From: Octopus bimaculoides
Taxonomy: Eukaryota
Reading direction: 5' to 3'
Length of the DNA: 54,492 nt
NCBI RefSeq assembly: GCF_001194135.2
Contig: NC_068989.1
Location: 37,265,933 to 37,320,424 of the forward strand
The notes below the pieces were generated by a model. It did no database searches. It saw only the letters and a program-made list of their open reading frames with translations, and had not been told where the DNA came from. The translations under genes and the position numbers were made by a program. This document shows positions 1 through 54,492 of this stretch, one piece after another; position 1 is the first letter of the stretch, and the number at the start of each line of letters is the position of its first letter.

Positions 1-43
<43 letters not shown>
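1..43. repeat. (TA)n microsatellite
   Basis: Direct reading of the sequence. Confidence 0.95.
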
Positions 44-44
<1 letters not shown>

Positions 45-639
45 GGCAAGTAAGAAGACGGAGAGAATATAAAATCGACAGTCATCAGCCAGTAAACATC
101 CAAGTATTTCTATTTATTCAATTGTATTAGGTGAATACACACACATGTATGAATGGTACAGATCAACGAGTGGAAAAAGCTGGTAACTGCATAGACAAGG
201 GTGTGAATATAAATAAGTATATAGGAACAAATTAGCAAAAATATAAATGGGTGTGCAGGTACTAGTTCGTTACGGCCGTTTCTGCCAAGAGGCAACCAAA
301 TCTAGGTTATCTCCATCACTTCAGTGTTATGCAGAAATGAACAGACAAGGCGTGGATAATGAATGTGCCCCTAGGCTTCTTCGGAAGGTCTTAGCAGTTG
401 TCGGGGCTAACACATAAAATCAGTTAAGAATAGATAAGGTGTGCTTATCCTTTTAAATAGAGTTAGAATAAGAATGAGAACAAAAACAAGAATACAAGTG
501 AAATACAACAGAGTACAGTAATGTGTTTATAACAAGGGGAAATAAGGTACAGACTTCCCATAAAGTATTTATAAAATCCATGGTATTTCATCCAGTGGTG
601 GGTAGGTGAATAAAGTCACTTTCAGGAGGAATTTTGTGT

Positions 640-775
640 ATGTCCCCCCATTACTGCTTGACAATCGGTTTGGGATTGTTTACGTCACCGTAGCCTTACA
701 GTTCGGCAAAGAAAACCGATAGAATAAGTTCTAGACTGTAAAATAAGTACTGGGTTTGATTCGTTCAGAAATTCA
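640..775 (+). mobile_element. SINE 3' fragment (family 2)
   Basis: GTTTACGTCACCGTAGCCTTACAGTTCGGCAAAGAAAACCGATAGAATAAGT matches the reverse complement of the SINE tail at 28935-29100. Confidence 0.6.
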
Positions 776-1805
776 CTACATTGTTATCTTAGCTAAGATA
801 GCAGTCACAAATAAAAGTGAAATGAGATGTAGTGATGGTAATTATGATGTACAGAATGTGCAACGTCAATCTGCATGACAAGCTAAACACAAATAGAGTG
901 GGAGATTGATTTAGCATGGGACAATGATGAAAATCAATGATGGCTGATGCGTGAAACTGGGGTTTATGTTGAATGAATTTTGGGAGTGGAAAATCAAAGA
1001 AGGCAGAAGATATGGAAAGATCTTAGAATCTCGGTTCTCACAGAGAAGAGATTATATATAACAAATCATTATAGAAAGTAGTGACAGGTAGTACAACAAA
1101 ACTCGTCAATGTACATCAGAATGAGAAAATGGAAGATAAAACGATGAAGTTTATGACAATGAAGATAAAGACACTACTGCTGCTGCTGTGGCTGATAATA
1201 AATAATAATAATGAGGAGGAGGTGGAGGGTAAAGAGAAAGAAGGCAGGATATTAAAAGCTTGAATTATTAAAGAAATATATGTCAGTGGTTCAGAATGTA
1301 TGAATTACTAAGTCTGTGTGTTTTTCTATTTTTTATTTCTTAGTATTTTTCTAGAATGAAGGAGTTTGTTCTTAACAAAGCAACAAAAGCTCTATAAGCG
1401 GAGTCTGGATAACAAATACGATAATTGCTATATGCCAAACTGTAAGAAAGTCTTGCATACTTTTAATGTTCTGCAATGTAATACTAGATATGTAAAAGGC
1501 CGGGAGAGTCTTTGAACATAGGTCTGCTTAATAAGGACCGATTTGGGGCTAAACTACCACAACAATAACAAAAATTTTGCATCTTTTAGCTAAAATGATC
1601 GTTATTCTCTAATTTGATCAACACGTTCATGCTTGAAGTGACTATGGATTAGACAAAGGTGAAGAAACACGAACATGGAATCTTGCTGCTTTAACTATGA
1701 TGGAAGTAATCCTGCCTTGAATAATATGTTGTACGTTAAATCCGTGTCATTCGGCTGTTATAATTATAGAACCTAGTTTCTAGAAGATTTGCTTGTTAAT
1801 TTTAG

Positions 1806-1835
1806 CAGGCCAAGCTATCATGTACAGGTTGCTTG
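1806..1835 (+). CDS. Candidate micro-exon, unknown host gene
   Basis: TTAATTTTAG acceptor and GTATGT donor; RPSYHVQVA (phase 2 to 2). Picked by eye. Confidence 0.25.
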
Positions 1836-1865
1836 GTATGTATGATGGTGAAAATAATGAGCCTG

Positions 1866-1867
<2 letters not shown>

Positions 1868-1910
<43 letters not shown>

Positions 1911-2335
1911 NNNNNNNNNNNNNNNNNNNNNNNNNNNNNNNNNNNNNNNNNNNNNNNNNNNNNNNNNNNNNNNNNNNNNNNNNNNNNNNNNNNNNNNNNN
2001 NNNNNNNNNNNNNNNNNNNNNNNNNNNNNNNNNNNNNNNNNNNNNNNNNNNNNNNNNNNNNNNNNNNNNNNNNNNNNNNNNNNNNNNNNNNNNNNNNNNN
2101 NNNNNNNNNNNNNNNNNNNNNNNNNNNNNNNNNNNNNNNNNNNNNNNNNNNNNNNNNNNNNNNNNNNNNNNNNNNNNNNNNNNNNNNNNNNNNNNNNNNN
2201 NNNNNNNNNNNNNNNNNNNNNNNNNNNNNNNNNNNNNNNNNNNNNNNNNNNNNNNNNNNNNNNNNNNNNNNNNNNNNNNNNNNNNNNNNNNNNNNNNNNN
2301 NNNNNNTATATATATATATATGTATATGTATATAT
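1868..2335. other. (TA)n-flanked assembly gap (N 1911-2306)
   Basis: N run. Other gaps: 7798-8113, 9455-9979, 11281-11913, 14371-15067, 30708-30825, 52541-52803. Confidence 0.98.
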
Positions 2336-2336
2336 G

Positions 2337-3590
2337 CAGGGTGTGATGAGTAAATTGTCACCATTTTATATTTTTTAATTAGCGCATGCGCATTACTTGT
2401 TTTTGATTTTGTCGACTACATAGTATAGTAGGGTCAGTTGGGCACCGTCTGCGAGCAAAAAGCACTATGAGGCAATTAACTGTGCCCAAAATTTGAAAAA
2501 GACATGCTATATTACATGGCATTCGCGCCGGAAGCTCCAATACGAACATTTCAGAGCGTTTGGGTGTCAATCTGAGGACAGTGCAGAGAATTCGATAAAA
2601 GTTGAATGGGTCTAATGGGGGTTACGAAGGTACGGCAGCCTGGAAAACTCACTCGGATCGTTCTGATAAGAAAAGAACTCCTGGATTTGTTGGTGAGATC
2701 AAGACCATGATTGACAACTATCCTTCCAAGTCAACCAGGTCCATCGCCAGGGATATGGGAGTGTCTGAGTTTCTTATTAGGCATGTAATGCGTGAAGACG
2801 TTCGGTATTCTTCATACGAGCTGTGAAAGGGCAAATTTTTATCCCAAGCCATCAAGGACGAGAAGAAAGACCGTGCTACGAAGCTTTTGAACAAGTTCAA
2901 GCATCCAACCGAACATGCTTTGGTTTTTCTCAGCCAAGAAAAACCGTTCGCTTGCCGTGACCCTAAAACATGTGACAAGAGTGATAATAAAAATCAAACA
3001 TCCAGCCAGCATCATGGTGTCTGGCGTGAGCATTAATGATGGCGACGTTATGCTTCCATTCATCTTCCCACACGACCTCAGACTCAACACAAAAGTCTAC
3101 ATCAAGTACCTGGATGATGCAGTGCTGCCCCGAGTGAATAGTGTGGCTGCTGGAAGACCCTATGTCTGGCAACAGGACTCTGCACCTTGTCACACAAGCC
3201 GAAGAACCCAATCATAGCTGTCAGACCATTTCTGCGACCACATCACCCCTAAAATCTGGCCACCTAACTCCCCAGGTTTCCTCTCCCTTGATTAGTATGG
3301 GGCGCAGTTGAACGAGAGGCCAACAAAACTTCTTGTAACACAAATGATGAACTAAAGGCAACGATTATGGCAGCATTCACCAAATTAAACAAGGAGACCG
3401 TCCAGAAGAGTTGCGGCAGATTCCGAAGTTGCCTGGAGGCTGCGGTTGAAGCCAATGGCGATTTTATTGAATAAGTTTACTCTTTAATATTTCAAAGGTA
3501 TTTTTTATGCAATTTTGGTAAATATATCTGTTAAAATGAAATGTCAGTGTTATTTTCATTTTTAGACGACAATTTATTCACCGCACGCTG
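2337..3590 (+). mobile_element. Tc1/mariner DNA transposon, DD37D (maT-type), decayed
   Basis: Imperfect ~26-bp TIRs (CAGGGTGTGATGAGTAAATTGTCACC vs rc CAGCGTGCGGTGAATAAATTGTCGTC) with TA at the right end. Disrupted transposase with WQQDSAPCH...WPPNSPGFLSLD, and 37 residues between the 2nd and 3rd Asp. Confidence 0.88.
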
Positions 3591-3595
3591 TATAT

Positions 3596-3600
3596 ATGTA

Positions 3601-3673
<73 letters not shown>

Positions 3674-3827
3674 GTATGTGTATACATACACGCACACACA
3701 CACACACATATATATATAACATACTTTGGTGTACTGGAATATGTGGATGTGGTTCATGAGTTTGCAGCTTGGATTATAACCTTTTAAAAATATCACACCC
3801 CCACACATACATATATATATACATACA

Positions 3828-3920
<93 letters not shown>
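3596..3920. repeat. Compound (TATC)n/(CA)n/(TACA)n/(TA)n microsatellites
   Basis: Direct reading. Confidence 0.95.
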
Positions 3921-4669
3921 GTACCCATCTGTCTGTCAGTCTGTCTCTCTATAGACACACATGTCAGAAATTAAATGGAAAGCTGTTACTGTAAAGAACT
4001 GAAGCTGCAGTACGACTGACGCATATCTACAAAAATTACTTTTTCGTCCCAGAACTGAAGAAATACAGATATAATCTGGACGAAAATTTGAAACCAAAAA
4101 TATGAGATAACAGATCTCATATAGAGATAGACATGATGTGAAGTTTCCTGTGAAGCTGTATATTCCTTCTTTCTCTCCCTCTTCGACTCTGTCTCTTTCT
4201 CCTTCTTTCTGTCCAACGAATATCATTGTAACCAGCAGAACGGAACCCAGTCTTCCAATTAATAGCGAGAAAATGTTCCATGTAATTGCAGTTATATAAT
4301 CATCTTTTTCTCAATAATCATTCAAGTGGAATGTTGACAGTTCTGCGAGAAGGTGACGTACTTGACATATTCCGAAGATTTCTAGATTAGCCATTAACTT
4401 CGCTGTCAAAAACATATGGCTTTACATAAACTGACGATACAAAAGAAACCAAAAAACCCCAACAAAAAAACAACAAACAAACAAAAAGCAAAAATAAGGA
4501 CAAAAAACCCAAATACGTGTGCATATTAAATGGTTGTGACATGCTTATGACAAGTGGAATGCTGATGGCTGAATATTATTCTACTATATCTCATCATAAC
4601 TGCCAACATTATCACTACAATTACCACCATCGCACGTATTAAGAATAATAATGGTGATGATTGACGATG

Positions 4670-4687
4670 GTGATAATAATAATAATG

Positions 4688-4756
<69 letters not shown>

Positions 4757-4991
4757 TGATGATGATGATGATTATGATGATGATAACAGCAACAACAATA
4801 CTCATTATGACAGCCACTTCCAATACTACTACCACTGTCTTCATACTTCTCATCACCATCATCGTTGTTGTCTTTATTGTTGCCATCATCATCATCACCA
4901 CCACCAACAACGCCACTACCAGCACCACCAGCACCAGCACCACCAGCACCACCATCACCACCACCACCACTACCACCATTATCGTCTTGCG

Positions 4992-5074
<83 letters not shown>

Positions 5075-5160
5075 TCAGTACCAGCAGCAACACCATGGTT
5101 ATAGATATTGTGGCCCACCTCCTCCTCATTCTCCCCCTCTACCACTACTGCCTGCTCCCC
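4670..5160. repeat. Compound trinucleotide array (TAA)n-(TGA)n-(CAC)n-(CAT)n-(CAG)n
   Basis: Direct reading; explains the homopolymeric ORFs at 4584-5250. Confidence 0.95.
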
Positions 5161-5384
5161 ATTATTACCATCTGATTTTCTTTCCTCTTCAACTGGGTGT
5201 ATTATTGAGAAGTATTGTTTACAATTACAGAAGTCTGTGATAAAACACACCCCCTTAACACAGAATTAAATTGACAAAGAAGCAAATCATCTGACCTCTG
5301 ACCTCCAAATAAAAGAGCTGAGCGTTCGGTAATTTGGAAACCTTATATAACATTAGAAGACCATAAAAATAATTTCTTAGCAGA

Positions 5385-6150
5385 CTCCCAAATGGCGATT
5401 TATTAACATCACTAAAAGTAAATTAGGTAAAGAGATTGTAAAAAATGCATTAGATTCAATCAACAACAGGATAGACATCGACATTTTCCGTTGGCATATA
5501 ATGACATTTCAGTTATTAAATAGTTTAGTGACATAAACAGTAAACATAACTGGAAATTTACACAATTTGATAGAATAGAATTCTGCCTCTCATAACCAGA
5601 CTACTCCTACAAAACACCTTAGAGATTTTGTCGTTGAGGTAATATAATTAGTGACATATCCACCAAAGAAAAATGAAAAGATTTGCTGAATTATTCTGGG
5701 TCATATGCTGAGACACAAATATTCGACATTCGTATGGAGTCTTTGGATGGAACTAAAATATGCATTTTAATAAGGTTCCTTATTCTAGACTCATACCAAA
5801 CAACGTTTGACCCATTACAGCTAGGACTTTTCAGAAATGACGGACTGATCTTCTCTCGTATTGAGTATAGCCATCAAACAGATAAGGTTAAAAAAATCTA
5901 ATTGACACGTTGAACCAGCACTAGCATCTATATCAGTATTGTTAATAAATAACATAACTCTAAACCTAAACTCTGACCGGCATAAATTCTAATTGATAGA
6001 GAAATTAAAATTACAATGAGACCTTACTAGACATTCACAAATACATTAACTCTCTTCAGCTATTTTCAAAATCTACCTTAGTAACGCTAGTAACGAATCA
6101 TATTCTCAAACAAAATATCTTTCACCTCAGAACAGAATTAATATACAGAA
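5385..6150 (+). mobile_element. Penelope-like element (Neptune-type) reverse transcriptase remnant
   Basis: Frame-broken peptides RFINITKSKLGKEIVKNALDSINN, VIK*FSDINSKHNWKFTQFD and LGLFRNDGL (compare the Neptune YRDDGL motif). Confidence 0.7.
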
Positions 6151-6429
6151 ACGGATAATACATTATGTACCATGACAGAACAATATAGATGTTATGTCAC
6201 TCCGTATAATTCATATTTTACAATAGACCATGTGTTTCGCTAGATCATTAATAAACATTGTGTTACAAAGAGCTACATTATACTGAAGGTTACTCTACTT
6301 CTGCTGATACATTTATTAACCACACCCAGACAAATCCAAATAGAAAAACCTCACCATCCAAATACAACAGTTATATTACCTTAAAAATATTGGGTATTAA
6401 GGGAAATTCCAACTGAATATCACAATATA

Positions 6430-7506
6430 CGAGGGCCTGCCGAAACGTTCATAGGCTAACCAAGATAATTTAATGGAATGTTACCAAATGAAAGAAAAAA
6501 TGCAGCTCTTAATAAGAAGAGTGGTCATCAATGCATGCAAGATTTCACAGTTCTAGCATCGCTCTTTCATAGTCAGCTTATGACCTTCACAGCCTATATA
6601 TATCAATAAGTATCGGGACTGTTGCTATGATAACGGAGCTAAAGAACGCAGAGAGAAACCACTTGGCCAGAATCATTATGAATTTTGTCGCGATTGCACA
6701 TTAAGTTATGATGTTCTCCCTCACTTCTGTTGTTTATAGCAGTGCTTGGAAGTAAAGTGTGTAGAGCGTGGTTCTCTCACCGAGAAAATTGGGATTCTAT
6801 ATCAAGTTTTGCTAAAAGCTTGGTGATATCTGTGCAGTGATCTACGCAAAGTTATAAGAAGTGTTTGGAGAGAAGTGTATGAGCCGGACACCAGTGTACA
6901 TGTGCTTCACATGTTTCCTAGATGTCCGAGAAAATGTCTACAGTGACGCATGTTCTGGGAGACCTGCAGCCAGTAGAAGTGACGAAGACGTCGTAAATGT
7001 GCGTGCAGCTGTTCACAAAGATAGTCGAATCACCATGCGTAAATTGTCAGAGAAGGTTAGGGTTAGGGTTAAGGTTAGTCACGATTCAGTTAGGTTCATT
7101 CTCAATGAAGAATTGGGTATACGACGTGTGTCTAGCAAGCTTGTGCCAAAACTGCTTTCAGTTGCAGCAGTGTTTGGCGATGTATAACATTCCCCAGGTC
7201 CGACAACCACCATCTTCTCCAGATTACGCCCTTTGCAACTTTCCCCACTTTCTAAAAATGAAATTCCTTGAAAGGAACAAGATTTCAAGATGTCGAGGAA
7301 GTCCAAGACAATGAAACAGGGCAGATTCTCGCTATCTCAGAAAAGGAGTTCCAACAATGGTTCTATCAATGGAAACGACATTGGATAAAATGTGTGGCTT
7401 CAGACGGGGTATACTTCGAAGGAGATTAAATGCCGAATTGATATGCTTGTAATTTATTTTTATAGCACTTGTCCCAATACTTTTGGTACTTTTTGATCAG
7501 ACCTCG
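6430..7506 (+). mobile_element. mariner transposon remnant, internally deleted
   Basis: TA-CGAGG...CCTCG-TA termini. Peptide SGRPAAS...ITMRKLSEK...LGIRRVSSKLVPKLL is typical of the mariner HTH/linker; C-terminal FYQWKRHWIKCVASDGVYFEG. Confidence 0.8.
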
Positions 7507-7510
7507 TATG

Positions 7511-7565
<55 letters not shown>

Positions 7566-7566
7566 T

Positions 7567-7797
7567 ATAGAGATATTAATATTTCTAAGTCTCTCTAAAG
7601 GAGACTACGGCAGCGGTACTGGATATTAATAATTATCGCTAAGCCAGCATGGCAGTCCCAAATATAGGACGAATGCTGCCGTGGATTAGCTCCAAGAGGC
7701 CATCGCCTCTAGCTAGTTATGTGACACACGAATCTGTGTCCTTTATAACCTTCGAACAGGGGAGGTCAGCAGCTTCCCCTTGCTGGTTTGGCATCTG
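7567..7797 (-). mobile_element. Retrozyme-like family A, partial copy (cut by gap)
   Basis: 7567-7620 = rc of 8114-8167 and 7625-7797 = rc of 8300-8472 (1 mismatch seen), joined by GGAT. This is a circular permutation of the 8114-8472 copy. Confidence 0.75.
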
Positions 7798-8113
7798 NNN
7801 NNNNNNNNNNNNNNNNNNNNNNNNNNNNNNNNNNNNNNNNNNNNNNNNNNNNNNNNNNNNNNNNNNNNNNNNNNNNNNNNNNNNNNNNNNNNNNNNNNNN
7901 NNNNNNNNNNNNNNNNNNNNNNNNNNNNNNNNNNNNNNNNNNNNNNNNNNNNNNNNNNNNNNNNNNNNNNNNNNNNNNNNNNNNNNNNNNNNNNNNNNNN
8001 NNNNNNNNNNNNNNNNNNNNNNNNNNNNNNNNNNNNNNNNNNNNNNNNNNNNNNNNNNNNNNNNNNNNNNNNNNNNNNNNNNNNNNNNNNNNNNNNNNNN
8101 NNNNNNNNNNNNN

Positions 8114-8472
8114 AGTACCGCTGCCGTAGTCTCCTTTAGAGAGACTTAGAAATATTAATATCTCTATTTCTGAAAACCAGCGGATGTATTCCACTGAAAT
8201 TAGATAAATAACCTTCCTACAGATAGTCAGTAGCGACGTCTGCTGGCTTCGGCTGCTCTGCATTGACAAGGGGCAACACCCTGAAACTAGTCTAGTCTGC
8301 AGATGCCAAACCAGCAAGGGGAAGCTGCTGACCTCCCCTGTTCGAAGGTTATAAAGGACACAGATTCGTGTGTCACATAACTAGCTAGAGGCGATGGCCT
8401 CTTGGAGCTAATCCACGGCAGCATTCGTCCTATATTTGGGACTGCCATGCTGGCTTGGCGATAATTATTAAT
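8114..8472 (+). mobile_element. Retrozyme-like family A, near-complete 363-nt monomer
   Basis: Non-coding and highly self-complementary; contains a hammerhead. Period 363 nt deduced from the permuted copy. Confidence 0.75.
8241..8316 (+). ncRNA. Type I hammerhead ribozyme, variant core U3:A8
   Basis: Stem I TCTGCA(8257-62)/TGCAGA(8298-303) extended by GGC/GCC and TGCTGG/CCAGCA. Core TTGACAA 8263-69; stem II GGGG-CAACA-CCCT; GAAAC 8283-87; stem III ACTA-GTC-TAGT; GUC site, predicted cleavage after 8297. Confidence 0.82.
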
Positions 8473-8640
8473 GTATATATATTGCATTTTGGAAAATAGT
8501 ACTTTCTGAATAGAATCTGATTATTTCACATGCTCATTCTCAGCTCAACTTAAGGTCAGTGACGGTAGCATCTATATTTCCTTGAAGTAAAAACTCACAT
8601 ACAGACATACATACTCATACGCATATACACACATAGCACA

Positions 8641-8641
8641 T

Positions 8642-8712
<71 letters not shown>
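8641..8712. repeat. (CA)n microsatellite
   Basis: Direct reading. Confidence 0.95.
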
Positions 8713-8714
<2 letters not shown>

Positions 8715-8716
8715 TA

Positions 8717-8904
8717 TATTACGGAGCACACGTACACAATGTATATGCTTTGTTTGTTCGTAACTTGACGCGTTGGAGATGACTCTCTCAAAGCCGGGTG
8801 TGAAAACACCTGAAAGTCATAGCTAGGCGAGACGACTTACCCCCAAGTCCATTTCAGGAACGATGGAAATCGATGTTTCTCCATTTTTGTGGTTTATCAA
8901 AGTT
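8717..8904 (-). mobile_element. Retrozyme-like family B, inverted 5'-truncated copy with degenerate hammerhead
   Basis: Minus strand reads TTGATAA-ACC-ACAAAAAT-GGA-GAAAC-ATCGAT-TTC-CATCG-TTCCTGAA and continues homologous to about 9174-9372. Confidence 0.75.
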
Positions 8905-8934
8905 ATAGTGTAACGATTATGTAATAAACCGGCG

Positions 8935-9406
8935 CTGTGAGAGTCATTTCCAACGCATCAAATTGCAGCCGACCAGTGAACAATCAAAGCGCATACATTC
9001 TGAATGTGTGTTCGATAATGTTTACAACACATGCACTGCTTCTAATTCATATCTTGAATTTATTCCTCAACGTATGCATCGTTAGAGCATGTCAGCAGAT
9101 GGTTTTTACACCGTTATATATAGTCATGGACAAGCAATTTAATTTGCACCAGGTTCTCTTCAGGAATGTGATGCTGATAAGCCACAAAAACGGTGAAACA
9201 TCAATGTCCATCGCTTCTGAATGAGAATTGAGGTAACACGCTTCGCCTGTCCATGACTATGATTTTCAGGTGTTTTAACACCCAGCATTTTGAGAGAGTC
9301 ATATCCAACGAGTCAAATCGCAACTGACCGGCAAGCAAGCAAAGCGCATACATTTTGTATGTATGTTCGATAATGTTTACAACACTTGTGAGGCTTCAAA
9401 TTCATA

Positions 9407-9408
<2 letters not shown>
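8935..9408 (+). mobile_element. Retrozyme-like family B, 1.3 tandem monomers (period 355 nt)
   Basis: About 8935-9053 is repeated at 9290-9408 (GAGTC 8941/9296; GTTCGATAATG 9010/9365), with a hammerhead in between. Confidence 0.8.
9154..9227 (+). ncRNA. Type I hammerhead ribozyme (core CUGAUAA, possibly inactive copy)
   Basis: Stem I GTGATG/CATCGC extended by TTCAGGAA/TTCTGAA and TTCTC/GAGAA. CTGATAA 9174-80; GCC-ACAAAAAC-GGT; GAAAC 9195-99; ATCAAT; GTC 9206-08. Confidence 0.72.
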
Positions 9409-9454
<46 letters not shown>

Positions 9455-10037
9455 NNNNNNNNNNNNNNNNNNNNNNNNNNNNNNNNNNNNNNNNNNNNNN
9501 NNNNNNNNNNNNNNNNNNNNNNNNNNNNNNNNNNNNNNNNNNNNNNNNNNNNNNNNNNNNNNNNNNNNNNNNNNNNNNNNNNNNNNNNNNNNNNNNNNNN
9601 NNNNNNNNNNNNNNNNNNNNNNNNNNNNNNNNNNNNNNNNNNNNNNNNNNNNNNNNNNNNNNNNNNNNNNNNNNNNNNNNNNNNNNNNNNNNNNNNNNNN
9701 NNNNNNNNNNNNNNNNNNNNNNNNNNNNNNNNNNNNNNNNNNNNNNNNNNNNNNNNNNNNNNNNNNNNNNNNNNNNNNNNNNNNNNNNNNNNNNNNNNNN
9801 NNNNNNNNNNNNNNNNNNNNNNNNNNNNNNNNNNNNNNNNNNNNNNNNNNNNNNNNNNNNNNNNNNNNNNNNNNNNNNNNNNNNNNNNNNNNNNNNNNNN
9901 NNNNNNNNNNNNNNNNNNNNNNNNNNNNNNNNNNNNNNNNNNNNNNNNNNNNNNNNNNNNNNNNNNNNNNNNNNNNNNNATATATATACGCACATTGTCT
10001 TACCTCTAATGTATTTGTGTTTCCACTATATTTACAG

Positions 10038-10082
10038 CCGTGGAGGCAACACAACACTGAAGGCCAATGTGCTGAGATTAAC
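10038..10082 (+). CDS. Candidate micro-exon
   Basis: TTTCCACTATATTTACAG acceptor and GTATGT donor; RGGNTTLKANVLRL. Confidence 0.35.
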
Positions 10083-10379
10083 GTATGTAAACATTTCTTC
10101 TTAATTGGTGAAAGAGGAACCTAGAGGGGATTGTTAGCAATTTTCAAGCAGAAGGGAGGATAGTTTCAAAAAGTTAAGAATTCATTAAAACAAAATCATT
10201 TTCATACTTATAAAAAAGTCTTTGTTTGCAAGGGCACTGCTATACATATTTATCAGTGTTATTTGATCTCATCAATGTAGCGCATTCCTACCAATCTTGT
10301 TTTCATCAGTTGGTAGTATGTTTTCTTTAAATGATAAAAACAGCAACAATTCTGCTTAGTAATATCTTACATAAATAAT

Positions 10380-10766
10380 GCAGCGAGCTGGCAGAATCGT
10401 TAGCACGTTCGGGAAGGGAAAAATGCTCTGCGGCGTTTAGTCCGCCATTACGTTTTGAGTTTAAATTCCACCGAAGTCGACTTTGCCTTTTGGGGGTCGA
10501 TAATGTTATGTCTCAAGCTACTGCTATCTAGCACCTTCGGATGATCTCTGCTCAACCGCTACACGACGGTTACTCAACTGTCAGTCAACTGTCAGTTCAC
10601 CCCTACCAGGGTCAGACTACCTCTATTTATATGTCTTGGTCAAGCCTACTTCTTCGCTTGGGGGCGTCGACACAACAGATAAAATATGTACCAGTTGAGG
10701 ACTGGGGTCGTGTAATCGATTTGGCCCTTTCCCGAACTAGCTGGCCTTGTGCCAAAATCTGAAATC
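10380..10766 (+). mobile_element. SINE family 1 copy interrupted by ~175 bp insertion
   Basis: Head GCGAGCTGGCAGAATCGTTAGCAC; tail GTACCAGTTGAGGACTGGGGTCG...CTTGTGCCAAAATCTGAA resumes at about 10683. Confidence 0.8.
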
Positions 10767-11172
10767 AATATTTTCCATAAGGAACATCTTGTGTTCTCCC
10801 TAACCAATTTTTTTCCTTTCTGAAATCCATTGAGCGCCACGATAAACATACAAATATATCCGCTCACTTAATTTTTTCTTTGTTCCTCTTCTTTTTCTTC
10901 CTTCATTCCTTTTTTCTTTACTCATAGATTATTCATTATATTTATTACAGTTTTATATAATATTTGAACATTCTACTTCTCTATTTTAGGTATTATTTTG
11001 AATTTTTCGTCTTTCAACTTAAACGTTTTCCGCGTTTGTTTAACAAATGGCTACGTGTATGTGTATGTATGCATATATTGTCACAACGTTTTTCACACTC
11101 TTTTGAGTGTTCATCGGAGATATTCTTAATATCTCTGCCCACAAAGAGAATTTACAACTAATGTCAGCTTAT

Positions 11173-11280
11173 ATAGGCGCAAGCATGTTAAGAAATTAGC
11201 TTCGCAACCACATGGTTTCGGGTTCAGACCTTCAGTGCTATAACCCCAGCAATCGGAAACTGAAAGAAATCTATCGTATA
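11173..11280 (+). mobile_element. tRNA-derived SINE head (family 2)
   Basis: GTTAAGAAATTAGCTTCGCAACCACATGGTTTCGGGTTCAG (B-box-like) ...GGAAACTGAAAGAA; homologous to the rc of 29160-29300. Confidence 0.65.
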
Positions 11281-11930
11281 NNNNNNNNNNNNNNNNNNNN
11301 NNNNNNNNNNNNNNNNNNNNNNNNNNNNNNNNNNNNNNNNNNNNNNNNNNNNNNNNNNNNNNNNNNNNNNNNNNNNNNNNNNNNNNNNNNNNNNNNNNNN
11401 NNNNNNNNNNNNNNNNNNNNNNNNNNNNNNNNNNNNNNNNNNNNNNNNNNNNNNNNNNNNNNNNNNNNNNNNNNNNNNNNNNNNNNNNNNNNNNNNNNNN
11501 NNNNNNNNNNNNNNNNNNNNNNNNNNNNNNNNNNNNNNNNNNNNNNNNNNNNNNNNNNNNNNNNNNNNNNNNNNNNNNNNNNNNNNNNNNNNNNNNNNNN
11601 NNNNNNNNNNNNNNNNNNNNNNNNNNNNNNNNNNNNNNNNNNNNNNNNNNNNNNNNNNNNNNNNNNNNNNNNNNNNNNNNNNNNNNNNNNNNNNNNNNNN
11701 NNNNNNNNNNNNNNNNNNNNNNNNNNNNNNNNNNNNNNNNNNNNNNNNNNNNNNNNNNNNNNNNNNNNNNNNNNNNNNNNNNNNNNNNNNNNNNNNNNNN
11801 NNNNNNNNNNNNNNNNNNNNNNNNNNNNNNNNNNNNNNNNNNNNNNNNNNNNNNNNNNNNNNNNNNNNNNNNNNNNNNNNNNNNNNNNNNNNNNNNNNNN
11901 NNNNNNNNNNNNNTGTGTGTGTGTGTGTGT

Positions 11931-13493
11931 GTTAAATAAAATGAGACAACAAAGCCAAAGCAGTGTGAAATTTCTAGGACATTTATAAAGAGAAATGTAG
12001 TCTTATAGCTGTTTCAGGGATATGAGGGATATCCATTCATGAGAGTTGATATGAAAGAGGTAAATAGAGGTAAATAGTAGAGTTCGATACAAGAAGTTAT
12101 TTCGGAAGGGGAGAGAATAAAAATAAAAGTATATGATGGATGTTACAGTTGTAGTTCTATTATCCAAGGAAAGTGCTGTGTAGAATGGGTAGAAAAGCTT
12201 CTTGTCTATAGTATGTAAATTCCGATACGAGGTCACATTTTATTACTGCAGATGGATAGTGTGGAGATATTAATTGCATGTGCTGTTCATTGAAAGGGAT
12301 CTTGAAGTGTGAATGAAATTCTGAGAAAGTATTGGTAGGGGTAAGTAGATAGAGAGAAGAGAATAGATATGTATAGTCGAAGGAGGAGAAAGGTATTGGT
12401 CAAAAGGAATAGGGGAGGAAAGAAGAAAGAAAGAGGAAGAGAAAGTGAAAAAAAGAGTGCTAGATGGTGGTCAAGATATTATGAGGGAGAGGAGAACTCT
12501 CAGTAGATAAAAGGAATTGGGGAGAGGTAGAAGGAAGAGATGAGAATGTAAGGAAGGAATATGTATGAGAAGTGGAAGGTGGTGTGATATGTTTGAAATG
12601 TACTAAAGTTGAGAGATAAGTAAAGAAAATGGTACGGGGGGGGGGTGCGTGTACTAAAATTGCGTAGTGACCCTCAAAAGGAAGGGGAGAATAATAAGAT
12701 AATAGTCAAGTTTCTAAAAATAGACGTATGCATTTATTGTACTAAAATAGAGGTAGATATTTATTGTACACAACGACATGCTAACCATCATAACAGTTAC
12801 AATAACGAAAGCTGATTACGTCATTTTCTCTAAACTAGAATGTATACTTTCCACGTTCATATTTGAATTTTTTGCTTTTCAATAATTTTTCTCTGATTTT
12901 ACTCATTCTAACAATCATAACAGACCATACATGCACTATACTGGAACCCCAGGAAAACCCAGATTAAGACAGCCTAAACCTAACACGCACATACATAACA
13001 GTAGGTCAAAAGCTAAAACAACTAACAATAACGGTCCATATAACCCCTTCTAATTTCTAAACAGATAGATTATACTACCCCTAAGCAATAAAAAAAAGTG
13101 GTGGACGCTCAATTCTATGGTATACACCTCCCTTCTCTTTAAATATTAAAAACTTAGCCAAATCTTTTTTAGTATACTAGATTCCAACTTCCCTCGTCAA
13201 CATAAATATTACTCTATCTTTAATAGATCTACTTTAAAGCTATCCTACTCCTACCAGACCAACTTTGAGTCTATCATAGAAGCCTCTAAAAGACAAAACT
13301 TTCTCTCTATTATCAAAATATACACCGAAACAACTCTGAATACACGAGTGCCCAACACATACATAGCTCCAAAATCAAACCCAAAACTTTAGACCATAAC
13401 GAAAACCCAACCAATCCTACTAACACTAACCAGAATACCAGTACCTCGACTTCCACCACAAATACAGAGAGGATAAATAATAACAAGGACAGA

Positions 13494-13574
<81 letters not shown>

Positions 13575-14234
13575 TACACAGACCAATCTACCCCCATGTA
13601 TAACCTCTCCCTTCACAGTATTACTTCCTCCATTACCGAGAATACTCCCCACAATCACTACCATTTTACTACCGTCCTGGGGCCATTTGTCCTCTAAAAA
13701 TCCGTTGCAGAAGATCTAACATAATTTACAAATGCATCGTCCTTAACACACTACACAATTCTACAACCATATATATCGGACCAACTATAATTTTAAACAG
13801 CGATGCGCTGCGCATCTAAAATCTCCCTACCTCCTCACCTCACCAATACTTTCTCAAAATTTCATTCACAGCACATGCAATTAATGTCTCCACACTATCC
13901 ATCTGTAACAATAAAATATGACCTCGTATCGGAATTTACCTACCATGGACAAGAAGCCTTTCTACCCATTCTACACAGCATTTTCCTTGGATAATGGAAC
14001 TACAACTGTAACATCCAACATACACTTTTATTTCTATTCTCTTATTTCCATTTATCCTTCCTATATATCTCCCCTTCCAAAATAACTTCTTATATTGAAC
14101 TCAACTATTTTTCTCTATTTAACTCTCTCATATCGCCTCTCATGTCCCAGAAACAGCTATAAGACTACCTTTCTCTTTATAAATGTCCTAGAAATTTCAC
14201 ACTGCTTTGGCTTTGTTGTCTTATTTTATTGAAC
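11931..14234 (+). mobile_element. Penelope-like (Neptune) 3' remnant with inverted pLTR copy
   Basis: 11931-12345 is an inverted copy of 13825-14234. Peptides RSILWYTPPFSLNIK...NFPRQHKYYSIFNRSTLKLSYS (about 13105-13260) and CPLKIRCRRSNIIYKCIV...IYIGPT (GIY-YIG, about 13680-13800). Confidence 0.8.
13496..13572. repeat. (TAA)n microsatellite
   Basis: Direct reading. Confidence 0.95.
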
Positions 14235-14310
14235 ATATACATGCTCACACACGACCTGCATTAGACTTCTCACTCACACTATTATTGAAACGGGAGTCTA
14301 ACTACGTTCC

Positions 14311-14370
<60 letters not shown>

Positions 14371-15360
14371 NNNNNNNNNNNNNNNNNNNNNNNNNNNNNN
14401 NNNNNNNNNNNNNNNNNNNNNNNNNNNNNNNNNNNNNNNNNNNNNNNNNNNNNNNNNNNNNNNNNNNNNNNNNNNNNNNNNNNNNNNNNNNNNNNNNNNN
14501 NNNNNNNNNNNNNNNNNNNNNNNNNNNNNNNNNNNNNNNNNNNNNNNNNNNNNNNNNNNNNNNNNNNNNNNNNNNNNNNNNNNNNNNNNNNNNNNNNNNN
14601 NNNNNNNNNNNNNNNNNNNNNNNNNNNNNNNNNNNNNNNNNNNNNNNNNNNNNNNNNNNNNNNNNNNNNNNNNNNNNNNNNNNNNNNNNNNNNNNNNNNN
14701 NNNNNNNNNNNNNNNNNNNNNNNNNNNNNNNNNNNNNNNNNNNNNNNNNNNNNNNNNNNNNNNNNNNNNNNNNNNNNNNNNNNNNNNNNNNNNNNNNNNN
14801 NNNNNNNNNNNNNNNNNNNNNNNNNNNNNNNNNNNNNNNNNNNNNNNNNNNNNNNNNNNNNNNNNNNNNNNNNNNNNNNNNNNNNNNNNNNNNNNNNNNN
14901 NNNNNNNNNNNNNNNNNNNNNNNNNNNNNNNNNNNNNNNNNNNNNNNNNNNNNNNNNNNNNNNNNNNNNNNNNNNNNNNNNNNNNNNNNNNNNNNNNNNN
15001 NNNNNNNNNNNNNNNNNNNNNNNNNNNNNNNNNNNNNNNNNNNNNNNNNNNNNNNNNNNNNNNNNNNTAGAAGATGGAATATACGAAAATATATTATTAA
15101 TCACAATCATTGTTTCGACACATATAGCATCGACTCCTTTTGTGGGACACAAAAACTGGTTCAGGAGTATCCGGTGGTGCAGATGTATCTCGTCGGGTGA
15201 TAAATAAATAAAAAATATCTTGTTAAAATGACTGTTCCACAATGCAACTTTCCGTTTTGTAGAGAGAAAAACAACCAGACGGAGGAAAATTCTTCATATA
15301 TATAGAAGATCCAAAAATAAAATTGCAGAAGACAAAAAGAGAAACGAACACTTAATCCAG

Positions 15361-15414
15361 CGAGAAAAGTATTGAAATAACCGTTAACCGATATGGATGT
15401 ATAAACGCCCTCGG
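15361..15414 (+). CDS. Candidate micro-exon
   Basis: TTAATCCAG acceptor and GTAAGC donor; EKSIEITVNRYGCINAL is the only open frame. Confidence 0.3.
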
Positions 15415-15620
15415 GTAAGCAGCATGACACGAGTACACACGTTCATACAAGCATTAGCAAAAATGTGAGCATATGCACACTCAAGGTTAGGCGCACTCAT
15501 AATTACAAAGCGAGTTAGATTTGTACTAGGTGTTTAGAAGAACGGGGAGGTTTAAAGTAAATTTAAGTCATCTATACCTTAAAGTAAAATAAAATAAAAT
15601 TACACTAAGTTAGCGGTTAC

Positions 15621-16330
15621 TCAAAATTCATTCTCACTGCATTGTACGAAAGTACATTTATATGCGTGTACGCATCTCGATAGTCTTTCAGAAATTCTAT
15701 TAAGTATCTTTTCGTTAGTCCACAGAATAGACAGGGATTCCTCGGAGCAGAGACGGCATCTCCTGGAAATTGCACTGTATGGTTTTGCATGTCTAACTAT
15801 GGACCGAGTAATGTAGTATTTCATATTACCCTCCTTCAGTCGCCATATAAAACCAGCCAAAGATGTCAAATGTTTCTTATTGATTGACCTAAAGCTGGCA
15901 GTATGATTACGATAATGATTCTTAAAGGAATCAGTCGTGTGCCCAATGTAAACAGGGCCATCCCCTTGTGTGCACGGTACATTTATATACAAGATTTGTA
16001 CTCATACAGAGATTCATCAGACATTTTTATTTATCCCTGCATGAGCCTTTATCGATTTTATTTGTACATAAAGCAGTACTGACTTCATTTACCGGCGTTG
16101 TTATCGTGCTAGCGTACCATGAGTATTTTTACTACTACAAATTGGTCGAAGTTGATGATTATCAATGCGGCTTACATCTCCTTGGTTGGCATTTAGATGT
16201 AAATGCTTGCTATATCCAGTAGGTGGGTTACTGAACCCTTGTCGCATTTTGCCATTGTCTATGCGATGCATAAGCTGCTCCAAATTAGCAGAGTTAGCGT
16301 AGGATACCTTCACGGTGTGCCAATTAAAAA
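15621..16330 (-). mobile_element. Penelope-like (Neptune) GIY-YIG endonuclease remnant
   Basis: VYIGHTTDSFKNHYRNHTASF...LTSLAGFIWRLK...AKPYSAISRRCRLCSEE...ILNRISE..SRCVH; upstream KVSYANSANLEQLMHRIDN. Confidence 0.85.
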
Positions 16331-16399
16331 TAGCATGGTACCGATTGGATTTAGGAAAACACTTGTTTATCCATGTTTATCTCATTCACTGTTTGCGAT

Positions 16400-17050
16400 G
16401 CTCTCTCTCTCACTCACACACAGATACGCAGATACACACACGCACGAACACACACGCACACACATACGTACATACACACACGCACACAGACACACACGCA
16501 TACACACACACACACATACACAAACACACACACACCTGGTTTGATTTCGTCCTAAACTCGCACAATTCGTTAATTTCCGTAATTTTTTTTTATTTATTTT
16601 CTTTTTGCACGCTGTGTTCAGCTCCATGTATTTGTAGTCAGTCACGCACGCACACGTGTGTTTTTATGTACGTTTGTATACATTTATGTACGTGTGTGTG
16701 TGTGGGCGTGTGTGTGTAAGTGAGTGAGTGAGTGAGTGAGTGAAGGACTGTGTTGTCATGTATACGTACATACATAAATACATATGCATACATCGTTTTT
16801 GTATATGTGTGCGCGTTTGTGAGAGAGAGTGACGTCTTAGTGGCATTCACTCACTCACTCTATCTCTCTCACGCGCACACATACATAAGAGAAAGATGTA
16901 TGCCTATTTATGTATGTATACATGACAACACACCTATTCACTCGCTCTCTCTCTCTCACCCCACCCCCACACACCTCCATTTCATCTGATATTTGATACT
17001 ATATGTGAATGTGTATATGTGTGCGTGTGTGTGCGTGTGTGCGTGCGTGC
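16400..17050. repeat. Mixed (CA)n/(TG)n/(GAGT)n low-complexity tract
   Basis: Direct reading. Confidence 0.85.
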
Positions 17051-17059
17051 TGCGTTCCA

Positions 17060-17362
17060 CAATCGCCAGAAAAAACAGAGGAATTTTATTCCTTGATACT
17101 CCTAGTGGCAAAGGTAAAACGTTTGTAACATTGCTTCCCTCCAAGGTAAGGTAACAAAAAAGAATTGCAGTTGCTGTACCATTGACTGGCTTTGCTGCCA
17201 TCCTTCTCCCAGGAGGACGAACAGCTCATTCTGCTTTTTAATTATCACTAAACCTGGTCACAAATGACAGTCCAATTTGTAACATAAGCAAAGATTCAGG
17301 TTCAGCAGAAGTGTTGTGCCAACACCACCTAATCATTTGGGATGAATGCACCAAGTCACAGT
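17060..17362 (+). mobile_element. Helitron PIF1-like helicase fragment
   Basis: GILFLDTPSGKGKTF (Walker A) ...GFAAILLPGGRTAHSAF...CNISKDSGSAEVL...LIIWDECT (Walker B), with stops and a frameshift. Confidence 0.88.
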
Positions 17363-17472
17363 CCATGCATCTCATTTCAAGAAGGTCTTCTTTCCTCCTT
17401 GTAATGTGTCTTGATAGTTCCTATCCACATTGCATCCCTTTTATGCACTACATTGTTTCCCCATAATCCGAA

Positions 17473-17542
<70 letters not shown>

Positions 17543-17688
17543 TTGTACTATGAATTCAGAATTGATTTGCTAATTAAAGAATAAATTGAATTTAGAATAA
17601 CAAACATCTATACAACATAATTTGCTTTTTTCTTCCAGTATACAAAGAAAAAATTCATTCCCGGGTAATGCCGGGTGCCTCTGCTCGT

Positions 17689-17734
<46 letters not shown>

Positions 17735-17773
17735 GTACATACATGCATACACATACATACATGCATGCATACA

Positions 17774-17809
<36 letters not shown>

Positions 17810-18009
17810 TACATACATACATACATACATATATATATATGTGTGTGTGTGTATGTATGTATCATGAAGTTGCATTTTTATGCACTAGGAGGCCTAATTT
17901 TTTAAAGGGAAAGCAAAATGCGTGAGTGCAAGGAAGAAGGTAATGGTGTCCGTTGATAAAAATGTGTCCTGGAAGAAATACGTTTGGACGCTGTGGGAAG
18001 ACAAATATC

Positions 18010-19530
18010 TTAACGTCTGTGGCAAGGCTGGAAGGGAATTAACAATTTAAGTCGTATCTTCCTGCAAGGCTTTCTTGGTGGGCACATTGTGATGGGAAGT
18101 TGCTGTTGTTGTTTCTTCATGGTGGTGAGGAGAGTTTTATATGTCTGCATGGCAGCATTGAAAGCATTTTTAAATTGGAGAGACTGAAACATATAGGGAT
18201 CCCCGGCTTCCGCTTCCCTTGCAATTTCTTTGCTGTCCTTAAAATGTCAGACAGACATTCGATTGCCAAGCCCACCTCATCCTCCTCTTCCTCTGGATCT
18301 GGCGCTTTCTCCTCCTCCTACTGCGATGAGGGTTTGTCTTTTTATGTCTTTAAGAGCAGCATGTATGACTGACAGGCCCGTTGTGATCGTAAAGTTACGT
18401 CAGTATTCCTTTAACTTGAAATTCTCGTCTGAATCCACTGCGTCCACAAGGTGTTGGAGAGAGTACCGAGTGTACAGATCACGCCTTGATCCGTAGGCTA
18501 GATCAGGGAGGTAGTGTTGGCAGGGAGGAACTCGACTTGGATTCCCTGTGATTCAAACCCCAAAAGTGACCACCAGCATTATCCATAACGAGCAACACTT
18601 TGAATTTCATGCAAACATTTTGGACGTATTCCTTGGCTCGAGGGATGAAGCATTGATGGAACCAATTCAAAGTTAGACTTTTGTTAATTCAGGCTTGGGG
18701 TTGTGCATCCAGTGGACAGGCAGCAGGTATTCATTCTTACTTTTGAAGCCCCTCGGGTTCGCGGACTTGTAGATAAGTCCTGGTTTCATCATGGTGCCAG
18801 CAGTATTGCCACACGTAATTAGCATCACTTTGTCTTTCTGTGCCTAAACCCCTGGGCTCTGGCTTCGTCCTTCATGATGTACGCTTTGGAAGACATCTTC
18901 CGAACAAGCCAGTCTCGTCCATATTGAAAACCTGTTCCGACTCGTATCCCTTGTCCTCGATTATCTGCCTAAAGGTCTCGAGGTACTTCTTTGTCGGCTG
19001 ATGCTACCTCTCCATGCAGGGAAACACACCTCATTTTAGAACGTTCCCGGTTTGAAAATCGGGCTCCGGTCCTGTCAATGGTCTTGGTTGCGGTTCTTCG
19101 GTGCCTTCTTCTCCGTCTCCTCTGGCGAACTACAGGTATAATTTCCTCTCTGTCTCGCGGATGATGTTACCGCTCAAAAGGATGTTTTTCTTCATGTAGT
19201 CACTGATCCACGGTGCCAAGACAGATTCCATCCTGACAAAGTATTAATTTCCCTCTATCGTTATCTGTTTGGCACTTTTACAGATACTTACTGCTACGGT
19301 AGTTCTGATCGCCATCTTGTTCTTCTTTATGTATTGTACTGTGCTTTCGTTGACAACATAATAGCAACCTACTGCAGCATAACTTTTACTTTCCCGGAAC
19401 ATATCCATAAATTGTGTCTTCTCATGGAGCGTCATAATGTTTTTCTGGCACTCAAATTCACTGTCGGAAGCCTTAGAAGGTGTAAGGCGTTTGAACGGCA
19501 TCTTAAGTCTTTAATAACACGCTGCGAAAA
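18010..19530 (-). mobile_element. Tigger/pogo-type transposase remnant
   Basis: N-terminal HTH-psq-like IMTLHEKTQFMDMFRESKSYAAV; core EQVFNMDETGL, KPGLIYKSANPRGFK, KVLLVMDNAGGH; C-terminal SLQFKNAFNAAMQTYK...QLPITM. Confidence 0.88.
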
Positions 19531-20220
19531 ATACAGCACTCTACAAAATACTGGAGATAGCTACTGGACGCAGTCCCCCCCCCCCCCAAAAAAAAAACAA
19601 AACCCCTACAAAAAAACTTCATTTTATCTAATATCCGCATACCACCAATGGAAGATTGAGTAGAGATTTAAAGTAATCATGGTTTTGAAAAAAAATATTT
19701 AGTTTGTATTACCACTAAATACAGTAATCTATACTATAATAAGAGGGAGAGAAAGAAAGAAAGAGATAGACTAACAGAGAGTGGGAGAGAGAGAGAAAGA
19801 AAGAGGGACCAGCAAGTAACCTAATTTCAATGAGGCTATATTGGCTGACTACGTTAATTATCCTGTTGAAATAAGCTATGTGTATGATCAAATGTAGCGA
19901 TGATTTAAAAAAAAGTGTTGGTATAAAATTAACGTTTAGTCGTGTTGTATATATATTTGATCTGTCTTCGCTAGCCCAAGTAAAACTGGTGCGATACATG
20001 TTATATATATATATGACATATACCTTCACTACATCAAGAGGTTATTGTTATTGAGAGACAAATACAGTGAGAAAGGGAGAATGTGTATGTGTGAAATATA
20101 GATAGATGTTGCTATACTAATTAGCAAGCTTTAATTGAAAACAAATAAGAGATACAAGATACAGTGTACTTGTATCTAAAAAAAAAATCAAGCGACGTGA
20201 TGAGCGGCAATTCTGTTCAG

Positions 20221-20266
20221 AGCGGCCTTCAGCTACGAAGGGGTGTCCAGTAAACTGGCAAATACG
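20221..20266 (+). CDS. Candidate micro-exon
   Basis: TTCTGTTCAG acceptor and GTATAT donor; two open frames. Confidence 0.25.
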
Positions 20267-20271
20267 GTATA

Positions 20272-20632
20272 TTATTACCGCCGCTTTAGCGAAGGCGGAG
20301 GTATTGTTTGTTTGTTTGTTTGTCTGTGGACAAGATATCTCAAGAACTGATGGATGGATTCGGATGAAATTTTCAGAGATGTTTGGCCTCGTGAGTGGCA
20401 CGAACAGATTAGATTTGGGGATCTATCCAGTACCGGACAAGAGTTTTGGATTATTTTCCCGGTTTCTTTACTTAATTTTTGAGAGCGGTCGAGTTCATTT
20501 TTAGTATTCTCGTTTGTGAGAGCAGTTGAGTTTATTTCAGAGATTCTTATTTTAAAAATCATCTTCGGCTAATCGTTGAGAGGACGTTGGTATTGCCTTG
20601 GCGGAGATTTGCGTTCAATGAGTGCTCTTGTT
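20272..20632 (+). mobile_element. Non-autonomous Helentron/DINE-1-like element (HINE)
   Basis: TTATTACCGCCGCTTTAGCGAAGGCGGAGG start, internal (TTTG)n, subterminal CTTGGCGGAG complementary to the 5' motif, and TT-flanked ends. Confidence 0.65.
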
Positions 20633-20659
20633 ATTAATAATTTAGCCTTAAAAAGTGTG

Positions 20660-20813
20660 AAAAAGTCTATATTGCCATGAAAAAGAGCCAAAAAATATCG
20701 CGGACGATATTTACGATTCCGCGAATACGCGGTGGTTTCCGCGAACAATTATTAGTTCCGTGAATTATCGGGACCGAGAATGCCGAACTGCGAATAAGCG
20801 GGGGTACACTGTA
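20660..20813. mobile_element. Tigger-type MITE end fragment
   Basis: Ends GCGAATAAGCGGGGGTACACTG-TA, a pogo/Tigger-like TIR plus TA. Confidence 0.55.
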
Positions 20814-20814
20814 T

Positions 20815-21075
20815 ATGGAACTCTCCTCCGTAATTCTGGGTTGGAGATCGAGTAGAGTGAGAGGGTTCCAAACTCGTGTGCGGGTGTTTGATTTCAAATT
20901 TTATGTGCTTGTCGACCTTGTTGAATCTCTGGTCATATGCCGATAGCCTCTTTTCGGAAGGAAGTAAGCTTTAGGATGTCGTCAACAAATCTAGAGACAA
21001 AGACAAAGGAGTGACAGGTGCTAAGCACTATGCGCTCCAGTTGCTCCATGGCCAGCAGGTCTGAGACCATTGTGT
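20815..21075 (-). mobile_element. Penelope-like RT catalytic fragment
   Basis: LAMEQLERIVLS...SRFVDDIL...FNKVDKHIKFEIKHP...LLD. Confidence 0.75.
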
Positions 21076-22547
21076 ACTCGATGGCCAGCAGGTCTGAGAC
21101 CGTTTTGTTGGAAGTGTGTATTACAGATCATGATGTTTAATGTATAAAAATTGATTGCTCTTGGCTAACACCGCCACAAGACTTGACAGAGTGAAAGGCC
21201 AACAATAATTCCAAGCTTTGTACATTAACGGAATGTATAACTTTAGTTCCACTGTACGAATTCCTAGCCATAAACAGTACAAAAATATAATAATGAAAGT
21301 AGATGTTAATATCAAGTGCAGACAATACAATCAGTTCACTGATGCGACTGATCATATTATTTCCTGCTACTTAGTCCTTTAAAAATCCGAGTATCTTCAG
21401 AAGCTCGATGGAGTTGGCAGCTATCGATATACTGTGCAATATGCCAATACTTCGATGCAAAAACGGTTGAGGCTGTGAAGAACCTGAACCAATGAACGGT
21501 ACCTGACGACAACCTCTTCTCTATCATTTGGGAGATGCGAGACCAAACTGACAAAGAAGCCAAAGAGATGTCGGTTGAAGTGCCTATCTGTTTTAGCTAA
21601 TCAATCATTCTTAATTGAAAGCTTTTATTCTCCGTAACTTCAACCCTATTCAAATATAAAACTGCTAAATTGAACAAGTAGTAACGTCTTCCACTCATAA
21701 AAAATTTGTGTTGCTTCTCTTCAAAGACAACTTTGGCTTTGAACCACTTTGATTCTAGTTCCACGTTTTCTTGTAGCAATTGGATGCGCAACAATGGACT
21801 GAGTGGCACAAAGAAATTTGTATTCTTTGGTTTTAAAGCTGTTGATATGCTTCAGATTCTATGTTTCTCTAATGCTACAACGAAGTGCTTCTGTTCAGAG
21901 ACAACTAACTTCCGCCAAAATCTCCACTTGAATATTCTTAGATCCCAGGAGATATCCTTTTTATTTGAAAATATTTTCATAACAGCACTGATTTCAAGAA
22001 AGGATGGTGGCTCTTCTTAGGGTGGTGGGTGACTTCACAAAATGCCTTTACAATTGCAGGAATCACTGGTTGTAAAGTTCCCGAACATTTGACCGTTACC
22101 ATGGAACACTGCAAGGAACATAAACTATCTTTATTACATCATAAAAGTTGTATATGACATGTCACAGCATGCATCTGAATTTATGGAACTTTTGATTTGA
22201 GATCCATCATTCGGAGTACAAAGAATAAATTGAGCCTCGTTTTGAAGGAATCACAATTGTACGTTTTTTTTACTGTGTTTTATTGAATAACGGTACAAAA
22301 CTACTCCTTGGGACGATTGTGAATAGCTTTCAGGGCTGTTGATTTGCTGGATTTCTGATCTAACTAGTTTCAATGATTTTTTCCATTATACCTCACTGTT
22401 TAGGCAGGGGCATCATACAGTGTGGACCTAAGGAGGACCGTTTTTATGCAAACCAGCCTCCAAGATAGTGACTGTTTCTGAAGCTTTCAGGTTTAAGGAT
22501 AGAGGTTGACGTGTCCTTATATTATTGGAACTGTGGAAGTTGTAGAA

Positions 22548-23779
22548 TCAGGTCATTAAGAATGAAATGTCCGAATTTGAACTGAAAGTTTATTTTACTT
22601 TATCTCCACAAAAAGCAAAGCAGTTAATCAAAGTATGCATCTAAATTATCAACACAATCTTGCCTTTTTATTGGTAGCTTATTTATGTCGGCAGTGAAAC
22701 ATTCTGGAGAGCAAGAGGTGATGAAATCACAAAAGAATGTTTTTGCATCTTCTTCAGATCTAAATTTTTTTCATTACAAAAGATTGTCTAATGCCTAGAA
22801 AACGTAATAGTTAGTTGGTGCAAGGACTGGTAAATATGGTGGATGATAAAGTACTTCCAATTTCATTCCTGTAATTTGAGTAGCGTTCTTTGTGCAACAT
22901 GTGATCGCGCATTGTCTTGCAAGAGAATTAGCCTGTCCCTATTGACCAATCTCGGTTGTTTAATTGCAAGTTCACTCATCATCTCATCCAATTGGTTGAT
23001 GTATACATCCACTGTAATTGACTTACCAGGTCTCATGAAGCTGTAGTGGATGACACCAGCGCTGGGCCACCAAACAGACACCATTAGCTTTTTTTGGTAA
23101 ATATTCTATTTTGGATTGTGTTTTGGCACTTAGTCTCTATCCGACCACGCTTGTTATTGTTGAAAAGAATCCATTTTCTATCACACGTAAAAATACGATG
23201 CAAAAATGGTTCGCTTTTATGTCGTGATAGCTAAGAACAGCAAGTTCCAAGACGATGTGTCATTTGATGCTCGTTCAGTTCTTTACCTTGCGGATTTGTT
23301 TCATATGGTCCAATACAGTTGGAATCGAAACATCAAACCTTGCTGCTAACTCATGCGTAGTTTGAGATGTATCCGCTTCCACTACAGTTTCCAGTTCATC
23401 ATTGTCCATCATGGTCTCAGGTCTACCATGGGCTGATTTTCAAGAGTAGAGCCACCAGACCAGAACTTCTCAAACCATCGACGTACAGTGCACTCATTCG
23501 CCATATCTTCACCAAACACCTCGTTGATGTTTTGAGCTGTCTAGGATGCATTGGTTCCACAACAGAACTCATATTCATAAGCAACACAAATTTTTGATCT
23601 ATCCATGGGGTCACAAAAACTAATTTACAAGAGAAAACTCACAATATAATCAGACACCATGAATTGCATTTCGAAAAGAGATAATGTAAAACAAAAAATT
23701 GTCAGGATAAAACATTAGCGTTAACGTCTGTAAAATTTGGTGCATAAGAAAATCGTACATTTCATTTTTAGTGATCTAA
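22548..23779 (-). mobile_element. mariner (Mos1-like) full-length decayed copy
   Basis: TIRs TCAGGTCATTAAGAATGAAATGTCC / rc TTAGATCACTAAAAATGAAATGTAC. Peptides MVSVWWPSAGVIHY, LLQDNARSH, HPPYLPVLAPTNYYVF. Confidence 0.9.
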
Positions 23780-23789
23780 TAATTGAATC

Positions 23790-24560
23790 TCTTGATGTTT
23801 GGTGGTCTTAAGCGACATAAGGAACACTTGACAATCTGCATTTCGGAAGTAGAAGGCGATGGTCTGTATAATATTTATTCTCCCTATTAAAAAAGTAAAG
23901 CATCTTGAGGAATACCTGCCTGATTGGGATATAGTTAATAAAATGTTAGTGTTTGAATTTAGGATGTTTGGATATGGGTTAGTGTTTGCTTTTTTTCTAC
24001 TGGAAGGTGGTCTTGTTGAGGGTGAGATAATGCTACGCACAAAGAGAATGAAGTCTGTCACTGTCATTAGTTTTCCCAACGCCACGGTTCTCGGGTCCCA
24101 ATCACTCTTTACTGGTTTTTAAAATCCTTCTTACTCTTGCGTTAAAATCATTCACTGGAATAACTTTGGAGATGTGCATTCGCCAGTGTTACTATCTTTA
24201 CTATCTTCATCGTGAATGAGATAGATCCAGGAGTAAACAAGATCCAGGAGGACTAGTGGTTTTCTCCTGCAGCAGGAGGCTGTCAGTGACTCTGTTTGCT
24301 AGGATCTGCCTTAAAGCTGTTACAGCTTACTTTCGGCTTCAGTGTACTCCGTTAAATATTGTCTTCTTGTATGCACTCGCAAAACGGAAGGTCAGTGATT
24401 GGTAAGTGCGAGGGTATAGCCATAGAATGGGCGTCAACACTGAGTGACAGAGGTTCACTGTTGCTCCGAGATTCCTTGTAAAGTTAGCCTGGAACCGTAA
24501 AGCATACGACCTCCGTATGTTGCAAAGGGGCCTGGCAGGAGACTTGTGAAGGGGTGGCTA
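23790..24560 (-). mobile_element. RTE-like LINE apurinic endonuclease remnant
   Basis: DFNARVRR, GVGKTNDS, HPKFKH*HFINYI and YTDHRLLL motifs with frameshifts. Confidence 0.65.
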
Positions 24561-25067
24561 TGTACTAACATGGCCCACACATTAAGGTGCTAGTGGCATC
24601 GTCTTCTTTTATGTAAGAAGGTTGTAAGTATTAGATACATCACATCATTCATGCAACATGTGTGCATACCCACAAAAGTTCCCCACACAACATACTTACA
24701 TTCACACTGCATACATTTGAATTTTAATCTGTTTATACCGGCAATGCATATATGTACATATTGTGTTTTTGTTTAAATATTACTTTATGAACGCAAAGAA
24801 AATAATTTTACATATCAAATTGAAATAACTTATATGGCGTCGTGTCTCGAATAGAAATATGAAATTTATTCTATCTTAAAAAAATTTGTTTTCTCAGTTG
24901 GAACCAGAATAATTTTATTTCACTAATTTGTCGAGAAAATCATGTACCTCGGAAAATATCATTTCCATTATTTATAAATTGATGGTGACATGCCTAAATT
25001 AATAAAATTAACATGGATAAATTTGACTATTTATTCCTGCTCTTTTCATGACGTATGTTCTCTGCAG

Positions 25068-25097
25068 ATATGTTACGAAGGCAACCAAACTCTCCAA
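25068..25097 (+). CDS. Candidate micro-exon
   Basis: TGTTCTCTGCAG acceptor and GTAACA donor. Confidence 0.25.
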
Positions 25098-25133
25098 GTA
25101 ACAATATGTTCTACAGACAGAGAGAGGGATAGG

Positions 25134-25189
<56 letters not shown>

Positions 25190-25226
25190 GGGAACAGTAA
25201 ATAACAGCATAACGTTTTACATTTAG

Positions 25227-25266
25227 TGGAAGAGTAAAGTCGATTATACTGACATCAGGACTCCAA
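25227..25266 (+). CDS. Candidate micro-exon
   Basis: TTTTACATTTAG acceptor and GTAATT donor. Confidence 0.25.
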
Positions 25267-25470
25267 GTAATTTATTAATTATAGATTTCAATTACAGAGG
25301 GGGCAGTGGGTTGGCAGACACGCAAGAAAGTTGGAAGAATACCGAAAAAAAATATCTTCTGTATTTAGCTGTCAGTTCAGTTTCAGTTCAAATCATGCCG
25401 AAAGACATTCCCTGGTGATACCAGTAATTTTGCTCTTGTAATTACGGATATCAATATTAATGAAATATAA

Positions 25471-25857
25471 AGGCGGCGAACTGAATGAATCCTTAGCATG
25501 GTAGCATTTCATCCGTTTTCAAATTCCGGTGAGGTCGACTTAGCCGTTCCTCATCCCAGGGTCAATAAAACGTAAGTACCAGGGACACTAGGGTCGATGT
25601 AATCAATTTACCCCTCTCCCAAACTTTGTGGTCTTGTGCCAAAAATTTGAAACAATAAAGACAGCAAGCTGGCAGAATCCTTAGCACGCCGAACAAAATG
25701 CTTAGCGGCATTTCGTCAGTTTTCAAATTCTGCGGAGGTCGACTTTGCCCTTCATCCATTAGAGGTTGATAATGTAAGTACTATTTGAACACTGGGGTCG
25801 ATGTAATCGACTTATCTCCTCCCTCGAAATTGTTGGCCTTTTGCAAAGATTTGAAGC
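25471..25857 (+). mobile_element. Two tandem SINE family 1 copies
   Basis: Heads at about 25471 and 25661; shared GAGGTCGACTT, GTACCAG, GGGTCGATGTAATC motifs. Confidence 0.85.
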
Positions 25858-28129
25858 AAGTATTAATGAAAATGTGTAAGAACAGTTTATATCACCTTTT
25901 TTGTAGCTATGTAAGACTTTCGAAAACATTAATGTTAATAATATTTGCTTAAAACATATTTGGGTTCGTATGATGTAGCCACTAAGATGAAATCTTGTAA
26001 CTAAAGACCTGAAATGTAAGAGGAAATCACTTGAGAGCAACATGAGCAGTTTAGTCTTAAGTGTTAATATTTAAGAGAATTATCAATTTCGAGAAGAGTG
26101 AAGTAAAAGAACTCTAGTATTTTCATAAAGAAGACGTGAAGCATTGAGACTTTTCAAATTTTTTGTGGTGAAAATAATTAGAAGTCCTTGTTGTATATTA
26201 TTTATTGTAAATAAATACAGCCTCGGAAAAATGTCTGAAATAATTGTATTTTCGACTAGAAAGTTAAAACAATGGTGTGATTAAAAATACATTACAATGT
26301 GTTATTAAATAAACCATTTCGATCCCTTTGGCTGTTTAGAAACACTAGAAACTGAAACGTTTATCTCTTTATGAAAACATGTTTTTCATTTCTAGAATAT
26401 GGCAATATTTTTTTTAGAGCTTTGAAGAACTCTTATCCAACTCCACGCCACTTATTCGATCCTCTATAGAAATGGGAGAGGTTGATGTCTCAAGATAAAA
26501 CACAAGCCAGTTTAAAAATAGCATTTATTCATCTATTGAGTAAATTGAAAACAAGCTAATGATTGTGATATATTTCAGACATATTATTGCATTTATATCT
26601 TCAACCGTTTTTAACCCATGTTATTGTTGGTTTTGTCGGGCCAAAGTAACACTTTTATTGCAAATGTCAATAAAAGAATCCTATGTTGTTTATTGAATAA
26701 TCTCCGGTGACCTTTCATATTCTTAAAAAGGAGTACGTTTCGACCATAGGCGTACTAAGAAAATGTGCACTAACTTGCTGCCCACATAGATTTATCTGAA
26801 CATCTGATGTTACTTTTGGTTTCGCTTATAATTGATCCCTGATGCCCTTAGACCTTAAGCGTATTTCTGTGTCATTTCTATTTCCAATACTGTTATTTCA
26901 AACCTTTAGATTTGAAGAGATTTTAAAACATAATTTATTGAGATGTCTCTATGGAATAAAACACATTAGACGGTATTAAAGATCTGGGATCTTTTATTAT
27001 TACATTATCAAAGTAATAAACATATATCACCTTGACAGTATATTTAATTGAAAAAAAAATGACTTGTCCCTACAGTATTTAACTGGTATACATACATTTT
27101 TAAAATTCCATTCTTAGTATATTTTTGAATGTTAGCATTCCCATTGCACTTTAGCTTGCTTAGTATAAATCGATCTAGCAACAAAATGGAGTTTATCAAT
27201 AAAGAAAATATGAAAAATTTACCGTTTTGACCAGGTTTGCATGGGTAAAATCTAGTATGTAAGGAAAAGAGCATTGTTTCAGTACCTTTAGGATCACGCT
27301 ATGAACTTGTATACTTATAGATAGAATCCTTTTGTTCATCTCATACATTTGCCCTCCATCTTTTCTGTTGAAATCTTTGGCAGCGTCCAATCTCCTCAAA
27401 AACTACAAATTCGTCTTTCTCAAAACTTTTCTCCTTTCTTCCAAAAGAGACAAATATTCAAGAACTTTCACGTTTTCAACATCGCTTTGCTAGGACCTCT
27501 GATATTTTCCTGTCTTACAAATACTAATCTTAAAAAACTGTCCCTACAAACTGCCTTGCAACTTAGTTCAGATCTCACTGGTGCTAAACTGCACCTCCAC
27601 ATATAGATTTAACGAGAGATCCTCTATGTGGTTGATCAACTTGTTAAAAGTAGAAGCCTAATCTCTATCAAATACATTCTACCATTATTAGAAGGATATC
27701 GGATAACATTCTCCAAGATAACTAGTCGAAGTAAATATGAGATGTTCACGACTAAAATGCCTTTGGTCAAAATTAACTCGAGGTTAAACTACAATACAAA
27801 TAACAACTACATCATGTGTCAACCTAACGAGAGGTCTCAATGTTGTCATATAGCGTTCTAGAAACAGCAGCAGTCATATCTTGCTCAAAATATATCCTAC
27901 GTCCTTAAAAACAAGGAGCGATAATCTATAAAATTCTAAATATTTTATGATAGGTTTATTAAATCAAAGCGCAGTCCTCAGGTCAAACGACCACCAACAC
28001 TATCAGCACCGCAACAGCAACAACATTATGAGCAAGATCTGTAACAAATATATGCGAAACGGCATATTGTTTACTTGATTCTGTCTACTAACAACTGGAT
28101 GTTTGAGCTAATATTAAGAACTTCCTCGT

Positions 28130-28380
28130 CACTCTACCACGGTACTTCACCGGGGTACACTACCAGCCATTCCACTCAGCCATTGTTTCAGACCACTCCA
28201 CTTGAGTACTCCACGAAAACACTTCACCACGCCACTCCACAAGGGGCCTCTACCACGCCATTCCACAAGGGGCCTCTACCACGCCATTCCACAAGGGCCA
28301 TCTACCACGTCACTCCACTAAAATACTCCACCAGGTCACTCCGCTAGAGTATTCTACCACGCCACTCCACCAGTCTACTC
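28130..28380. repeat. 26-bp minisatellite (CTACCACGCCATTCCACAAGGGGCCT)
   Basis: CTACCACG recurs at 28250, 28276 and 28302; degenerate units flank these. Confidence 0.85.
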
Positions 28381-28934
28381 TCACTGAAGAAATTATTAGA
28401 GCCTAGAATATGCGTTTATTCTTTTAATCGTCTTATCTTTCACAGAGAACGGGTGGCTATGTTACCAAATATGACAGGAACTTCAAGAAGGCCGCTGGGT
28501 TCAACGGTTGAAACGTTGTGACAGTAGCTACTACAATGTGGACACTAGTTCGAATACCTCTCTGTAGACAATCATTCAGTATTATGTATTATAATCAAAT
28601 ATCTTACTAGATATTTTGGTGAAGAAATTTTATAGATTACTGGTACACAAGTGATGAGTCATTAGATAGATTGGTTATTCCCTGTTCCTTTCTTAAGGAT
28701 CTTTGTTGTTTCCTTGTATTAAGCAACACTTTTACTCCTATGCTTCAACCCTGAATCGTTCCAAATGATTTTGAAGTATTTTCAAAAGCATGGTTCTGAA
28801 ATAACCATTTCTTCTAATACCACAACTTTTAAGTTTGTTAAGACAGATATCTTTGTCTTAAGAATTTTGGATTTTGTTTTTTGCATCCTTTAAGTTATAC
28901 TTCGATTCATCGACCACATTTTCTTTTTTTACTT

Positions 28935-29300
28935 GTTTCAGTCATTAGACTGCGACTATGCTGGTGCACCGCCTTGAAGAATTTTTAGTCGAATGAATCG
29001 ACTCCAGTGCTTTTTTAAAGCCTGGTACTTATTCTATCGATTCTTTTGTCTAACCGCTAAGTTACAGGAATCTAAACAGGCCAACACCGTTTGTCAAGCG
29101 GTGGAGGGGGACAAACACAGACAAAAAGACACACACACACACATGTAAATATATACAATGGGCATCTTTCAGTTTCCGACTACCAAATCCATTGACGAAG
29201 CTATAGTAGGAGACACTTGTTCAAAATGCCACAAAGTAGGACTAAACCCGGAACCATTAGGCCGGAAAGCAAGCTTCTTACCACAGTCACACCTGCACCT
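28935..29300 (-). mobile_element. Full tRNA-derived SINE (family 2) with internal (TG)n
   Basis: Head GTGGTAAGAAGCTTGC...GGTTCCGGGTTTAG; tail GATAGAATAAGTACC...GGCGGTGCACCAGCATAGTCGCAG. Confidence 0.8.
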
Positions 29301-30507
29301 ACATTTTTCATTTATTCTTTTGTTTTTGGAAGGATTAGTTCGTATCCCGTGGGTTATTTTATTTCCTTTGCAACGTAAAGTGTTTATTCTGTTTTAACTA
29401 ATCGTATATTCTCCAGTCGCTGTTATCTATCTTCTGTAAGAATGCAGTGTTTATCTAATCCCGCATGTTCAATAGCCATGAGAATATAACTGACATACAC
29501 TAGCTAAAATGATATATTGTAATATTGAATTTGTTTCTCTACATTGTACCGGTATCATATAATAGAAGATTAGAAGATTAAATTAAAACATACTCTATGG
29601 AATCCATTAATCTACATTCATTAAATTATTCGTTGATTCTCGGCAGCAGAAATGTGAAAACGCAGAAAATTGTGTGTAGAAATTGCAATGGCGTTCGACC
29701 CCGAGCAGTTGTGCATCGTTTTGATAATATTTCACTGAAATGTTTAGAAACTTGGCTGAATAGGTGACGGTAGACTTCACGGCCTGCTCCAAATATCTGC
29801 CACAGCTTTCGATAACAGAAACAGAATGATGTGAGTCATTGATACTTGTAACAAATAACGGTCGAATGGCTCCAGGGACTACAAGTCTCTTGGACAACAT
29901 GATTTATAGGGTTACATTTTTATATTGCATTTCATGAACTATAGTATCGATGGTTACGGGTTCGCAGGGCGCCAATTTGGTTCACTGAATTTACAACGGC
30001 CGCACGACAGGCAAGGGAAACTAGGATGCAACGAAGGTAACTTTGTTCGAAAGCTACACTTTATGCATTCTCGTTTTTGTTTACATCTTTTGCCAATAAA
30101 CTTCGCCGAACAATACAAACACAGACACACTAGCACAAACTCACCCTCCACACACAAACACACTCACACAAAAATAGACACGCAAACAAAATTAATATAT
30201 GGTGGAAAGTACTTGCCAAAGGTGGTACAATGTGATAACAAACGAATTGAGAATCACGTGGCTCCGAGTTACTTAACTGCACAAGTATGCCCGGGTCTCT
30301 AAATTCCTTACCACTTGGATATTTTTAATGCATGGCTTGATATCGAAAAAAGAGAAAGTGGTCACGGTGGGGAATCCTTAGATCATAAGTCTACGTAACC
30401 GGAGCTGACCTGGAACTAAACAACAACATACACCTAACGTATAGATGACATGTTGCCATATAATCTATATAGTTATTCAAGCTAGAGATAATTTTGTATC
30501 ATCATCG

Positions 30508-30577
<70 letters not shown>

Positions 30578-30579
30578 GT

Positions 30580-31402
30580 AAGGCAGTGAGCTTGCAGAAT
30601 TGTAAGCACGCCGGGCAAAATGCTTAGCGGCAATCCGTCCATCTTCACGTTCTGAGTTCAAATTTCGTCGAACTAGACTTTGCCTTTCATCCTCTCAGGA
30701 TCGATAANNNNNNNNNNNNNNNNNNNNNNNNNNNNNNNNNNNNNNNNNNNNNNNNNNNNNNNNNNNNNNNNNNNNNNNNNNNNNNNNNNNNNNNNNNNNN
30801 NNNNNNNNNNNNNNNNNNNNNNNNNACAGATCAGCTCACCACTGAGTTCAATTTTACCTAGCAGATCAGCCCCGAGTTCAATTTTCGACGAGATCGATCT
30901 TGCCTTTTATCCATTTGGGTCGATAAAATAAATACCAGTCAAGCACTGGGGTCGATGTGATCGACTATATCCCGCCCCCAAAATTTCAGACTTAATCGTT
31001 AACGTGCCGGACAAAATGCTTACGGCATTTTGTTTGTCTTTACGTTGGAGTTCAAATTCCTCCCCGAAATCGACTTTGCCTTTCAACTTTTTAGGATCGA
31101 TTAAATAAGTACCAGTTGAACAGTGGGGTCGATATAACTGACTTACTTCCACTCCCAAAATTGCTGGCCTTGTGCCAAAATTTGAAAACATCATTATTAT
31201 TACTGGCCGAATCGTTAACACGCTGGGTAAAATGTTCATCGGTATTTTCTTTCATTGCGTTCGAGTTCAAATTCCGCCGAGGTCGACTCTGCACTTCATC
31301 CTTTCGGGGTCGATAAAATAATTCCCAGTCGAGTACTGAGGACGATGTAATCTAATTATCCCCTCCATTAGAATTACTGGTCTTGTACCAAATTTTGAAA
31401 TC
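30580..31402 (+). mobile_element. Cluster of about 4 SINE family 1 copies between (TTA)n arrays
   Basis: Repeated SINE motifs near 30580, 30870, 31000 and 31205; one gap inside. Confidence 0.85.
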
Positions 31403-31405
31403 ATA

Positions 31406-31470
<65 letters not shown>

Positions 31471-31514
31471 TATTATTATTTTACACATGTAACTTCTGAT
31501 CTATCTATGTCTAT

Positions 31515-31990
31515 GTCACGTGTCATTTCCAGCCCGCAGGTGCGAGACGCGACGCTTTTCTCAACACGTGAGCTGTTCCAAGTATAGGTGCCATCCGAAT
31601 ACTTCTTAAGGAGTTTGGTACTTGCAACCTTTAATGCTAGAATTTTGCTTTCTTTGAGATAGTCCCAAGTGCACCGATCACAACAGGTACCAGACTCACT
31701 TAATAGATTCTTTTCACTTCCATTCTAAGTCTTGGTACTTTCGTCTTAACAATATTTTGGTCTGCAAGTACAGCTACGTCGATGCAGGTCCATACTTTGG
31801 ACTCCTTCAATAGGGGAGTGATATCTCGTCGGTTATATTGCAGCCTTTAGTCTGTTTATACTAGCATGCCCCATGTGATCAATCTCTGCAACTGGTGAAG
31901 TTTCGTGCTCATACCACTCGTTGGAACATTCTAACCCATACTTCTTGTGCAACTCGCAGTTATTCGTATTGCTGAAATAGTCATGGATTT
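31515..31990 (-). mobile_element. RLE-type non-LTR retrotransposon (R4/Dong-like) 3' fragment
   Basis: KYGLECSNEWYEHE, IDVAVLADQNIV and VPVVIGALGT motifs. Confidence 0.75.
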
Positions 31991-32077
31991 CCTTGTATTT
32001 CGTTTGGGGTAGTTTTGAGCATCCACTGGTTATATGTCTGACAGCCTCTTACTGTGTGGAAAAATCATCTCAGACAT

Positions 32078-32151
<74 letters not shown>

Positions 32152-32227
32152 CGTATTATTGTTATAATTATTATTAATAGTAGTCGTATTATTATTATTA
32201 TTATTATTATTAGTAGTAATATAACTA

Positions 32228-32396
32228 AGGCAGCGAGCTGGCAGAATCGTTAGCACGCCTGGCAAAAATGCATAGCGGTTTTTCCTTAAGCACCGAGGTC
32301 GGCTTTGCCTTTCAACCTTTCGCGGTCGATAAAATAAGTACCAATTGAGCGCTAACTCCCTCCCCCAAACCTCAGGTCTTGTACCTATTGTAGAAA
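32228..32396 (+). mobile_element. SINE family 1
   Basis: GGCAGCGAGCTGGCAGAATCGTTAGCACGCC head, following a (GTT)n/(AGT)n/(ATT)n tract. Confidence 0.85.
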
Positions 32397-32721
32397 GTGT
32401 AATTACTATAATCAATGCGGCAAATGCGAGCAGAGTACTGGGGTTGAAAGGATTATTTCTCCTTTTTCTAAACTTTCACTGTAAAGATGTGTAACATAAG
32501 GGAAAAAGATTTTTGGTGTCCTAGTTATATCAACAAGATTCATTGTGGACTGCGTGATAAGTGATTCTGTATTACAAGATTTAATTCCCAACTTCATCGC
32601 AATTTCAGTGATGATTTCACTTTGCAATTGAATTCGAACCATTCTTTTGCGAAATCGACAAATCGTCTCCATACACACACACACACACACACACATATGC
32701 ATGTATATATATGTATATATG

Positions 32722-32788
<67 letters not shown>

Positions 32789-33721
32789 TCTATATATTTT
32801 AATTTTCAGTTTTTAGTTACCGATGAAATGATATGCTCTACAAAAGCAGCGTTCTCCGAGTCATCTTATCAGCAGACGACATCTTGGTCTTCAACCACAT
32901 AATGCAGCAATCGTGATTGGTAACTTGCTTTATGTGGGTGACAGCATCCGTGTGACAAAGCTGCTGATTGGTTAAACATTTTTTTTCTTTTTTTGTGTGT
33001 GTTTCACTGATTGCTGTGAAACATTTATCGATGGGAACAATCAGTTTTGAAATATCAAAATTATTAAAATATTCATATTTCACGAATTTTCAGCTAAAAT
33101 TTAACATGTACCTAGTATTACTCAATGGAGCAACGACTTAAAGTTAGATGTATAGTGACCTAAAATGTTTATAGTTTTGGTCAATATATTATTGCTGAAA
33201 AATATAAACACTCCTCCCACGCAGGGTTTCATATTCTGGGGAAAGTACTGTTGAAGAACTTGGCGTTTCTTTTCACTGAGACTAAGTCGTTACCCATCAC
33301 TATGCTGCCGGTAAATATATTTCTCAATCATGCCCGTACCTTCATAAATTGATCAAAGTGAAAGTCTTCTTTTCTAAATATGTGTTGCGTTGTTAATATA
33401 TCGATAGACATACAGAAACACGCACAAAAAACAACAAAAAATAACTATATGTATTATATACATACATATAGTCTTGTTTTGAAGTCTGTGTTGCATTGTG
33501 TTGATAGACTTGCACTTGAAATTCCCGCGTTTTTAATCAAATCTTTTAGTTACTAAGGTGACAACACTACCTATTTATCTATGTTTCAAACACACACACG
33601 CGCGCACACGCTCACTCTCTTTCTCCCTCCACCTCTCTCCCTCTCTTTCCCTCTCTCTCCTCACACTATTTCTCCCTCAACAATATATTTTTCTCCTCTC
33701 CTTCTCCCTTTCTACACAGAT

Positions 33722-33782
33722 GTTGTTACGGACAGACAGACAGACAGACAGACAGACCGAGATCTCTTTTATAATATAAGAT
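33722..33782 (-). mobile_element. Probable Helitron 5' terminus
   Basis: Minus strand TCTTATATTATAAAAGAGATCTCGG(TCTG)n, the typical TC-start pattern of non-autonomous Helitrons. Confidence 0.45.
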
Positions 33783-33989
33783 TTTCTGACAATTCCGAAC
33801 ATAATTACGTTTCATCGCATAACTTCTATATCTTTTAATTCTTGATCTATTACTATAGACGTTGAATGAGCTTATGTGACTCCGCACCCAACTGAGATTC
33901 AAAAGAGCCGTCAAGTCATACCCGGACAGAATTTGTTACTGTTAATGTCAGACATCACAGAAATTAGTAGAAGTCGGTATCATGCTGAA

Positions 33990-34570
33990 GTAGGAAGCAA
34001 AATCCCTACCTGGTGACCGAAGGGGAAGGCTGTCTCTCAACATTTATCCTGCTGTGGGTGCTGCTGGATGATAAACTCTGGTGCTGATGTTATTCCGTGC
34101 TTTCCAATTCATGGCACTGGCCTTAGCATTCTTGATATTGAGATGCTACGTCTTCAGTTTTTTTTTTAGTTTGTTTCGTTCGTGTCTTCTTTGGTGTGCA
34201 GTGCTGGATTTTCTAATGTGTGGGTCGCTGCCGCTACAAAAGTTGGTGTAGTAGTCTTTCACTGCTCATCATACAGACGTGACCAAACCACTGAAGCCTG
34301 CACCGTCGGACTGCCACGCTATCCGCTGCTGCTGCTGCTGTTGTTACTAGAATTGTTCTCGGATGTTGTCTGAGAATCGGTTGCGTAGAGTGACATCAAG
34401 AATCTGACGACGACACAGCATTTGAAACACCGCGAGCTTGTCCAGGTCCTATTTGAGGATGGTCCAAGTCTCAGCGCTGTGGAGGTATAAGAGTGGAGAA
34501 GAAGTTACTGGTGTCAAGTAAATTTGTTGAAAGCTGGTTACAAGTGCTGGATGATTTAGTGTGTCAAAAC
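33990..34570 (-). mobile_element. RTE-like LINE 3' remnant
   Basis: LLYLHSAETWTILK*DLDKLAVFQMLCRRQILDVT motif. Confidence 0.65.
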
Positions 34571-34789
34571 AAAAAGCAATTGATTTTTTTCCGGATGGGG
34601 TGAACCTTTGGGAGGAGTAATTTACTAGAACGGAGAGTGGTTGAAAATATTCTCTGATACTATACTCCCTAGGTGGTGGCTTGTAATACGGGGTGAAAGT
34701 CCTTGTTTCTCTTTTTCTTAAAAATCTATCTCTGCATTTCTTCAACTTGTAACATTTTGCATGGAATGTGTTGTACTGAATGTGGCCCT

Positions 34790-34942
34790 GCAGCCAGGTT
34801 CTGAGTTCAAATCCCGTCGAGATCAACTTTGCCTCTTGTACCTGAGATCGATAAAATAAAGTACCAGTCAAGTACTGGGGACGATGGTATCGACCAATCC
34901 CCCCCTCAAAAAGTGTTGGCCTTGTGCTTAAGTTAGAAATTA
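34790..34942 (+). mobile_element. SINE family 1, 5'-truncated
   Basis: TTCTGAGTTCAAATCCC...GATAAAATAAAGTACCAG. Confidence 0.8.
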
Positions 34943-35609
34943 TTATAATTTGGTGTGCTTCTTTTGTGTACTTCTAGAAACTATAATTAGTTCGAGAGAA
35001 AATTGTCTACGACCATTAATTGATTGTAGCTAAGTGATCTTTCACATAGCTGAATGAAATATATGCTGAAAGTTTTCATTCAGTATTGAGTTTCTGCGGT
35101 CGTAATTAATTAATCAGACTGGTTTCTTAATGAAAAAAAAGATAACGAAACAAATAAACATTTGAATTATATATTACAGCATCTTCGTAACATGACCAAA
35201 GTGATATTAAATTTATTGTAGACAGACTTTATGTGATAATGCTACATGATAATATCTTCATGATGTTAATACTAACGAATAGTACAAAAGTGCCATCTTC
35301 TCAATGCATGACAGTTACTTATTCAATTTTCAATTGCTAAAGTATTCAATAACTCATTGAATAAGAGTTCGAATTCTGTTTGGTGTTTCTGAAATATAGC
35401 ATTTTAATCTATGTTGCTTCGGTACACATAAATCCCAGATCAATCTGGGAAAGATTAGTCACAGACCATCAAATGTTTGGACTTGCTAACTGTCTACTGG
35501 ATCCGGCTTTTTGTTTCGAATAAATTACTGTGCTAATCACAATTTGCTCATCTCTAGAGAATGAATGAATGAATGAATGAATGAATGAATGTATGTTATA
35601 TATGTCACA

Positions 35610-35800
35610 CCAATGTTGTAACTTCACATCTCTCCTGGATGTTAAACGAGGTCTTGTAGTTGTTGAATGTGGTCATGAAGTGGCCTTCCATTGCGCCCAT
35701 ATATTTCTCTACATTTGTCGCCCTTCTGGGAGCTTTCGGGAATCCACCTCCACCTTCACTAGAGGTTATAACAAAAGCACTTGCTCTAGGAGTTGTGCAC
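35610..35800 (-). mobile_element. Penelope-like GIY-YIG fragment
   Basis: KYMGAMEGHFMTTFNNYKTSF resembles YIG.TEG.FK.R.NNH..SF. Confidence 0.55.
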
Positions 35801-36279
35801 TAAGATAGAATTAAAAAATACATAGTCATGAAGTGAGCTTCTTAACCAATCTGCTGTGACAAGAACATGTATGCGATAGTCACAGATGGAACACCTATAA
35901 TGAAATGCCAGATGTATCAGAGCTAAATTAGGAACAAGCAGCGACAACAACAACAGCTGCTACATTCCTCGATTACCCGTTGATTCCACTAATTAGCTAA
36001 ATCAGCTGCGGACTGAGTTATTTGACGAATTTCTCTCTTGACTGTGCATGTTTATAGAACACAGTGCTGAAATCCGAACATTGGACCAATTTCCACGGAT
36101 ATACATTTTATCAATATTAGTCCTCAACAAAACCAGTATTTTTGAATTTACTCGTACCATTTTCCTGACAATGATCTCTGTTAATTTGCGCCCGAGGATC
36201 GAAACCTTTAACTTTAGACAAGCTGATTAAAAAAGTTTAGCGATGTAAACTATTTGAGCATTTTGTGACTTTAGAAAAA

Positions 36280-36600
36280 CTTCTTTTATACAATGTATTG
36301 AACTCACTTTATTTGTATTATTATCCATACCGCAGCAATGTACCTAACTAGGATTTAGAGCGAAAGAGTAAATCAGCATTATTCCAAAGCTTCTCGACAA
36401 ATTGAAGGGATACCAGATAAACTTCCTGGGCCTGGATACATGTCAGTCAACAACTCCCCACCTGAATGGGTGATGATAACACAGAACTTGACTTAGAAAT
36501 GACTTAATAGATTCTGTCAGGTGATGTTATTAAGTTAGATACGGCCTGGGACAATTTTGGCCGAAACGTATGTAAGTTTATTTAAGTTAGAGGAGTCAGA
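36280..36600 (+). mobile_element. Possible Penelope-like 3' remnant
   Basis: ERVNQH motif followed by a hammerhead-like GGCC...GGCC-GAAAC-GTAT-GTA. Confidence 0.35.
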
Positions 36601-38159
36601 CATTATTGATCCAAAGGAGGAGAAAGAGCTTGCTTTACATGATTTATTAGAGGTTTCAATGTAACCCAAATAGCACCTGTTTGTAAGGTAAGCAATTTTC
36701 CTGAGAAATAAAAGGACGAAATGGTCACGACTGGAACTCATCTGATCAGAAGTCTTCTGAATCAGTACTGACATATAACAAAATAACAATAACTAGAAAT
36801 TATGAACTGGTTAGAAACAATTCGGAATTGCTTCGTGTACTCGTGTACTATCTGCACTGTCTTTGAGAAATGGTTTTGAATATCTTGCCAGATAAGGAGG
36901 AAGGTTATAATGATTTGACTCAATCCTATTATAGTATTGATACGTGATTTCTGTTTGATTTTTATTACCAGACATTAGTGGAATAACATATGTGTATTAT
37001 TTTGGGAAAACAAAATCTTATAGACTATGATATGCATGTTCTTTCTTAACACGTTCCAGCAGATTCAAATATATGTTAATCGCTGTTATGTTTCAACTCC
37101 AGAGAACAACTTCTCCCTTCAGATGATGTGTGTTGGCAACTCATTCGATTAAATGATATAGAGATACATTGATACCCTAATGTTTCGACCTCATTGTGTC
37201 TCTCTAGTCAAAGCTATGGTGGAGCCCTCAGTCTGTCGGAAGATGTTAAGAATGAATATGCACATCAATGCCTTGATTCTCACCGTTTTACTTGCTCATA
37301 ATAATTCAATAAATCATAGAATTATTTGGTTTAATTCCTTAGAATAGTTACCTTTTAGGTAAGTAATCAAAGAAGGAACAGCTGTAGAGATTCTTCCAGT
37401 TCTTATTTGGAGAAGAGCTAAATATTTTTTCATGAATTTATACCAAGGCAGAGGCAAAGGCTCAAGCTATTGGACTTTTCACCACATAATTTTCAATTCA
37501 AGCCTCAAATTATTCTGCTGACACCATTCTGCCTCTGCTCTTACCACACAACTAAATTGGTAGCAGTTATTAGAATGATATCAAGCTGCATAAACCATTA
37601 TTTCAAAAGTAATACTAATCTTTTTTCTAAATCTAAAGGATTCGTGGATGCAGGGATTATCTCTGATTTCCTCTGGATAAGATGCCGGTCTATTTCAGCA
37701 TTGTGAGGCACGGAAAGTGCTACTCCAACATGCAGCTGTAAATCAATGTTGATGAGAAGCTTGCTCTATCACGTTAGACAAGGCGCTAAATAGCATTCTC
37801 CTTACCAATGACAATACAAACTAGAAACGGAAACTCTATTAGATCACTTAACGTGCTAGATATTACAGTCAAATATGCCTGAAATCCTACCCCGTAGCTT
37901 TTAAAAAGAAAGGACACATTGAATAAAGTAATTCTAGATACATTATGACTGAACTAAATACTAGATGACATGGGAATTCCCAACTATAGATGGTTATTGT
38001 TGATCATCGAGAGCTTTCTTGGATGGTGAGTGCAAGTTATTGAATACTGGATATATGATACGAACACAATATCTCACCTGGTTCTGTTGAAAGTTTGTTA
38101 ATATAGTTAAAGCATGAAGCATTAAAAATGGAAAATATATAGAGACGGTGAAATAAGGT

Positions 38160-38270
38160 TGGTAGATTAAAACTCTGTGAAATGGAGCTACGTGACAATA
38201 GATGTTTTGCTCGAGAATACAATGCACTGCTCGGTCCGGGAATCGAAACCACGATCTTGTGAGACAGAGT
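38160..38270 (-). mobile_element. tRNA-derived SINE fragment (family 3)
   Basis: GTGGTTTCGATTCCCGGACCG B-box-like head, homologous to 39928-40145. Confidence 0.65.
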
Positions 38271-38879
38271 GAGACAGATAGAGAATGCAAACAGATAAAT
38301 GAGATAGCGTTAAAATATTTCATGTACAGACTATATAGTCACTATATAATAACGGAAAATATAAATGTTGGCTGGTTGGTTGGTTAGATTCTGCAGCTAC
38401 TCTTTACATCGTAATAAGAGAGGGGAAAGAGAAAGTGAAAGAGAGATACACAGAGTTAACAAAAGAGGTACAAGACTAGGGAAGAGAAAGAACCATAGAG
38501 ACAGAGAAGGAGGAGTAAATGACAGTAGTTACGGGAGGAGTTATACAAATGAGAAATTTATTTTATCTAATTATATTTTGAAGTAATAAATATTTTTTTC
38601 CTTCGAATAGTATTCATTTCATTTTGTATAAACACCAGGAAATTTGATAAAAGTTAAATTATAATTATTGTATGTTTATCGTATGCCATATTTTCTGATA
38701 TTACCCATGATAGCAAACATATAATCCCAAAGTTATCCGTCATTTGAATCGTAATACTTTTTATTTATGTATTTATCAACATTTTATCAAGAAGAAAAAA
38801 AAGAAAAGGCATTAAAAGTATAGAAGATCAAATTATCGAAAAAAAAAACAAAAAAAAAATAGCAACTACAAAAAAGATG

Positions 38880-39295
38880 GAGTAGGCTACCATTTCCAGC
38901 TGGAGTCAGCAGGGCTAGATCGAGGGAACGGCAAAAGGTCTGACAGTATTTCCTCGTTCCCTGACGGTAGGCCCCTTATTTGGGATGTCACATGCTGTGA
39001 CACCTTCTCCAGCAGCAGCTTGGTGTGTTCAGCTACCAGCCCATACTCCGTTGCTTGCTAGGCTGGGAAAAGCAAGTATGGGTCGATATTTGACAGGTTT
39101 ATGGTCGAACCTGTGGCAATAGAGACCTTTGGGGTTCTCGGCTCCCTGACCATATCTCTGCTCACCGCTATCCAGGCGGAGATGGGTATCCGTAAGTGTG
39201 AGCCGAGCCCCGTGAGTCAGAGTGGATGTTTCAGTGCATCTCCCTCGTCATCCTCCAGGGAAACGGCTTTTCTGTTTTTTGTGCTGCGACCATGA
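38880..39295 (+). mobile_element. RLE-type non-LTR element (HERO/CRE-like) endonuclease fragment
   Basis: LESAGLDRGNGKRSD...LIWDVTCCDT...VEPVAIETFG...LQGNG. Confidence 0.8.
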
Positions 39296-39498
39296 GGTGT
39301 TCTGAATTACAAGAAATCGAGAGAATGAAAGAATTTTGTAGCTTACTACACCATTCATAGTGTTAATCAAGAACACACACACACACGCGCGAGCGCACGG
39401 AAAACAAAGAGAAAGGTAAAAGAGGGGATGGGGAAATAAGCAGCAGAAGATGGGCGGAGGGAGTAACAGGTTGTGCACCCTAGACCAAAATGGCATGT

Positions 39499-39795
39499 TT
39501 AGCCACGCCTCTCAGACACGATTGCAAAGGTGTTGCCGCAGAGAATGGCCAGCGTCACAAGCTGCAACAGCCACCCCAGCTCACGGGGGCTCATTTCTCA
39601 GACGGCTTGTTGTTTTCCTGATTTTGCGGAAGAAATCAGCAGTGCGGGGCCCGAGGACCACTGAGGTCTCATCGGCGACCGGCACAAACTGATAACGGCC
39701 GGTCAGGCTCCTGTCTTTCTGTATCTTGCTCTTCTCTGTGTTACGGATGGCGATACCCGGGCTTATGGCTGATGCAGCAAGGTTGGACCCGAAGA
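39499..39795 (-). mobile_element. Second RLE-type endonuclease C-terminal fragment
   Basis: AISPGIAIRNTEKSK...RYQFVPVADETSVVLGP...RELGWLLQLVTLAILCGNTFAI. Confidence 0.75.
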
Positions 39796-39927
39796 ATAAT
39801 TGACTTCAAAAAATACACATCATATTCCAGTCGAATTAGCAAACTCTTAGGAACATCGCAAAAATGCTTTGAAATATCCGAACAGCTGTAAACATTTTAA
39901 GTTAAAATGTAACAGAGATCAGAAGGC

Positions 39928-40145
39928 TCGTGGCTTAGTGATTAAGGTGTTAGACTAACGATCATAAAATTGTGGTTTCGATTTCTGGAGCGTACGATGC
40001 TTCGTGTTCTTGAGCAAAATACTTCTTTTCACATTGCTTCAGTCCATTTAACTGGCAAAAATGAATGTTCATACGAGGGGTCAGCGTCCCTCCTACCTGT
40101 CGGGAGAATATACGTCAGGCAATCCGGGAAACCGGCCCCTTAAGA
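39928..40145 (+). mobile_element. tRNA-derived SINE (family 3)
   Basis: TGGCTTAGTGATTAAGG (A box) and GGTTTCGATTTC (B box), followed by a body shared with 52805-53115. Confidence 0.75.
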
Positions 40146-40487
40146 GAAGGAGCTTTATCTTTTTATTCCCTGGAGGTCAACTTTGCATTCATTCTTCCGA
40201 TCTCTTTAAAGCACAATGATTGCGATTAGACTCTTCCCTGAAAATTACATCTCTTGTGTCTGAATGAAAAACATTATTATTTTTAAATTTATTATATTAT
40301 TTTACCAATATATATTCATAGTTTTTAGATTTGAATAATGTGTGTGTGTGTGTGTGTATATGTGTGTAGTATGTTGAATTGATATTTTATAATTTATTCA
40401 AAAGTTCGGTGGCTTAACGCGCAAGTCGGAATAACGACGGTGAGAAATAACAATTTTAATGCTGTTATTATTTGGATGTGCAGAGAC

Positions 40488-40618
40488 CGAGATCTAGCAG
40501 AATTGTTGGTGCGACGAAAAAATGCCTTGCGGCTTTTCTTCCGTCTTTTACATTCTGAGATCAAATGCCACCGACGTCAGCTTCACCTTTCATCATTCCG
40601 TGGTCGATAGACTAGAGT
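40488..40618 (+). mobile_element. SINE family 1, degenerate
   Basis: CGAGATCTAGCAGAATTGTTGG...TTTACATTCTGAGATCAAATGCC. Confidence 0.7.
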
Positions 40619-40831
40619 ACAAAATCTAAATATAAACACAAACACGAACACATCCACCCCAACACACACATTTTAATCGGAAGAATTTTACGAAAGTAAC
40701 TCAAGGGCCAGAAGTTTCACGCATGGCAAATATATGAAATAGTTTAAGTATAGTCTTAAACGAAACTCTTGCACCTCAAGTAAATTTTGTTGTTAAGTCA
40801 TGAATGACTTCCTCCTCACTTGTTTGTTTCG

Positions 40832-41142
40832 CTGCTTCTAATTCATATTTGAAAACCAGCAGATAGTTTTACACCGTTTAACATATAGTCATGGACAAGC
40901 TTTTCAATTTGTCTCCGGTTCGGTTCAGGATCGTGATATTGATGAGCCAAAAACATAGCGAAACATCGATGTCCATCACTCCTGAATGGGACTTGGGGTG
41001 AGTTCTTTTACCTGTATATGACTATGACTTTCAGGTGTTTTAACCCCCAGTGCTTTGAGCGGGTTATCTCCACCGCGTCAAATCGCAACCAGCCGGTGAA
41101 CTAGTAAAGAACATACATCGTATATGTATGTATGTTCGATAA
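40832..41142 (+). mobile_element. Retrozyme-like family B, dispersed monomer
   Basis: Homologous to about 9036-9372 with a short internal deletion; ends in (CA)n. Confidence 0.8.
40924..40986 (+). ncRNA. Type I hammerhead motif (core UUGAUGA)
   Basis: TTCAGGA/TCCTGAA and GTGAT/ATCAC stems; TTGATGA 40939-45; GC...GC stem II; GAAAC 40960-64; palindromic ACATCGATGT; GTC 40971-73. Confidence 0.72.
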
Positions 41143-41330
<188 letters not shown>

Positions 41331-41365
41331 GTAAAGTGTTCTAAACATTTTGATACGGAAACACA

Positions 41366-42305
41366 AGGTGCATTCCAGAAGTTTTAGACTTTTTCAGGAG
41401 AAACATTTAATTTCAAAGAAGTACAAAACTCTAATCTGCTTCAAAGTAGGACCCTGTAAGTTCAATGCACTTGTGCTACTCCAGCATCACGAAGGCTCCC
41501 TGGAAGTTCTCAAAAGTGACGGTATTTAGGACTCTTTTCACAACCTCCTTCATCTTCTCCATGTCTTCAAAATGACCGCCTCTGTTCTCGAACTTAGGGA
41601 ACAACCAAAAGTCACATGGAGCAAAGATGAACTGTAGAGGTGCGAGTGGGGCAGTTTTGATGACCATTTCTATCAAGTTGTTGGTGACCCGGATGTCCAT
41701 CAGTCAGTGCCTTGGGGAGCAAACGTTGCACAAAATTTTGCGCACGTTCAGATATACATGAGTAATTCTAAATATAGTTGCCGCAACAACTCCAAATTGA
41801 ATTCTCATTGTCTTTATAGATATACGACGGTCTGCATCCAGAAAATTTCCCGATGCCCCTTTCTCTCCCACACCTCTCATCGTCTCTCACCTCCTCCCAA
41901 ACCTTCTTGAATCTCTTGTGCCAGCGAAAAACAGATGCTCGGTTCATTCAAATTAATCCATTAGTAGACTGAAGCATTTCAGCAGTTTCTGTAGCGCTTT
42001 TGCTCAGTTTAACACAAAACTTTATTGCAAAGTGAGTTTCTAAATTACCTTCACATTCTACTTCCAATTTGCCTTCACATTCTGCTTCCAAATTGTCTTC
42101 ACATTTTGAAAACTAGTCAGTTGCAACTAGTAGTGTATAGTTGACTGTGTTCAGAGTGCTGGTATAGCCGTCTCCTTGCATTTAGAGCAACAAAGGCTTG
42201 TAGATTTGGTTATTAGATTCATAATAACGATGTACTAAAATTACAATAATCTAAGACAGCTATAACTGCTTCTGAAAAAGTCTAAAAACTTCTGGGTTGC
42301 ATTTC
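41366..42305 (-). mobile_element. mariner remnant with TIRs
   Basis: TGCATTCCAGAAGTTTTAGACTTTTTCAG vs rc TGCAACCCAGAAGTTTTTAGACTTTTTCAG; APCDFWLFPK...FEDMEKMKEVV. Confidence 0.85.
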
Positions 42306-42954
42306 ATACGTAGTAATACACAAAATACCAATTTGTTTTATCGTTATTACTACTACTGTGTACAAATTCACCCCTCACACGTACATATATATGTAAACAC
42401 ACACACAAGTAGGAAAGTCTGATACATATTGACTATGATCTTGAGGGTGGAGTTTCAGTAGAACCACAGACTAACAATTGAAACCAGAAAAAGAGTGAAA
42501 GAGTTACTTCAAAATCACCAAAACAACTACGACCAACACCATAACAAAAAAACAAAAAACAAAACAAAAAAACCAAAAAAAAAAAACAACGTACAAGTAG
42601 TTAAAATACATTAAAAAACTGCAATCAAATAAAAACCAAACAAATAAAAAGTCGTTGATATTGAGAAGGAAATAGAAGAATATTTCGACGTTGTAATTAT
42701 CATGTCTAAAATTAAAGTCTCACTCTGAAGTTGGCATCCTGTTTATGAATGTGTAAGTGTGCGCATGTGTATGTATGTATGTATGTATGTATGTGTGTAT
42801 ATATGTATGTATGTATGTGTAAAGGTGTATATATATGTATGTATATATATATATAAATACATGAGCGTTAAATGTGTAATTTTTTAATGTATTTATGATG
42901 TTTATGTATGCAAGTACGTATATATGTATGTATACTTACATATAAAACATATAC

Positions 42955-43030
<76 letters not shown>

Positions 43031-43345
43031 GCATGTATATGCATGTATATAAATGTGTGTGTGCGCATGTATGAATGTGTAAGTATGTATGCGGTGTATA
43101 TGTGGATGTGTGTATATCTGTTTATTTGTTGTTGCGAGTCATGAAAACTAGTGGCTTGGAAAGACCAATAAAAAAGATAGGAATCAGAGGCTGGTTTTGC
43201 TGGTGGTGGTGAAAGAATGAAGAGAAAGAGAAGAGTTTGAGTGCAAGGGGAGGGTTGAGGGTGCGGGCAACATGGCATGATTAATGGCGTCCATAATATA
43301 TTTCCTATGATTTAACCCATCAGATAATGAGACACCAAATATTAA

Positions 43346-43370
43346 CTACTACTACTAGTACTACTACTAG

Positions 43371-43422
<52 letters not shown>

Positions 43423-43458
43423 TCCTCCACCACCACCACCACCACTACTACTACTACT
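43346..43458. repeat. (ACT)n/(CCA)n microsatellite
   Basis: Direct reading. Confidence 0.9.
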
Positions 43459-44379
43459 TGTACATGTAGTAGTTGTATTAGTAGTAATAGTGGTGAGATT
43501 ATTGTTACTATTGTTGTTTTTGCTGTTGTTAAGGCGACAACCGGACAGAATCATTACCGCGCCGGAAAAAAATGCATAATGGTAGATGAATATAGAATAA
43601 AAATATAACGTCACGCATACGCACACGCATATACATGCTTGTGTAGTACATGTTTACATCATTGAGCACATACACAAACACACACGAAAAACACGCATCC
43701 ACACACGCACGCACACACACGTACACATACACACATAACCTTATCTTCTTCCATAGCCGGAATGAAGACCATGACATCATTCATGAGTTTGTGGACTTCA
43801 ACAGTGTGTTAGGAAGTGGCTGATAAGTCCAAAACGGAAACAAAACATTTTGTTGCAAGTTAAGTAGATGTGGTTTAAACTTGGACATTTACAGTTCTCT
43901 TTCTGTTCAGCTTCTCTTATTTTCATTTCCTCAGACACTGGAACACATTTACTAAGGAGGATAAATTGCTCAGAGGCAAGCTTCTTCTTTAAGATTTATA
44001 CTGAAGTATTTTATGAAGATTTTGCGAGTGTATGAAGATTTGCGAGTGTTCTTTTAGCAATTGCTAACATACGATATAATTGTGTACTAACAATATAGCT
44101 GTACATCGTAAACTTAGTATACAGGACGAAACCTTCCCTCTTATCAGGCCCATTTAAAATGTTACTGGTTTTGTCAGATTGAATTCACTGTAGATGTAGG
44201 TGACTCTCGTGTGGGTGTCGATGACATATTTATGAAGATTCCGAAAGGAGGTTGAAATTGGACCATTCAAGGTTAAAACAAAGAACAGGAATTTGAGAAC
44301 TTTATTTTATGTGGAAATAATAGAAAAGAACGAATAAAAAAAATATATATAATTCTTTGACGTGATGTAATTAAACCTA

Positions 44380-45935
44380 GAAGAAATTCCCTCTCCTTTG
44401 AAGCTAAATCGCCACAGACGAATCGTACGATGTTTCATAGATCTGGAGTTCCTCAAAGTGTTGTAGTGCACAGGAGTTCTGATTGGATTGCACCTTCTCG
44501 AACCATTTCTTTCGCTCACCACTTGGACATGTATAACCTACTCAAAACTTGTACCTGCTTTCAAAAAGAAATTAAGGTGACCATTCCACAGTGGATCCAA
44601 ACCGATTGCTAAATGTACATAGTCCTGTATTCAGTTTCGTATCTTCTAACAGACTCTAGCAGATATAATGAAGATATATGCTGCACTGCTGAAGTTATTG
44701 CAACCGAGTTGAGGCCAGAGGTGTTGAAAGTGCTGTCGAGGCTTCTTCCAAAGTTAGTGGATGGTTTCCAGAACCAGAAGAGAGTTCTGTTTGGTTTTGG
44801 AATCATCATCAAAGAGTCTCTCCATACTCTGGCAAACATGGACTTGGCTAAACTAGAGAGAGTTCCTATTCACTATCTCAACTCAGAACACAGTGTGAGA
44901 TTTATCAACTATGAGTTGAGTCATCGAGGTGCAAAGCAACTCAAGTTAAATCTTCTTCCCAAGTTAAATCCACGTCGGCTGATCTGATTGAACGTCGAGA
45001 GTCTGGAGCAATTAGGCAATATACCAAAATCACCAAACAGGGGGTGAGTGCCTGACGTCAGTAAAGAATAAGATACCGCCAGCAGCAGTTAATGGTAGAG
45101 GGACTGGAGAAGGAAATCGCCAACATTGCAGCGAATAGACGACGAACAACCGACCTGGATATTTTGAAAAATCATGGTGGACTGTTTACTAGCAGCGCTG
45201 ACGTAGATGCCTATCTCATGGCAGATATAATAGATAAAGAAAAGGTCAATAGGCTGTATTTAGAAATCAGATATGCCAGAGACACTGCCCTTTCTGTGCA
45301 AAAACCAGCGATATTTTCCGTCTTAAACAAAATTATCAAAAACTGTCAATGGACCGATATGCAATAAATTTGAAAATTTACTTGGATGATGTGAGTTGCA
45401 AAACAGACGTTAGGCTTACTGATTTCAGTCATGAATTGCATGACTTGATGTGAGGTTCTAAAGCGATAATGGTTGTAAAAGTATTATTGTATCTTATAAA
45501 TTACAGAACTCGGGAAACGTTTTCTTCTTTTGTAAAATTGAATTACTTAATTATTTATTATTAAACTGTTTATTCCACATCAAATTCGTGTTCTATGACC
45601 TCAAAAACATACATAAAGACATATCACATGGCATTCTTGGTAACAGCTACTGATTTCGTTAAACAATTGTGTATTTTGGACGCCATCTTGGATTTCTGCC
45701 ATATTGAAAAATTAAATTACAAAATTAATACTATTTTTGGATTCAGTATATTAAAAAAAGACATGCTAAGCTAAATTTTATATATTTACGTACACTATGG
45801 GGTTTTAAATTGATTAAATTAATATTTATCCCTATTTTGGGGTAGGTGGGTTTCAAACTTCAAGGGGTATGTACAGTGGGGTTGCCAAAATTGAAATTAC
45901 AAACAAAGTTTATCATTGTTTTGTGACCCTAACCA
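44380..45935 (+). mobile_element. Unclassified DNA transposon remnant (transposase C-terminal half plus 3' end)
   Basis: Collinear broken ORFs (LIGLHLLEPFLSLT; LPKLVDGFQNQKRVLFGFG...INYELSHRGAKQL; GGLFTSSADVD...RLYLEIRYARDT), with stops and frameshifts, no introns, and a possible terminus ...GACCCTA. Confidence 0.55.
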
Positions 45936-46464
45936 CAATTTTCAGGAGGCTCTTCAAAAAGAAGCTCGAAAATATTAAAATCACATCCTCCCACTAATTA
46001 TATATACATACAGTATAAGATACACATATATCAGATGTCTTGAATTCGAACCTGGTTTTCACTGCAATAGCTGAGAATTTATTTTAGACGAAATAGCCTA
46101 TTGAAAGCGCAGCACAAAGAACAGAGGAAGTTAAAATGAACGAACATATAAACACGAGAAAGAGGTGCCGCAACATGGTCACAGTCGAATGACTAGATTT
46201 AGTAAAAGAACAAAAGAATTAAAGAACGTCCAACTAATTTTCAGCGTTAAATATCTCCGGTCTGTCATACAGTAGATCTGTGCTTTCATTTATGTTGCTA
46301 AACTAAAACTCGTTGATTGTAAAAGTTTGAGATTTTAATGTTATGATCATGAAATGTGATCTCATCACCATAACTCTAATAATGAACGTGATATAATCAG
46401 AGAAATATGACGTGGAAAAGGAAGTATGTGTGTATAAAAAGAAATTACGTTCTCGCGCTATATA

Positions 46465-46537
<73 letters not shown>

Positions 46538-47039
46538 GTGTGTATGTGTGTGTGCATTTATGTATGTATGCATGTATATAAGCGGAACAATATTAGAATA
46601 TCAAAAAGAAGTAAGTTATGACGTATGTAAGTCTGTCGACAAATGCAAATTACAAATAAAATAAACAAATGCAATAAACAGATACATAAAATTTATAAAA
46701 CACTCGCAATGTGTAAACCGGACTCTGATACAAATGACAATGGATAATGTTAGAATAACATCCCCTGCGTCATTCAGTTGACGTCTCGATTCAGGTAGAA
46801 GTTTCTTTATGTGCCTAAAATTTCCATATTTTAAGTTTTAAAGTATATAGAAAAAGTAAAACCATTACAGTGTTTTATAAATTTCTCTGTCATGTAATAT
46901 TTGGGTTCATAATTTCTGTTATGGAATTCAAGTAGTTACCAGTGAAATGAGAATTCAGACGCACACACACAAACTCATCAACCTGTACCAGCAATCTCCC
47001 TATAGGAATAGTAGGATACCACACCGGTTAACTCCGACA

Positions 47040-48365
47040 GAGACAAAACCGTTGTAAAAGCAGAACTTCCCACATGCCAAAGAACCACGAGTGGATTGCA
47101 CGTCAAAGTTTAATGTTCAAAATATACGCAGCCTGTTTAAAACTATTCTCCCAAGACCTTGTGAAAATAATATCGCAACAGAGCAAGCAGTTAAGCAGTT
47201 AAGCAAATGGGAAGAAGGGAGTTTGGGGATGTGCCAGAGCAATTGTTGATAAACAAAATCGTAATGCTAGTGGTGCAGTAGCATAGGAGGAACCCGGTTT
47301 CAATATTGCTGGTCTATAAGAAAGCTTTGGACTCTGCACATTAATTGACTCCAAATATTGCACGCTTAAACACAAACATGTACAAATACCTTGTTGATGT
47401 TTAAAATTCCAATGAAGGAACTTTGTATCTAGGTTAGAAACTGACTCTTTCCACATTGGTAAGAAATATAGGAATAAAACTAAATAACACACATACAACA
47501 TGACACGTATAGAAGACCATTTAAACTCCAACAGAAAGAAAAAGAATGAGGTGAGGGATAAGACTGAGTATCGTTTGACATCTAAACAACCGTACAAAAA
47601 TTAGAAAGAATAACCTACTGCTCGATTGCAAACTCCTCAAGAAGTATTCACTTACCGATGAGGTCCCATACAACTTCAGAATTGCTGGACGAGCGAACCT
47701 TAATGAAGTCTGGGAAGAGAAACTGTATTAGACAAAAATGTTATCATGGGCATATTTGTCATAAACTTGAGGCTGACGGTAATATTAGCATGAAGTGTAC
47801 GACAGCGAGCTGGCAGAATCGTTAGCACGCCGGGCAATAAATGCTCAGCGGTATTTCGTACTTATTTACATTCCGAGTTCAAATTCCGCCGAGGTCAACT
47901 TTGCTTTTCATCCTTTCCGGGTCGAAAACAAAGTACCAGTCGGGCACTGGGGTCGATGTAATTGACTTACCCCCTCCCCAGAAATTACTAACCTTGTGCC
48001 TAAATTTGAAACCAATATTAATATGAAGTGTAGCCTCTTGGACTCATGACTGTCACATCAAATCACATTTCAATGGTTATACTCTTGGAATCTTAGACTA
48101 GGATATAACTACAAAATATCCAGCGAATAAGTTGTATTGAACTCTTAAACTCTCAAGATGCAACCACAAATGTTGATTATGTCACTCTTATGTGGAAAAC
48201 AACACGTATCATCGACAACTGCCCAAAGATGTTATCAAGTTACTACTACTCATTGCAATATGATGTTGTTAGATCAATGTACAACGTTATCCGCAAAAAA
48301 AAATCTGTCCCGAGATAAGTATAATCAAAACTTCTACTATGGAATACGTTCATATGAACACAAAT
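47040..48365 (+). mobile_element. Highly decayed RLE-type (R4/Dong-like) LINE, interrupted by a SINE
   Basis: GVWGC..EQLLINKIVM and YKKA.DS RT motifs near 47215-47340; Cys-knuckle-like residue pattern near 48170-48300. Confidence 0.55.
47801..48013 (+). mobile_element. SINE family 1, full length
   Basis: GACAGCGAGCTGGCAGAATCGTTAGCACGCCGGGC...CTTGTGCCTAAATTTGAAACC. Confidence 0.9.
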
Positions 48366-48367
48366 AA

Positions 48368-48572
48368 ATATTGGTTTCAATTTTAGTTTTCGGTGGAGGG
48401 GTTAAGTCCATTTTATCGGCTCCGGTACTGAACTGGTACTTATTTTATCGACTCCGAAAGAATGAAAGGTGAAGTTGACCTTGGTGGAATTCGAACACAG
48501 AACGTAAAGATGGACGAAATGCCACTAAACATTTTGCCCGAAATGCTAATGATTCTGCCAGCTCACCGCCTT
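48368..48572 (-). mobile_element. SINE family 1
   Basis: Reverse complement of the same consensus. Confidence 0.88.
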
Positions 48573-49153
48573 AGCACAACAAGGAATATTGATAAAACAT
48601 TCTCATCAAAATTTCTACATACTAACATAACAAGTCCGCTATAGTTATAGAGGTTAGCTACTCTACAGATGTAAGTACCTCTTTCGAAATCAGTGAGAAG
48701 GAGACTATGTATGAACAAGTGCTTCGTAATCAGCTGCTTTTCCACCCTGATTATAAATTCATCCTTATATCGATGATTAATGGTGTAATTGGTTACATTA
48801 GTCTAAGTGACAATGTGAGAAGCTAGGATTTTCAAGCAGTGACCAGCTTAAACTTTCCAGATACAATCCGTAAGTGGAACAGTATGAAAACAAGCAAGAT
48901 CTTTTTAAAGTTAACATGTAACAATTATCATTGTTGCTATTCAAATTCCAGTAATGGAGCATTTCTTTCCTTCTTAGAAACAAGCTCAAATCTTTTAGAA
49001 AAATTCAAATAATTGAAAAGGAAACATATACTCTCACGAGCGCACACACGCTTGCCGCCATAAAAACAACAAAAAAAGTACTCTATCTAGTGAGAGATAA
49101 CTATTATTTTAATACACTATGTATCTCCAAGTTATCTTTTACTTTATACATAC

Positions 49154-49987
49154 TGTTGCGAGATGCCGCCTCCTGATCCAACACAGCTCCAACATCCAAG
49201 TCAGCAGCTGGGTAACCGCAGGCCAACCCAGCAAGCGAACTTGTTGAGAGTGGAAGAAGTGGTCGTACCCGGCTGGATGTCTTGCGTAATGTGGTTCTTC
49301 GTAGCCCGGGTTCACTTCGATTGGTCACGTCGCATCTTTTCCCCGACTGTCTTTGTTGCCAACTTCACACTGACTGTTCATATCGCCACCTCGCACCATG
49401 TGTTCACCCACTAGTTTATATATTCCACCTCCGAGCCGGTTGCTTGATAGGTTCCACAATTTGTCCTTTGCGAATCTTCTGTGCCTCCCGTAAGAAAGTG
49501 GCCGCCACAACCAGCACATGTCTCCACCAGAATTTGTCCCGCCATCACTCCACCCTTCATCTGGTGCTGTCTGTCGGACTGTCGGGAATATGTCCAGCTA
49601 CAGACACTTTTTCCTTCCCTGCTTGCCTCCTTGTGCACACTTCTTCGGACTCCATAGTGAATAATTGGCTCACTGTACAAAAAAAAAAAAAAGAAAAAAA
49701 GAAAATCCCACTTCTGACACCAAATGTTGCGAGATGCGGCCTCCTGACACCAACACAGCGCCAACAACCTAGTCAGCAGCTGAGAAACTGCGGACCACCC
49801 CATAAAGCCAACTTGATTAGGGTGGAAGAAATAGTTGTACCCGGCTGGATGTCTTGCGTTATGTGGTTCTTCATCGCCTGGGTTCATTTCGACTCGTCAC
49901 GTCATATCTTATCTTCCCCCTCTCCTATGCCTTCGTTGTCAACTCGCACCATGTGTTCACCCACTAGTTTATATAGCCCATTTCACA
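49154..49987 (-). mobile_element. Miniature LTR retrotransposon (TRIM-like or deleted Gypsy)
   Basis: Two diverged ~270-bp direct repeats (49154-49428, 49725-49987), each starting TGTTGCGAGA on +. PBS TGGTGTCAGAAGTGGGATT lies 2 nt inside the 5' LTR on the minus strand; internal region about 300 bp. Confidence 0.85.
49704..49722 (-). promoter_or_regulatory. Primer binding site, tRNA-Leu-like
   Basis: Complementary to ...AAUCCCACUUCUGACACCA, which I recall as a tRNA-Leu 3' end. Confidence 0.75.
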
Positions 49988-50244
49988 GTAAAAAGCGCGC
50001 AAAAAGTAAACGTGCAGCATGCTTTAAGTCTCTTACGTGATCAATGAACATTATTTCTCATTAGAATTAACCATTGATCCATTATTGTTTTTTTTTGTAG
50101 AACTACAGAACAGTCTTTCAATTTCGAGTAGTACCATTTAAATTACATTTATCAGAATATTTCTCTTTCGTAACAATATGTATCCCTATAAATATACAGT
50201 TAATAGATATAAGCAATTTGTACGTGTTTGTGCATTTATCTCAC

Positions 50245-50441
50245 TGTCAAGAATTGTTAACGTGCCGGGCAAAACGCTTAGCGGCATTTCGCCCGTCTTT
50301 TCGCTCTGAGTTCAAATTCCGGTGAGGTTGACTTTGCTTTTCATTCTTTCAAGGCTGATGAAATAAGTACCAGCTGAACACGGGTCGATGTAATCGACTT
50401 TCATCCCTCCCCTAACATTTTTGACCTTGTCCCAAAATTTG

Positions 50442-50442
<1 letters not shown>
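50245..50442 (+). mobile_element. SINE family 1
   Basis: GTTAACGTGCCGGGCAAAACGCTTAGCGGCATTTCG...GTCGATGTAATCGACTT. Confidence 0.88.
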
Positions 50443-50504
<62 letters not shown>

Positions 50505-50511
<7 letters not shown>

Positions 50512-50874
50512 CTTTCTGTGTGTGTTTGTGTATAAAAGAATATAACGGCTGTATTTTTCAACCGATTTTCTCCAAACTGGGAACATACATTACTTATCTT
50601 CCAGGGATGGTTTTAAACTGTTAAAAGTTTTCACATAATGAGTAACGGTCCCACTGGGGGCAGAAAACACCGGTTCCTGGTTTACGTGGAGAAGGGAGGT
50701 AACTCTGCGAAGTAACTTTCTTAAATTGATTGTCTCCCTTACATCTATTGGTCACAAAAATATTGCTTTTTATATTAGATTCATATCTTGGAGAGATTTT
50801 ATAAATATTTACTTCCGGTTTTCTAGCGTCAGCAGTGACGTCTATATCTCTATGCATTTTTCTCTATTTATCTC

Positions 50875-50916
<42 letters not shown>

Positions 50917-50934
50917 CATCTATCTATCTATCTA

Positions 50935-50975
<41 letters not shown>

Positions 50976-52290
50976 ATCATATTTGTCTGACTAGCTAGCA
51001 CTCTCTGTCTCCCCCTCTTTCTCTATCTTACTCTCGATTGTTTTCCCTTTCATCTTTCAGACGCTATTGTTTTCAATTTAAGTTCAATCGCTATTGTTTT
51101 CGCTGTAAGTTTTCAATCGCTACTTACAAACAATAACGATAAATTACTGACAGAAAGAAGTTCAGAACTACTGATGAAAGTAATTTCGTACATGTTTCAC
51201 TAGCAGAAGTAATTTCATAAATTTCACTTTTATCCGTACACTTCGTTAAACTTGACTACAAATATCTTTTTTGCTGTTGCAACGTTTTGTGTTTTTTTTT
51301 GTTGTTGACGGAATTATTGATAAAAGTAAGTTTATAATTTACTGAGAGAAATAACTTCAAAAATTTCACTTAAATCCGTTCACTTAGTTAATTTCTCTAA
51401 TTTTTTTAGTTACTTTTGCAACTGTTTTGTGTTTTTCTGTTGCTAACGACTTTTTTCTGGTTCCTTCGATAGTGGCTCTTTGGTTTACTAAGTGACAAAT
51501 TTCGCTTCAACCGATACAATTCTTTATTTTCCGTAAACATTTCTTATTTACTTTCTGCCCGTCGTATTAAGAAATATAATTTTCGTTACCCTGTTACTTT
51601 CATTGCTTACTATCTTCTGTACCCGTGTATTTCTGTATACGTATATAACCATGCGTAGAAGGAAAGTGTCAAATTTGTCTACAATGTCAAGGTCAGCCAA
51701 AGGAATATCTCTGTCCAGGGAAACAGACAGCTGCAGAAAGGGAAGCATACTACGAAACGAACAGACTGTGCACTACAAAAGCCAGATCATCTTAAACTGA
51801 TGAACAGAGGTATGCACTGCTGACAAGGAATAGGCTCTCCACTGCAGAACGAAGAGCAGTTACAACAGCTCAGAGAAGCAACTTCTATGAAGCAGCTTTC
51901 AATTATGACCCATCAGTTCATTAGGCAAATGACACTAGAGTTTTCACTGGTGCAATGACAACTGTTGCATACATTATAAAACAAGGAAGTGAACTGTAGA
52001 AACACCTGCACTGTGCTGCAGTAGTAGAAAGGTTAAACTCCCTTCAGTCCCACACCCTCCTGATCCATTGAAGAAAAACTGTTTTCAAGTGACCAAGCTT
52101 CCAAGCACTTCCAAAACCAAATTAGACAATACAACGCTGCACTACAAATGACATCATTTGGAACCACAAAAGATTTAACTGAGCCAGGATTCATGAAAAC
52201 TTTCAAATACCAGCGTCAGATTTATCATCGGATTGGCTCTCTACTACCTCTGTCAAATGAATCACCAAAATCACCCTTTCATCGTTTATA
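50505..52290 (+). mobile_element. Helitron 5' region with Rep N-terminal remnant
   Basis: Broken ORF from 51652 (MRRRKVSNL); KVKLPSVPHPPDPL...SKHFQNQIRQYNAALQMTSFG...QIYHRIGSLLP is typical of the Helitron RepHel N-terminus. Confidence 0.8.
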
Positions 52291-52804
52291 ATCTATACCT
52301 GTTTTTTTTTTGGTTACAAAATAAGCTACGCAAAACGTGTTTTTGAATTACGTGTATTTACTTTATATACATATATGAGTTGAAAACTTTCTTGTAACAT
52401 TTCACTTAAAGTCTATGTTCCATGCTGGTATAGGTTGGAGAGTTATTAATGTAGAAAGTTGGCATCGTAGCTACTAGCAGTTGAGACCTGCGTAATCTAG
52501 ACGGCGTTTTAAAATGTCATTATTCTCTTTTCTACTCGTANNNNNNNNNNNNNNNNNNNNNNNNNNNNNNNNNNNNNNNNNNNNNNNNNNNNNNNNNNNN
52601 NNNNNNNNNNNNNNNNNNNNNNNNNNNNNNNNNNNNNNNNNNNNNNNNNNNNNNNNNNNNNNNNNNNNNNNNNNNNNNNNNNNNNNNNNNNNNNNNNNNN
52701 NNNNNNNNNNNNNNNNNNNNNNNNNNNNNNNNNNNNNNNNNNNNNNNNNNNNNNNNNNNNNNNNNNNNNNNNNNNNNNNNNNNNNNNNNNNNNNNNNNNN
52801 NNNA

Positions 52805-53115
52805 TGGAGGCGCCTGGTTCAGTGGTTAGAGCGTCGGGCTCACAATCATAAGGTAATGAGTTCGATTCACAGACTGAGCTGTGTTCTTGAACAAGACTTT
52901 ATTTCACGTTGCTCCAGTACACTCAGCTATAGAAAATGAGTTGTGACGTCACTGGTGCAAGCTGTATCGGCTTTTCCCTTTCTGTGGCGTGGAGAGCGGG
53001 GCTGGTGTGCATGGGTGACTGCTGGTCTTCCATAAACAACCTTTACCGGTCTTTGCCTCGGAGGAGAGCTTTCTAGGTGCAATCCCATGGTCATTCATGA
53101 CAAAACTAGGGTCAT
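52805..53115 (+). mobile_element. tRNA-derived SINE (family 3)
   Basis: TGGTTCAGTGGTTAGAGC (A box), GAGTTCGATTC (B box), no tRNA cloverleaf closure, ~250-bp body. Confidence 0.82.
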
Positions 53116-53636
53116 ATATATAGGGAAAGAGAGATTGCTCGTGAATGAGTAGGCAGCTGAGCATTGTAGAATCAAGTGTATCCTTAAGTGTAATTCTTAG
53201 GCATAAACAGTGAGACACAGTACGTCATAATGATGTACCATTTCGATTGCAGGTATATAACCCCCACGCGACAGCATTTCGCACAATTTTCCTTTACCCA
53301 ATTTCACTCAGATTGTATGGAGCCCCCACGTGGCTTTAAGAACTCTTTTCAGCGGAAGTGAACTCCGGACCTTCTAACTGTGAAGAGGACTTCTTAATCA
53401 TACATACATACATACACATATGCATGCATACATACGTATTTACACACGTTTGTATGTATGTATACGAGCAGTATGTTTGCGTATAGGTGTACTTGTCCGT
53501 ATGTGCATACACCCACACACATATATCTTCGGATATAAATGTATAGATGTATTCTTTTTTATATGTGTATATGTATGTATGCATATGTGTGTATACACAT
53601 TCATATATATACACGCAAGCACATGTCTACATATAA

Positions 53637-53673
<37 letters not shown>

Positions 53674-54384
53674 TAGGAGTGGGGATAAAGAGGAGGGTTG
53701 AGAGGCGCGAATGCTTATTATGCATACATAATTATAAACACTTACCGCACTTACATACTCACTATTAAGTACTAGTGGGCGAATTACGATGAGGTGGAAA
53801 TAAAATTGAAGTATTTCAATCCAGTCATTTTATTGAAATGGAAGATTGGACTTTATTGATGCACATAATTAGCAAAGCATTGCCAACATTTCTGCTATTA
53901 GAAACCTTTAATTGCTGGCGTGTGAAATTGGAACCTGTTGCCATACAGCTAGCTCTTCAAATTATAGAATAAAGAATAAGAATTACCAAAGGACACAGAA
54001 AAATCTAACAGTTTGCCATCTCGATTTCTGATTTTCGTGAATAGTTCCTAAAGTTTTTGTTATTTGAAACTATGTAACTTCATCGTTGTCTTTCTAATTG
54101 ATAATTATTTTTGCTTCAATTGTGATGATGGTGTCTTTAGGTAGTTGGGAGGGGAAAGAGATAGAAGAGAAGCACGGAGCATTCAATATTTGTTTCACAG
54201 CCAGGGAATTGTAATTCCCTGAAAGTGTAGGAAATCAATCTGTGTGTGTATGTGTAGATGTTATATACATATATGCATATACATATACATAAAGACTATC
54301 ATACATACATACATATGTCTTCGCTTTTGCAGTCATGATTTATGGCATTTGTTCCTGTGAGATCTTACTCTGAAACCATTTTCA

Positions 54385-54385
<1 letters not shown>

Positions 54386-54448
<63 letters not shown>

Positions 54449-54492
54449 GTCTATCTATCTATCTATCTATCTGCCTACCTACCTACCTATAT
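54386..54492. repeat. (ATCT)n microsatellite
   Basis: Direct reading. Confidence 0.95.

What the first reader, a model, noticed from the sequence alone, without database searches (positions are those of the whole stretch)
8241..8316. Hammerhead ribozyme with a compensated non-canonical core (U3:A8, G10.1-U11.1)
Seen: a complete type I hammerhead fold, TGCTGG-CTTC-GGC-TGC-TCTGCA-[TTGACAA]-GGGG-CAACA-CCCT-[GAAAC]-TAGTCTA-[GTC]-TGCAGA-T-GCC-AAA-CCAGCA. It is nested in a longer rod (GTCAGTAGC 8226-34 with GCTGCTGAC 8324-32; AACCTTC 8210-16 with GAAGGTT 8344-50). Known: the canonical core is CUGANGA...GAAA...NUH, and C3 pairs with G8 in the active fold. A stem I internal loop ~6 bp from the core docking on loop II is typical of natural type I motifs such as Schistosoma SM-alpha. 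Inference: both C3 and G8 are swapped while keeping Watson-Crick pairing (U3:A8), so this may be an active variant that CUGANGA-based searches would miss.
Basis: partly seen in the sequence, partly recalled or inferred. Interest (0 to 1): 0.9.

Follow-up and report, generated by a model that had tools for sequence, protein, structure and literature searches.

The report
Hammerhead ribozyme in a retrozyme-like repeat
The flagged sequence is a real type I hammerhead ribozyme motif with a paired U3-A8 swap in its core. It sits in a ~363-bp non-coding retroelement, a kind of element and a core variant that have both been described before, so it is a sound but fairly ordinary find.

Summary
A covariance model built only from validated type I hammerheads, without the candidate, finds 8257-8303 at 27.7 bits (E 2e-5) with 13 of 13 standard pairs. 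Rfam finds nothing, but it also scores a canonical control at only 19 bits.

The motif caps a long rod inside a ~363-bp unit (8114-8472). That unit is present as an inverted copy plus a head-to-tail junction across an assembly gap, inserted in a (TA)n microsatellite. This is the layout of metazoan non-LTR retrozymes and Penelope-like-element derivatives.

The same model finds two more hammerheads (9168-9214, 40933-40979), and alignment reveals a decayed one (8860-8906, minus strand), all from a related family. States at positions 3/8 across the four copies are U/A, U/A, C/A and U/G. U3-A8 therefore looks like a lineage feature, not this copy's private decay.

Natural and in vitro-active U3-A8 hammerheads were already reported in 2011 and 2014. 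Catalytic activity is untested, and this locus has only one visible ribozyme copy. Verdict: new member of a known kind; interest 0.3.

The parts
8257..8303 (+). Type I hammerhead junction: helix I UCUGCA/UGCAGA, core UUGACAA (U3, A8), helix II GGGG-CAACA-CCCU (G10.1.U11.1), GAAA, helix III ACUA-GUC-UAGU, C17
   Evidence: Descriptor hit. Covariance model R1 scores 27.7 bits, E 2e-5, with 13/13 standard pairs.
8297..8298 (+). Predicted scissile bond (GUC|U), after C17
   Evidence: Position in the model alignment. Inferred only; cleavage was not tested.
8241..8316 (+). Extended helix I: 6 bp, internal loop UGC/U, GGC/GCC, internal loop, UGCUGG/CCAGCA
   Evidence: Same layout as the Rfam HH9 consensus structure printed.
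8205..8355 (+). Long rod that continues helix I outward
   Evidence: MFE -63.4 kcal/mol, z -6.06.
8114..8472 (+). Forward copy of the ~363-nt unit (family A), positions 1-359
   Evidence: Self-BLAST and reading of the junction. GC 46%. Permuted circular fold z -5.8.
7625..7797 (-). Inverted copy of unit positions 187-359, with 1 mismatch in 173 nt
7621..7624 (-). ATCC, the head-to-tail junction between unit end and unit start
7567..7620 (-). 'Tail': unit positions 1-54 repeated after the junction, 100% identical to 8114-8167
7798..8113 (.). Assembly gap between the two inverted arms. It should hide the rest of the inverted copy, including its hammerhead.
   Evidence: Inference.
7514..7566 (.). 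(TC)n(TA)n microsatellite flanking the left arm
8473..8484 (.). G(TA)n flank of the right arm
9168..9214 (+). Family B hammerhead B1: GUGAUG CUGAUAA GCCA CAAAAA CGGU GAAAC AUCAAUGU C CAUCGC (C3, A8)
   Evidence: R1 scores 29.1 bits, E 8e-6.
8860..8906 (-). Family B hammerhead B2, decayed in the helix I 5' strand; core UUGAUAA (U3, A8)
   Evidence: Alignment, coordinates. R1 gives only 5.7 bits, partial.
40933..40979 (+). Family B hammerhead B3: core UUGAUGA (U3, G8); helix III ACAUCGAUGU is a perfect palindrome
   Evidence: R1 scores 26.1 bits, E 6e-5.
8711..9407 (.). Family B complex: inverted copy 8711-8935(-) plus a partial tandem 8936-9407(+) with ~355-nt period, between (CA)n and (TA)n microsatellites

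Best explanation
The motif is a genuine type I hammerhead ribozyme. It belongs to a ~363-bp non-coding, highly self-paired retroelement unit of the metazoan 'non-LTR retrozyme' / Penelope-like-element (PLE) derivative kind.

Proposed life cycle, inferred from the literature on that class: tandem transcripts self-cleave after C17 (8297). Cleavage probably occurs as a double hammerhead, in which the near-palindromic helix III of two copies pairs. The monomers are then circularised by a host RNA ligase. A PLE reverse transcriptase/endonuclease copies them in trans into microsatellite targets by target-primed (twin-primed) reverse transcription. That process leaves inverted plus partially tandem copies.

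The U3-A8 core is an isosteric swap of the C3-G8 pair. It was most likely already present in the source RNA and is shared with a related family in the same window. It is a lineage feature, not this copy's private decay.

The locus itself shows only one hammerhead per strand, so it is probably a dead-end insertion rather than a source of circles.

Shown here: the motif, its architecture, the covariation, the repeat anatomy and the recurrence of U3/A8. Inferred: cleavage, circularisation and mobilisation by PLEs.
For: 1. Independent model. Covariance model R1 was built from the Rfam HH9 consensus, the coral, mussel and two axolotl retrozyme ribozymes (supplement of PMC7229834) and a lake-metagenome tandem repeat (L004). 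The candidate was excluded. R1 scores 8257-8303 at 27.7 bits, E 2e-5, with no non-standard pair. It gives 0 hits in 36 kb of unrelated loci.
2. Architecture. Helix I is 6 bp followed by an internal loop, helix II is 4 bp, loop 2 is 5 nt, and helix III is palindromic. This is the 'canonical metazoan type I' layout described in PMC4209133 and seen in the HH9 consensus.
3. Sequence match. The helix II plus loop 2 pattern GGGGCAACACCCY, with flanking core, matched one contig in JGI metagenomes. That contig is a 626-bp tandem repeat carrying a canonical CUGAUGA hammerhead.
4. Covariation across A, B1, B2 and B3. 84% of cells are paired, against 23-39% for slid controls. 11 of 16 pairs change on both sides. 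0 of 500 shuffles reach this.
5. Repeat anatomy. There is a head-to-tail junction (ATCC), an inverted arm with a 54-nt tail, and TA-rich microsatellite flanks. Family B has the same layout. This matches the PLE and retrozyme descriptions in PMC8557442, PMC7229834 and the 2026 preprint.
6. U3-A8 as a lineage feature.
   - States at positions 3/8 are U/A (A), U/A (B2), C/A (B1) and U/G (B3).
   - With rates measured on family B, a U3-A8 ancestor is 34 times likelier than C3-G8.
   - In family B, N7 is U, so A8 there is not CpG decay.
   - The two arms of A differ at 1 of 227 nt, so three post-insertion hits within a 47-nt motif are unlikely.
7. Folding. The energy gap between the hammerhead fold and the MFE is 3.4 kcal/mol. 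That lies within the range of proven active retrozyme ribozymes, 2.1-7.4. The dimer is predicted at -65.3 kcal/mol against 2 x -27.5 for monomers.
Against: - Rfam finds no hammerhead, even at E <= 10 on 94 nt. This is weakened by the canonical control L004, which scores only 19.2 bits against a gathering score of 52.
- All three departures from the canonical core are C>T or G>A transitions. G8 and C11.1 lie in CpG context in this copy, as expected for decay.
- U11.1 lets A9 pair with it, giving a slipped helix II register (probability about 0.8 versus 0.14).
- Only four copies were available, and all come from one window. No further copy of family A could be retrieved.
- No RT/endonuclease ORF adjoins the unit.
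- Only 1.15 tandem units are visible.
- PLE-type hammerheads often cleave poorly in vitro (PMC4209133).
Confidence: 0.75

Rival explanations
1. Dead relic. The ancestor was a canonical CUGACGA hammerhead. U3, A8 and U11.1 are unselected GC-to-AT transitions, two of them at CpG sites, and the apparent 'compensation' is a coincidence. The RNA does not cleave.
For: - All three changes are transitions in the common direction. On family B, measured per-lineage C>T is 0.089 and G>A is 0.096, against T>C 0.042 and A>G 0.060.
- C7-G8 and C11.1-G12 are CpGs in this copy.
- Family B copies show single changes at position 3 or 8 plus broken pairs.
Against: - There are no broken pairs in 14 bp of the candidate's helices.
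- The arms are 99.6% identical.
- U3 occurs in 3 of 4 copies and A8 in 3 of 4, including copies where position 8 is not in a CpG.
- The likelihood ratio is 34 against a canonical ancestor in family B.
Confidence: 0.2
2. The unit is a pseudo-LTR of an autonomous Penelope-like element whose coding part is hidden in or lost around the gap. It would then not be a stand-alone non-autonomous retrozyme.
For: The inverted 5'-truncated copy, the tail at one end only and the (TA)n target are textbook PLE insertion features (PMC8557442). Retrozymes and pLTRs are reported to be sister sequences (preprint).
Against: - There is no RT or GIY-YIG ORF next to either arm.
- The gap is scaffolded at 316 N, far less than a 3-4 kb PLE body.
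- The related family B complex is fully assembled through its centre and has no ORF.
Confidence: 0.12
3. A chance hammerhead look-alike inside an unrelated hairpin-forming repeat (MITE, SINE or miRNA-like hairpin).
For: A relaxed descriptor allowing any base at positions 3 and 8 gives 0.13 chance hits per window. At that rate a Gb-sized genome would hold many chance hits to such relaxed descriptors.
Against: - Model E 2e-5, plus two further strong hits in related repeats.
- Covariation across the copies.
- The palindromic helix III, and helix II/loop 2 identical to those of a canonical tandem-repeat hammerhead.
- No tRNA or other small-RNA head.
- The unit ends are not inverted repeats of each other.
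Confidence: 0.03

Closest known systems
Metazoan non-LTR retrozymes with type I hammerheads (Cervera & de la Pena 2020, PMC7229834)
   Same: A unit of a few hundred bp arranged head to tail, moderate GC, one type I hammerhead per unit, and a highly self-paired predicted monomer. The ribozyme sits where helix I continues into the rest of the RNA. The coral ribozyme ...CUGCA CUGAUGA GGCC AGAAA GGCC GAAAC AGUACU GUC UGCAG... is nearly superimposable on the candidate.
   Different: Only about 1.15 units are visible here, not long arrays. The core is U3-A8 with G10.1.U11.1. GC is 46%, at the upper edge of the published range. Expression as circular RNA is unknown.
Hammerheads of Penelope-like element pseudo-LTRs, including the U3-A8 variant of Schistosoma mansoni Cercyon elements (Cervera & de la Pena 2014, PMC4209133)
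   Same: The U3-A8 covariation, a palindromic helix III implying a dimeric mode of action, and the inverted/tandem insertion layout with microsatellite targets.
   Different: [quoted passage not shown] This motif has the full canonical layout. No RT-EN ORF is attached.
Rfam Hammerhead_HH9 / Hammerhead_1 (amniote intronic, Schistosoma Sm-alpha, newt satellite 2 type)
   Same: A distal helix, an internal loop, a 6-bp helix I, a 4-bp helix II, a loop 2 that starts with CAA, and a GUC cleavage triplet.
   Different: It scores below E = 10 on these models. It has three core-adjacent substitutions and a longer helix III.
L004, a 626-bp tandem repeat in a lake metagenome contig (TBL_comb48_EPIDRAFT_1067204)
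   Same: Identical helix II and loop 2 (GGGG CAACA CCC) and a palindromic helix III. It is tandem, with 99.2% identity between units.
   Different: It has a canonical CUGAUGA core and C11.1, and a different helix I. There is no detectable similarity outside the ribozyme.

Membership tests
Hammerhead ribozyme, type I | Three-helix junction with helix I open, and helices II and III closed by loops | tested here: met
   Descriptor hit. Model alignment with 13/13 standard pairs.
Hammerhead ribozyme, type I | Conserved core C3 U4 G5 A6 N7 G8 A9 / G12 A13 A14 / A15.1-U16.1 / H17 | tested here: inconclusive
   11 of 13 positions are canonical. C3 and G8 are replaced together by U3 and A8. This covariation is documented in natural, active hammerheads (PMC3088659; PMC4209133). 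The strict consensus is therefore not met, but the documented variant consensus is.
Hammerhead ribozyme, type I | G10.1-C11.1 closing pair of helix II | tested here: not met
   The pair is G10.1.U11.1. This favours a slipped register, A9-U11.1. Natural active ribozymes with U.U at this position exist (PMC3088659; axolotl Amex2).
Hammerhead ribozyme, type I | Match to curated Rfam hammerhead models at the gathering score | tested here: not met
   No hit even at E <= 10. The test is insensitive here: the canonical control L004 reaches only 19.2 of 52 bits.
Hammerhead ribozyme, type I | Match to a model of experimentally validated metazoan type I ribozymes | tested here: met
   R1 scores 27.7 bits, E 2e-5, second best hit in the window. 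0 hits in 36 kb of control DNA.
Hammerhead ribozyme, type I | Compensatory changes in the helices among relatives | tested here: met
   11 of 16 pairs change on both sides; 84% of cells are paired against 23-39% when slid. Caveats: only four sequences, and the alignment was guided by the motif.
Hammerhead ribozyme, type I | Site-specific self-cleavage 3' of position 17 | not testable with these tools
   Needs in vitro transcription and cleavage mapping.
Metazoan non-LTR retrozyme | Head-to-tail repeats of a 150-450 bp unit, each with a type I hammerhead | tested here: inconclusive
   The unit is 363 nt and one head-to-tail junction is present. Only one hammerhead is assembled, and the rest may lie in the gap.
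Metazoan non-LTR retrozyme | Low GC and a highly self-paired monomer | tested here: met
   GC is 46%. The paper gives <50% in its text and <45% in a figure legend. Circular fold z -5.8 with 61% of bases paired.
Metazoan non-LTR retrozyme | Expression as circular RNA | not testable with these tools
   No transcriptome of the source organism is available here.
Penelope-like element (pseudo-LTR) | Flanks an ORF encoding RT and GIY-YIG endonuclease | tested here: not met
   No such ORF lies next to either arm or in family B.
Penelope-like element (pseudo-LTR) | Partial tandem plus inverted 5'-truncated copy, a tail at one end, and a microsatellite target | tested here: met
   compared with the description in PMC8557442.

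The most novel reading that the evidence does not exclude
A whole superfamily of retrozyme-like elements in this genome (families A and B) may have fixed U3-A8 as its working catalytic core in an otherwise full-architecture type I hammerhead. The C3.A8 and U3.G8 copies would then be single-step neighbours. If so, the variant would be catalytically competent, possibly dimer-dependent or slower. It would offer a natural system for asking how a ribozyme core pair is exchanged during evolution.
Probability: 0.3. Interest if true: 0.45.

Novelty: new member of a known kind. Interest (0 to 1): 0.3.

Why it matters
It adds a probable retrozyme/PLE-derived hammerhead family to an animal-like genome whose organism I could not identify.

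It shows that Rfam's hammerhead models miss even canonical members of this class. In one 54-kb window, the four related copies carry three different base combinations at the C3-G8 core pair. A genome-wide census and a simple cleavage assay could turn that into a case study of compensatory evolution inside a catalytic core.

It does not change what is known about hammerhead chemistry, because U3-A8 variants are already documented as natural and active.

Tried and rejected
- **Rfam.** I ran it at the gathering score on the whole window and at E <= 10 on 347 nt and on 94 nt. No hammerhead appeared. I judged this insensitive after the control.
- **Protein database trick.** I used spurious ORFs across the unit as protein queries to fish other copies out of the 5.8-billion-protein collection. 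Nothing was found.
- **More copies of family A.** There are none in the window beyond the inverted arm. The scan of viral contigs found nothing. The metagenome scan found only L004.
- **More copies of family B.** The viral contig scan found nothing. The four bacterial genome hits are chance matches with no hammerhead nearby.
- **SINE or tRNA-derived origin.** No tRNA and no small-RNA family hit.
- **MITE.** The unit ends are not inverted repeats of each other.
- **A partner PLE in the window.**
  - No RT ORF was found.
  - The GIY-YIG-looking ORF at 15621-15992 has no Pfam hit and only one anonymous homologue.
- **Identifying the organism.** A search for the Logan run accessions in the literature found no paper, so 'cephalopod' stays unverified.
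- **First MAFFT alignment of reference hammerheads.** It was structurally wrong at the 3' side. I replaced it with an N-padded, gap-free alignment. The padding fixes the loop lengths in the model, which is a limitation.

Full report
**1. The observation**

The window is a draft eukaryotic scaffold with seven N gaps, 37% GC and many microsatellites. So are the outer pairings 8226-34/8324-32 and 8210-16/8344-50. The rod 8205-8355 folds at -63.4 kcal/mol, z = -6.1 against dinucleotide shuffles.

A type I descriptor that I wrote hits one place in the window on either strand, 8257-8303. The descriptor requires:
- helix I of at least 5 bp;
- the core N3-UGA-N-N8-A;
- helix II of 3-7 bp;
- GAAA;
- a helix III that ends in U16.1;
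- H17.

With the U3/A8 core, shuffled windows give 0.013 hits each (4 of 300). The canonical core gives 0.003, and any base at positions 3 and 8 gives 0.13.

'TAGTCTA' cannot be a stem. Helix III is ACUA-GUC-UAGU. Read as ACUAGUCUAGU, it is an 11-nt near-palindrome.

**2. Surroundings**

Self-comparison shows that 8300-8472 recurs as its reverse complement at 7797-7625, with 1 mismatch in 173 nt. Likewise 8114-8167 recurs at 7620-7567 with no mismatch.

Read on the minus strand, the left arm runs: unit positions 187-359, then ATCC, then unit positions 1-54, then (TA)n(GA)n. The right arm is unit 1-359 followed by G(TA)n.

This gives a ~363-nt unit with the following features:
- a head-to-tail junction;
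- two arms in inverted orientation, with their 3' ends pointing outward;
- an extra 'tail' at one end only;
- TA-rich microsatellite on both sides;
- an assembly gap exactly where a long palindrome would defeat short reads.

The unit has no tRNA-like head and no terminal inverted repeats. Its only ORFs are short and have no database relatives. Permuted to start at the predicted cleavage site, it folds into a branched rod, z = -5.8.

These are the published hallmarks of PLE-type insertions: partial tandems, an adjacent inverted 5'-truncated copy, a 30-40 bp tail and a (TA)n target bias (PMC8557442). They also fit metazoan non-LTR retrozymes, which have units of a few hundred bp, moderate GC, one type I hammerhead per unit and highly self-paired circles (PMC7229834). 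A 2026 preprint argues that retrozymes are non-autonomous PLE derivatives.

**3. Is it a hammerhead?**

Rfam says nothing, even at E <= 10 on 94 nt. That silence is weak evidence. I scanned JGI metagenomes for the candidate's helix II and loop 2 with a degenerate core. The scan returned one contig, L004, a 626-bp tandem repeat. It carries a canonical CUGAUGA-GGGG-CAACA-CCCC-GAAAC-CGGUA|UUAGG hammerhead. Rfam scores that canonical ribozyme at only 19.2 bits against a gathering score of 52.

I therefore built my own covariance model, R1, from six type I hammerheads and left the candidate out. The six were:
- the HH9 consensus as printed;
- the coral, mussel and two axolotl retrozyme ribozymes, taken from the constructs table of PMC7229834;
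- L004.

The alignment was padded with N to keep the structural register.

On the whole window, R1 gives three strong hits, the same with filters on or off:
- 9168-9214 at 29.1 bits, E 8e-6;
- the candidate at 27.7 bits, E 2e-5, with no non-standard pair;
- 40933-40979 at 26.1 bits, E 6e-5.

R1 gives no hit at E <= 1 in 36 kb of unrelated loci.

The candidate's helix sizes are those described as canonical for metazoan type I motifs: 6 bp then an internal loop, 4 bp, and a palindromic helix III. The coral ribozyme, which cleaves at about 0.8 per minute, is almost superimposable on it. Coral reads ...CUGCA CUGAUGA GGCC AGAAA GGCC GAAAC AGUACU GUC UGCAG. The candidate reads ...CUGCA UUGACAA GGGG CAACA CCCU GAAAC UAGUCUA GUC UGCAG.

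**4. A second family**

The two extra hits belong to a different repeat, family B. Copies 9093-9373 and 40857-41142 are 77% identical. Family B shows the same insertion layout as A: an inverted copy at 8711-8935(-), then a partial tandem at 8936-9407(+) with a ~355-nt period, set between (CA)n and (TA)n.

Aligning the units reveals a third, decayed B hammerhead at 8860-8906(-). Families A and B share the exact 11-mer TGAAAACCAGC. It occurs only twice in the window, each time 83-86 nt upstream of a hammerhead. They are therefore probably distant relatives.

Across A, B1, B2 and B3, the hammerhead helices covary:
- 84% of cells are paired, against 23-39% when the partners are slid;
- 11 of 16 pairs change on both sides;
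- none of 500 shuffles reaches this.

The caveats are that there are only four sequences and that the alignment was guided by the motif. B1 also sits at the tip of a long rod, z = -4.8.

**5. U3-A8: decay or lineage feature?**

Evidence for decay:
- All three departures from the canonical core (C3U, G8A, C11.1U) are transitions in the common direction.
- In this copy, G8 and C11.1 are in CpG context.

Evidence against decay:
- The candidate has no broken pair in 14 bp of helix.
- Its two arms differ at 1 of 227 nt. If the arms date from the insertion, about 0.1 substitutions are expected in the 47-nt motif since then.
- Positions 3/8 read U/A in A, U/A in B2, C/A in B1 and U/G in B3, so the local majority is U3-A8. 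In family B, N7 is U, so A8 there is not at a CpG.

I measured substitution rates on 208 three-way columns of family B. Per lineage they are C>T 0.089, G>A 0.096, T>C 0.042 and A>G 0.060. Pairwise identities are 74-77%, which is star-like. Under these rates the likelihood of each ancestral state is:

| Ancestor | Likelihood |
|---|---|
| U3-A8 | 0.018 |
| C3.A8 | 0.0034 |
| U3.G8 | 0.0029 |
| C3-G8 | 0.0005 |

That is a ratio of 34 over the canonical pair.

With so few copies this is suggestive, not conclusive.

The G10.1.U11.1 wobble is less convincing as a feature. Position 11.1 reads U, C and A in the three B copies, and it sits in a CpG.

**6. Could it cleave?**

This cannot be decided by computation. 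The hammerhead secondary structure lies 3.4 kcal/mol above the MFE. That is inside the range for proven active retrozyme ribozymes computed the same way: coral 3.6, mussel 7.4, axolotl 2.1 and 6.2.

Two copies are predicted to form a double hammerhead through an intermolecular helix III of 5 bp + U.U + 5 bp. The helix III duplex alone is -10.9 kcal/mol, and the dimer is -65.3 against 2 x -27.5 for monomers. This is the mode of action known for newt, viroid and PLE-type motifs.

On the negative side, U11.1 allows a slipped helix II register that sequesters A9 (probability about 0.8 versus 0.14). Also, only one hammerhead per strand is assembled at this locus, so it is probably not itself a source of unit-length RNA.

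**7. Comparison with what is known, and novelty**

- Perreault et al. 2011 state that C3 and G8 covary to U3 and A8 in several natural hammerheads, and that such variants were already known to be active in vitro (PMC3088659).
- Cervera & de la Pena 2014 found the same covariation in Schistosoma mansoni Cercyon PLE hammerheads, with about 1,300 hits (PMC4209133).
- Mismatches at 10.1-11.1 occur in active natural ribozymes.
- I found no paper in the library that combines hammerhead ribozymes with octopus, squid or cuttlefish in a relevant way. I could not verify the organism.

The finding is best filed as a new member of a known kind: a retrozyme/PLE-derived type I hammerhead family with the documented U3-A8 core variant.

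**8. Verdict**

The ribozyme motif is real, and the compensated pair is real and probably lineage-level. The variant is not new, and activity is untested.
- Interest is 0.3.

The most useful by-products are the additional hammerheads in the window, the evidence that Rfam models miss this class, and a concrete census-plus-assay plan.

Noticed in passing
window 8711-9407, and 40815-41142: A second retrozyme-like family (B) with hammerheads at 9168-9214(+), 8860-8906(-, decayed) and 40933-40979(+). It is arranged as an inverted plus partial tandem complex (~355-nt period) between (CA)n and (TA)n microsatellites.
   Followed up: yes
window 37167-37213 (-): A weak hammerhead-like match (15.6 bits, E 0.06): CUUUGA CUAGAGA GACA CAAUGA GGUC GAAAC AUUAGGGU A UCAAUG. 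The core is damaged at positions 5-6. It may be a decayed copy of a third family.
   Followed up: partly
window 8417-8446 (-), mirrored at 7651-7680 (+): On the opposite strand of unit A lies the hairpin GGCAG-UCCCAAAUAUAGGA-CGAAUG-CUGCC. From memory, it resembles helix II and loop 2 of Schistosoma/newt-type hammerheads, but it lacks the CUGANGA box. It scores only 6.4 bits, so it is either a relic or chance.
   Followed up: partly
L004 (lake metagenome contig TBL_comb48_EPIDRAFT_1067204), 1-1157: A 626-bp tandem repeat (99.2% identity between units) with a canonical type I hammerhead and a palindromic helix III (ACCGGU). It looks like an undescribed retrozyme from some freshwater eukaryote. 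Rfam scores it at only 19 bits.
   Followed up: partly
window 15621-15992 (-): A 123-aa ORF with a GIY-(x10)-YIG-like start (MYINVPCTQGDGPVYIGHT...RNH) and a later CxxC. It has no Pfam hit and one anonymous 64%-identical homologue in Logan assemblies (P0001). It may be a remnant of a GIY-YIG endonuclease from a mobile element.
   Followed up: partly
window 18503-19501 (-): Broken ORFs matching CENP-B_N (E 1e-4) and DDE_1 (E 2.5e-4 and 3.5e-3). This is a pogo/Tigger-like DNA transposon remnant.
   Followed up: partly
window 4584-5250: An extremely low-complexity stretch that gives long homopolymeric 'ORFs' (runs of I, L, M, N, D) on both strands.
   Followed up: no
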